Below, piece after piece: positions 1-34,405 of a stretch of DNA of 34,405 bases. The DNA is taken from positions 1 to 34,405 of the IMG/VR virus record IMGVR_UViG_3300020057_000017. One strand, written 5' to 3'. The stretch comes from a virus (Duplodnaviria > Caudoviricetes). The position numbers were made by a program, and so were the translations under genes. Below the pieces are notes generated by a model. It worked only from the letters and a program-made list of their open reading frames with translations. It had not been told where the DNA came from and did not search any database. Each line of letters begins with the position of its first letter. Within the stretch, counting starts at the first letter, position 1.

Positions 1-127
1 ACGATTATCAATTTAAACAGGTTCGCTTTCTATAATACAATTAGTGATTGTGATTGGGCCTCAACAATGGCACACGAAGGGCTCGGACATTCCCTGGGAG
101 GTTACGGCCACGACTTTAACTGGAGCA
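1..127. repeat. Terminal direct repeat, copy 1 (circular assembly overlap)
   Basis: Bases 1-127 are identical to 34279-34405, and a reading frame runs uninterrupted through the join. Confidence 0.97.
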
Positions 128-189
128 AGCTTAGAAATTTTAGCGTTCCATATTCTATAAATTATGCATTTGAGAAATGTTGTAAATAA
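1..189 (+). CDS. C-terminal part of origin-spanning secreted zinc metalloprotease-like protein (starts 33949)
   Basis: Frame 1 reads TIINLNRFAF...MAHEGLGHSLGGYGHDFNWS...FEKCCK, TAA at 187-189; not in ORF track. Confidence 0.85.
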   Translation, partial: TIINLNRFAFYNTISDCDWASTMAHEGLGHSLGGYGHDFNWSKLRNFSVPYSINYAFEKCCK

Positions 190-258
190 AGGGCCACAAT
201 AATTTGATACTGGGTAGTTATGTAGCGCGAGTGGCCCCGCGTTTCTTAAAAGGAAGTT

Positions 259-462
259 ATGAGCGCAACACAAATAAAAATGGAAAGAGAAACTTTAACT
301 AAATGGAAGAAAAAAGCTTTAGAGATGGAAGGCATGGTTAATTCCTTAATAGAGCTTAACGCAAGAAATTGTATGTTATCTGATATTAGAGATCAAAAAA
401 GCAAAGATCATATAAAATATCTTGCCGATCTTTTGAATAAAAAGTTTAATGGGATGAAATGA
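259..462 (+). CDS. Hypothetical protein
   Basis: AAGGAA RBS; ATGA overlap with next gene. Confidence 0.75.
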   Translation: MSATQIKMERETLTKWKKKALEMEGMVNSLIELNARNCMLSDIRDQKSKDHIKYLADLLNKKFNGMK

Positions 463-839
463 AAAAATTAATTGAGGATGCGGCGAGAGAGTATGCCTTA
501 GATAAAGTCAAAGGTATGTCAAGGGCGAGAGATGAAGCGAGTGAAGGGTTTGAGGAATGGTATGGCATGAGGGCTATTCTAAGAATGGTAATAAATCCAC
601 TAGAAGCATGGCAAGCCGCTAAACTTTCAAGTCAAAAAGAAATTAAAGAAATGTCTAACGAGTTAGATAAAGCTGGTAATAATTTATTCTTGCAAGAAGG
701 AAAAATTAAAGAGCTTGAAAAAGAAGTTGAGAATTATGAAATTAATATTCTTAAAGTTATGAAACAACGTGATGAGCTTGAAGAGAAATTGAAATTGGCG
801 AAAAAAGAAATTTCAATCCTTAAAGGTGTTAACCCGTGA
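459..839 (+). CDS. Hypothetical coiled-coil protein
   Basis: Coupled at both ends (ATGA, GTGA); E/K-rich heptads. Confidence 0.8.
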   Translation: MKKLIEDAAREYALDKVKGMSRARDEASEGFEEWYGMRAILRMVINPLEAWQAAKLSSQKEIKEMSNELDKAGNNLFLQEGKIKELEKEVENYEINILKVMKQRDELEEKLKLAKKEISILKGVNP

Positions 840-1453
840 AAGAAGAATGGAAAGATATTGGCAAATACCAAGGATTTTATCAAATCAGCAACCTTGCAAG
901 AGTTAAGTCCACTGAAAGGAAAGTTAGCTCCAAGAAAGGAACAAGGCTTGTACGAGAGAGAATTATGAAGCAATCGACTTCCAATGGATATAAACGCGTA
1001 ACGCTTAATATTGACGGTAAAGGAAAAGGTTTTTTGGTTCACAGGTTGCTAGCAACTGCTTTTATTCCAATAATTAAAGGAAAGAACTTTATTAATCACA
1101 AGAACTGTATCAAATCAGATAACAGGATAGACAATATCGAGTGGTGCACGGTTAGCGAAAACACTAAACACGCCTTTGATAATGGTCTTATAGTTTCTCC
1201 GTGTAAAAGGCTTGATGACATTCATTTTCTAACCTACGCCACATGCTTGGCTAAGTTCAAAGAAGATAAGCTTAAAAGCATAATGACTTTTACTAATTTT
1301 CGTTATACTGTTAGAGGTACGTTTAATAAGCACCTCTCGGGGCTGTTAAAGCTCCATATGGAGTGGCTATGGTCAGAAAGAAAACTTAAAACCACTCGTA
1401 AAGAAGCACTCGCTAAAATTCGAGGGGAACAAAAGGACACGGACAATGAGTAA
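836..1453 (+). CDS. NUMOD4-HNH homing endonuclease
   Basis: EEWKDI..YQGFYQISNLARVKS (NUMOD4) and VHRLLATAF...INHKNCIKSDNRIDNIEW (HNH). Confidence 0.92.
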   Translation: MKEEWKDIGKYQGFYQISNLARVKSTERKVSSKKGTRLVRERIMKQSTSNGYKRVTLNIDGKGKGFLVHRLLATAFIPIIKGKNFINHKNCIKSDNRIDNIEWCTVSENTKHAFDNGLIVSPCKRLDDIHFLTYATCLAKFKEDKLKSIMTFTNFRYTVRGTFNKHLSGLLKLHMEWLWSERKLKTTRKEALAKIRGEQKDTDNE

Positions 1454-1853
1454 TTGCTTAGAAAGAATAAGAGAATATTTGATAGCTGGAGGGCTTTTTA
1501 ATCCAGAGCTTATGGAACACTCCAAGGTATCCGAGCTGATTCAAGACTGTCGGGAAGAAATCACTAAGCTTGAAGCAGAACTCGCGCAGCAAAGATTTAA
1601 CAATGAACACAATCTATCTATCGATCAAAAAGTTTCTGATGAAATGGTGAAGCTTAAAGCGGAAAATGAGATGATGCGAGAGTATTTATCATTAGCGTTA
1701 TCTTTCGCACCGAAAGGAGAAGTTCCTAATGGTTTGTTTCCGACTAGCTATTTTACTCTTAATTATGAAGAGGATGTTAAAATTCAGAAAAAGATAGATG
1801 CTGCCCGTGAAATTCTTAAAAAGATTGATGAGAATAAAGAGGGAATAGCATGA
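1446..1853 (+). CDS. Hypothetical protein
   Basis: Overlaps upstream stop; GGLFNPELMEH N-terminal motif, coiled coil. Confidence 0.8.
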   Translation: MSNCLERIREYLIAGGLFNPELMEHSKVSELIQDCREEITKLEAELAQQRFNNEHNLSIDQKVSDEMVKLKAENEMMREYLSLALSFAPKGEVPNGLFPTSYFTLNYEEDVKIQKKIDAAREILKKIDENKEGIA

Positions 1854-1972
1854 GTAAGAAAATAGAAAAAGAAATTAAAGCGCATATTGAGAAAGTAAGG
1901 AAGAAAAGAGAAGTCCCTGTTTATGTCGTCGGGGTAAACGGGTTTAGCGTGAGACAGAAGAGGAATAAATAA
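1850..1972 (+). CDS. Small basic hypothetical protein (40 aa), last gene of plus arm
   Basis: ATGA-coupled; MSKKIEKEIKAHIEKVRKKREVPVYVVGVNGFSVRQKRNK; below ORF-track cutoff. Confidence 0.6.
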   Translation: MSKKIEKEIKAHIEKVRKKREVPVYVVGVNGFSVRQKRNK

Positions 1973-1978
1973 TGGGAT

Positions 1979-2209
1979 TTAGTTTGTGATCGGTTCGTGC
2001 ATTTCAACCACTTTTAACCTGTCCCGATTCGCATGAACAAACCGATTATAACAAAGACATTTCTGATAATCATTTACACCAAGCTTATTCAGGTCGTACC
2101 AGAACTTAGCTTTTGCCTCATTGATTTTAGTTTGCATTAAATAGTTTTTTCTAAGTTCATCGTCTGAACAATTGAGCCACTTGTTTAAGTAAATGACTTG
2201 CGAAGTCAT
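1979..2209 (-). CDS. Hypothetical protein, last gene of minus arm
   Basis: ATGA-coupled to upstream gene. Confidence 0.7.
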   Translation of the reverse strand: MTSQVIYLNKWLNCSDDELRKNYLMQTKINEAKAKFWYDLNKLGVNDYQKCLCYNRFVHANRDRLKVVEMHEPITN

Positions 2210-2511
2210 TTTTTAGTTGAGTCGTACTGAGCGAGTAAACCACCAAGCATATCAACAAAGTCTTCGTCAGCAAAAAGATCGTGTCTATTCATTAGCGCCA
2301 TGAGCATATGTGAAAGTTCATGGAAAAATGTATGGCTTAAAAAATCGTCTGGTAGTTTTTCGCCATTACTAGGTGAGTGTGTTGAAACTTCCAAGAGGTT
2401 TTTTTCGACGTAACAAATACCGTAAGGGTGAGAGCCGTCTGGTGCAGTTATTTTCCGCACATAATTTACTTTTATATCGTGCCCAAGTAGCTTAAACTTT
2501 TTAACTCTCAT
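2206..2511 (-). CDS. Small HEXXH zinc metallopeptidase-like protein
   Basis: YGIC...HTFFHELSHML...DEDFVD; AAGGA RBS. Confidence 0.8.
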   Translation of the reverse strand: MRVKKFKLLGHDIKVNYVRKITAPDGSHPYGICYVEKNLLEVSTHSPSNGEKLPDDFLSHTFFHELSHMLMALMNRHDLFADEDFVDMLGGLLAQYDSTKK

Positions 2512-2523
2512 TTTTAAATCCTT

Positions 2524-3477
2524 TTAAAGATGAATTGTTCTAGCGCCCCATTTGTCAACCCAGCCAAAACCTAACTGAAAATTTGCAAGCTTGCTTGGGG
2601 TATAAGTTAAGGCTTTCGCCTCCACGTCCCCAAGGAAGCCGCAAGACATTTCAAAAATAGACTGCCCGTGTATGCGTCGATGCTGCACATAAAGCTTGTG
2701 GTCATGGCCGTGAATGACATTCTTGAGGTAGTAATCTTTATGAGTACCAGGCGATAAAAATCCGTGAGTAAAAAGAATACCTTCTATTTCTAATTCTTGG
2801 CGCGTGTCCATAATCGTTTCAACGCCTTCAAAGGTGAACAATGCCTTTAGATGTTTAACAACAATATGCTCTGCAATTGGTAATGACTCCATTGTCCTTT
2901 TAGCTATTCTTACATCATGATTTCCTAGTAGTTGATAGCATTTTGCATTTGGGCAATACTCGCGAATTTTTGCCCATGCGTCTCTGGCCATGCCAATTCC
3001 TAAAGTTTCTTCCTCTTCAGGCATGTAGACGTTTTGTGATCGGGGAAATTTTGAAGCTGCATATTGATCGAGTAAATCACCAATCTGGATTACATAATCT
3101 GGCCGATGCTCCTTAGCGAAATCAATCATTTTTTCCAGCGCCGCCTTGTTCACAAAAGGGAAGTGAGTATCTGGCCAACATAGGATTTTTGAAAAGTTAT
3201 TCTCTTTTAATTCAGTACGTGGAATATAGTTATCAATTTGATCCTCTACGCTTCTTTCAAAGATCTTATTTGTAATCCTGGGAATTTTACCGACTATCAT
3301 TGAATCGGCTTTCGATAACTGGCAAAGTCCTGCCATTTCTATGATGTTTCGATAGCCTATTTTATTAATTTTGTGAGTAGAACAACCTGCCGACATTAGC
3401 TCCATTCTTAATGGTGTCCTTCCGTATTCATGGTAAAGCTCTTTAGCCTTTTGCACTATCTCATTAAGTTCATCCAT
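2524..3477 (-). CDS. Calcineurin-like metallophosphoesterase
   Basis: All five motifs present: PDTH, GDLLD, GNHD, THG, HGHDH. Confidence 0.92.
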   Translation of the reverse strand: MDELNEIVQKAKELYHEYGRTPLRMELMSAGCSTHKINKIGYRNIIEMAGLCQLSKADSMIVGKIPRITNKIFERSVEDQIDNYIPRTELKENNFSKILCWPDTHFPFVNKAALEKMIDFAKEHRPDYVIQIGDLLDQYAASKFPRSQNVYMPEEEETLGIGMARDAWAKIREYCPNAKCYQLLGNHDVRIAKRTMESLPIAEHIVVKHLKALFTFEGVETIMDTRQELEIEGILFTHGFLSPGTHKDYYLKNVIHGHDHKLYVQHRRIHGQSIFEMSCGFLGDVEAKALTYTPSKLANFQLGFGWVDKWGARTIHL

Positions 3478-3487
3478 TAATTAATCC

Positions 3488-3859
3488 TTAAGCTAGTTCA
3501 ATATGTGGCCAGTCTTTAAAACTAAAATCTCTACCTAGTTTTATTTTGATTTCGTATTTTTCAGCGAATGACTCAAATGCAAGACACATTATTTCAAACT
3601 CTTTTAGATCAACCCATGAAATAGTTTTTGGGTTTCTGTCTGGATCTGGTACAAAGTCCCCGGCCGTACTTGGACTTTTATTATGTTTTGAATTAGGATA
3701 TTTTAATTTTGATTTTTTTTGTGAAAATGCCTCATTCTGATCTTTCTCGTTTCGTTCACCACAAATGCATTGTATTGGGTAAATCTCATCAACTGCCATG
3801 GCCAGCTTAATCAAGTCAGGGTGACATGTTTTGAGCTTATTAAAAGATGTAGAATTAAT
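3488..3859 (-). CDS. Endolysin, peptidase M15 family (L-Ala-D-Glu peptidase-like); probable ATT start at 3859
   Basis: GER..DQ, SKH(N)x5GD, DWPHIEL motifs; in-frame STSFNKLKTCHPD lies upstream of the TTG at 3814. Confidence 0.88.
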   Translation of the reverse strand: MNSTSFNKLKTCHPDLIKLAMAVDEIYPIQCICGERNEKDQNEAFSQKKSKLKYPNSKHNKSPSTAGDFVPDPDRNPKTISWVDLKEFEIMCLAFESFAEKYEIKIKLGRDFSFKDWPHIELA

Positions 3860-3998
3860 TCTTTACCTCTTTAAAATCTGGGCATTTATTTTTTATAATC
3901 GCCAATAAATTCTTTTTTTCTTGTCCTTTTGCGTTGATGTATTTCTGAATTAGGACTTCAAGGCCTTGGCCCTTGCCTTTCTTTTCTTTTAGTTTCAA
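3855..3998 (-). CDS. Small basic hypothetical protein (47 aa)
   Basis: TTG overlaps upstream TGA; MKLKEKKGKGQGLEVLIQKYINAKGQEKKNLLAIIKNKCPDFKEVKN; fills the gap exactly. Confidence 0.55.
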   Translation of the reverse strand: MKLKEKKGKGQGLEVLIQKYINAKGQEKKNLLAIIKNKCPDFKEVKN

Positions 3999-4342
3999 GG
4001 TGACTGCCTTTTAGTTAATCCAAAGTCATTATTCTTGAAAAAGCTCATTGCTTCTGGATTGTTAAACTTAAAAGAAACCTTTTTAAGTTCCCATCTAGTG
4101 CACAAAATAAACCTTTTTGTACATTCTCTCCATGAGTAGTAGACTCCAGACAAGTCTTTTTCCATTGGAAAGAAGGCCTGGTCATGAGGGAAAGGAATAT
4201 TAGGGTTAAAAGAAACCAGTGAAACGCCGTCACTTTTTACTAGCGAATTTGATGAAATTTTCCGCGATTGATTTAAGGTCGCGCATCCGTTCATCAAGAT
4301 AAAGCTGAGAGCGGTTATCTTCATTTTTGGAGAACTCATCAT
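3995..4342 (-). CDS. Lipoprotein, candidate outer-membrane spanin
   Basis: K-ITALSFILMNG-C lipobox; AAGGAA RBS before ATG 4342; 5' end overlaps upstream gene in another frame; near endolysin. Confidence 0.65.
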   Translation of the reverse strand: MMSSPKMKITALSFILMNGCATLNQSRKISSNSLVKSDGVSLVSFNPNIPFPHDQAFFPMEKDLSGVYYSWRECTKRFILCTRWELKKVSFKFNNPEAMSFFKNNDFGLTKRQSP

Positions 4343-4451
4343 AATATTCCTTTTCAAGCTTAACAACCTTGTCTAGATATTTTGTGGACTCCTTAGAGCC
4401 CCAAAGCTTTAAACCTTCTTTTAAAATACCTAAAACAAGAGTTAGACTCAT
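4230..4451 (-). CDS. Lysis-cassette protein, candidate inner spanin partner
   Basis: Hydrophobic N-terminus then helical charged region; TAATG coupling; overlaps lipoprotein gene. Confidence 0.55.
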   Translation of the reverse strand: MSLTLVLGILKEGLKLWGSKESTKYLDKVVKLEKEYYDEFSKNEDNRSQLYLDERMRDLKSIAENFIKFASKK

Positions 4452-4726
4452 TAAGCTTCTTCTTTAATTTCTTTGTACGCGCTATAAGCTTTTTGTATCA
4501 ATGCAATTCCCTCCATTGGATCAAGATCTTTTATTTCTTTTCCAAGCTCGGGTTTTGATGCAATAAACTCTACTAGCTCTTTAATATTTTCAACCAATTT
4601 CGGGACATGAATAATGTCAGAAGCATTTACACCGTCTTTGCCTATTTCAATTCCTAGGATTATATTTTTTGCAGCAAGCTCGATACAAACACATAGATCT
4701 GAGATTCCTATTTTGTCTTGTTCCAT
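4451..4726 (-). CDS. Hypothetical protein
   Basis: GAGGAGG RBS before ATG 4726 (MEQDK). Confidence 0.75.
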   Translation of the reverse strand: MEQDKIGISDLCVCIELAAKNIILGIEIGKDGVNASDIIHVPKLVENIKELVEFIASKPELGKEIKDLDPMEGIALIQKAYSAYKEIKEEA

Positions 4727-4742
4727 ACTCCCTCCTCGGGGT

Positions 4743-4997
4743 TTAAGCATTTACGGCCTGTAAAAATTCAGGCTCATTTATAATTAGCTCATAACATTGT
4801 TGTCTTGTCTTTTCACCACTGAAAAAAAATTCTCTATGTTCAATGGCCTCGCCTGCCTGACCATTTGGTGAACCATCAATGAAAAGGCTCAGTACTACCT
4901 GCGTGTTTCCCAAGTACCAGTCAAAAACCATTTTTGTTACTCTCCAGTAGCCTGCCTGAACTTTGAACCGAGTCTCTTTGTTTAAATTTAGTGCCAT
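4743..4997 (-). CDS. Hypothetical tail-fibre-associated protein
   Basis: GAGGGA RBS; follows fibre genes. Confidence 0.7.
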   Translation of the reverse strand: MALNLNKETRFKVQAGYWRVTKMVFDWYLGNTQVVLSLFIDGSPNGQAGEAIEHREFFFSGEKTRQQCYELIINEPEFLQAVNA

Positions 4998-5011
4998 GAT
5001 CCCTCTTTTTT

Positions 5012-5314
5012 TTAAGTTGTCTTATACCATTTATTATTTGGTGCCGAGTAAGTCATAGTCACTGATGAACCTGCGGCCAGTGTATTTACCGCCGTTGCTA
5101 TCGTGATTCCAGACGGAAGAAATGTTAAAGCTGTTATGCCGTTAACGGTGCAGACATTTATTGACTGTCCGTCTAGCGGAGTCGCTGGCATTAAAATTGA
5201 TAAACTTGCAGCAGTTGATGAAGCATCATGAATAAGTAAATTGTCAGTATATGATTCTATCATGTCAACAGTTCCCGATAGTGATACTGAAGTTTGAATA
5301 TTTTGAGATTTCAT
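5012..5314 (-). CDS. Small beta-rich tail-fibre-associated protein
   Basis: LSILMPATPLDGQSINV...Y....KWY fibre-type module. Confidence 0.75.
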   Translation of the reverse strand: MKSQNIQTSVSLSGTVDMIESYTDNLLIHDASSTAASLSILMPATPLDGQSINVCTVNGITALTFLPSGITIATAVNTLAAGSSVTMTYSAPNNKWYKTT

Positions 5315-7141
5315 TTAAAATGCTCCTACTACATTATAATCTGTCCCATTAGACTGTATTCTAAATCCTGCATATTGAGTTGAAAAAACTTTAGGCCCTC
5401 CGGCAATTCCAGATATTGTAACTGTGTTCGCCGTTGCATCAGTTTTTAAAACAACATATTCCCTACCAGTGCACCCAGATGCGGTAGGCAATGTACAAGC
5501 TAAATTTCCTGAAGTGCAATTGAAACGAGCAGTACTATGAGTGGAATCAAGTGTTGTATTGACGGTAAAAGCTGTAGTATTGATTGCCGTTGCAAAAGAG
5601 CCGCCCGAGTGTATGGTTGATGTTGGCGCGGTTGTAATTGCTCCGACATACAAACTAGACGATATAGCTACATTTCCAGAAAATCTTGCGGCCCATGATC
5701 TAGTAATGGTTGCGTTTACTCCTGCTATTGGTGATCCACTAATGTCAAATGTCGATGCATCCGAAATAGTTGATGCTCCTGCAAATAAATAATTTGGCGG
5801 TTGAATAACAACTGCTCGCTGAGTAGCAATTGAACCAGTTGCCCATTGAACATTCCGTGACAAATTTAAATTTATGTCTATAGCTTCGGTCGTGGCAGTC
5901 ATTGTGGATAAAACACCACCTGTAACTAATGCTATATTTGCTACGCCCGATCCTGTAAAAGTTGATGATGGTTGAGTGATTTCTAGTACTCGATTTGTTA
6001 AACCTGTAAACGTACTATTTGTGTAAGCCGCTGGTGCAATTCTTATTGCTGACGTTGTCTGATTATTAGCTGTGCATGTAAAAGAATCTGCAAAAAGTTT
6101 TCCTATACCTAATGGGCCCGCAGTATGTAGACTTAGTGTTTGCGTTGACATAACACCTGCGAGAAGTACGGAGTCTGTTGATGCTCCCGTGACTGCTCCG
6201 TTAAAATTAAAAGCTCCCACGCTTGTTGAAGTCCCCGCGATTGCTGTTGGCCCGAAAGTTACCCTTGCTTGAACGTTACCAGTGCTTTCACTTGGGATCA
6301 TAAACGGTCTTGAGTTGCTAGTTCTAAGCTCTTTAGAGTTTTGCACAACTACATGCCCTGAAAGCGTAACAGTTCCATTCCCTGCATTTCCTGCGTTTAC
6401 CGTTACTGAGTTTGAACCTGCTGAAACATAGTTATGCGACGGAACCGTTGACGTTGTAGTTGCACCAACCATAAATTCATTTCCGTTACCCATTCCAGTG
6501 ATTAACCACTTTGCGTTACCACTCGCTATAGTTGTCGTAAAAAGTGGGGTTGTAATATTTCCAGAAAATTTATGTGAGGACACTCCATTTATTTGATAGT
6601 CAAAATGATTACCCGTAAATGATGTTTCAGAGTTTGATCCGTACATTGTCCCATTTGCGCTCCACCCTGTTGAGCTTGTGCCGGACGGTTCTAATAGTAT
6701 GGAAGGCTTATTTGTTGTCGATGAACCTGCCGAGTGAGGTGATCCGATTACTGTTATGGAAGGTGTGCTTGCCGCGGATGAAACGTTTGAAGTTAAAGTT
6801 CCTGTCATTGTGCCGCCAGATTTTAAAAGATTTAAATCTATGGCAGTTTGCTGCGATGTTGAAACGGGCTTGTTTGCATCACTTGTATTATCGACGTTAC
6901 CTAAACCAACAGCTGACTTGTTTAATGTTTGAAAAGTTTTATCGCCACGATAATAATCTGCTGAGGTTGTAGCGGTAATTGAAGCTTCTTTTAAATCTAT
7001 AGCTGTTTGTTGCGCAGTTGAAATAGGCATAGAGCCAATGGTTATTTTTTTATTTAAACCACCTACACTATCAACAATCGGAAGAGTATCCGCTGAAACG
7101 GGGGTTGCTTTTGATGCTAAATCCGATATTTTTGAACTCAT
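5315..7141 (-). CDS. Tail fibre / receptor-binding protein
   Basis: KISDL N-terminus, VGLGNVDNTSDANKPVST motif, twice P.ST.QQTAIDL, G/S/T-rich beta content. Confidence 0.85.
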   Translation of the reverse strand: MSSKISDLASKATPVSADTLPIVDSVGGLNKKITIGSMPISTAQQTAIDLKEASITATTSADYYRGDKTFQTLNKSAVGLGNVDNTSDANKPVSTSQQTAIDLNLLKSGGTMTGTLTSNVSSAASTPSITVIGSPHSAGSSTTNKPSILLEPSGTSSTGWSANGTMYGSNSETSFTGNHFDYQINGVSSHKFSGNITTPLFTTTIASGNAKWLITGMGNGNEFMVGATTTSTVPSHNYVSAGSNSVTVNAGNAGNGTVTLSGHVVVQNSKELRTSNSRPFMIPSESTGNVQARVTFGPTAIAGTSTSVGAFNFNGAVTGASTDSVLLAGVMSTQTLSLHTAGPLGIGKLFADSFTCTANNQTTSAIRIAPAAYTNSTFTGLTNRVLEITQPSSTFTGSGVANIALVTGGVLSTMTATTEAIDINLNLSRNVQWATGSIATQRAVVIQPPNYLFAGASTISDASTFDISGSPIAGVNATITRSWAARFSGNVAISSSLYVGAITTAPTSTIHSGGSFATAINTTAFTVNTTLDSTHSTARFNCTSGNLACTLPTASGCTGREYVVLKTDATANTVTISGIAGGPKVFSTQYAGFRIQSNGTDYNVVGAF

Positions 7142-7145
7142 ATAA

Positions 7146-7295
7146 TTAAGCCTCTAGTATTATTTTAGAAGATCCATCTTCTAAGAAAAAAAATGTTCCA
7201 TCTTCGAGCAGTAAAAAGACCCCTACTCCACCGCCATCATTAAGCAGGTCATCTCTTAATAAAAATCTTCCCATATTTATTAAAAATTTAGACAT
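7146..7295 (-). CDS. 49-aa LEDG-motif protein, probable fibre adaptor
   Basis: MSKFLINMGRFLLRDDLLNDGGGVGVFLLLEDGTFFFLEDGSSKIILEA; AAGGAAG RBS; below ORF-track cutoff. Confidence 0.75.
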   Translation of the reverse strand: MSKFLINMGRFLLRDDLLNDGGGVGVFLLLEDGTFFFLEDGSSKIILEA

Positions 7296-7304
7296 AACAC
7301 TTCC

Positions 7305-7814
7305 TTATTCCATTAAGTCAGTTACGGCCTTAAGCTTTTCAACTTTTTCCTTGAACTCAATCCCTAGCTTGTCTAGGCCCTTTTTTGATTTCTCCAGATC
7401 TTCCTCTTTGATTTTCAAAAGAGAGATTGCCTTGAAATAATTTTGATCGTTTAGGCTTTTTTCAAAATCTATTTTTTCAGACCTGGCATTAAGCACTTCT
7501 TCTAAAATAGAAAGTTCTTTCTTCTTTGCTTCATACTCTTTAACGTATCCATCGGTTAATTTCTTGGCCTCATCGCACTTACTTTTAATTAACTCCAGGT
7601 CAGATGCCTTTGCGTTTAGATCCGATGTGGTTTTTTTAAGCTTTTCAATTTGCAAGTCAAAGCTTGCTTTATTCTCCAGATACTCTGAAGATGCTTCGTT
7701 AAGTTCCTTGATAAGCTTTTTTATTTTGACTGGCTCACTTGCCAGTTCAAGAATAGCAAGCACATCATTTAAAGCAGAGGAAACTACTGGTAAAGAAACT
7801 GACATCATGCCCAT
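7305..7814 (-). CDS. Coiled-coil protein
   Basis: Long K/E/L heptad region. Confidence 0.8.
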   Translation of the reverse strand: MGMMSVSLPVVSSALNDVLAILELASEPVKIKKLIKELNEASSEYLENKASFDLQIEKLKKTTSDLNAKASDLELIKSKCDEAKKLTDGYVKEYEAKKKELSILEEVLNARSEKIDFEKSLNDQNYFKAISLLKIKEEDLEKSKKGLDKLGIEFKEKVEKLKAVTDLME

Positions 7815-7828
7815 AAATTACCCGTTTA

Positions 7829-8128
7829 TTAAGTGTTTGTGATTACTGCAACTTTATCGCCTGGATTAACTTCAAAATATTCCGAAGAATTTGCCGCTAC
7901 TCTTTTCGAACTAGTGGTTGCTGTAGGATTTGAGCCAAATTCGATTGAACAAATGGCGTCAGAGTGTATACATACAAGTTTTGTAGCAGCATTAAATGCA
8001 GCTGACTGTGCAGAGGCTCCCCCAATTGTTACCGTCTGAGACACAATAGGAGGCATTGAAACCACTGGAAGCGGTGAACCTAGAAAATATCTAGGATACT
8101 CATGCTCAGTGATATAAATTTTGGCCAT
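7829..8128 (-). CDS. Small beta-sandwich virion-associated protein
   Basis: AAGGAG RBS; SAQSAAFNA.T..V.I...FGSNPTAT...EYFEV.PGDKVAVI. Confidence 0.8.
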   Translation of the reverse strand: MAKIYITEHEYPRYFLGSPLPVVSMPPIVSQTVTIGGASAQSAAFNAATKLVCIHSDAICSIEFGSNPTATTSSKRVAANSSEYFEVNPGDKVAVITNT

Positions 8129-8218
8129 AATAAATCTCCTTTAAGTTATACGGTTATTTTAATCATATAAATAACCCTTTGCTTGCCACGCTTTGGTTAA
8201 GCGAAGACATTATAAAAA

Positions 8219-8449
8219 TTATCTATAATCAAGAATTAATTTCTCAATCCTGTCGAACCTCTTATCAATATGCTTAATATCATTTTCTCTGATTTCTTTT
8301 ACTTCTCGCCTAATGTCTACCCCTTCCGCATTTACAATTACGTAAACCATGCCATAAGCGGCCCATCCAATACTTGCAATGAAAACAATTACGCTTAAAA
8401 CTGACTTAATTATTGCCGGAAAAAAACTTGCAAATATTTTCATAACCAT
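8219..8449 (-). CDS. Small membrane protein, holin candidate
   Basis: Hydrophobic N-terminal half, charged C-terminal coil; AAGGAG RBS. Confidence 0.6.
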   Translation of the reverse strand: MVMKIFASFFPAIIKSVLSVIVFIASIGWAAYGMVYVIVNAEGVDIRREVKEIRENDIKHIDKRFDRIEKLILDYR

Positions 8450-8460
8450 TCTCCTTTGCG

Positions 8461-8739
8461 TTAACGTTTCTTGTTGGCCTTATATTTATTATTAACCACT
8501 TCAAACTTAACCTCTTCAATGACTTCGGGGTAGTGAACCTCTAGAAGCTTTTCGATAAAAGACTGATCAAATAGTCCGAGCTTAAACTGAGACATAGCGG
8601 CGAGTGATGTAATATATGGATCCGTGCCATCCTTAACGATAAGCAGCCCGTTTTCTGGATTAAAAAAAACTGCCTCGCCTTTGTCTTTACCAATTTCTCG
8701 CCCAACTTCTCTGTATAGATAACCTTTTAACCAGCTCAT
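8461..8739 (-). CDS. Hypothetical protein
   Basis: Abuts upstream stop; GAGGGA RBS. Confidence 0.75.
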   Translation of the reverse strand: MSWLKGYLYREVGREIGKDKGEAVFFNPENGLLIVKDGTDPYITSLAAMSQFKLGLFDQSFIEKLLEVHYPEVIEEVKFEVVNNKYKANKKR

Positions 8740-10941
8740 TTATTTTCCCTCTAAATTATTATTTTTTCCGCCCGATATGGCGCGCTTTCTTGCCTCAATA
8801 TCTTTTTCTCTTTGAGAAGTTTGGCCGCCTTTATAACTTGGGAAGCTGGACATATTTCTTTGAGTCGTGTCGGTTAGTAAATTACTGGCACCAGGAAGAG
8901 ACTTGTTAGCTGTCAAAACTGCCTTACTACTAGCATTTATGGCCGCATCTTTTCCTGCTTTAAACACCGTGGTTCCCTTACTTTCGGCCAGTGTCTTAGC
9001 ACTTCCTACAATATTAAGAGATAGACCACTAAGCCCTGGACCTCTATTGTCGAGAATGTTGTAAAGACTTGCTCTTGCCACGCCTAGTGGTTGACCTGTG
9101 CGGCTAAGATAATGAAGGTTATCGACAAGAGCATCATAGGTGGCCTGTCCAAGTGCGGATTTAATTTGTGGTGCATTTTCCTTTATAGCAGTAAGAGCGA
9201 CATCCGCTTTCCCTATACCGCTTTTACTTAGACCTTTCAGAATATCCCTAACGAAAGATTTTCCTATACTTCTCACATTGTCGGCTCCGATTATTTCTTT
9301 TAATCCTTCAACGTTTCCAGTGTGGCCCATAATTATTTTAACATTTTTTTCGTCACCAACTCCGTCTTTGAATATTTTTCTAGCAAATGATTGAAGCCGT
9401 TTATACTGAGCATAGTTTTTATCTGCCTCTTTAAAGACCTCTCCAAGCTTGGGATGTTCTCGATTTAAAGCATTTTGAATAGTATCATCCAAGGTTCTTG
9501 CAAATTTTTTCAAGTGCATCGCTGCGGTTGGATTTTTTTTCTCTAACTCTTTTACTGTTCCTTTAAGTGTTTTTCTAAGCGCGTTTATTGCTGCAAATTG
9601 TATCCTCCCAGATGGATTATTATTAATGGCATTCATTCCGTCAAAAACTGCAGATTGAATATGGTCAAATGCCTCCCTAGTCAATCCAGTATCGGCAGAG
9701 TATTTTGCTGGTGTCAAGTCTGGGTTAATTATACCCATATTCCCTGCGTAATCTCTAAATTTATTAAAAAAAGTTCTTTTTCCTATCATTGCTCCCGATC
9801 CATATTCTTCAACGTGGTCATAAAGCTCAGATGCTATTTTCTTAAATGAGGCCAGTCCTGTTTCCATCATTTCTCTTGCTGCATGGCCCACCTCAAAAAC
9901 TGTTGAATCAGAGTTAAGAAATTCTCCTGTAATCTTTTCAAGGTTCCCCTTGATGAGTTTTAAGGCACTATCTACTTGCTTTCGCGCCTTACCGCCAATA
10001 AGAGGTGTATCCATTAATTTAGTTTCGGCAATTAGGGCCTTTCCTTGTGCTGCCTGGGCATACGTTGGCTCAGGTAAACCTTGCCTTAATGCTATTTCTT
10101 TTAGTTTTTTTGTTTCTTCTTGTACAACATCGCGGCCCGACTGATCGACCACTTCACCCATGATATTATCTGCTGATTTCTCAACATACTCCGGTGTAAC
10201 TTCACCCACTAGACGCAAATCGGCCTTGCCTACAGTTTTAGCAGAAGTTTCTATAACATCACCTTTGTTCGGCAATGACTTAATAATATTTTTTATTCCC
10301 TGTTTTGCTTTTGGTAGTACTGCCTTAATACCTAGCCCGGCAGCACTTCCTACCCCGCCAAAAACGCCACTCATTCCAGTTTCTAGCGCCCTCTCTCCTA
10401 TGTTGGCCACTTGAGGCGTCCCCAGGGCAGCACTGGCACCTTGTCTAATTACTGATCCTAGTGCTCCACCAGCAGCTCCTAACCCTATTGCGGCCGGTAC
10501 ACTCGCCACTCCGCCGCCGCCAATCGCTCCAGCTACCGTACCAACTACCCCACCAGCGATTTCTGGAGTGGCCCCGGCAAAGTCGGCAACATCAGCAACA
10601 CTAAAGCCTTCTTTGTTAACTGGAAGAAATCTCCCATTTTCCCTGACGAATAAATCACCTTTTTTATCTTCCATAATATTATCATGACCGTATTGCTTTT
10701 CTAGAAAGGCTTTCCGGTTTGATTGAATCGGCTCAATGGCATACTGGGCACGGTTAACAAATCCTAATGATGCTTCCCTGTCTGTGTTAACTTCTGTCAT
10801 TCCAGATTTTGCCATTTTTTCAAGTGCCATTTTTTCAAGTGCCATTTTTTCAAGCTGGGCGCGCTCAATACTACTTAAAGGAGCATCCTGCGTTTGTCTC
10901 ATTTTTTCAATAGCAAGCTGCTCTAGTTGTGCTCGATCCAT
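8740..10941 (-). CDS. Large DNA ejection / internal virion protein
   Basis: Gly/Ala-rich hydrophobic segment then long helical region; third gene of post-tail trio. Confidence 0.7.
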   Translation of the reverse strand: MDRAQLEQLAIEKMRQTQDAPLSSIERAQLEKMALEKMALEKMAKSGMTEVNTDREASLGFVNRAQYAIEPIQSNRKAFLEKQYGHDNIMEDKKGDLFVRENGRFLPVNKEGFSVADVADFAGATPEIAGGVVGTVAGAIGGGGVASVPAAIGLGAAGGALGSVIRQGASAALGTPQVANIGERALETGMSGVFGGVGSAAGLGIKAVLPKAKQGIKNIIKSLPNKGDVIETSAKTVGKADLRLVGEVTPEYVEKSADNIMGEVVDQSGRDVVQEETKKLKEIALRQGLPEPTYAQAAQGKALIAETKLMDTPLIGGKARKQVDSALKLIKGNLEKITGEFLNSDSTVFEVGHAAREMMETGLASFKKIASELYDHVEEYGSGAMIGKRTFFNKFRDYAGNMGIINPDLTPAKYSADTGLTREAFDHIQSAVFDGMNAINNNPSGRIQFAAINALRKTLKGTVKELEKKNPTAAMHLKKFARTLDDTIQNALNREHPKLGEVFKEADKNYAQYKRLQSFARKIFKDGVGDEKNVKIIMGHTGNVEGLKEIIGADNVRSIGKSFVRDILKGLSKSGIGKADVALTAIKENAPQIKSALGQATYDALVDNLHYLSRTGQPLGVARASLYNILDNRGPGLSGLSLNIVGSAKTLAESKGTTVFKAGKDAAINASSKAVLTANKSLPGASNLLTDTTQRNMSSFPSYKGGQTSQREKDIEARKRAISGGKNNNLEGK
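10811..10854. repeat. 15-bp tandem repeat x3 (LEKMA)
   Basis: gccattttttcaagt x3 within ejection protein N-terminus. Confidence 0.95.
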
Positions 10942-11882
10942 TATGACTTACCTTTAACAGGGGCTTTTTTAGTATAGGCCTTTAATTCTTTATCACTCAT
11001 CGCCTTAACTTCTTCTTCGTTTTGAGGACTTGTTACTTCATGTTCAACCGATTGAGGGTCCGGTGTCCTTCCGTACTGCTTTTCTATCTCCTGTTTATTC
11101 ATAACGACGGTTCCCCTCATTATTTTAGATGTGTCTCTGACCTGTTCTATAAACCCTGTAAGGTCACGTCCAAATTGTGTAGGGTTATCATTAAACATGT
11201 TACCTAGTGCAAACTCTAGCTTACTCGCTAATCTTTTTACTTCTTCCGCTCCGGTAGCATCTGGCCCGAGTGTTGAGTTTATAGTTTTAATCAGTTGTTT
11301 GCCCTGTGTAAGAATTTGGTCGTTTGTGTAGCCTTTTGATTTTTCAAGAAATGAATCAAGCGTGTTTGATATGTATTCCGAGTCTGCATTTTTCTTGGCC
11401 AATACCTTAACTACTGTTTCATTTTCTAGCGGTAGCTTTACAGGCTTAGAAGCGGCAGTAAGGGCCAGTTTTGCCTGGTGTGTTTTTAAAACATCTTCTC
11501 TTTTTTGATCCGGGGTAAGTTTTGGAACGGACGCCGCCGCCACTTTAACTCCCATTAAATGCTGCTTGTATTTATTATCAGTATCCTCAATCTCAATCTT
11601 TCGAAGCCTAGATTCTTCTGCGTTTTTTGCATATTTATCAAACATTCCTTGAGAGTGTCCAGTTTCAGAAAATTCCTTTAACTCCTCAGGGGTGGCAGAA
11701 ACTCCAGCATCGGCAAACTTCATCCCGTCTGAAAGTTTTTGTCTTTTTTCATCAATGGCCCGTCTTCTATTTTCTTCAATTAATTTAATTCCAGACTCGA
11801 TGCCGTTACCGATTTGGCCTAAAGTGTTTTGTCTTCGTGCAAAGTCGGCGCGGTCAACGTCGAATTGAGTTGTGTATGCCAT
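10941..11882 (-). CDS. DNA ejection / internal virion protein
   Basis: Helical, charged; ATG 11882 lies just after upstream stop; synteny. Confidence 0.7.
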   Translation of the reverse strand: MAYTTQFDVDRADFARRQNTLGQIGNGIESGIKLIEENRRRAIDEKRQKLSDGMKFADAGVSATPEELKEFSETGHSQGMFDKYAKNAEESRLRKIEIEDTDNKYKQHLMGVKVAAASVPKLTPDQKREDVLKTHQAKLALTAASKPVKLPLENETVVKVLAKKNADSEYISNTLDSFLEKSKGYTNDQILTQGKQLIKTINSTLGPDATGAEEVKRLASKLEFALGNMFNDNPTQFGRDLTGFIEQVRDTSKIMRGTVVMNKQEIEKQYGRTPDPQSVEHEVTSPQNEEEVKAMSDKELKAYTKKAPVKGKS

Positions 11883-11886
11883 ATTA

Positions 11887-12447
11887 TTATCCGCCCTTAG
11901 CGTAAGCTGTGGCCGCTGCGCCTGCAAATGGTGCGGCCGTATCTAGAAGACCACCCTCACCAGTTAATCCGCCTCTTCTTTTCTTAATGTCGGTCATCTG
12001 GATAGGGCCCTGACTAAGCTTAGGAGCAAGCAAAGTATTTCCCAGGTTAATTCTTTCCTGACTAAGTGCTTTTAAGCGTTCCATACCTGAAGCGTTATTC
12101 ATAGCAAGCTTATCTGAAAGCATTTTATTTTGATTAACCTCTTGGCCGAGTCCGATGGAACTTCCGCCCATGCCTCTCTGTGCGATTAGATCACGTGTGC
12201 GCCTTGTAGCGTCTTCAGATGCTCCACGCATGAGTTTATTTTCAATTCCGATTTGATTATTTACAGTTTCGTTTGGATTATTATAGAGCTTATTAAGCTC
12301 ACTCGCTCCTGCGTTTATTTGGTTAATCCCTTGAGAACCAAGATCATTGATTCCCCCAGCAGATGCATCGGCCTTATACTTTTGCTCCTTTCCGTTAAAG
12401 ATCCTTCCTAGTCCCCCGAAAAATCCGCCCTTTTTCTTACCACCCAT
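11887..12447 (-). CDS. Small ejection / pilot protein
   Basis: MGGKKKGGFFGGLG start, AQRGMGGSSIG motif, Gly/Ala C-terminus. Confidence 0.7.
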   Translation of the reverse strand: MGGKKKGGFFGGLGRIFNGKEQKYKADASAGGINDLGSQGINQINAGASELNKLYNNPNETVNNQIGIENKLMRGASEDATRRTRDLIAQRGMGGSSIGLGQEVNQNKMLSDKLAMNNASGMERLKALSQERINLGNTLLAPKLSQGPIQMTDIKKRRGGLTGEGGLLDTAAPFAGAAATAYAKGG

Positions 12448-12792
12448 CTAAATCTCCTTGATGTATTTTTCAAAATCTTCAGATGCTTCAAATAACTTAA
12501 ACCCGTATGACACTAGTGCTTTTCTTGAAATGTCTGAGCCGTTAGCACTTGGAACCACTGAGCCGGCCAGGATATTACAATCATTTTCCTTAGCGATACG
12601 AACGATATTTTCAGCAAGCATGGTTGCTGCGTGATAACGTCTTTTTTCTGGAATAATATAAATATCTTCAATGTAGCACTCGTTCTTATTTATGTGATAA
12701 GTAGCAAAGCCAATGTTTTCAGAAAAGAAAATCCTAGGGCCAAAGCCTTTTTCTATTGCATAGTCTTGAAACATTTTAACTAGCTCGTTCAT
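12448..12792 (-). CDS. GNAT-family acetyltransferase
   Basis: CYIEDIYIIPEKRRYHAA motif A, YGFK; usual slot before podovirus ejection genes. Confidence 0.8.
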   Translation of the reverse strand: MNELVKMFQDYAIEKGFGPRIFFSENIGFATYHINKNECYIEDIYIIPEKRRYHAATMLAENIVRIAKENDCNILAGSVVPSANGSDISRKALVSYGFKLFEASEDFEKYIKEI

Positions 12793-13652
12793 TAATAAAT
12801 TCCCTGACAGACAATAGTGGAGATACTATCAGATGAGGCTCCTGCACTAGTTGCTGTTGCAAAAAACATGCTAGAACAATTTGAACAAGTAATTTTTAGA
12901 TGTATAACGGTGTTTATCCCTGGGTTGTGACCGTTTCCTGAGCACATAATTTTTACAAATGTTCTGTTTAGATTGGCCGTATAATCTCCCGCCGACGCTC
13001 TAGTAACTGAGGTAACTCTAGAACCTATCTGATCAAGGTAAGCGCATGGGGAAGATGTGCAGCTTGCAGATGTTGAATTGCCAAATGTAAAACTAAAAAT
13101 CTCCGTTTTTCCAGATGGTCCCGTCTCGATCCAGTTAGCTCCATTTGAGATAATGGTAGATGATTGGTTTTGAAAATTTAACCCCGTGGTTAAGTCCCCG
13201 TCTATTGTTTCTGAGCCGTTACCGTCAAGAGTGACAGCATTAACAGAGCTATCAATTTTCTTAAAAATAATTCTGCGTCCACTGATACCGACCGCCGTAG
13301 GTAATGTTAACGTGAACGCTCCGCTAGTTGCATCAGCGGTTATAAGTTCATCAGAATTTACCACTGAATAAGCACTAGTTTTAGCGTTTAAGGTAAAATC
13401 CGTGGCACCCGTGGCGAGTTTAACTTTAGTTACTGATGCATTAATAAGCTTGGCCGTTGATATTGTTGCGTCTGTTATACAGTCCCCGGCCAGCTCGTTC
13501 ACCTTTGTATAAACCGTGTTTACATCATTATTATATTTTGTTGATGTTAACACAGCGTTGGCGCTATTATTTGTTCTAGAAATTGGGCTAGTACATACTG
13601 TGAATGCGTCGAAGCTTAAAATTGTAAAAATTAAAATTGCTATATTTTTCAT
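12792..13652 (-). CDS. Short tail fibre / needle protein
   Basis: ITDATISTAKL..ASVTKVKLA repeats, DATSGAFTLTLP module, VTSVTRASAGDY tip. Confidence 0.75.
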   Translation of the reverse strand: MKNIAILIFTILSFDAFTVCTSPISRTNNSANAVLTSTKYNNDVNTVYTKVNELAGDCITDATISTAKLINASVTKVKLATGATDFTLNAKTSAYSVVNSDELITADATSGAFTLTLPTAVGISGRRIIFKKIDSSVNAVTLDGNGSETIDGDLTTGLNFQNQSSTIISNGANWIETGPSGKTEIFSFTFGNSTSASCTSSPCAYLDQIGSRVTSVTRASAGDYTANLNRTFVKIMCSGNGHNPGINTVIHLKITCSNCSSMFFATATSAGASSDSISTIVCQGIY

Positions 13653-15844
13653 TAGTTTCTATTCCCATTTTTATTAAAGTCAATTTGTGCATTTATTAAA
13701 TTTATATTCCCGCCAATAATGTTCTGATAGAATCCTATGAGGATATTTTGCCCACTTCTGTTAATGTCTGCCCTTGCCACTATCATGGTTCTATCATCTC
13801 CGAAGGTGCCTTCATCTAAAACGGAAACATCTAAAATAAAACCCTCTAAACTATTTCCAAAATCAAAAGACAGTTCCGATAAGTTGTTTAACGAGTAATT
13901 AATCCAAGTTTTGACGGTTAAAGTGTTTCCGGTCGAAACTCTTTTTAGTAAGAGCTCTCTAAAATTATAGCTTGCATCCAGGTCATCACCATCTAGCCAT
14001 GTCAGCATGGCGAAGGCATCAATTGACTGATCTACCCCTAAATTATTATCATCTGCTCTTTCTTCTTTGACTGAATGTGTATAAATTGCTCCTGCATTGT
14101 CGGCCATAAATACGACCTCAGCACCGTTTGAATCCTCACCAATACAAGCGCAAGTAGAGGCAGATTGAAAACTATATGGCTTGAAGCCGCCTATTTGAAA
14201 CTCATATACGTAAGTTTTAGTCATGTCGGAGTTTGAGCCCTCGGCGATCCATGTCATGTACTGGTCAAGTGTTGAGTAGTAAACAGAAAAAGAGTTTTGC
14301 ATCTGGAGCTTATTTGCCTCATATACGTATCCTGGTTGTCTAAAAATATCGTCGATATCTCCTAGGCCCAATGTTGCTGAGTTGTTTTTATCATCGGCGG
14401 CGATGCGGCCACTAGAAATCATCCGCCAGCCCTGGTCACTTAAAAAATAAACATCTCCGTTTTTAACTTGAATTGTTTCGTGTGAAACGCAGCCAATTTC
14501 TCGCGAGATAGGAATAAATTTTCCTTCGCCTGCTATTTCTGAATAAATAAATGTCGATCTTTTTTTAAAAACGACTAAGTATGGCGTTAAGATACTGTCA
14601 TTAAAAAGGCCCGTTGCAATGCCTGTGACTTCTCCGTTGAATGGTGCGGATAAAACCAGTTGACCGTCTGCGCCCCCATCGTTAAAAGCACTAGGTAAAT
14701 CTTCTTCTGAAAAAATAACATCATTTGGATAAGTCGCGTTCCCTGCATAAACTAGCTTCCGGTTAAACTCGGCAAGAAACTTTCCCCCGCCTGGTAGTGG
14801 AGCACCATTTGCTATCGGTGCGGTATTGGTCGATGTCCCCACGCTTGAAATTGTATAACTTGAAGTCCCTAGCGTTAATTCGGTTATGTAAACAGGATCA
14901 TCAACCGAAGCCGTATCTTTTAAATAAATTCTGATTTTATCTATTGTAGCATTGTCCGCAGTTGTAGGAATTGATGAAACTAAAATGGATTGCCGTCCGT
15001 TTTGTAGAAATGCGGCAGCGGCAGTTACTTGCGCCGATGATGATATGCCTGTAATTGACACTGTTACTAAAGCCGATGCGGCCACACTTAAACCTACTGC
15101 GCCCTTAATTTGCAAGGCGGTTGATACTCCAGATGCTATTTGAACAGAGATATTATTTCCGCTGACAGTGACAACCTCCAGACCGGCCGTGGCCCCTGTT
15201 GTATATGCAATATTTATCAAGTTTGACGTATCGTTTGAGGTTTTTGCGTAATAAGTAAGATCTTGAATCGCACGAATTGAGCCGTTATTAACTGAGGCAA
15301 TTACTGATTTATTTGATTCAAAGCCTGTAGTGGACGAGTAATAAGTTAAATAAACATCATAACTCTTTGCCGAAAGTGTTCCTGTTGTGGCCGATGCTGT
15401 GAGGACGGGTGACACTGGCACCGCCTGTCCTAGTTGAGTGAAAGTAGTTCCATTAAATTGAAATAGCCCATCACTTTCAATCGATATAATTTGTCTACTT
15501 GACTGGCCTCTAGACCACGTAAGCCCACGGTGTTTAGTTGTGGTTGAAAGTCCTGTCTTGATTGCGGTCGCTGCCCCGGTTGATGAGACTGAAAAAATAG
15601 TTCCACCTACTTTGGCCAAAACATAACGAGTGCCATTGGCGTGGCGAAAGAATGTCATGCTTAAAATTGAGCCGCCCAAGAGAGTTGTATTATAAAGTGA
15701 TCTTCCGAATCTTGTTTCCAGACGGCCATTGTTTGAGAAAACATTTAAAGCATCTCGAAGCCGTGGGCGAGATTCATTAACCTTATACGAAACAGGAAGG
15801 TCAAAGTTTCTTAGATTGTTAGAGGCGCGGCTATTTAATGGCAT
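13652..15844 (-). CDS. Tail nozzle / stabilisation protein
   Basis: Size, position after adaptor, IGCVSHETIQ...VYFLS propeller motif. Confidence 0.8.
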   Translation of the reverse strand: MPLNSRASNNLRNFDLPVSYKVNESRPRLRDALNVFSNNGRLETRFGRSLYNTTLLGGSILSMTFFRHANGTRYVLAKVGGTIFSVSSTGAATAIKTGLSTTTKHRGLTWSRGQSSRQIISIESDGLFQFNGTTFTQLGQAVPVSPVLTASATTGTLSAKSYDVYLTYYSSTTGFESNKSVIASVNNGSIRAIQDLTYYAKTSNDTSNLINIAYTTGATAGLEVVTVSGNNISVQIASGVSTALQIKGAVGLSVAASALVTVSITGISSSAQVTAAAAFLQNGRQSILVSSIPTTADNATIDKIRIYLKDTASVDDPVYITELTLGTSSYTISSVGTSTNTAPIANGAPLPGGGKFLAEFNRKLVYAGNATYPNDVIFSEEDLPSAFNDGGADGQLVLSAPFNGEVTGIATGLFNDSILTPYLVVFKKRSTFIYSEIAGEGKFIPISREIGCVSHETIQVKNGDVYFLSDQGWRMISSGRIAADDKNNSATLGLGDIDDIFRQPGYVYEANKLQMQNSFSVYYSTLDQYMTWIAEGSNSDMTKTYVYEFQIGGFKPYSFQSASTCACIGEDSNGAEVVFMADNAGAIYTHSVKEERADDNNLGVDQSIDAFAMLTWLDGDDLDASYNFRELLLKRVSTGNTLTVKTWINYSLNNLSELSFDFGNSLEGFILDVSVLDEGTFGDDRTMIVARADINRSGQNILIGFYQNIIGGNINLINAQIDFNKNGNRN

Positions 15845-16830
15845 TACCCTACCTCATTACCTTCGACGTTTCCATAAACATCCCTGATCGTGTAGTCAAC
15901 ATTTGCGGGCTTTCCGTAGCGATTAAAAGCATCGATTAGCATTAATTCATAAGTTTGTTTTTTTGTTTCTTGCCCGGACCTGTCACGGTATTCAAAGCCC
16001 ATTGCAATAACCCCGGCCTTAAGGACTTGCTTTAAATAAATTGGTAAATCAGGTTGCGAATCATCTGCATTAAAAAGCCTAAACGGATAACGGTAATAAT
16101 CAAAGCTCAGAACTATGGCGCTAGAAGGCTTGGGATAAAAAACGATTGAATTTGGATCAATCATAGAAAAATATTCCGGCGTCCCGGTCGATAAGTTTCC
16201 GCCTGTAATATATCTTAATTGCTCTAAATCTTTTGATCTTAAATAAGTTGAGGATAATTCTATAAATGGTGATCCTGAAAGTTTTCTAATGGCCGCATAA
16301 TCAGGCGGCTCAATTGTTAGCGCTGTATTAGTGCTAATCGTGGCAGTTGTGGCCACGTTGTTTGCAATAGTCGAATGGAAAAAATATTTACCAGTATCTT
16401 TTTTTAAATAAATATTTCTTTGTGTGACAAGTGGATTTGATGAAACTGTAATGCTAGAAAGATTTATCGTTAAATTGGCCCCAGATGGTGAGGCAATGGA
16501 CGATGTTGGGCCAGCAATAGACTCTACACCGTTTGCCTGTAGATAGGTTATTAATACATAATATGCAGAGCCGCTAGTTAGTGAACCGCCTGACGCCAAG
16601 GCAACCACTGGAGCACTTGGAGTACTAACCTCAAGTGAGTATTCTTCTGAGCCTGTAGTAATATTCTTTTGACCTTTAACTTTATGAAAGGCCCAATCAA
16701 AGCGCGTTCCAATATCGAATTGAATATCATTTAGCCAGCCCGTGACTCGAGCTTGAAAAGCGGTTGAAGTGTCTCCCAGTAAAGCACTAAGCTCCGTAAC
16801 TAGCGAAGATCCATTCCAAGATCTAGACAT
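15844..16830 (-). CDS. Head-tail adaptor protein with inserted beta-sandwich
   Basis: WLND...DWAF N-terminus; GTPEYF...FYPKP...YYR C-terminus. Confidence 0.8.
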   Translation of the reverse strand: MSRSWNGSSLVTELSALLGDTSTAFQARVTGWLNDIQFDIGTRFDWAFHKVKGQKNITTGSEEYSLEVSTPSAPVVALASGGSLTSGSAYYVLITYLQANGVESIAGPTSSIASPSGANLTINLSSITVSSNPLVTQRNIYLKKDTGKYFFHSTIANNVATTATISTNTALTIEPPDYAAIRKLSGSPFIELSSTYLRSKDLEQLRYITGGNLSTGTPEYFSMIDPNSIVFYPKPSSAIVLSFDYYRYPFRLFNADDSQPDLPIYLKQVLKAGVIAMGFEYRDRSGQETKKQTYELMLIDAFNRYGKPANVDYTIRDVYGNVEGNEVG

Positions 16831-16849
16831 ATCAACCGCCTTTAATTAA

Positions 16850-17122
16850 TTACTTTCCGAAAACCATAACTGTGGCCACATCACTAGCAGTAAACCCACT
16901 AAAATAAACTCCACCATAGGCATCGGTTGAGCCGTTAGATGCCTTATTTTTCCTGACTAGCCCATCTGCCTCAGTGACTTCATTATTGAAATCAACATAG
17001 AAAATGTTACTGAGTCCAGTTGGGATATGTCCTGTTGTTACCGCTCCAAAAGTGCATTCGAAAACTTGATATCTCAAGTCTCCCATCACTCCTCTTTTTG
17101 TCTCAACGTATGTAAAGGCCAT
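16850..17122 (-). CDS. Small virion protein, capsid decoration candidate
   Basis: AGGAG RBS; immediately after capsid; beta-rich. Confidence 0.7.
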   Translation of the reverse strand: MAFTYVETKRGVMGDLRYQVFECTFGAVTTGHIPTGLSNIFYVDFNNEVTEADGLVRKNKASNGSTDAYGGVYFSGFTASDVATVMVFGK

Positions 17123-17142
17123 AAATTCTCCTAGTTTTTTAA

Positions 17143-17164
17143 AGGAGGGTGTAAGTCCCCTCCT
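17143..17164 (-). terminator. Stem-loop after capsid gene (weak terminator or mRNA stabiliser)
   Basis: AGGAGGG-8nt-CCCTCCT; only a short U run on the coding strand. Confidence 0.6.
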
Positions 17165-17172
17165 GTTTTAAA

Positions 17173-18099
17173 TTAAGCTGTCTTGATATCACCTAGCTCG
17201 CCATGCATACGCCGAGCAGAACAAGTCAAGTTACCGGCCCAGAAAATCTTATGGAGAGAAGAATCTGTCCCCTCAAGAGAGTCATGGTGAACTTTTCTCA
17301 TATCGCCGTTTTTGTGAATTACTAATTGTGCGAATTCTTCATTGATTGCGAAGATTGAGGCTGCTTTCATATGAGAGTCAACAACTAGAGGAATTCCGTT
17401 AACAACCAAAGACTTAAATCCTAGTTTCCCGATTTCATCAGACTCGATACGCTGATGAGGTTGGAAAAGGTTATAAGCTTCGTCGTAAACAGCTTGCAAG
17501 GCAGTTAAAAGAGACGGCATGTCTTTCCCGTAAGTACATGCACCAATCAAGCTCTGGATTAGACCTAGAGTTAATGGGCGAACAGTTCCGGCGTTTGCCT
17601 TGGAAACTGCGGCCCAAGATGCCATGTCTGCAACAATGATACCGCCGTAAGTAGCAGTTGCGCTAATCATGGCCTCGAAGCCGTCAATTTTGGCAGATGT
17701 ACCAGCAGAAAAAATACCAGTTCCGAGACGGTCGGCAAGTGCAGATTCTGCAACTTGAAGTTTCGCCTTAACTAGGTCAAGCTTTCCAGCGTCGCCTGAT
17801 GTTTTCATCATATCAAGCTGAGAAATACGAATGGCTTCATAGTATTGTCTCCAGTCATATACTGCCGCTGTGATATTATCAGTACGAGTAAGAGTCAAAG
17901 CGTCTAGATCGTCGTAAGCTCCGCCCGAAGTAGAGCTAGAAGAAATAACTGGAACTTGAATCTTTGCACCGCCGTCCACTTTTTTAGACTTGTCAGAAAG
18001 TCGTTTGATAACTGGATTAGACCCATAGACGTTATCAGTAAGTTTCTTGTCGATAAGGTTAGTTGCGATAGCTGTGATTTGTGAAAATGTTAAGGCCAT
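17173..18099 (-). CDS. Major capsid protein
   Basis: Position after scaffold; GGAKIQVP, YDWRQY, GFKSLVVNGIPLVVD, GNLTCS.RR.HG motifs. Confidence 0.9.
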   Translation of the reverse strand: MALTFSQITAIATNLIDKKLTDNVYGSNPVIKRLSDKSKKVDGGAKIQVPVISSSSTSGGAYDDLDALTLTRTDNITAAVYDWRQYYEAIRISQLDMMKTSGDAGKLDLVKAKLQVAESALADRLGTGIFSAGTSAKIDGFEAMISATATYGGIIVADMASWAAVSKANAGTVRPLTLGLIQSLIGACTYGKDMPSLLTALQAVYDEAYNLFQPHQRIESDEIGKLGFKSLVVNGIPLVVDSHMKAASIFAINEEFAQLVIHKNGDMRKVHHDSLEGTDSSLHKIFWAGNLTCSARRMHGELGDIKTA

Positions 18100-18126
18100 A
18101 AAATTAATTCCTTTAAGTTTGTTTGT

Positions 18127-19035
18127 TTAGTTTTTGCCCATTACTTGTTTTGCAAAGTACCTTGTGGCCTGATCCCAAGACATTTTAGAAACATCAACGG
18201 ATGGCCTGACATTAGATTTTGCGACTGTTCCAGCGGTTACGACCTTGGGTATTGCCTGGACTTTCTTTTCTACTGCGGTAACCTTGGCCTTAGATGCCAT
18301 TGCTTTCGCAAGCTGTGCACCGTACTTAGACCAAACTGCCTCTTCGTAAGAAAGCTTGGGATTATCGGCCCATACGTCTTCGACTGCTGCGTAATCGATT
18401 TTAATTCCTGCGGCCTCGGCATCTTTTCCGATTGTGTTTTTAACTTGCACCACTTCAGATTCAAGCTTAGTGCGGACAACCTCGTCAGAAGCTTTGGCCT
18501 TAAACTGGCCCAACTCTTTACGAAGCTCTGCGACTTCCCTTGAAACTTTATCCACCACGGGGTTAGTAAACTGCTTGTTAAATTCACTGAATTCAGATTG
18601 GAGAATGCTGAAAAGCTCAGGATCTTTCTCGGCAAAGTGAGAGAAGAATTCATCCATTTGGTCATGGACTCTTACTTTCTCGCCGTACTGAGCTTGGAAT
18701 TCCTTTTCCTTGACTGACATTTCTTCCTGAAATGCTTTTTGCTTTAGATCGAGCTCTTGCTCTTTCTTTGCAATTTCCTGAAATTCTTTGAGGGTTAGTT
18801 TTTGCTCCTCAATGGGTGCAATCTCCTCTTCAGGTTTAGAGCTTTCAATAGGTGCCTCTTTCTCGTTTAACTCGTCAACGTCACTTTCCTCGCTTCCTTG
18901 CTCTTCCGGTGCTACAGTTTCCCCGTGCTCTTCAGATAATTCCTCCGGTAGTTCTACCGGATCTTCACCTAAAGAGCTTTGATCAATCCCTAGATCGGTT
19001 AGTGCGCTTTCAAAGTACGATTCAGACTCACTCAT
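18127..19035 (-). CDS. Capsid scaffolding protein
   Basis: Acidic disordered N-terminus, coiled coil, between portal and capsid. Confidence 0.85.
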   Translation of the reverse strand: MSESESYFESALTDLGIDQSSLGEDPVELPEELSEEHGETVAPEEQGSEESDVDELNEKEAPIESSKPEEEIAPIEEQKLTLKEFQEIAKKEQELDLKQKAFQEEMSVKEKEFQAQYGEKVRVHDQMDEFFSHFAEKDPELFSILQSEFSEFNKQFTNPVVDKVSREVAELRKELGQFKAKASDEVVRTKLESEVVQVKNTIGKDAEAAGIKIDYAAVEDVWADNPKLSYEEAVWSKYGAQLAKAMASKAKVTAVEKKVQAIPKVVTAGTVAKSNVRPSVDVSKMSWDQATRYFAKQVMGKN

Positions 19036-19050
19036 TCAAAAAACTCCGTT

Positions 19051-21060
19051 TTATTGGCCCATCTCTGGTGCCTGTGTAACCATCGCATCCTGAGGAGCTA
19101 CCTCTTGACTGGTATCCGCTGGTATAATTCCTAATTGTGCTTTCATTTGTTCATTCTCTGCGGCCAGTTGCTGAAGCATGGCGGCCTGTTGATCATTCGC
19201 TTCCATCTCTTCCAAGATTTTCTTTTTATAAGGAATGCCTGGTGCAATAGTGATAAAAGTTTTCGGCGTGATCATGCCTTTTTCAACAAATGCCTCTAGT
19301 ACTCCAAAAATTGCTTCCTTGTCTGTCCCTGCTAGTGTTCCTGGTACAACCCGGATTGAATAATCTAGGTCTTTAATTTCTTCAGGGTTAAAAATAACTT
19401 CTTTGATTTCGCCAGTAGTTGAGTCGGTAATTCTCATCATCTTTTCTGCTGGCCAGTATTTAACAATTCTTGAAGCGGTTAACTTGCCAAGTCTCGGCAT
19501 AGAATAAAGTGCTATCTGAGTGGCCTTAAGCCTAACTCTACCATTGGTAGTTTGTTGTAGTGCCGCAATAGCTTTTGCGGCCGTGACTCCACCCGGTTGC
19601 TGCCCTTGGGAAGCAGCGTTCACACCAGTGATATCATTCATCGCCATCTGGTCGTTTTGCTTTCTCATGCTTAACTGTGGAGATGTTTGGCCAGGTTCAT
19701 TTCTTTCAAAACGAGAACCAGGATTAGTCACATAAACTTTTCCGCGCTTATTTGAGATTTCTGAAGGCTTGACTCCGCAATCTGAGCCAATGATATAACC
19801 CCCGTTAGAGGTTAAATGGAGTGATTCATACTCGGCATTGTCCATTTCATTATAAGATTTTTGACTTGAGAGAATGTTTTTAATTTCGCCAAATGCCCAA
19901 ATAGAATCTTCTTCCTTGTAAGCATAATATGGAACAAGAGGAACCATTCCATCATCAACCGGAGCAGATCCATCATATAAAATCGTTCCGCCTGTTTTCA
20001 TCACAAGGCGAAGAGATGAGTTGAATTTAGGTTTTTGATTGTCAGGGTTGATTTCCTGGTATTGAGCGTGGATGCGGTTATGGTCATCAATCAACATCAA
20101 GACCATGCCGATTTCTGGATCGTTCGCTTTGAGATTTTCTATATCTTGTTCGGTAACATCTTGAGGCAAAAGACCCAATGCCTCTGCGACAATAGAAGCT
20201 TTTTGAGCACCGTGAGCGGCCATATGATTCTCGTGATGTTCATAGCGGCCTATGTCTGGATTTATGCCCTGGAAGAATTCGTTAGTTTCTTTTTCAATTT
20301 CGGCGATGGTGTCCTCTTCGGGAATATCTGTCATTGTGTAATCTCTAAGCCATGCCTCTTCGAGAATTGCCATGTCATTTATCTTGTATCTGTCCATATC
20401 GCCTGAGTACGTGCGACCTAATGAATCACGATCCTCACGGCCCTTGTTGTCCTGGCCGCTTGATTCTTGCTCAGAATTATTAGGTGTTATCTTGTCTTTA
20501 AAGTTTGGAAATCTTCTTTTAAGTTCCGCTGTTCTAACTGGAAACTTGATCCCGACAAATGCTGCCTCATCAATATCCGAGGCCGCTGGATCAAGGAAAA
20601 CATGTCTCCACGGAATATTTTTAATGAGAACGGTGCCCTCACCATTTTCGCCGTTAGGATCAAAATCAACGTACTGAAATCCGTTTCCAGTCTTAAGCAT
20701 CGAACGAATAGTCATGACTTGCTTAAGCTGCAAGTTTTGTTGTTCATATACGTAATGGATCGCGTTTTCTAATACTTTTGCTGCCTCATCTTTTTCAGGA
20801 CGAGAAGCAAGCACATCTGTGCCAGGCATAGAATCTGTAAGAATAGACATTTCTTGTTCTATCAAAGGGAAAATTAGATTCTTGAATGTCTTATTAGAAT
20901 CTTTCCAGTGCTTATTGGCATAGAAGTCTTCACACTCTTCCCATTCAGGCTCAAAGCTCTTTCGGTAATTACTGGCTTCTTCGAAATGCTTATTAATAAG
21001 CTTAACGGTCTCAGCATCCGATTTTAGGTTATCAACTTCTTTTGAATTATTATCTTCCAA
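19051..21060 (-). CDS. Portal protein
   Basis: 669 aa; W....DFY..KHW, G.GF..V, VFLDP.A, NDITGVN.ASQG, TAA.AI; TTG start. Confidence 0.92.
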   Translation of the reverse strand: MEDNNSKEVDNLKSDAETVKLINKHFEEASNYRKSFEPEWEECEDFYANKHWKDSNKTFKNLIFPLIEQEMSILTDSMPGTDVLASRPEKDEAAKVLENAIHYVYEQQNLQLKQVMTIRSMLKTGNGFQYVDFDPNGENGEGTVLIKNIPWRHVFLDPAASDIDEAAFVGIKFPVRTAELKRRFPNFKDKITPNNSEQESSGQDNKGREDRDSLGRTYSGDMDRYKINDMAILEEAWLRDYTMTDIPEEDTIAEIEKETNEFFQGINPDIGRYEHHENHMAAHGAQKASIVAEALGLLPQDVTEQDIENLKANDPEIGMVLMLIDDHNRIHAQYQEINPDNQKPKFNSSLRLVMKTGGTILYDGSAPVDDGMVPLVPYYAYKEEDSIWAFGEIKNILSSQKSYNEMDNAEYESLHLTSNGGYIIGSDCGVKPSEISNKRGKVYVTNPGSRFERNEPGQTSPQLSMRKQNDQMAMNDITGVNAASQGQQPGGVTAAKAIAALQQTTNGRVRLKATQIALYSMPRLGKLTASRIVKYWPAEKMMRITDSTTGEIKEVIFNPEEIKDLDYSIRVVPGTLAGTDKEAIFGVLEAFVEKGMITPKTFITIAPGIPYKKKILEEMEANDQQAAMLQQLAAENEQMKAQLGIIPADTSQEVAPQDAMVTQAPEMGQ

Positions 21061-21194
21061 AAAACCAACCTTAGATCATGGTTTGTATGCGTATGCTGAA
21101 AGATTAAAGTAATAAAGTGCGTGATCATAGAGCGGCTACGCCCTGCCAAAGTTGAGCGAGATTAATCACTGTGTGGATTGCTATCTTTTAAAGC

Positions 21195-21620
21195 ATGAAA
21201 ACATTCCGATACGTATTTTCCGACGGCCATGTACTTGAACTCGAGCCAACCACCTCGGGTAAGGAGATACTTGCTCGATACTGCCTAGATAATGACGTGA
21301 GATTGATTTACAACGGTTTCCAAGAATTTATGGGAGTTGGGCAAAGGTCAACCATGGGAATAATTGGCGGATCTAATACCCGCGGTGATGGTTTTAAGAC
21401 TGGTTTTAATCCTGCCTTGGGCATGGAGATTAAAAGCCCTCAGCATTACAAAGATGTTTTAAAAGAGAAAGGTATGTATGAAGTCGGCAATGAAAAGCAA
21501 GTAAGTCTAGGCCCAAAAAAGAAAAGCATGATTGATGATGAAGTTATAAAAGAAGTAGTGCAAATGGGTGGGGAGATTTCTGGTAATGAGGCGTCAATGC
21601 TCAAGGGTGAAATCGCTTAA
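21195..21620 (+). CDS. Hypothetical protein, antisense to the morphogenesis operon
   Basis: 141-aa ORF with no competing ORF; FNPALGMEIKS..HY...LKEKG..EVGNE resembles small portal-linked phage proteins (recalled, not searched). Confidence 0.8.
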   Translation: MKTFRYVFSDGHVLELEPTTSGKEILARYCLDNDVRLIYNGFQEFMGVGQRSTMGIIGGSNTRGDGFKTGFNPALGMEIKSPQHYKDVLKEKGMYEVGNEKQVSLGPKKKSMIDDEVIKEVVQMGGEISGNEASMLKGEIA

Positions 21621-21769
21621 TCAAAATAACTTTCGACCTCGCCTCTTAAGATTCTCATTTCGTCAAGAGATGGATCATAAACCGAATGACTTTCACAGAT
21701 TGCTAGTGGGACATCGATATGATTTATTGGTTTAAAGTATAAATATAAATAACGAAAGAATTTAATCAA
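21617..21769 (-). CDS. 50-aa protein ending in ESYFD (TerL C-terminal mimic)
   Basis: TTG overlapping terL end, GAGGAG RBS; MIKFFRYLYLYFKPINHIDVPLAICESHSVYDPSLDEMRILRGEVESYFD. Confidence 0.7.
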   Translation of the reverse strand: MIKFFRYLYLYFKPINHIDVPLAICESHSVYDPSLDEMRILRGEVESYFD

Positions 21770-23429
21770 AGTAGCTCTCTCCTCGTTCATCGCTATTAAA
21801 ATTAAGCATCTCTTCGATGGTTTTAAAATCTCGATTCTTTTTAGTGTTCACGGTGTCAAACGATCCAGACCGACCTTCAGTGACTTGCTTTACCGCTTGA
21901 AGTGCTACACAGTACGAAACAACCCGATCTTTCCCATTGAGTTCAACCGATCCATCAGGATTAAGTGTCAGTGTTGCCATTTCTTGCAAAAGATCAATGT
22001 CATTAATCTTGGTCATTCCATCTCGATATGCGGCAACAAACTCATCAAGCATCAAAATCTTAGTTTTAACATTAGTCCGCCACCCGGCCTTGTCGGTTAA
22101 CTCTCCAGTGCGCTCATCTAATATTTCTCTCATGTACAGGGACGGGTAAAAAGCTTTCATGATATGGGTCAAGGTAGTCAAACCGTGATTATTAACTTCC
22201 GGTGCCAACATGGCATCATTGTATAATTTTCCGGCCTTCAACATCTCTGCCCCAAAAGTATCAGGGTGAAGATGCCCATGAAAACTCACTACTTGCTCCA
22301 GCTCTTTGTTTAAGATTGTCATGGTCGAATAGTCACCCGTCTCAAGTCCTTCGGCAACATCGGCCCCGATAGCGTATCTTTTCTTTTCGTCAGGTGTTTT
22401 ATAAATCTTATAAAATCCCTTAGGACTAGGCACAGTGACACCATTAATAATATCAACCCGATCAAACGTAATGTTACGCGCCATATGAATATCTGAATTT
22501 ATTCGCTCTTGGTTAAATACTGGCCGACCTGATGAAATAAACGCTTCAGAAATAGTTAGCGGATACTCTTGCTTGAACTGATCTTCAGGGGCCATCAATG
22601 TTTTCCCCATCTCGTTTTCGATCTTATATCTACGCCAAGCCAGTTTTCTGAGTGTTAATTCTGGATGAAGCTTAACCATGTCATGTTCATGCTCTGACAT
22701 AATAAAGCATTCCGGAGGGTTGATTTCGTACTCAGTATTTTCAGTCCATTTAAAAAAGATCAGCTTAAATACTGACTTACCGCTCTGGGCGTCCATGCAT
22801 CTTTCATAGAATTCCTGGCCATTTCCGGCCACGCCGTTAGCTGTTGACTCAATAATTATAGAGGTGCCTGGTTCATAGGGTACAGCCTGGAATAGCCCTC
22901 CGATGACAGTGGATGCGTTTTTCCAAAATGCCAACTCTGAGCAATGAAGATGCTGAATACTTCCACCTCGCCCTGCCGTGAGGTTATTAGCAGTCTCTAC
23001 TTCAAGTCCAGACATTAGACCTGGATTCTCTTCTCGGTCATTCTCATCTGGGTTTTCAAATTTAAGTTCTTTTTTATTCGAGAACCGCTTCATAGGCTTC
23101 ATTTTCTTGGGTAAGAAATCATAGAAGCGTTTACACATATTAAAAAGCTTAGTGGTTGAGTCTTCATCGTGGGCAATCACCACTGAGTTTCTATAGGGAT
23201 TTGTAACGGTCTGATGAAAGTTATAAGCACCGCCCCAAGTTGACCCACCAATTTGGCGACACTTAAGTACAATTATGCGAACAGGTTTCCCGTCCCTTTC
23301 TTCTGACTGCGCTATCCTGGTCAGTTCTTTTTGGTATGAATTAAACTTTAATGGCGAGAAAGTGGACTTCTTAGTAATAACCCTTAGAAGCTTTTCGGCG
23401 TAGAAATTTAGGTCAAAAATCTCGATCAT
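21762..23429 (-). CDS. terL: Terminase large subunit
   Basis: Walker A KCRQIGGST, Walker B LHCSE, ESTANG coupling motif, IGADVAEG...DYS nuclease. Confidence 0.96.
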   Translation of the reverse strand: MIEIFDLNFYAEKLLRVITKKSTFSPLKFNSYQKELTRIAQSEERDGKPVRIIVLKCRQIGGSTWGGAYNFHQTVTNPYRNSVVIAHDEDSTTKLFNMCKRFYDFLPKKMKPMKRFSNKKELKFENPDENDREENPGLMSGLEVETANNLTAGRGGSIQHLHCSELAFWKNASTVIGGLFQAVPYEPGTSIIIESTANGVAGNGQEFYERCMDAQSGKSVFKLIFFKWTENTEYEINPPECFIMSEHEHDMVKLHPELTLRKLAWRRYKIENEMGKTLMAPEDQFKQEYPLTISEAFISSGRPVFNQERINSDIHMARNITFDRVDIINGVTVPSPKGFYKIYKTPDEKKRYAIGADVAEGLETGDYSTMTILNKELEQVVSFHGHLHPDTFGAEMLKAGKLYNDAMLAPEVNNHGLTTLTHIMKAFYPSLYMREILDERTGELTDKAGWRTNVKTKILMLDEFVAAYRDGMTKINDIDLLQEMATLTLNPDGSVELNGKDRVVSYCVALQAVKQVTEGRSGSFDTVNTKKNRDFKTIEEMLNFNSDERGESYFD

Positions 23430-23830
23430 TCAGAATATTCCATGGCCTTTAAATTCGCCATAAAAGCTTCGTAAGTTTCAAGCGTTGCACCGTCTTTGCC
23501 TGTCACCTCAACAGCCTTACCTTTATGCTCAACCCTTTCTGACTGGCCTAGATAACACTTACCCAACCATTTAAGCATCTCCGCATGGCCCGACATGGCC
23601 ACCTCATATTGTTTTCTAGCGAGATTAAAGCGGAGACCTTGTCTAGCTATTTTCTCCCTATACACCGCAAATCCGAAACCATATTTTTCATTAAGTCTTC
23701 TATCTAATGTGTCCGCGCTTATTCCAAGTTTTTTAGCGCAAGATTCTAACTCACCAAAAACTGCAAGTGATTCTAATTGATCCCAACCGTCGAATTGCAT
23801 TTCTTCTAATTTGATTTTAGGCTTTGCCAT
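23426..23830 (-). CDS. terS: Terminase small subunit
   Basis: HTH (CAKKLGISADTLDRR), ML.WLGK.YLGQ, EVTGKDG; ATGA-coupled to terL. Confidence 0.88.
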   Translation of the reverse strand: MAKPKIKLEEMQFDGWDQLESLAVFGELESCAKKLGISADTLDRRLNEKYGFGFAVYREKIARQGLRFNLARKQYEVAMSGHAEMLKWLGKCYLGQSERVEHKGKAVEVTGKDGATLETYEAFMANLKAMEYSE

Positions 23831-24885
23831 TACTTCCCTTTAAACCATTGTTCATAAACATGCTTGGCCACTCCATAAGTCATTAAAGGTGGGACACTCA
23901 TTCCGATCATGTATTTTGCAATGTCTTTTTTCTTTTTGTTAAAAATATAATCAAGAGGGTATGAGCCAATTAAAGATGCTTCATGATTAGATATTGTTCT
24001 TGGTTCGAGCCAGTGCAAAACTCCGCAATTTGCTGCTATAGTCGGGCTAGGCTCATTACTTCTGGGGACTACTGTATTAAACATTGATCTTTTCCCAAAC
24101 AGTGCCGTGTGTGCTTTCCCTCCGCATATTTCATTTTTAGATTTGCACCACTTAAATATTTGTGCTTGCTTTACAGATAAAGCACTCGACCCATCTTTGC
24201 CTCCGCGTGGTAAGCTAGATAAGCTTATTGCTTTTTGATAAAACCCAAGCTTTAAATCAGGCAAATTTAAATCTTTTCTTTTACCTATAAAGAAAACTCT
24301 TTCTCTTTTTTGAGGGACTCCCATTGATGCAGCATTTAATAAAAATAATTGAACATCATATCCAATAGTATTAAATAAGCCGATGATTTGCTTTACATAC
24401 CCTTTAGCATTTCCATGAAGCATACCTTTTACATTCTCTGCAATAATAACTTTTGGCCGTAACTTCCTTCCAAGCTCTATAAAGTCAAAAAATAAATCAT
24501 CTAGTGTTTGAAGTGCTTGACCCTCTCTAAATTGCTTTTTTTTACCCCAGCCTTTCTCTCTTGACCCTGCCATTGAAAAGCTTGAACATGGAGGAGACCC
24601 ATCTAATATGTCTAAATCGTAAAGCTCTTTAGGTAAGTCTTCCCTGAGTTTAAATTTTCTAATGTCTTCTAGGAAGTAGTGTTTGGGTTTGTGATTTGTT
24701 TGATAATGCCAGGCCATCTCTGGATCAATATCATTTGCTCCTATAACGTCAAACCCTGCAAGCTTGTAGCCCATGGTTAAGCCACCGCCACATGCAAAAC
24801 ATGAAAATACTTTTAGACCGTTCTTTTTAACTTTATCTAAGTCTGTTAGGTTCCATTTATAAGATGGCTTATATTCTTCATTCAT
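23830..24885 (-). CDS. C5 cytosine DNA methyltransferase
   Basis: FACGGG, GSPPC, ENVKG, PQKRERVFF, IGMSVPP motifs. Confidence 0.95.
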   Translation of the reverse strand: MNEEYKPSYKWNLTDLDKVKKNGLKVFSCFACGGGLTMGYKLAGFDVIGANDIDPEMAWHYQTNHKPKHYFLEDIRKFKLREDLPKELYDLDILDGSPPCSSFSMAGSREKGWGKKKQFREGQALQTLDDLFFDFIELGRKLRPKVIIAENVKGMLHGNAKGYVKQIIGLFNTIGYDVQLFLLNAASMGVPQKRERVFFIGKRKDLNLPDLKLGFYQKAISLSSLPRGGKDGSSALSVKQAQIFKWCKSKNEICGGKAHTALFGKRSMFNTVVPRSNEPSPTIAANCGVLHWLEPRTISNHEASLIGSYPLDYIFNKKKKDIAKYMIGMSVPPLMTYGVAKHVYEQWFKGK

Positions 24886-25390
24886 TAAATTCAAACCCGC
24901 ATTTAGGACATTGATGCTCTAGATCATTGCCAAAATTTTCAGTATCAATTTCTTTGTTTTTGTCTGAAAACTCTGAGTCAAATTTTTCAATCGGCTCTAT
25001 CACGAAATCTTTAATCCCTAAAAGATCAATGTCAAACTCAGGCCCAAGATCAAGCATATCCATATTAATATCTGCAAGCTGTAATTCTGCCCACGATGAA
25101 ATAGCGTTATCCGCTACAATGTCGGCATACTCCTGGGCTTCATCGTCATAATCCTGGTAATCAATTGCGCCTGTCTTCCATTTTAAAAGCTTAAGTGCCT
25201 CAAGCCTTCCATGCCCCTTGGTGATAAATCCTGATCGATTAGAGACTACAATCGGTGCCCTTTGCCCCTGGTAATCAATAATCTTTGCCAGTCTTTCGAT
25301 CTGCTCTTTTGGGTGCTTATTTGGATTCTTAGGATGAGGTACAAGCTTATGAAGCTCGACCAGTTTTGTGTGAGCGCAATTAATTTTCAC
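24878..25390 (-). CDS. ParB/Srx N-terminal-domain protein with C-terminal zinc ribbon
   Basis: L.PHPKNPNKH, PIVV, GHGRLEA, ADN; CPKCGFEF. Confidence 0.9.
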   Translation of the reverse strand: MKINCAHTKLVELHKLVPHPKNPNKHPKEQIERLAKIIDYQGQRAPIVVSNRSGFITKGHGRLEALKLLKWKTGAIDYQDYDDEAQEYADIVADNAISSWAELQLADINMDMLDLGPEFDIDLLGIKDFVIEPIEKFDSEFSDKNKEIDTENFGNDLEHQCPKCGFEFNE

Positions 25391-25810
25391 TTAAAACCCT
25401 TTTTCATTACTATCCTGGCACCTGTTACGTGCCTCTATTCGCTCCAAAATTCTCTCAACTTGGACCAACTTATTTTTAATTGAATCTAAAATGATAACTA
25501 TATTTTTAAGCGTATCCGAGTCATGATTTTTAGTGTTTTTCACCCTGCTAACAACGGGCCTCTTTCTATTCTTGGCCGCTGCCATCATTGCCCCGTGCTC
25601 CACCTCTAGCTCTATGTCTTCTTTTAAATCATTAAGCGAGTCTCTAGTATGGCCATCCATTGTCTTTAACAATAGTTCATTTATTTTAGAGAAAAATATT
25701 TCCTGGACAAATGGATCACTAATTAGTGCATAGGTGCCATTGAAGATTTCTCGTATATGATGCGCTTCCGTTGATCTTTCAATAAATTTGAGCCATCCCT
25801 GATTATTCAT
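25391..25810 (-). CDS. Hypothetical protein
   Basis: ATGA-coupled, abuts next gene. Confidence 0.75.
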   Translation of the reverse strand: MNNQGWLKFIERSTEAHHIREIFNGTYALISDPFVQEIFFSKINELLLKTMDGHTRDSLNDLKEDIELEVEHGAMMAAAKNRKRPVVSRVKNTKNHDSDTLKNIVIILDSIKNKLVQVERILERIEARNRCQDSNEKGF

Positions 25811-26151
25811 AACCCTAGCTCTGTTTTAACATCATCGATAGATGTAGCGTAAAAAGCTATACCGCCCTTATCTTTAACTGTCTGAATGAAATGGTTTTGA
25901 TCTTCGGTTCTGACTTTGTTTTTTGGCGTTTTTACTTCAATTGCTAAAAATTTGCCCTGGTACACTCCGAGGATATCGCTCACGCCGTTTATTGCATACT
26001 TGCTTTTCTGTTTTCTAAAGGTATTGGTTTTGGGGTTGAAGTAGCCTCCAGTAACATTTTTCCAGGCAAAAATACCACAAAATTCAAGATATTGAAGTAT
26101 TGAACTTTCAATGTCTTTTTCTAATACCGGAACTTTTTTAATTAACCCCAT
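25807..26151 (-). CDS. VRR-NUC (PD-(D/E)XK) nuclease / resolvase
   Basis: EKDIE, GVSDILG, FLAIEVKT, Q..F motifs. Confidence 0.9.
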   Translation of the reverse strand: MGLIKKVPVLEKDIESSILQYLEFCGIFAWKNVTGGYFNPKTNTFRKQKSKYAINGVSDILGVYQGKFLAIEVKTPKNKVRTEDQNHFIQTVKDKGGIAFYATSIDDVKTELGL

Positions 26152-26157
26152 GAATAA

Positions 26158-26186
26158 ATTATATTCACAGGGTTTAGACTTTCTAG
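26158..26186 (-). promoter_or_regulatory. Putative sigma70 promoter for a leaderless late transcript
   Basis: TATAAT (26163-26158) 6 nt before ATG 26151; no RBS; weak -35 TAGAAA. Confidence 0.55.
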
Positions 26187-26207
26187 ACTGGCTTCAATTG
26201 CGCGAAG

Positions 26208-26375
26208 TTAATTCTCGAGATTTACTTTTTTCTGTATCACTTCTAGGCCTTTTGAAAAATTACCTTCGCCATGAAAAAGGTAGAAAGCTTTCACCTCTGG
26301 CGATATGTAAACCATTCTCTTCTCTTTTTCGCTAGGTGTTTGCCTTGGTCTTCCGACTGGTTTTTTACTCTTCAT
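26208..26375 (-). CDS. 55-aa ribbon-helix-helix-like DNA-binding protein
   Basis: MKSKKPVGRPRQTPSEKEKRMVYISPEVKAFYLFHGEGNFSKGLEVIQKKVNLEN; overlaps upstream stop. Confidence 0.7.
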   Translation of the reverse strand: MKSKKPVGRPRQTPSEKEKRMVYISPEVKAFYLFHGEGNFSKGLEVIQKKVNLEN

Positions 26376-26601
26376 CTTCATCTAATACCTCAACATCGAA
26401 ATGATTATCATTTAACTCCAAATACTCTATTCTCTTGCTCTTTGTGTGACTTGCTGACATTTCTACACCTATAGTAGATCCACTATCTTTTTTTTCTTCC
26501 AACTCGTTAACCCACGGATGGGTTTTGCAGTTAAAAGTCTTTTCTTCTAACGTCTTCTTGATAAATAGTAAGCCAAGACTGTTAACTTTAAATATTTTCA
26601 T
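26365..26601 (-). CDS. Hypothetical protein
   Basis: AGGGGA RBS; acidic C-terminus. Confidence 0.75.
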   Translation of the reverse strand: MKIFKVNSLGLLFIKKTLEEKTFNCKTHPWVNELEEKKDSGSTIGVEMSASHTKSKRIEYLELNDNHFDVEVLDEDEE

Positions 26602-26638
26602 TTATTCCCCTGTGTCCATTTCATTAAATTACTCACTT
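26593..26638 (-). pseudogene. Deletion remnant of the 33232-33498 gene (head fused to tail)
   Basis: 26593-26627 is 34/35 identical (inverted) to 33473-33507; 26626-26638 matches 33230-33242. Confidence 0.75.
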
Positions 26639-26648
26639 TTACCCACCC

Positions 26649-27410
26649 TTAATCCCAAACAACTGTTCTAGATGGAATTTTAATTAATTCTTTATTCATG
26701 AATTCTTCCAGCCATTCCTTAATTACCATTGATATTGAATTATTGTCAGGAGTATCGCCTTCATTAATTGCCAGAAAAAACCTTTCAGTTGGAGAATCTG
26801 GGTCAAGGGTTATTCCAGTTTCATTTTTATTTACCCCCATGTTGTTTGCTATAGTTCCTACAAAGCAAGCACACTCACTCTCATAAGATGAACCGTCTAT
26901 CTTTCCATCTATAACAGCTTTATATAGGCCAGGAACTTCCAGCTTAAGGATTAAAAGCTTTGAAATGAAATCTTCTTTTATTAACCTCATGTCCGCGGAG
27001 GCTAGGTCCGCAAACCTGAGGTCCGCAGAGCTTAGGTTTGCAGAGGTTAGGTCCGCAAACCTTAGGTTTGCGGAGCTCAGGTCTGCAAAGCTTAGGTTTG
27101 CAGAGCTTAGGTCCGCAGAGCTCAGGTCCGCAAACCTGAGGTCCGCAGAGCTTAGGTCCGCAGAGGTTAGGTCCGCAAAGCTCAGGTCTGCAGAGTGTAG
27201 GTTTGCAGAGGTTAGGTCCGCAAAGCTTAGTTTTGCATGGCTCAGGTCCGCAAAGCTTAGGTTTGCATGGCTCAGGTCCGCAGAGCGTAGGTTCGCATAA
27301 CTCAGGTCCGCAGAGCGTAGGTTAGCTCTTTTACCGAGATTATTATCCTCAAGCCACAATGTATGTAATTTTAAAACTTCTTTCAATTCTTCAGCAGTAA
27401 AAGTTTTCAT
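26649..27410 (-). CDS. Pentapeptide-repeat protein with C-terminal domain
   Basis: About 23 A(D/N)Lxx repeats; C-terminal G.IDGS.YE.ECAC.VGT domain; AAGGGGA RBS. Confidence 0.93.
   Translation of the reverse strand: MKTFTAEELKEVLKLHTLWLEDNNLGKRANLRSADLSYANLRSADLSHANLSFADLSHAKLSFADLTSANLHSADLSFADLTSADLSSADLRFADLSSADLSSANLSFADLSSANLRFADLTSANLSSADLRFADLASADMRLIKEDFISKLLILKLEVPGLYKAVIDGKIDGSSYESECACFVGTIANNMGVNKNETGITLDPDSPTERFFLAINEGDTPDNNSISMVIKEWLEEFMNKELIKIPSRTVVWD
26985..27325. repeat. Degenerate 15-bp tandem repeat encoding pentapeptides
   Basis: Units such as cttaggtccgcagag / cttaggtttgcagag. Confidence 0.95.
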
Positions 27411-27430
27411 TTTATTCCCCTTTGTTTGTT

Positions 27431-27471
27431 TCTATAATTATATTATAGACTATAATTAAATAATAGGTAAA
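27431..27471 (-). promoter_or_regulatory. Leftward promoter with overlapping operator-like repeats
   Basis: TTTACC-18-TATAAT; inverted repeat tctataat-3-attataga; direct repeat ctataatta x2. Confidence 0.6.
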
Positions 27472-27590
27472 CTATTTAAGAAATAATCGGGATTTCTTTT
27501 AATATTAAGCCATTACAAGGATTTAAAAAGCATAGTATGGCCGTAATTATTGTAACAATTACACGTTTTAACTATAGCCTACCATTTTGC

Positions 27591-27619
27591 TTCCATTTTA
27601 TATTGTCCTGTGCTACCAT
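27591..27619 (+). promoter_or_regulatory. Rightward extended -10 promoter (leaderless)
   Basis: TG-c-TACCAT 6 nt before ATG 27626; TTCCAT at 17-nt spacing. Confidence 0.5.
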
Positions 27620-27625
27620 GAACTT

Positions 27626-27853
27626 ATGAAAATATTAAATATTCAAATCCTTCTCGACTGGCTTGCTTGTCAAGGATCCCAGGCAAAAGAATCACTCTCT
27701 GTTAAGTCTGGTATAGGCTACTACACGCTTGGGAGAATTCTTAAGTCTGAAAGGCAGCCGTCAAAACCTGAACAATTGGCGTTGTTACAGGCCACTGGTT
27801 TAAAAGATAGCGAACTTTTTAGCGATCATGAACTGAAAAAGAAGCCTGCTTAG
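27626..27853 (+). CDS. Cro/XRE-like HTH regulator
   Basis: KESLSVKSGIGYYTLGRILKSERQP...L..ATG...ELF. Confidence 0.8.
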   Translation: MKILNIQILLDWLACQGSQAKESLSVKSGIGYYTLGRILKSERQPSKPEQLALLQATGLKDSELFSDHELKKKPA

Positions 27854-27933
27854 ATAAACGATTTTCTTCTTTAATTAAAACTAAATGGGTATTTTTTACC
27901 CAATCTATTTATGCGCCTTTTTACGGAGACTTT

Positions 27934-28191
27934 ATGCTTGAACTCGACTTCGCGTCTGAAACCGAAAACGGCAAACGTGTTTTTGTTTCGGCAACATTTG
28001 AGCGAATTCATGATTATGAAGACACTCGCTACGGCGAACGCGCAGTCTTCTACTGGCACCTGATTGGCCTCAAGGTTAAACACTCTAAATGCCCTCATTT
28101 GCACCACTGTGACTGTTACCAACCAACTGAAGACGAATTAACCGAACATGAAACCGATGCCAGAAAATTGGCTTCAAAGGAAGTGGCGTAA
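27934..28191 (+). CDS. Hypothetical protein (C/H cluster)
   Basis: GGAG RBS; CPHLHHCDC. Confidence 0.75.
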   Translation: MLELDFASETENGKRVFVSATFERIHDYEDTRYGERAVFYWHLIGLKVKHSKCPHLHHCDCYQPTEDELTEHETDARKLASKEVA

Positions 28192-28476
28192 ATGAAAAGA
28201 ACCATCAACCGTGACATACTAGTTAATTTAATCCATTCCGAAATTGCTCACCACAAAGAAAGAGAGCTTGAATGTAAGCTGCGGGGCGAGAGCCTTGCCG
28301 AAATGTTGCATTACGGGAAATCAAGTGGGCTTAACTCTCTATTAGATCAATTGGCGCTTATAACTAATTACGAATATGAGCACACTCTCGCTACTCTTGA
28401 GAAAGAACAGTGCGAGGAACTGGTAAAGCAAGAAATTAGATCTGATCGACTGCAAGACGAAATGAAAGGGAATTAA
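28192..28476 (+). CDS. Hypothetical protein
   Basis: Abuts neighbours. Confidence 0.75.
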   Translation: MKRTINRDILVNLIHSEIAHHKERELECKLRGESLAEMLHYGKSSGLNSLLDQLALITNYEYEHTLATLEKEQCEELVKQEIRSDRLQDEMKGN

Positions 28477-28477
28477 T

Positions 28478-28666
28478 ATGAGACACAAAAGAGTGATTGC
28501 CCGCCCTGATCCTGACTGTGAAGCCTGTAACAACATGGAAGTGATCGACGTTGCAAGGTGCAACTCTCGAACGATGGAAATCGAACACGATACGGAGCAA
28601 TCTGCCTGCACTGAATGTAGCGAGAGTCTACAAGACGCATATGATTACGCTATGGAGTGTGAGTGA
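28478..28666 (+). CDS. Small zinc-finger protein
   Basis: CEAC...CTEC; AAGGGA RBS. Confidence 0.7.
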   Translation: MRHKRVIARPDPDCEACNNMEVIDVARCNSRTMEIEHDTEQSACTECSESLQDAYDYAMECE

Positions 28667-28712
28667 GAAGCGGAAAGAGAAGAAAAATATTTAAACAATA
28701 GAGAGGATTAAG

Positions 28713-29483
28713 ATGAGCAAGGCAATTATTGTTACCAGTGAACAACCGTTAGAGGTCAAAAAAGAGATGAGTATGCAGGACGCGCTAATTGCTATTGTTC
28801 AGCGCACTGACATTGACCCCGACCGTTTGGAAAAGTTCTTGGATCTTCAGATTAAAATGGAGAATCGACAATCGGAAAGAGCTTTCAATGAGGCTATGGC
28901 AGGTTTTCAGGGAGAATGCCCAATTATTGTAAAGAATAAGAAAACTAGCTTTACTTCACCTAGTGGCAAAACGACCGCCTACGACTATTCACCCCTGGAT
29001 GAAATCGTAGCTGTTATTAAGCCTATCCTTCAAAGATTTGGATTTGCTTTTTCATTCGATGTTGTTGAAGGCCCTTTAAAGTCTAAGCTTGTAACTAAAA
29101 TTAAACATAGAGACGGGCATACTGAAATCTCTACTCTCGAATTCGAATCGATGCACGATGATGCGCGAATGAACTCAAGCCAAAGAAGAAAGTCTGCTCT
29201 GACTTACGTTAAACGGGCCGGGCTTGAAAATGCTCTAGGTCTTGTTACGACTGGTGAGGATGATGACGCGCATAGGGCAATTGATAACGATATATCTCAA
29301 GATCAGCTGAGTGAGATTAGGGAGTTAATCAAGCTCACAAAAACCGATGAAGCAAAGTTTTCCGCTGCTTTTCAAATTGCCAAGCTTGAGGATTTCTCTA
29401 CTTATGAGGCAAAAAACGCAATTCACGCGCTAAAAGAAAAAAGATCTCTCGCTATGAGACCTAAAAAGGAAGCCAATGTTTAA
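28713..29483 (+). CDS. erf: ERF-family ssDNA annealing protein
   Basis: FQGECP.I.K, YDYSPLDEI...KPIL, Q...SALTY.KR, GL....EDDDA. Confidence 0.9.
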   Translation: MSKAIIVTSEQPLEVKKEMSMQDALIAIVQRTDIDPDRLEKFLDLQIKMENRQSERAFNEAMAGFQGECPIIVKNKKTSFTSPSGKTTAYDYSPLDEIVAVIKPILQRFGFAFSFDVVEGPLKSKLVTKIKHRDGHTEISTLEFESMHDDARMNSSQRRKSALTYVKRAGLENALGLVTTGEDDDAHRAIDNDISQDQLSEIRELIKLTKTDEAKFSAAFQIAKLEDFSTYEAKNAIHALKEKRSLAMRPKKEANV

Positions 29484-30117
29484 GATAAGCGAATTCCCTC
29501 AAAGAACTCCCGAGTGGTATTTGGACCGCCTTGGTGTATGGACTGCCTCTTTCTTTGATAGTGCCATCACCACAACCGGCAAGGCCTCGACAAGCTCAGA
29601 TAATGTAAATAACCGACTAGTGGCAGAGATCATTGCCGGTAGGCCTGATGATACATTTCAGTCAGATGCCATGATGCGAGGTGCAGAACTTGAAGACAAA
29701 GCGCTAGGCTTTATCAATTTCTCACATGATTACAATTTCTCCAAGTGCGGATTAATCAAGTCTACTGATTATGATTTCGGGTGCTCGCCCGACGGCATCG
29801 ATCTAGAAAATAGTATCGGCCTAGAGCTTAAGGCCCCTAGTCTTCATACACATATTGAATACATTTCAAGCGGATCATTACCATCTAAGTATAAGGCGCA
29901 GATACAAGGCGCAATGCTTGTCACTGGTTTTAGTAAGTGGGTTTTCATGTCTTACTATCCCGAGCTAAAGCCGCTCGTTATCACGATTGAGCGTGATGAG
30001 GAATACATTAAGGCAATGAAAGAGATCTTAATTAAGAACTGTATCGCGGTTCAAACGAAACTTAAGCTAGTTAGAGAGTTTTTAGAACCAGTAGCAACAA
30101 GGAGTTTTCATGTCTAA
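29476..30117 (+). CDS. YqaJ / lambda-type exonuclease
   Basis: QRTPEW..DRLG..TAS, M.RG.ELE, CSPDG, LELKAP, Y.AQIQG.M. Confidence 0.93.
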   Translation: MFKISEFPQRTPEWYLDRLGVWTASFFDSAITTTGKASTSSDNVNNRLVAEIIAGRPDDTFQSDAMMRGAELEDKALGFINFSHDYNFSKCGLIKSTDYDFGCSPDGIDLENSIGLELKAPSLHTHIEYISSGSLPSKYKAQIQGAMLVTGFSKWVFMSYYPELKPLVITIERDEEYIKAMKEILIKNCIAVQTKLKLVREFLEPVATRSFHV

Positions 30118-30465
30118 AGAAATTGAAGTTATTAGTATTAACGGGGTTGATTATGTCAAAAAAGACACAATCAAATCGTATCCTCAAAAAGACGGTTTAA
30201 AGTACGTTATCGTAAGGACTTATTCGGCCGGTGTTTTTGCAGGGTATATCGAATCACAAAACGGTCAAGAAGTTACTGTTTTGAACGCTCGCAGACTATG
30301 GCAATGGGCCGGTGCTGCATCTTTATCCCAACTAGCAATCGATGGAACATCTGCGCCGAAAAGCTGCAAATTCCCTTGCGAAGTTGATCGGATCAAACTG
30401 CTTCAGGCCATAGAAATTTTAGATGCCACGGCGAAATGCAAAGAATCGATTGACTTGGTGCCTAT

Positions 30466-30478
<13 letters not shown>
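30110..30478 (+). CDS. Conserved phage protein (DUF6948-like, probable Sm-like fold)
   Basis: VIVRTYSAGVFAG...L.NARRLW.W.GAASLSQLA..G. Confidence 0.8.
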
Positions 30479-30657
<179 letters not shown>

Positions 30658-30752
30658 CTTAAAAGCCTTTTAAGTTTTTCTGGATGATATGGCCTCAATA
30701 GTTGACAGCCCCAGATAAACGCAACCGATTTAGAGAAAAGGAAATTACTGAA

Positions 30753-31655
30753 ATGGCTAAAAGATTTACAGATACAGATAAATGGAAAGACGAATGGTTT
30801 ACGGAGCTTGATCCTATTTTGAAAATTTTATGGATATACATAACTGACACTTGTGACCATGCCGGATTCTGGAAGGTCAATTTTAGGCTAGCGAGTTACT
30901 GCTTAAACTCGCCAGTCGACAAACAATCCGCTATCAACGCATTCAGTCAGCGTGTAGATGTTTTATCAGATGATATTTGGTTCATTAAAAAGTTTATCCG
31001 TTTTCAATACGGTGTGCCATTAAATATTAAAAATAACGCGCACAAGGGCGTTTTAAAATCACTTGAAAAACATAGAGTTGAAACCAGTCCTTACATTTAC
31101 TTAGTAGTTACTCATGAGGGGCTAGTTACTAAACCCTATGACTCGCTAGGTGATATGGATAAGGATATGGATATGGATATGGATATGGATAAGGATAAGG
31201 ATTCTTCTTCCCTTTCTTTTCTTAATACTAAGAGCGCGTTAAAAATTGACACAGTGATCCAGTTATTTAACGACATGCTGGCAAATACCAAGACAGGTAA
31301 AATTAGCTTCTGTCGCGATCTAAGCGCAAAACAGCGTGAAGATTTCATAACAACAACATCTTTCAAAGATTTTCAAACGCTAGAAACGTGGCGCGAGATT
31401 TTTGAAAAAGTTAAATCATCTGAATTTTTAATTGGAAACTCTGCTGGCTTTGTCGCAACGCTTAACTGGTTAGTAATTCATGGCAACGCCTTAAAGGTCT
31501 TAAACGGTCAATATTCTGGCACCCCAGACAAACAGAATGGTACCCAGAAAGCATTTAAATTAAAAACCAATGGCACAGTAGGCACCCCCGAAAATCCAAC
31601 CGGAAATCCTTATACAGCGCAACGCCTTGCACGAGAAAATGGAGAGATAGCATGA
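30753..31655 (+). CDS. Replication initiator / replisome organiser
   Basis: MAKRFTDTDKW.D.WF winged-helix-type N-terminus, D(M/K) linker, C-terminal FL.G...F.ATLNWL......KVL.G.Y. Confidence 0.85.
   Translation: MAKRFTDTDKWKDEWFTELDPILKILWIYITDTCDHAGFWKVNFRLASYCLNSPVDKQSAINAFSQRVDVLSDDIWFIKKFIRFQYGVPLNIKNNAHKGVLKSLEKHRVETSPYIYLVVTHEGLVTKPYDSLGDMDKDMDMDMDMDKDKDSSSLSFLNTKSALKIDTVIQLFNDMLANTKTGKISFCRDLSAKQREDFITTTSFKDFQTLETWREIFEKVKSSEFLIGNSAGFVATLNWLVIHGNALKVLNGQYSGTPDKQNGTQKAFKLKTNGTVGTPENPTGNPYTAQRLARENGEIA
31152..31202. repeat. GAT(ATG/AAG) hexamer repeat in initiator linker
   Basis: Encodes DMDKDMDMDMDMDKDKD. Confidence 0.9.
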
Positions 31656-32212
31656 AAGACCTTTTACCGATCAAAGAAGCTGTTTACGAGATGAGTCTTT
31701 TTTTTAACCAGGCGCCAACCGATGAAAGAATTACTGCTTATGCTAAGGCTCTTTCAAACTATACGCCGCAACAAATCATTTATGCTTTTAAAAAAGTTAT
31801 TAATTCCGGCTCAGCTTTCTTTCCTTCAATGGCAGAAATCTTGAATCATCTCAAGCCTCCGACTGAAAAAAAAGAAGACCTGGCACCAATTATTGTCAAA
31901 GAGATAATCCAATTCATTAGGTCGTGGCACCAAGACCTCGAGAGAGAAAATATGTCTAATCTTTCGGAGGATGCTAAGATGGTTTTTCTTGCCATTGGAA
32001 ATACTACAGACCTTAGAAATTCAGAAAATTTCGAAACTATGAATGCCCAAATTGAGCGACTTGTTAAAGGCGTCCTAGCGGCCAAGGTTAATAAAAATAA
32101 AAATGAAGCACTTGAAAGGCTTGGTATTAACACTGGATCAGTTCTAGATCTCAGGAAACAAGATTTTAAAACGATGGATTATTCAGGATATTTACCACAG
32201 GAGCTAGTATGA
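31652..32212 (+). CDS. Putative helicase loader / loader-inhibitor-like protein
   Basis: ATGA-coupled to initiator; FFPSMAEI motif. Confidence 0.65.
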   Translation: MKDLLPIKEAVYEMSLFFNQAPTDERITAYAKALSNYTPQQIIYAFKKVINSGSAFFPSMAEILNHLKPPTEKKEDLAPIIVKEIIQFIRSWHQDLERENMSNLSEDAKMVFLAIGNTTDLRNSENFETMNAQIERLVKGVLAAKVNKNKNEALERLGINTGSVLDLRKQDFKTMDYSGYLPQELV

Positions 32213-32427
32213 TAGATGCCCAACACTTGAAAATAAAACTTCTTGAATCTGAAAACATGACAATGAAAGATGCTTTAGAATTTTATGAAAACTGCAATCG
32301 CTTAATGATTTCTGTGCGGGATATTCCGACAGAGTATTCACCATGGGTGGACAGTATGGATATTATGGATAACGGCGATCGTGCGAGAAGCGCGCTTGTC
32401 CGAATCAATGGATTATCTCATGATTGA
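32209..32427 (+). CDS. Hypothetical protein
   Basis: ATGA-coupled; ALEFY...D.G.RAR.AL motif. Confidence 0.75.
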   Translation: MIDAQHLKIKLLESENMTMKDALEFYENCNRLMISVRDIPTEYSPWVDSMDIMDNGDRARSALVRINGLSHD

Positions 32428-32653
32428 TTTATCCGAATACAAACTAATTTATCACGAGATTAAAACGGGCATTGTCTTTCGTGTAAAACGGCTGTCAGCA
32501 AATGATTTTAAGATTTATAATACTAATACCGGACAAGTTGAGGAAATAACCCTTTCGCCTCTGAGAAAAAGATTTAAAGGTGACGAATCAAATGTAAGAA
32601 AGGGTGTAGGAAATTTTAGAAAAAGTAAGAATATTTTTCATTACCAATTGTAA
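32420..32653 (+). CDS. Hypothetical basic protein
   Basis: ATG 32420 overlaps upstream stop. Confidence 0.7.
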   Translation: MIDLSEYKLIYHEIKTGIVFRVKRLSANDFKIYNTNTGQVEEITLSPLRKRFKGDESNVRKGVGNFRKSKNIFHYQL

Positions 32654-32668
32654 AAAAAATGCCGTTCT

Positions 32669-32691
32669 TTCGTTATTAAATAAATAACGAA
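32669..32691. promoter_or_regulatory. Perfect 9-bp inverted repeat, operator candidate
   Basis: ttcgttatt-5-aataacgaa directly upstream of HTH gene. Confidence 0.55.
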
Positions 32692-32699
32692 GGCGAAAC

Positions 32700-33002
32700 A
32701 TGAGTGAAAACAATTTGTTAATGTTTGATTCTCTACCCAAAACGGATGAGGCAAAAAAAGATAAGGTTAAAGTTAATAACCTTCAAGAGAATTTCATTTT
32801 TTTGCTAAATGAAAGCAAGGAAAGCCTAGCGGAAGTTCAAAGGGAAACAATGATTCCATGGGGAACTTTATACGGTTGGTACATTGGAGAGGTAGCTAGT
32901 CAGATGCTTGATATTAACGTCAAGGAGCTTGCGAATCATTTTAACGTAACAGTGGATGACTTGGCCTTCGCGGATATGAAAAAGGATAATACAAGTGAGT
33001 AA
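32700..33002 (+). CDS. XRE-like HTH regulator
   Basis: SLAEVQRETMIPWGTLYGWY...KELANHFNVTVDDL. Confidence 0.82.
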   Translation: MSENNLLMFDSLPKTDEAKKDKVKVNNLQENFIFLLNESKESLAEVQRETMIPWGTLYGWYIGEVASQMLDINVKELANHFNVTVDDLAFADMKKDNTSE

Positions 33003-33043
33003 AATGTGCGAAATTTCTGACCAAAAAAAAGGATTGCATTAAA

Positions 33044-33235
33044 ATGAACTTAACCCGATATGATTTTCTTACACTTGCCTACCTTTGGTTATTATCCATT
33101 GGCTTCACCGCTTTCTATTCTCATGAATTTGTGATGATGAAAACAGAGCGCGAAATGCGCCAGGTTTATCAACAAAGGATAAACGACAATAACAAGCTTA
33201 TACAATGCAATCACATGATAACGAGGAATAAGTGA
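33044..33235 (+). CDS. Small membrane protein
   Basis: One TM segment FLTLAYLWLLSIGFTAFY; GTGA coupling. Confidence 0.7.
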   Translation: MNLTRYDFLTLAYLWLLSIGFTAFYSHEFVMMKTEREMRQVYQQRINDNNKLIQCNHMITRNK

Positions 33236-33498
33236 GTAATTTTTGGAAGATAGTTTGTCTCCAGTGTGGGACTAATACCGACCTCCTGACTGATAAACAT
33301 ACGAGAATTATCTGCCGAGAGTGTTTAAATAAAAACGAATTTCCAGAAGTGGAAAGCGTATTGAGGGATTTTGATAATGAAGTGCCAGAAAGTAAAATGA
33401 AATGTATGGGAATTGATAACGGAGAGCGGAAAATCATTCATGGGAGTATCGAAGAGAGATTGCATGAATCAATTAATGAAATGGACGCAGGGGAATAA
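33232..33498 (+). CDS. Zinc-ribbon protein
   Basis: CLQC...CREC; GAGGA RBS. Confidence 0.75.
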   Translation: MSNFWKIVCLQCGTNTDLLTDKHTRIICRECLNKNEFPEVESVLRDFDNEVPESKMKCMGIDNGERKIIHGSIEERLHESINEMDAGE

Positions 33499-33948
33499 AT
33501 GAAAATAACAACACAAATCATTAAAAAACTTAAGCCTTGCAAACACCGATTGGATAACTTTCTAGAATATTATTCAGACTTTAATGGGGATCATGAAGAG
33601 TTTTTATCGATGGATAAGATAAATCACATAGATAAATTATGGGTATTATTGCGAATCATGAAAAGAGTTGACGTTGAGGTGTTCGCAATAGATTGCGCCG
33701 TGTCTGCTTATGGCTCTTATGCTTATGATGCTACATCTGCTTGTGCTGCCTCTGTTTCTGATGCTCCTGCTTATGCTATTTATGCTATTTATGCTCCTAT
33801 TGCTACCTCTGCTTATGCTTCTGCCGCTGCTGCTGCTACTTATGCTATTTATGCTTCGACTACCGCTGCTGCTGCTTCTTATGCTGCTAATGAGGAAGAA
33901 AGGCAGGTAGAGGCCTTGATTTATTTAATTAACAAGGGTGAGAAATAA
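33499..33948 (+). CDS. Hypothetical protein with Ala/Tyr-rich repeat
   Basis: KL.PC...D.F N-terminus, FAIDCA, AYA repeats, ERQVEAL end. Confidence 0.8.
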   Translation: MKITTQIIKKLKPCKHRLDNFLEYYSDFNGDHEEFLSMDKINHIDKLWVLLRIMKRVDVEVFAIDCAVSAYGSYAYDATSACAASVSDAPAYAIYAIYAPIATSAYASAAAAATYAIYASTTAAAASYAANEEERQVEALIYLINKGEK

Positions 33949-34405
33949 ATGAAAGTTATTATTTTACTAACAATGTCTTTACAGGCCTTCGCGTCTGTTG
34001 AGTTTATCCCTGTTAGTTATTACTCGACAAAAACCGAACGTGTTAAAATTCTTAAAGCTTCAAAAAAGATTAACGAGGTTATTTCTTCTCAGTGTTTCGC
34101 CAATGAAATCTTAAACAGAAGCATGATTGATACAAATAACAAATCCTCAGAAGAGGTTTTAAAACATCTTCAGTCACTAAATGGGATTATCCCTGTCAAG
34201 ATGTACTCTAGATGCATGAGGCTTGGTTTTCGATGCCCTGCTCCTACTTCCGCAGTTGCATTTCGGCAACCTCCTCAGACGATTATCAATTTAAACAGGT
34301 TCGCTTTCTATAATACAATTAGTGATTGTGATTGGGCCTCAACAATGGCACACGAAGGGCTCGGACATTCCCTGGGAGGTTACGGCCACGACTTTAACTG
34401 GAGCA
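33949..34405 (+). CDS. Secreted zinc metalloprotease-like protein (172 aa, continues through origin to 189)
   Basis: Signal peptide MKVIILLTMSLQAFA-S; HEGLGHSLGGYGH; six Cys. Confidence 0.85.
   Translation, partial: MKVIILLTMSLQAFASVEFIPVSYYSTKTERVKILKASKKINEVISSQCFANEILNRSMIDTNNKSSEEVLKHLQSLNGIIPVKMYSRCMRLGFRCPAPTSAVAFRQPPQTIINLNRFAFYNTISDCDWASTMAHEGLGHSLGGYGHDFNWS
34279..34405. repeat. Terminal direct repeat, copy 2
   Basis: Identical to 1-127. Confidence 0.97.

What the first reader, a model, noticed from the sequence alone, without database searches (positions are those of the whole stretch)
21617..21790. Unannotated 50-aa ORF after terL copies the TerL C-terminal motif ESYFD; the scaffold N-terminus carries ESYFE
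Seen: TerL ends DERG-ESYFD-stop. The coupled mini-ORF (21769-21617, TTG, GAGGAG RBS) ends RGEV-ESYFD-stop. The codons differ at three positions, all synonymous (GAG AGC TAC vs GAA AGT TAT), which points to selection on the peptide. The scaffold begins MSES-ESYFE (19023-19009) with a TCG serine, suggesting a separate origin. Known: TerL C-termini dock on the portal/prohead in lambda and T3, and scaffolds recruit portal. Inference: one portal pocket is used in turn by scaffold, mini-protein and terminase, the mini-protein acting as a packaging timer, plug or decoy (possibly against satellites or host sensors of terminase/portal). I know of no description of this.
Basis: partly seen in the sequence, partly recalled or inferred. 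Interest (0 to 1): 0.85.

Follow-up and report, generated by a model that had tools for sequence, protein, structure and literature searches.

The report
Membrane-anchored terminase-tail mimic in phages
A group of uncultured phages keeps, just after the gene for the DNA-packaging motor, a small conserved protein with a predicted membrane anchor whose last residues often match the motor's own tail, so it likely holds the empty head at the cell membrane through the motor's docking site until the motor replaces it (binding untested).

Summary
The three motifs are there, but only two are conserved. The mini-ORF is a real, unnamed gene family: 88 short database hits, no meaningful Pfam or PHROGs match, and present in 22 of 23 related loci with readable downstream DNA, between terL and the portal. 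It has an N-terminal membrane anchor (predicted transmembrane or amphipathic helix), a variable linker and a conserved 21-residue C-terminal motif under purifying selection. The motif's last residues co-vary with the TerL C-terminus across lineages (ESYFD/ESYFD, ESQFS/EDQFS, KGWY/EGWY, DRIF/KIFD; permutation p=0.0007 over 11 hand-made clusters, 0.004 without the ESYFD clade), although about half the loci show no match. The ESYFD tail sits on two different TerL bodies, so it tracks the head module. The scaffold's ESYFE occurs in 1 of 27 homologs and is probably chance; a pocket shared with scaffold is unsupported. Best model (0.45): a membrane tether and placeholder that binds the portal-vertex site later used by the TerL tail, a phage-encoded counterpart of T4's membrane-bound prohead assembly.

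The parts
21617..21769 (-). Mini gene, 50 aa from TTG (57 aa from ATG 21790): membrane anchor, linker, TerL-tail-like motif
21617..21679 (-). Conserved C-terminal motif YDPSxDxxxxxxGEVESYFD and stop; purifying selection
21734..21769 (-). N-terminal predicted amphipathic helix (hydrophobic moment 0.66); replaced by a predicted transmembrane helix in many homologs
21779..21784 (-). GAGGAG Shine-Dalgarno-like sequence 9 nt before the TTG, inside the last TerL codons
   Evidence: sequence
21762..23429 (-). Large terminase, 555 aa
   Evidence: PHROGs terminase hits; fold match to T4 gp17, E 1e-21
21762..21887 (-). TerL flexible tail (about residues 515-555): linker, short helix 538-547, ESYFD
   Evidence: AlphaFold2 pLDDT under 50 at 520-534 and 548-555
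21195..21620 (+). Conserved opposite-strand gene of 141 aa, converging on the mini gene with overlapping stops; three distant homologs carry an FmdB-type zinc ribbon just under the family cut-off
19051..21060 (-). P22/SU10-like portal, 669 aa
19681..19809 (-). Inferred portal clip (about residues 418-460, between the two stem helices), with NKRGK at 437-441; candidate binding site
   Evidence: clip assignment is inference from the portal fold
19009..19023 (-). Scaffold ESYFE; present but not conserved, not counted as part of the system

Best explanation
The mini gene encodes a conserved small protein with a predicted inner-membrane anchor and a C-terminal motif that co-varies with the large terminase's tail, and it likely binds the same outside face of the portal vertex as that tail, which would hold the portal and growing prohead at the membrane until terminase displaces it. 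Shown: the gene family, its position, selection on the motif, the co-variation, and a hydrophobic or amphipathic N-terminus. Inferred: cytoplasmic exposure of the motif; a shared binding site; that the site is the portal clip (the capsid protein around the vertex is the alternative); tethering, and hand-over from tether to terminase to adaptor.
For: Family: 35 hits, all ending ESYF[DE] with at most one extra residue; 81 hits among 50%-identity representatives; 88 short proteins in all, 75 ending ESYF[DE]. Position: 22 of 23 distinct TerL loci with readable downstream DNA hold it before the opposite-strand block. Selection: over 20 codons in 4 loci pS 0.53-1.12 against pN 0.15-0.25; serine is AGT, AGC or TCT. 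Anchor: of 88, 24 predicted transmembrane, 49 amphipathic, 15 neither; the middle varies freely in length and sequence. Co-variation of the last 5 residues: p=0.0007 over 11 clusters, 0.004 without the ESYFD clade; it holds where other genes separate terL and the mini gene (L030, L113, L118, L131). The TerL tail is disordered in the model and ESYFD-type tails sit on two TerL bodies (22 at 29-37% and 12 at 51-77% N-half identity). The three ESYFD-clade portals with a clip sequence read NKRGK and pair with acidic TerL tails; the other 15 group segments do not. Literature: TerL C-termini are needed for portal binding in T3, lambda, SPP1 and P22 (PMC13595956 and PMC5290284, passages); T4 proheads start on a membrane-attached portal and the clip becomes accessible to the motor only after release (PMC9958956, passages); in a thermophilic phage an adaptor's terminal Phe and carboxylate dock at the clip (PMC12407722, passages).
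Against: Co-variation is partial: the cognate mini ranks first for 8 of 21 TerL ends and near the bottom for L025, L123, L124 and L103; TerLs ending in basic residues (L025, L108, L130) still have a mini gene with an aromatic ending, and 53 of 120 TerL homologs have no acid-aromatic end. Clusters and scoring were set after seeing the data, n=11. Likeness is limited to 3-6 residues; profile comparison of the two families finds nothing (4.6%). The amphipathic call is soft: median moment 0.72 against a shuffled 95th percentile of 0.74, and the positive-inside count (22 of 24) is inflated because the helix lies at the very N-terminus. The clip-charge match is one evolutionary event and L020 breaks it (acidic tail, acidic clip). 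L105 has a membrane ORF without the motif, in error-prone sequence. PMC12407722 speculates that TerL tails bind capsid hexons rather than portal. The host is unknown and no expression data exist.
Confidence: 0.45

Rival explanations
1. The motif binds terminase itself (a site on TerL or TerS that the TerL tail also occupies in the oligomer), so the protein tethers or holds back the motor at the membrane rather than the head.
For: The gene is coupled to terL in many loci and persists where TerL lacks a matching tail (L025, L130, L039), as expected if it supplies the motif in trans. In 12 of 88 members the N-terminal part also has a GA[YF][DE] word like one in the TerL linker.
Against: The ESYFD mini gene and tail persist across two very different TerL bodies (L019 and L101 against the window) while portals stay 56-58% identical. 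The TerL model shows no packing of the tail on its own body.
Confidence: 0.15
2. The two ends are alike through ancestry or repeated copying (duplication or gene conversion between neighbours); the mini protein has its own membrane function with another partner and the TerL likeness carries no shared function.
For: The genes are neighbours; about half the loci show no match; L001 has a third copy of the DNA word TATTTTGATTA in a closed frame; TAT TTT GAT is unchanged in 4 of 4 mini genes.
Against: Matched pairs differ at synonymous sites and different lineages match in different words (QFS, GWY, IF, FD), which needs repeated, very short conversions. The DNA word is absent from 150 of 161 loci.
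Confidence: 0.15
3. Both ends are read by a host protein (a defence sensor, protease or adaptor), and the membrane-bound copy is a decoy or sink.
For: Acid-aromatic C-termini are common docking signals (recalled). A solved Avs3-terminase complex shows that hosts sense terminases (PDB 8dgc).
Against: Near-universal presence at one position (22 of 23 loci) is unlike patchy counter-defence genes (general knowledge). A five-residue disordered end is a poor decoy for sensors that read folded domains (recalled). The motif changes with phage lineage.
Confidence: 0.12
4. The protein excludes competitors: it captures proheads or terminases of related co-infecting phages or satellites at the membrane.
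For: A membrane-bound mimic of a docking tail could trap portals; loci where own TerL and mini gene do not match (L025, L123, L124) would fit targeting of others.
Against: Where the ends match exactly (window, L001, L101, L118) it would trap its own heads, and own-lineage matching is what exceeds chance.
Confidence: 0.06
5. The TerL ending is a by-product of the overlapped ribosome-binding site and TTG start, or of a programmed frameshift that gives TerL a longer tail.
For: GAGGAG and TTG lie inside the last TerL codons in the window and L001, which may favour the EE and FD codons.
Against: The overlap is +1 in the window and L001 but -1 in L019, and 230-1580 nt with other genes intervene in L030, L057, L108, L113, L114, L118, L120, L131 and L132. 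It cannot explain the mini gene's own end, which meets only a converging stop.
Confidence: 0.04

Closest known systems
T4 membrane-bound prohead initiation (portal gp20, chaperone gp40, host YidC, DnaK, Tig)
   Same: Portal held at the inner membrane during head assembly; clip opened to the motor only after release (PMC9958956, passages). This is what the mini protein is proposed to work like.
   Different: T4 uses a viral chaperone and host membrane proteins, and release follows protease maturation. Here a phage-encoded anchored peptide with a terminase-tail-like motif is proposed; no PHROGs or Pfam family match; P22/SU10-type portal.
TerL C-terminal prohead-binding tails of T3 gp19, lambda gpA, SPP1 gp2, P22 gp2
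   Same: Charged, hydrophobic, flexible C-terminal tail needed for portal binding (PMC13595956, PMC5290284, passages). [quoted passage not shown]
   Different: The P22 tail is basic and proline-rich; none of these phages is described, in what I read, as encoding a second, separate protein with the same tail.
Head-tail adaptor tails that dock at the portal clip (Oshimavirus adaptor; P22 gp4)
   Same: A C-terminal tail with terminal Phe and carboxylate binds clefts of the clip, after terminase leaves (PMC12407722, passages).
   Different: Adaptors are folded virion proteins acting after packaging; this window has its own adaptor (15844-16830, SU10_adaptor) ending in another sequence. The mini protein is short, predicted membrane-bound and would act before packaging.
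Holins, spanins and superinfection-exclusion membrane proteins
   Same: Small phage proteins with one hydrophobic segment.
   Different: The endolysin lies 18 kb away (3488-3814); the conserved part is a predicted cytoplasmic motif and the transmembrane helix is replaceable by an amphipathic one.

Membership tests
T4 gp40-type portal assembly chaperone system | Sequence family match | tested here: not met
   35 members scanned: no PHROGs family under E 0.02, three Pfam hits all on one atypical member; no direct comparison with gp40 was run
T4 gp40-type portal assembly chaperone system | Portal assembles attached to the inner membrane and needs the factor | not testable with these tools
   Needs a cultured phage and host; no cultured relative
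TerL prohead-binding tail (for the TerL end) | Flexible charged and hydrophobic C-terminal extension beyond the nuclease domain | tested here: met
   pLDDT under 50 at 520-534 and 548-555; conserved ending in 35 of 120 homologs
TerL prohead-binding tail (for the TerL end) | Deletion abolishes portal or prohead binding | not testable with these tools
   Bench test
Terminase-tail mimic (proposed) | Ending co-varies with the cognate TerL tail across lineages | tested here: met
   p=0.0007, 11 clusters; 0.004 without the ESYFD clade; 8 of 21 cognate pairs rank first
Terminase-tail mimic (proposed) | Binds the same site as the TerL tail | not tested
Inner-membrane anchored protein, C-terminus in cytoplasm | N-terminal transmembrane or amphipathic helix with basic residues after it | tested here: inconclusive
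   Clear hydrophobic helix in 24 of 88 hits and in 15 of 21 locus members (Kyte-Doolittle window above 2.0); amphipathic signal in the window's clade is only moderate against shuffles
Truncated TerL duplicate | Detectable homology to TerL beyond the last residues | tested here: not met
   hhalign probability 4.6%
Three-way shared motif including scaffold | Scaffold motif conserved and co-varying | tested here: not met
   1 of 27 homologs; 4 of 27 share only [YFI]F[EQ]SA as the start of a helix
Holin/spanin lysis genes | Position in the lysis cassette; family match | tested here: not met
   Endolysin at 3488-3814; no family match

The most novel reading that the evidence does not exclude
A whole group of podovirus-like phages uses a dedicated membrane-anchored mimic of the terminase tail as an assembly dock: it captures the portal by its motor-docking face, fixes where and which way round heads are built, blocks premature motor or adaptor binding, and is displaced by TerL as the switch that starts packaging. 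Tether, terminase tail and portal clip co-evolve as a lineage-specific lock and key.
Probability: 0.4. Interest if true: 0.87.

Novelty: new variant of a known kind. Interest (0 to 1): 0.72.

Why it matters
How terminase tails dock on proheads, and what keeps that site free or blocked until a head is ready, are open points: a 2025 preprint states that no structure of the complex exists for its phage and speculates about the partner (PMC12407722, passages). A natural 21-residue ligand that comes in lineage-matched versions makes the docking site directly testable by peptide binding, swaps and cryo-EM. If the tether model holds, it gives a mechanism for membrane-sited head assembly outside T4 and a natural peptide inhibitor of packaging. 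Even if it fails, this is a new, near-universal packaging-module gene family in an uncultured phage group.

Tried and rejected
Complex prediction (four portal stem-clip-stem fragments plus the motif) was not available, so nothing was folded. Scaffold as third motif user: rejected. Invertible segment or assembly error for the opposite-strand gene: no flanking inverted repeat and the same orientation in all related loci that reach it. DNA-level repeat or cassette site: synonymous variation and absence from 150 of 161 loci; five matches with one mismatch in the window exceed shuffles, but the pattern was taken from one of them. Conserved frameshift: overlap frame and distance vary. Truncated TerL copy: no profile match. 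Host: no relevant genome hit (one weak match at E 3e-4, disregarded), no cultured phage (best portal match 28% over 55%), no names in clusters. Expression: no RNA holder listed; the two DNA runs show no variant over the region. ESM Atlas: only unnamed clusters at 0.76. Promoter and terminator scan: nothing above chance. The broad TerL scan returned mostly distant phages in which portal follows terL directly. Literature searches that found no description: 0 papers; 1 listing each; only that was opened; the library lacks most subscription papers, and supplements were not read.

Full report
Setting. The window is a complete 34,405-base virus record with direct terminal repeats. On the minus strand run a putative small terminase (by position only), terL, the mini gene, a P22/SU10-like portal, scaffold, major capsid protein and an SU10-type adaptor. 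The TerL model matches T4 gp17 and the portal model matches podophage portals. No cultured relative or host was found. The two runs that hold the DNA are microbial mat metagenomes.

Observation. Among 181 window ORFs only TerL and the mini gene end this way.

The mini-ORF is a gene. It follows terL in L001 and L019 with the same ending. A profile of three members found 35 proteins among 55 candidates, including the window's own and the two other queries; all 35 end ESYF[DE] with at most one more residue, which partly reflects the profile. A profile of 35 found 81 representatives at E up to 0.001; of the 60 new ones 53 are short family members and 7 are long, probably chance hits that I dropped. 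The 88 short proteins include a few truncated calls of the same genes. Ten positions are invariant in the 35-row alignment. In four loci with DNA the motif shows pS 0.53-1.12 against pN 0.15-0.25, and its serine is AGT, AGC or TCT. Pfam and PHROGs give no meaningful match.

Anatomy. The conserved parts are the two ends. The N-terminus is either a basic amphipathic helix (consensus MxFLKxLWRKLF) or a plain hydrophobic helix; the middle varies in length and sequence; the C-terminus is YDPSxDxxKIMxGEVESYF[DE]. Of 88, 24 scored as transmembrane, 49 as amphipathic and 15 as neither, several of these being truncated calls. The amphipathic threshold is permissive (median 0.72, shuffled median 0.50, 95th percentile 0.74). 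Basic residues follow the helix in 22 of 24 transmembrane forms, a count helped by the helix's N-terminal position. Interchange of two anchor types with a free linker is best read as selection for holding the motif on the cytoplasmic face of the inner membrane (inference).

Range. Using the group's NGKDRV word I gathered 23 distinct TerL tails. One contig ends at terL. In the other 22 a small gene with a related [YFW]xPSxD motif lies between terL and a conserved opposite-strand gene block (21 by pattern, L039 by eye), at distances from overlap to 1.6 kb. L105, dropped by the filter because its terL is frameshifted, has a membrane ORF without the motif. That gives 22 of 23. Most distant phages have portal directly after terL.

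Co-variation. Last residues of TerL and mini protein: ESYFD/ESYFD (window, L001, L101), ESQFS/EDQFS (L030), EKGWY/REGWY (L118), SKGWF/KNSWY (L113), KDRIF/PKIFD (L131, L132), NDLFD/TDFYD (L114). Poor or no match: L020, L025, L039, L057, L103, L120, L123, L124, L130; partial: L019, L102, L108. With 21 pairs (L107 dropped as a near copy of L103) grouped by eye into 11 clusters, cognate similarity over five residues was 9.5 against 4.6 permuted, p=0.0007; without the ESYFD clade p=0.004; four- and six-residue windows gave p=0.001-0.009. A tree of the nuclease domain supports four of the five multi-member clusters (one weakly) and splits the ESYFD cluster in two. The cognate mini ranks first in 8 of 21; within each locus it is the best-matching ORF end in 9 of 21. 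Twelve further pairs matched only by equal contig length, two of them the window and L001, show ESYFD on TerL in 11; this pairing is an assumption and was not used in the test. The scoring was chosen after seeing the data.

What the TerL tail is. Residues 515-555 are a low-confidence linker, a short helix and a disordered end. 35 of 120 homologs end ESYF[DE], 32 have another acid- or small-residue-plus-aromatic end, 53 have none. Of 34 ESYFD-type TerLs, 22 are 29-37% and 12 are 51-77% identical to the window's N-terminal half: the tail stays while the body differs, as expected of a head-specificity element. TerL C-termini are needed for portal binding in T3, lambda, SPP1 and P22 (PMC13595956, PMC5290284; passages). 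In the inferred clip, the three ESYFD-clade portals read NKRGK and go with tails of net charge -3 to -4, whereas the other 15 segments of the group read NDEG, NEPG, NAPG and the like, mostly with neutral or basic tails; L020 is an exception. This is a single event and weak.

Scaffold. ESYFE occurs in 1 of 27 homologs; four share [YFI]F[EQ]SA as the start of a helix leading to the conserved LGID word. Where TerL, mini protein and scaffold can be read together (L019, L101) the scaffold lacks it. I reject the three-way pocket.

Mechanism. Two proteins whose ends change together most simply share a partner. Known partners of TerL tails are at the portal vertex. In T4 the portal is attached to the inner membrane during head assembly and its clip becomes free for the motor after release (PMC9958956, passages); in an Oshimavirus an adaptor's terminal Phe and carboxylate dock at the clip, and the authors speculate that TerL tails bind capsid hexons (PMC12407722, passages). 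I therefore propose tether first, terminase next, adaptor last, on the outer portal vertex (0.45). Loci where TerL has no matching end may use a different docking tail while the tether keeps the aromatic motif, or may show that the likeness is secondary.

Novelty. Searches returned no paper; some searches returned one listing each, of which I read passages of the first and only the listing of the other two. Coverage is limited to open-licence papers and bioRxiv. Two earlier notes of this scan describe other mimic-like genes between terL and portal in unrelated phages; none covers this family. Verdict: real, new gene family; likely a new device for a known kind of process; interest 0.72.

Noticed in passing
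window 21195-21620 (+), and the matching gene in the related loci: A conserved gene lies on the opposite strand between terL and portal, so it and the portal are transcribed divergently from a 135-nt gap. Three distant homologs begin with an FmdB-type zinc ribbon (E about 1e-6, just under the cut-off); the window's lacks the cysteines.
   Followed up: partly
window portal residues about 245-345 (about 20026-20328, minus): A well-predicted helical insertion in the portal with four invariant histidines (H276, H283, H327, H331) in 12 of 12 aligned portals; possibly a metal site.
   Followed up: no
window about 21915-21941 (minus), TerL residues 497-505: The group's terminases read NGKDRVV where distant relatives in the same hit list read YDDRV or FDDRV, a change at a nuclease-domain acidic motif that marks the group.
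   Followed up: partly
mini family N-terminal part; TerL linker: 12 of 88 mini proteins carry G[AS][YF][DE] after the anchor, like a word in the linker of 28 of 38 ESYFD-type TerLs; many distant TerL tails also hold KAYxP, like the start of the mini motif. A possible second shared element.
   Followed up: partly
L001 1975-2164: A further small membrane gene ends on a third copy of the DNA word TATTTTGATTA, in a frame that does not encode the peptide, exactly at the converging stop.
   Followed up: partly
L025, L030, L057, L103, L113, L118, L120, L123, L130, L131 between terL and the opposite-strand block: The interval often holds further small membrane-protein genes; L108 has an HNH-like gene and L039, L131 a methyltransferase-like gene there (judged by eye).
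   Followed up: no
protein P0009: A 916-aa TerL homolog with PF14890 and PF14528 domains (intein and homing endonuclease, names recalled) that still ends ESYFD.
   Followed up: no
L151 and L153 (one contig): One 40-kb viral contig holds two different but close terL regions near its two ends; possibly a chimeric assembly.
   Followed up: no
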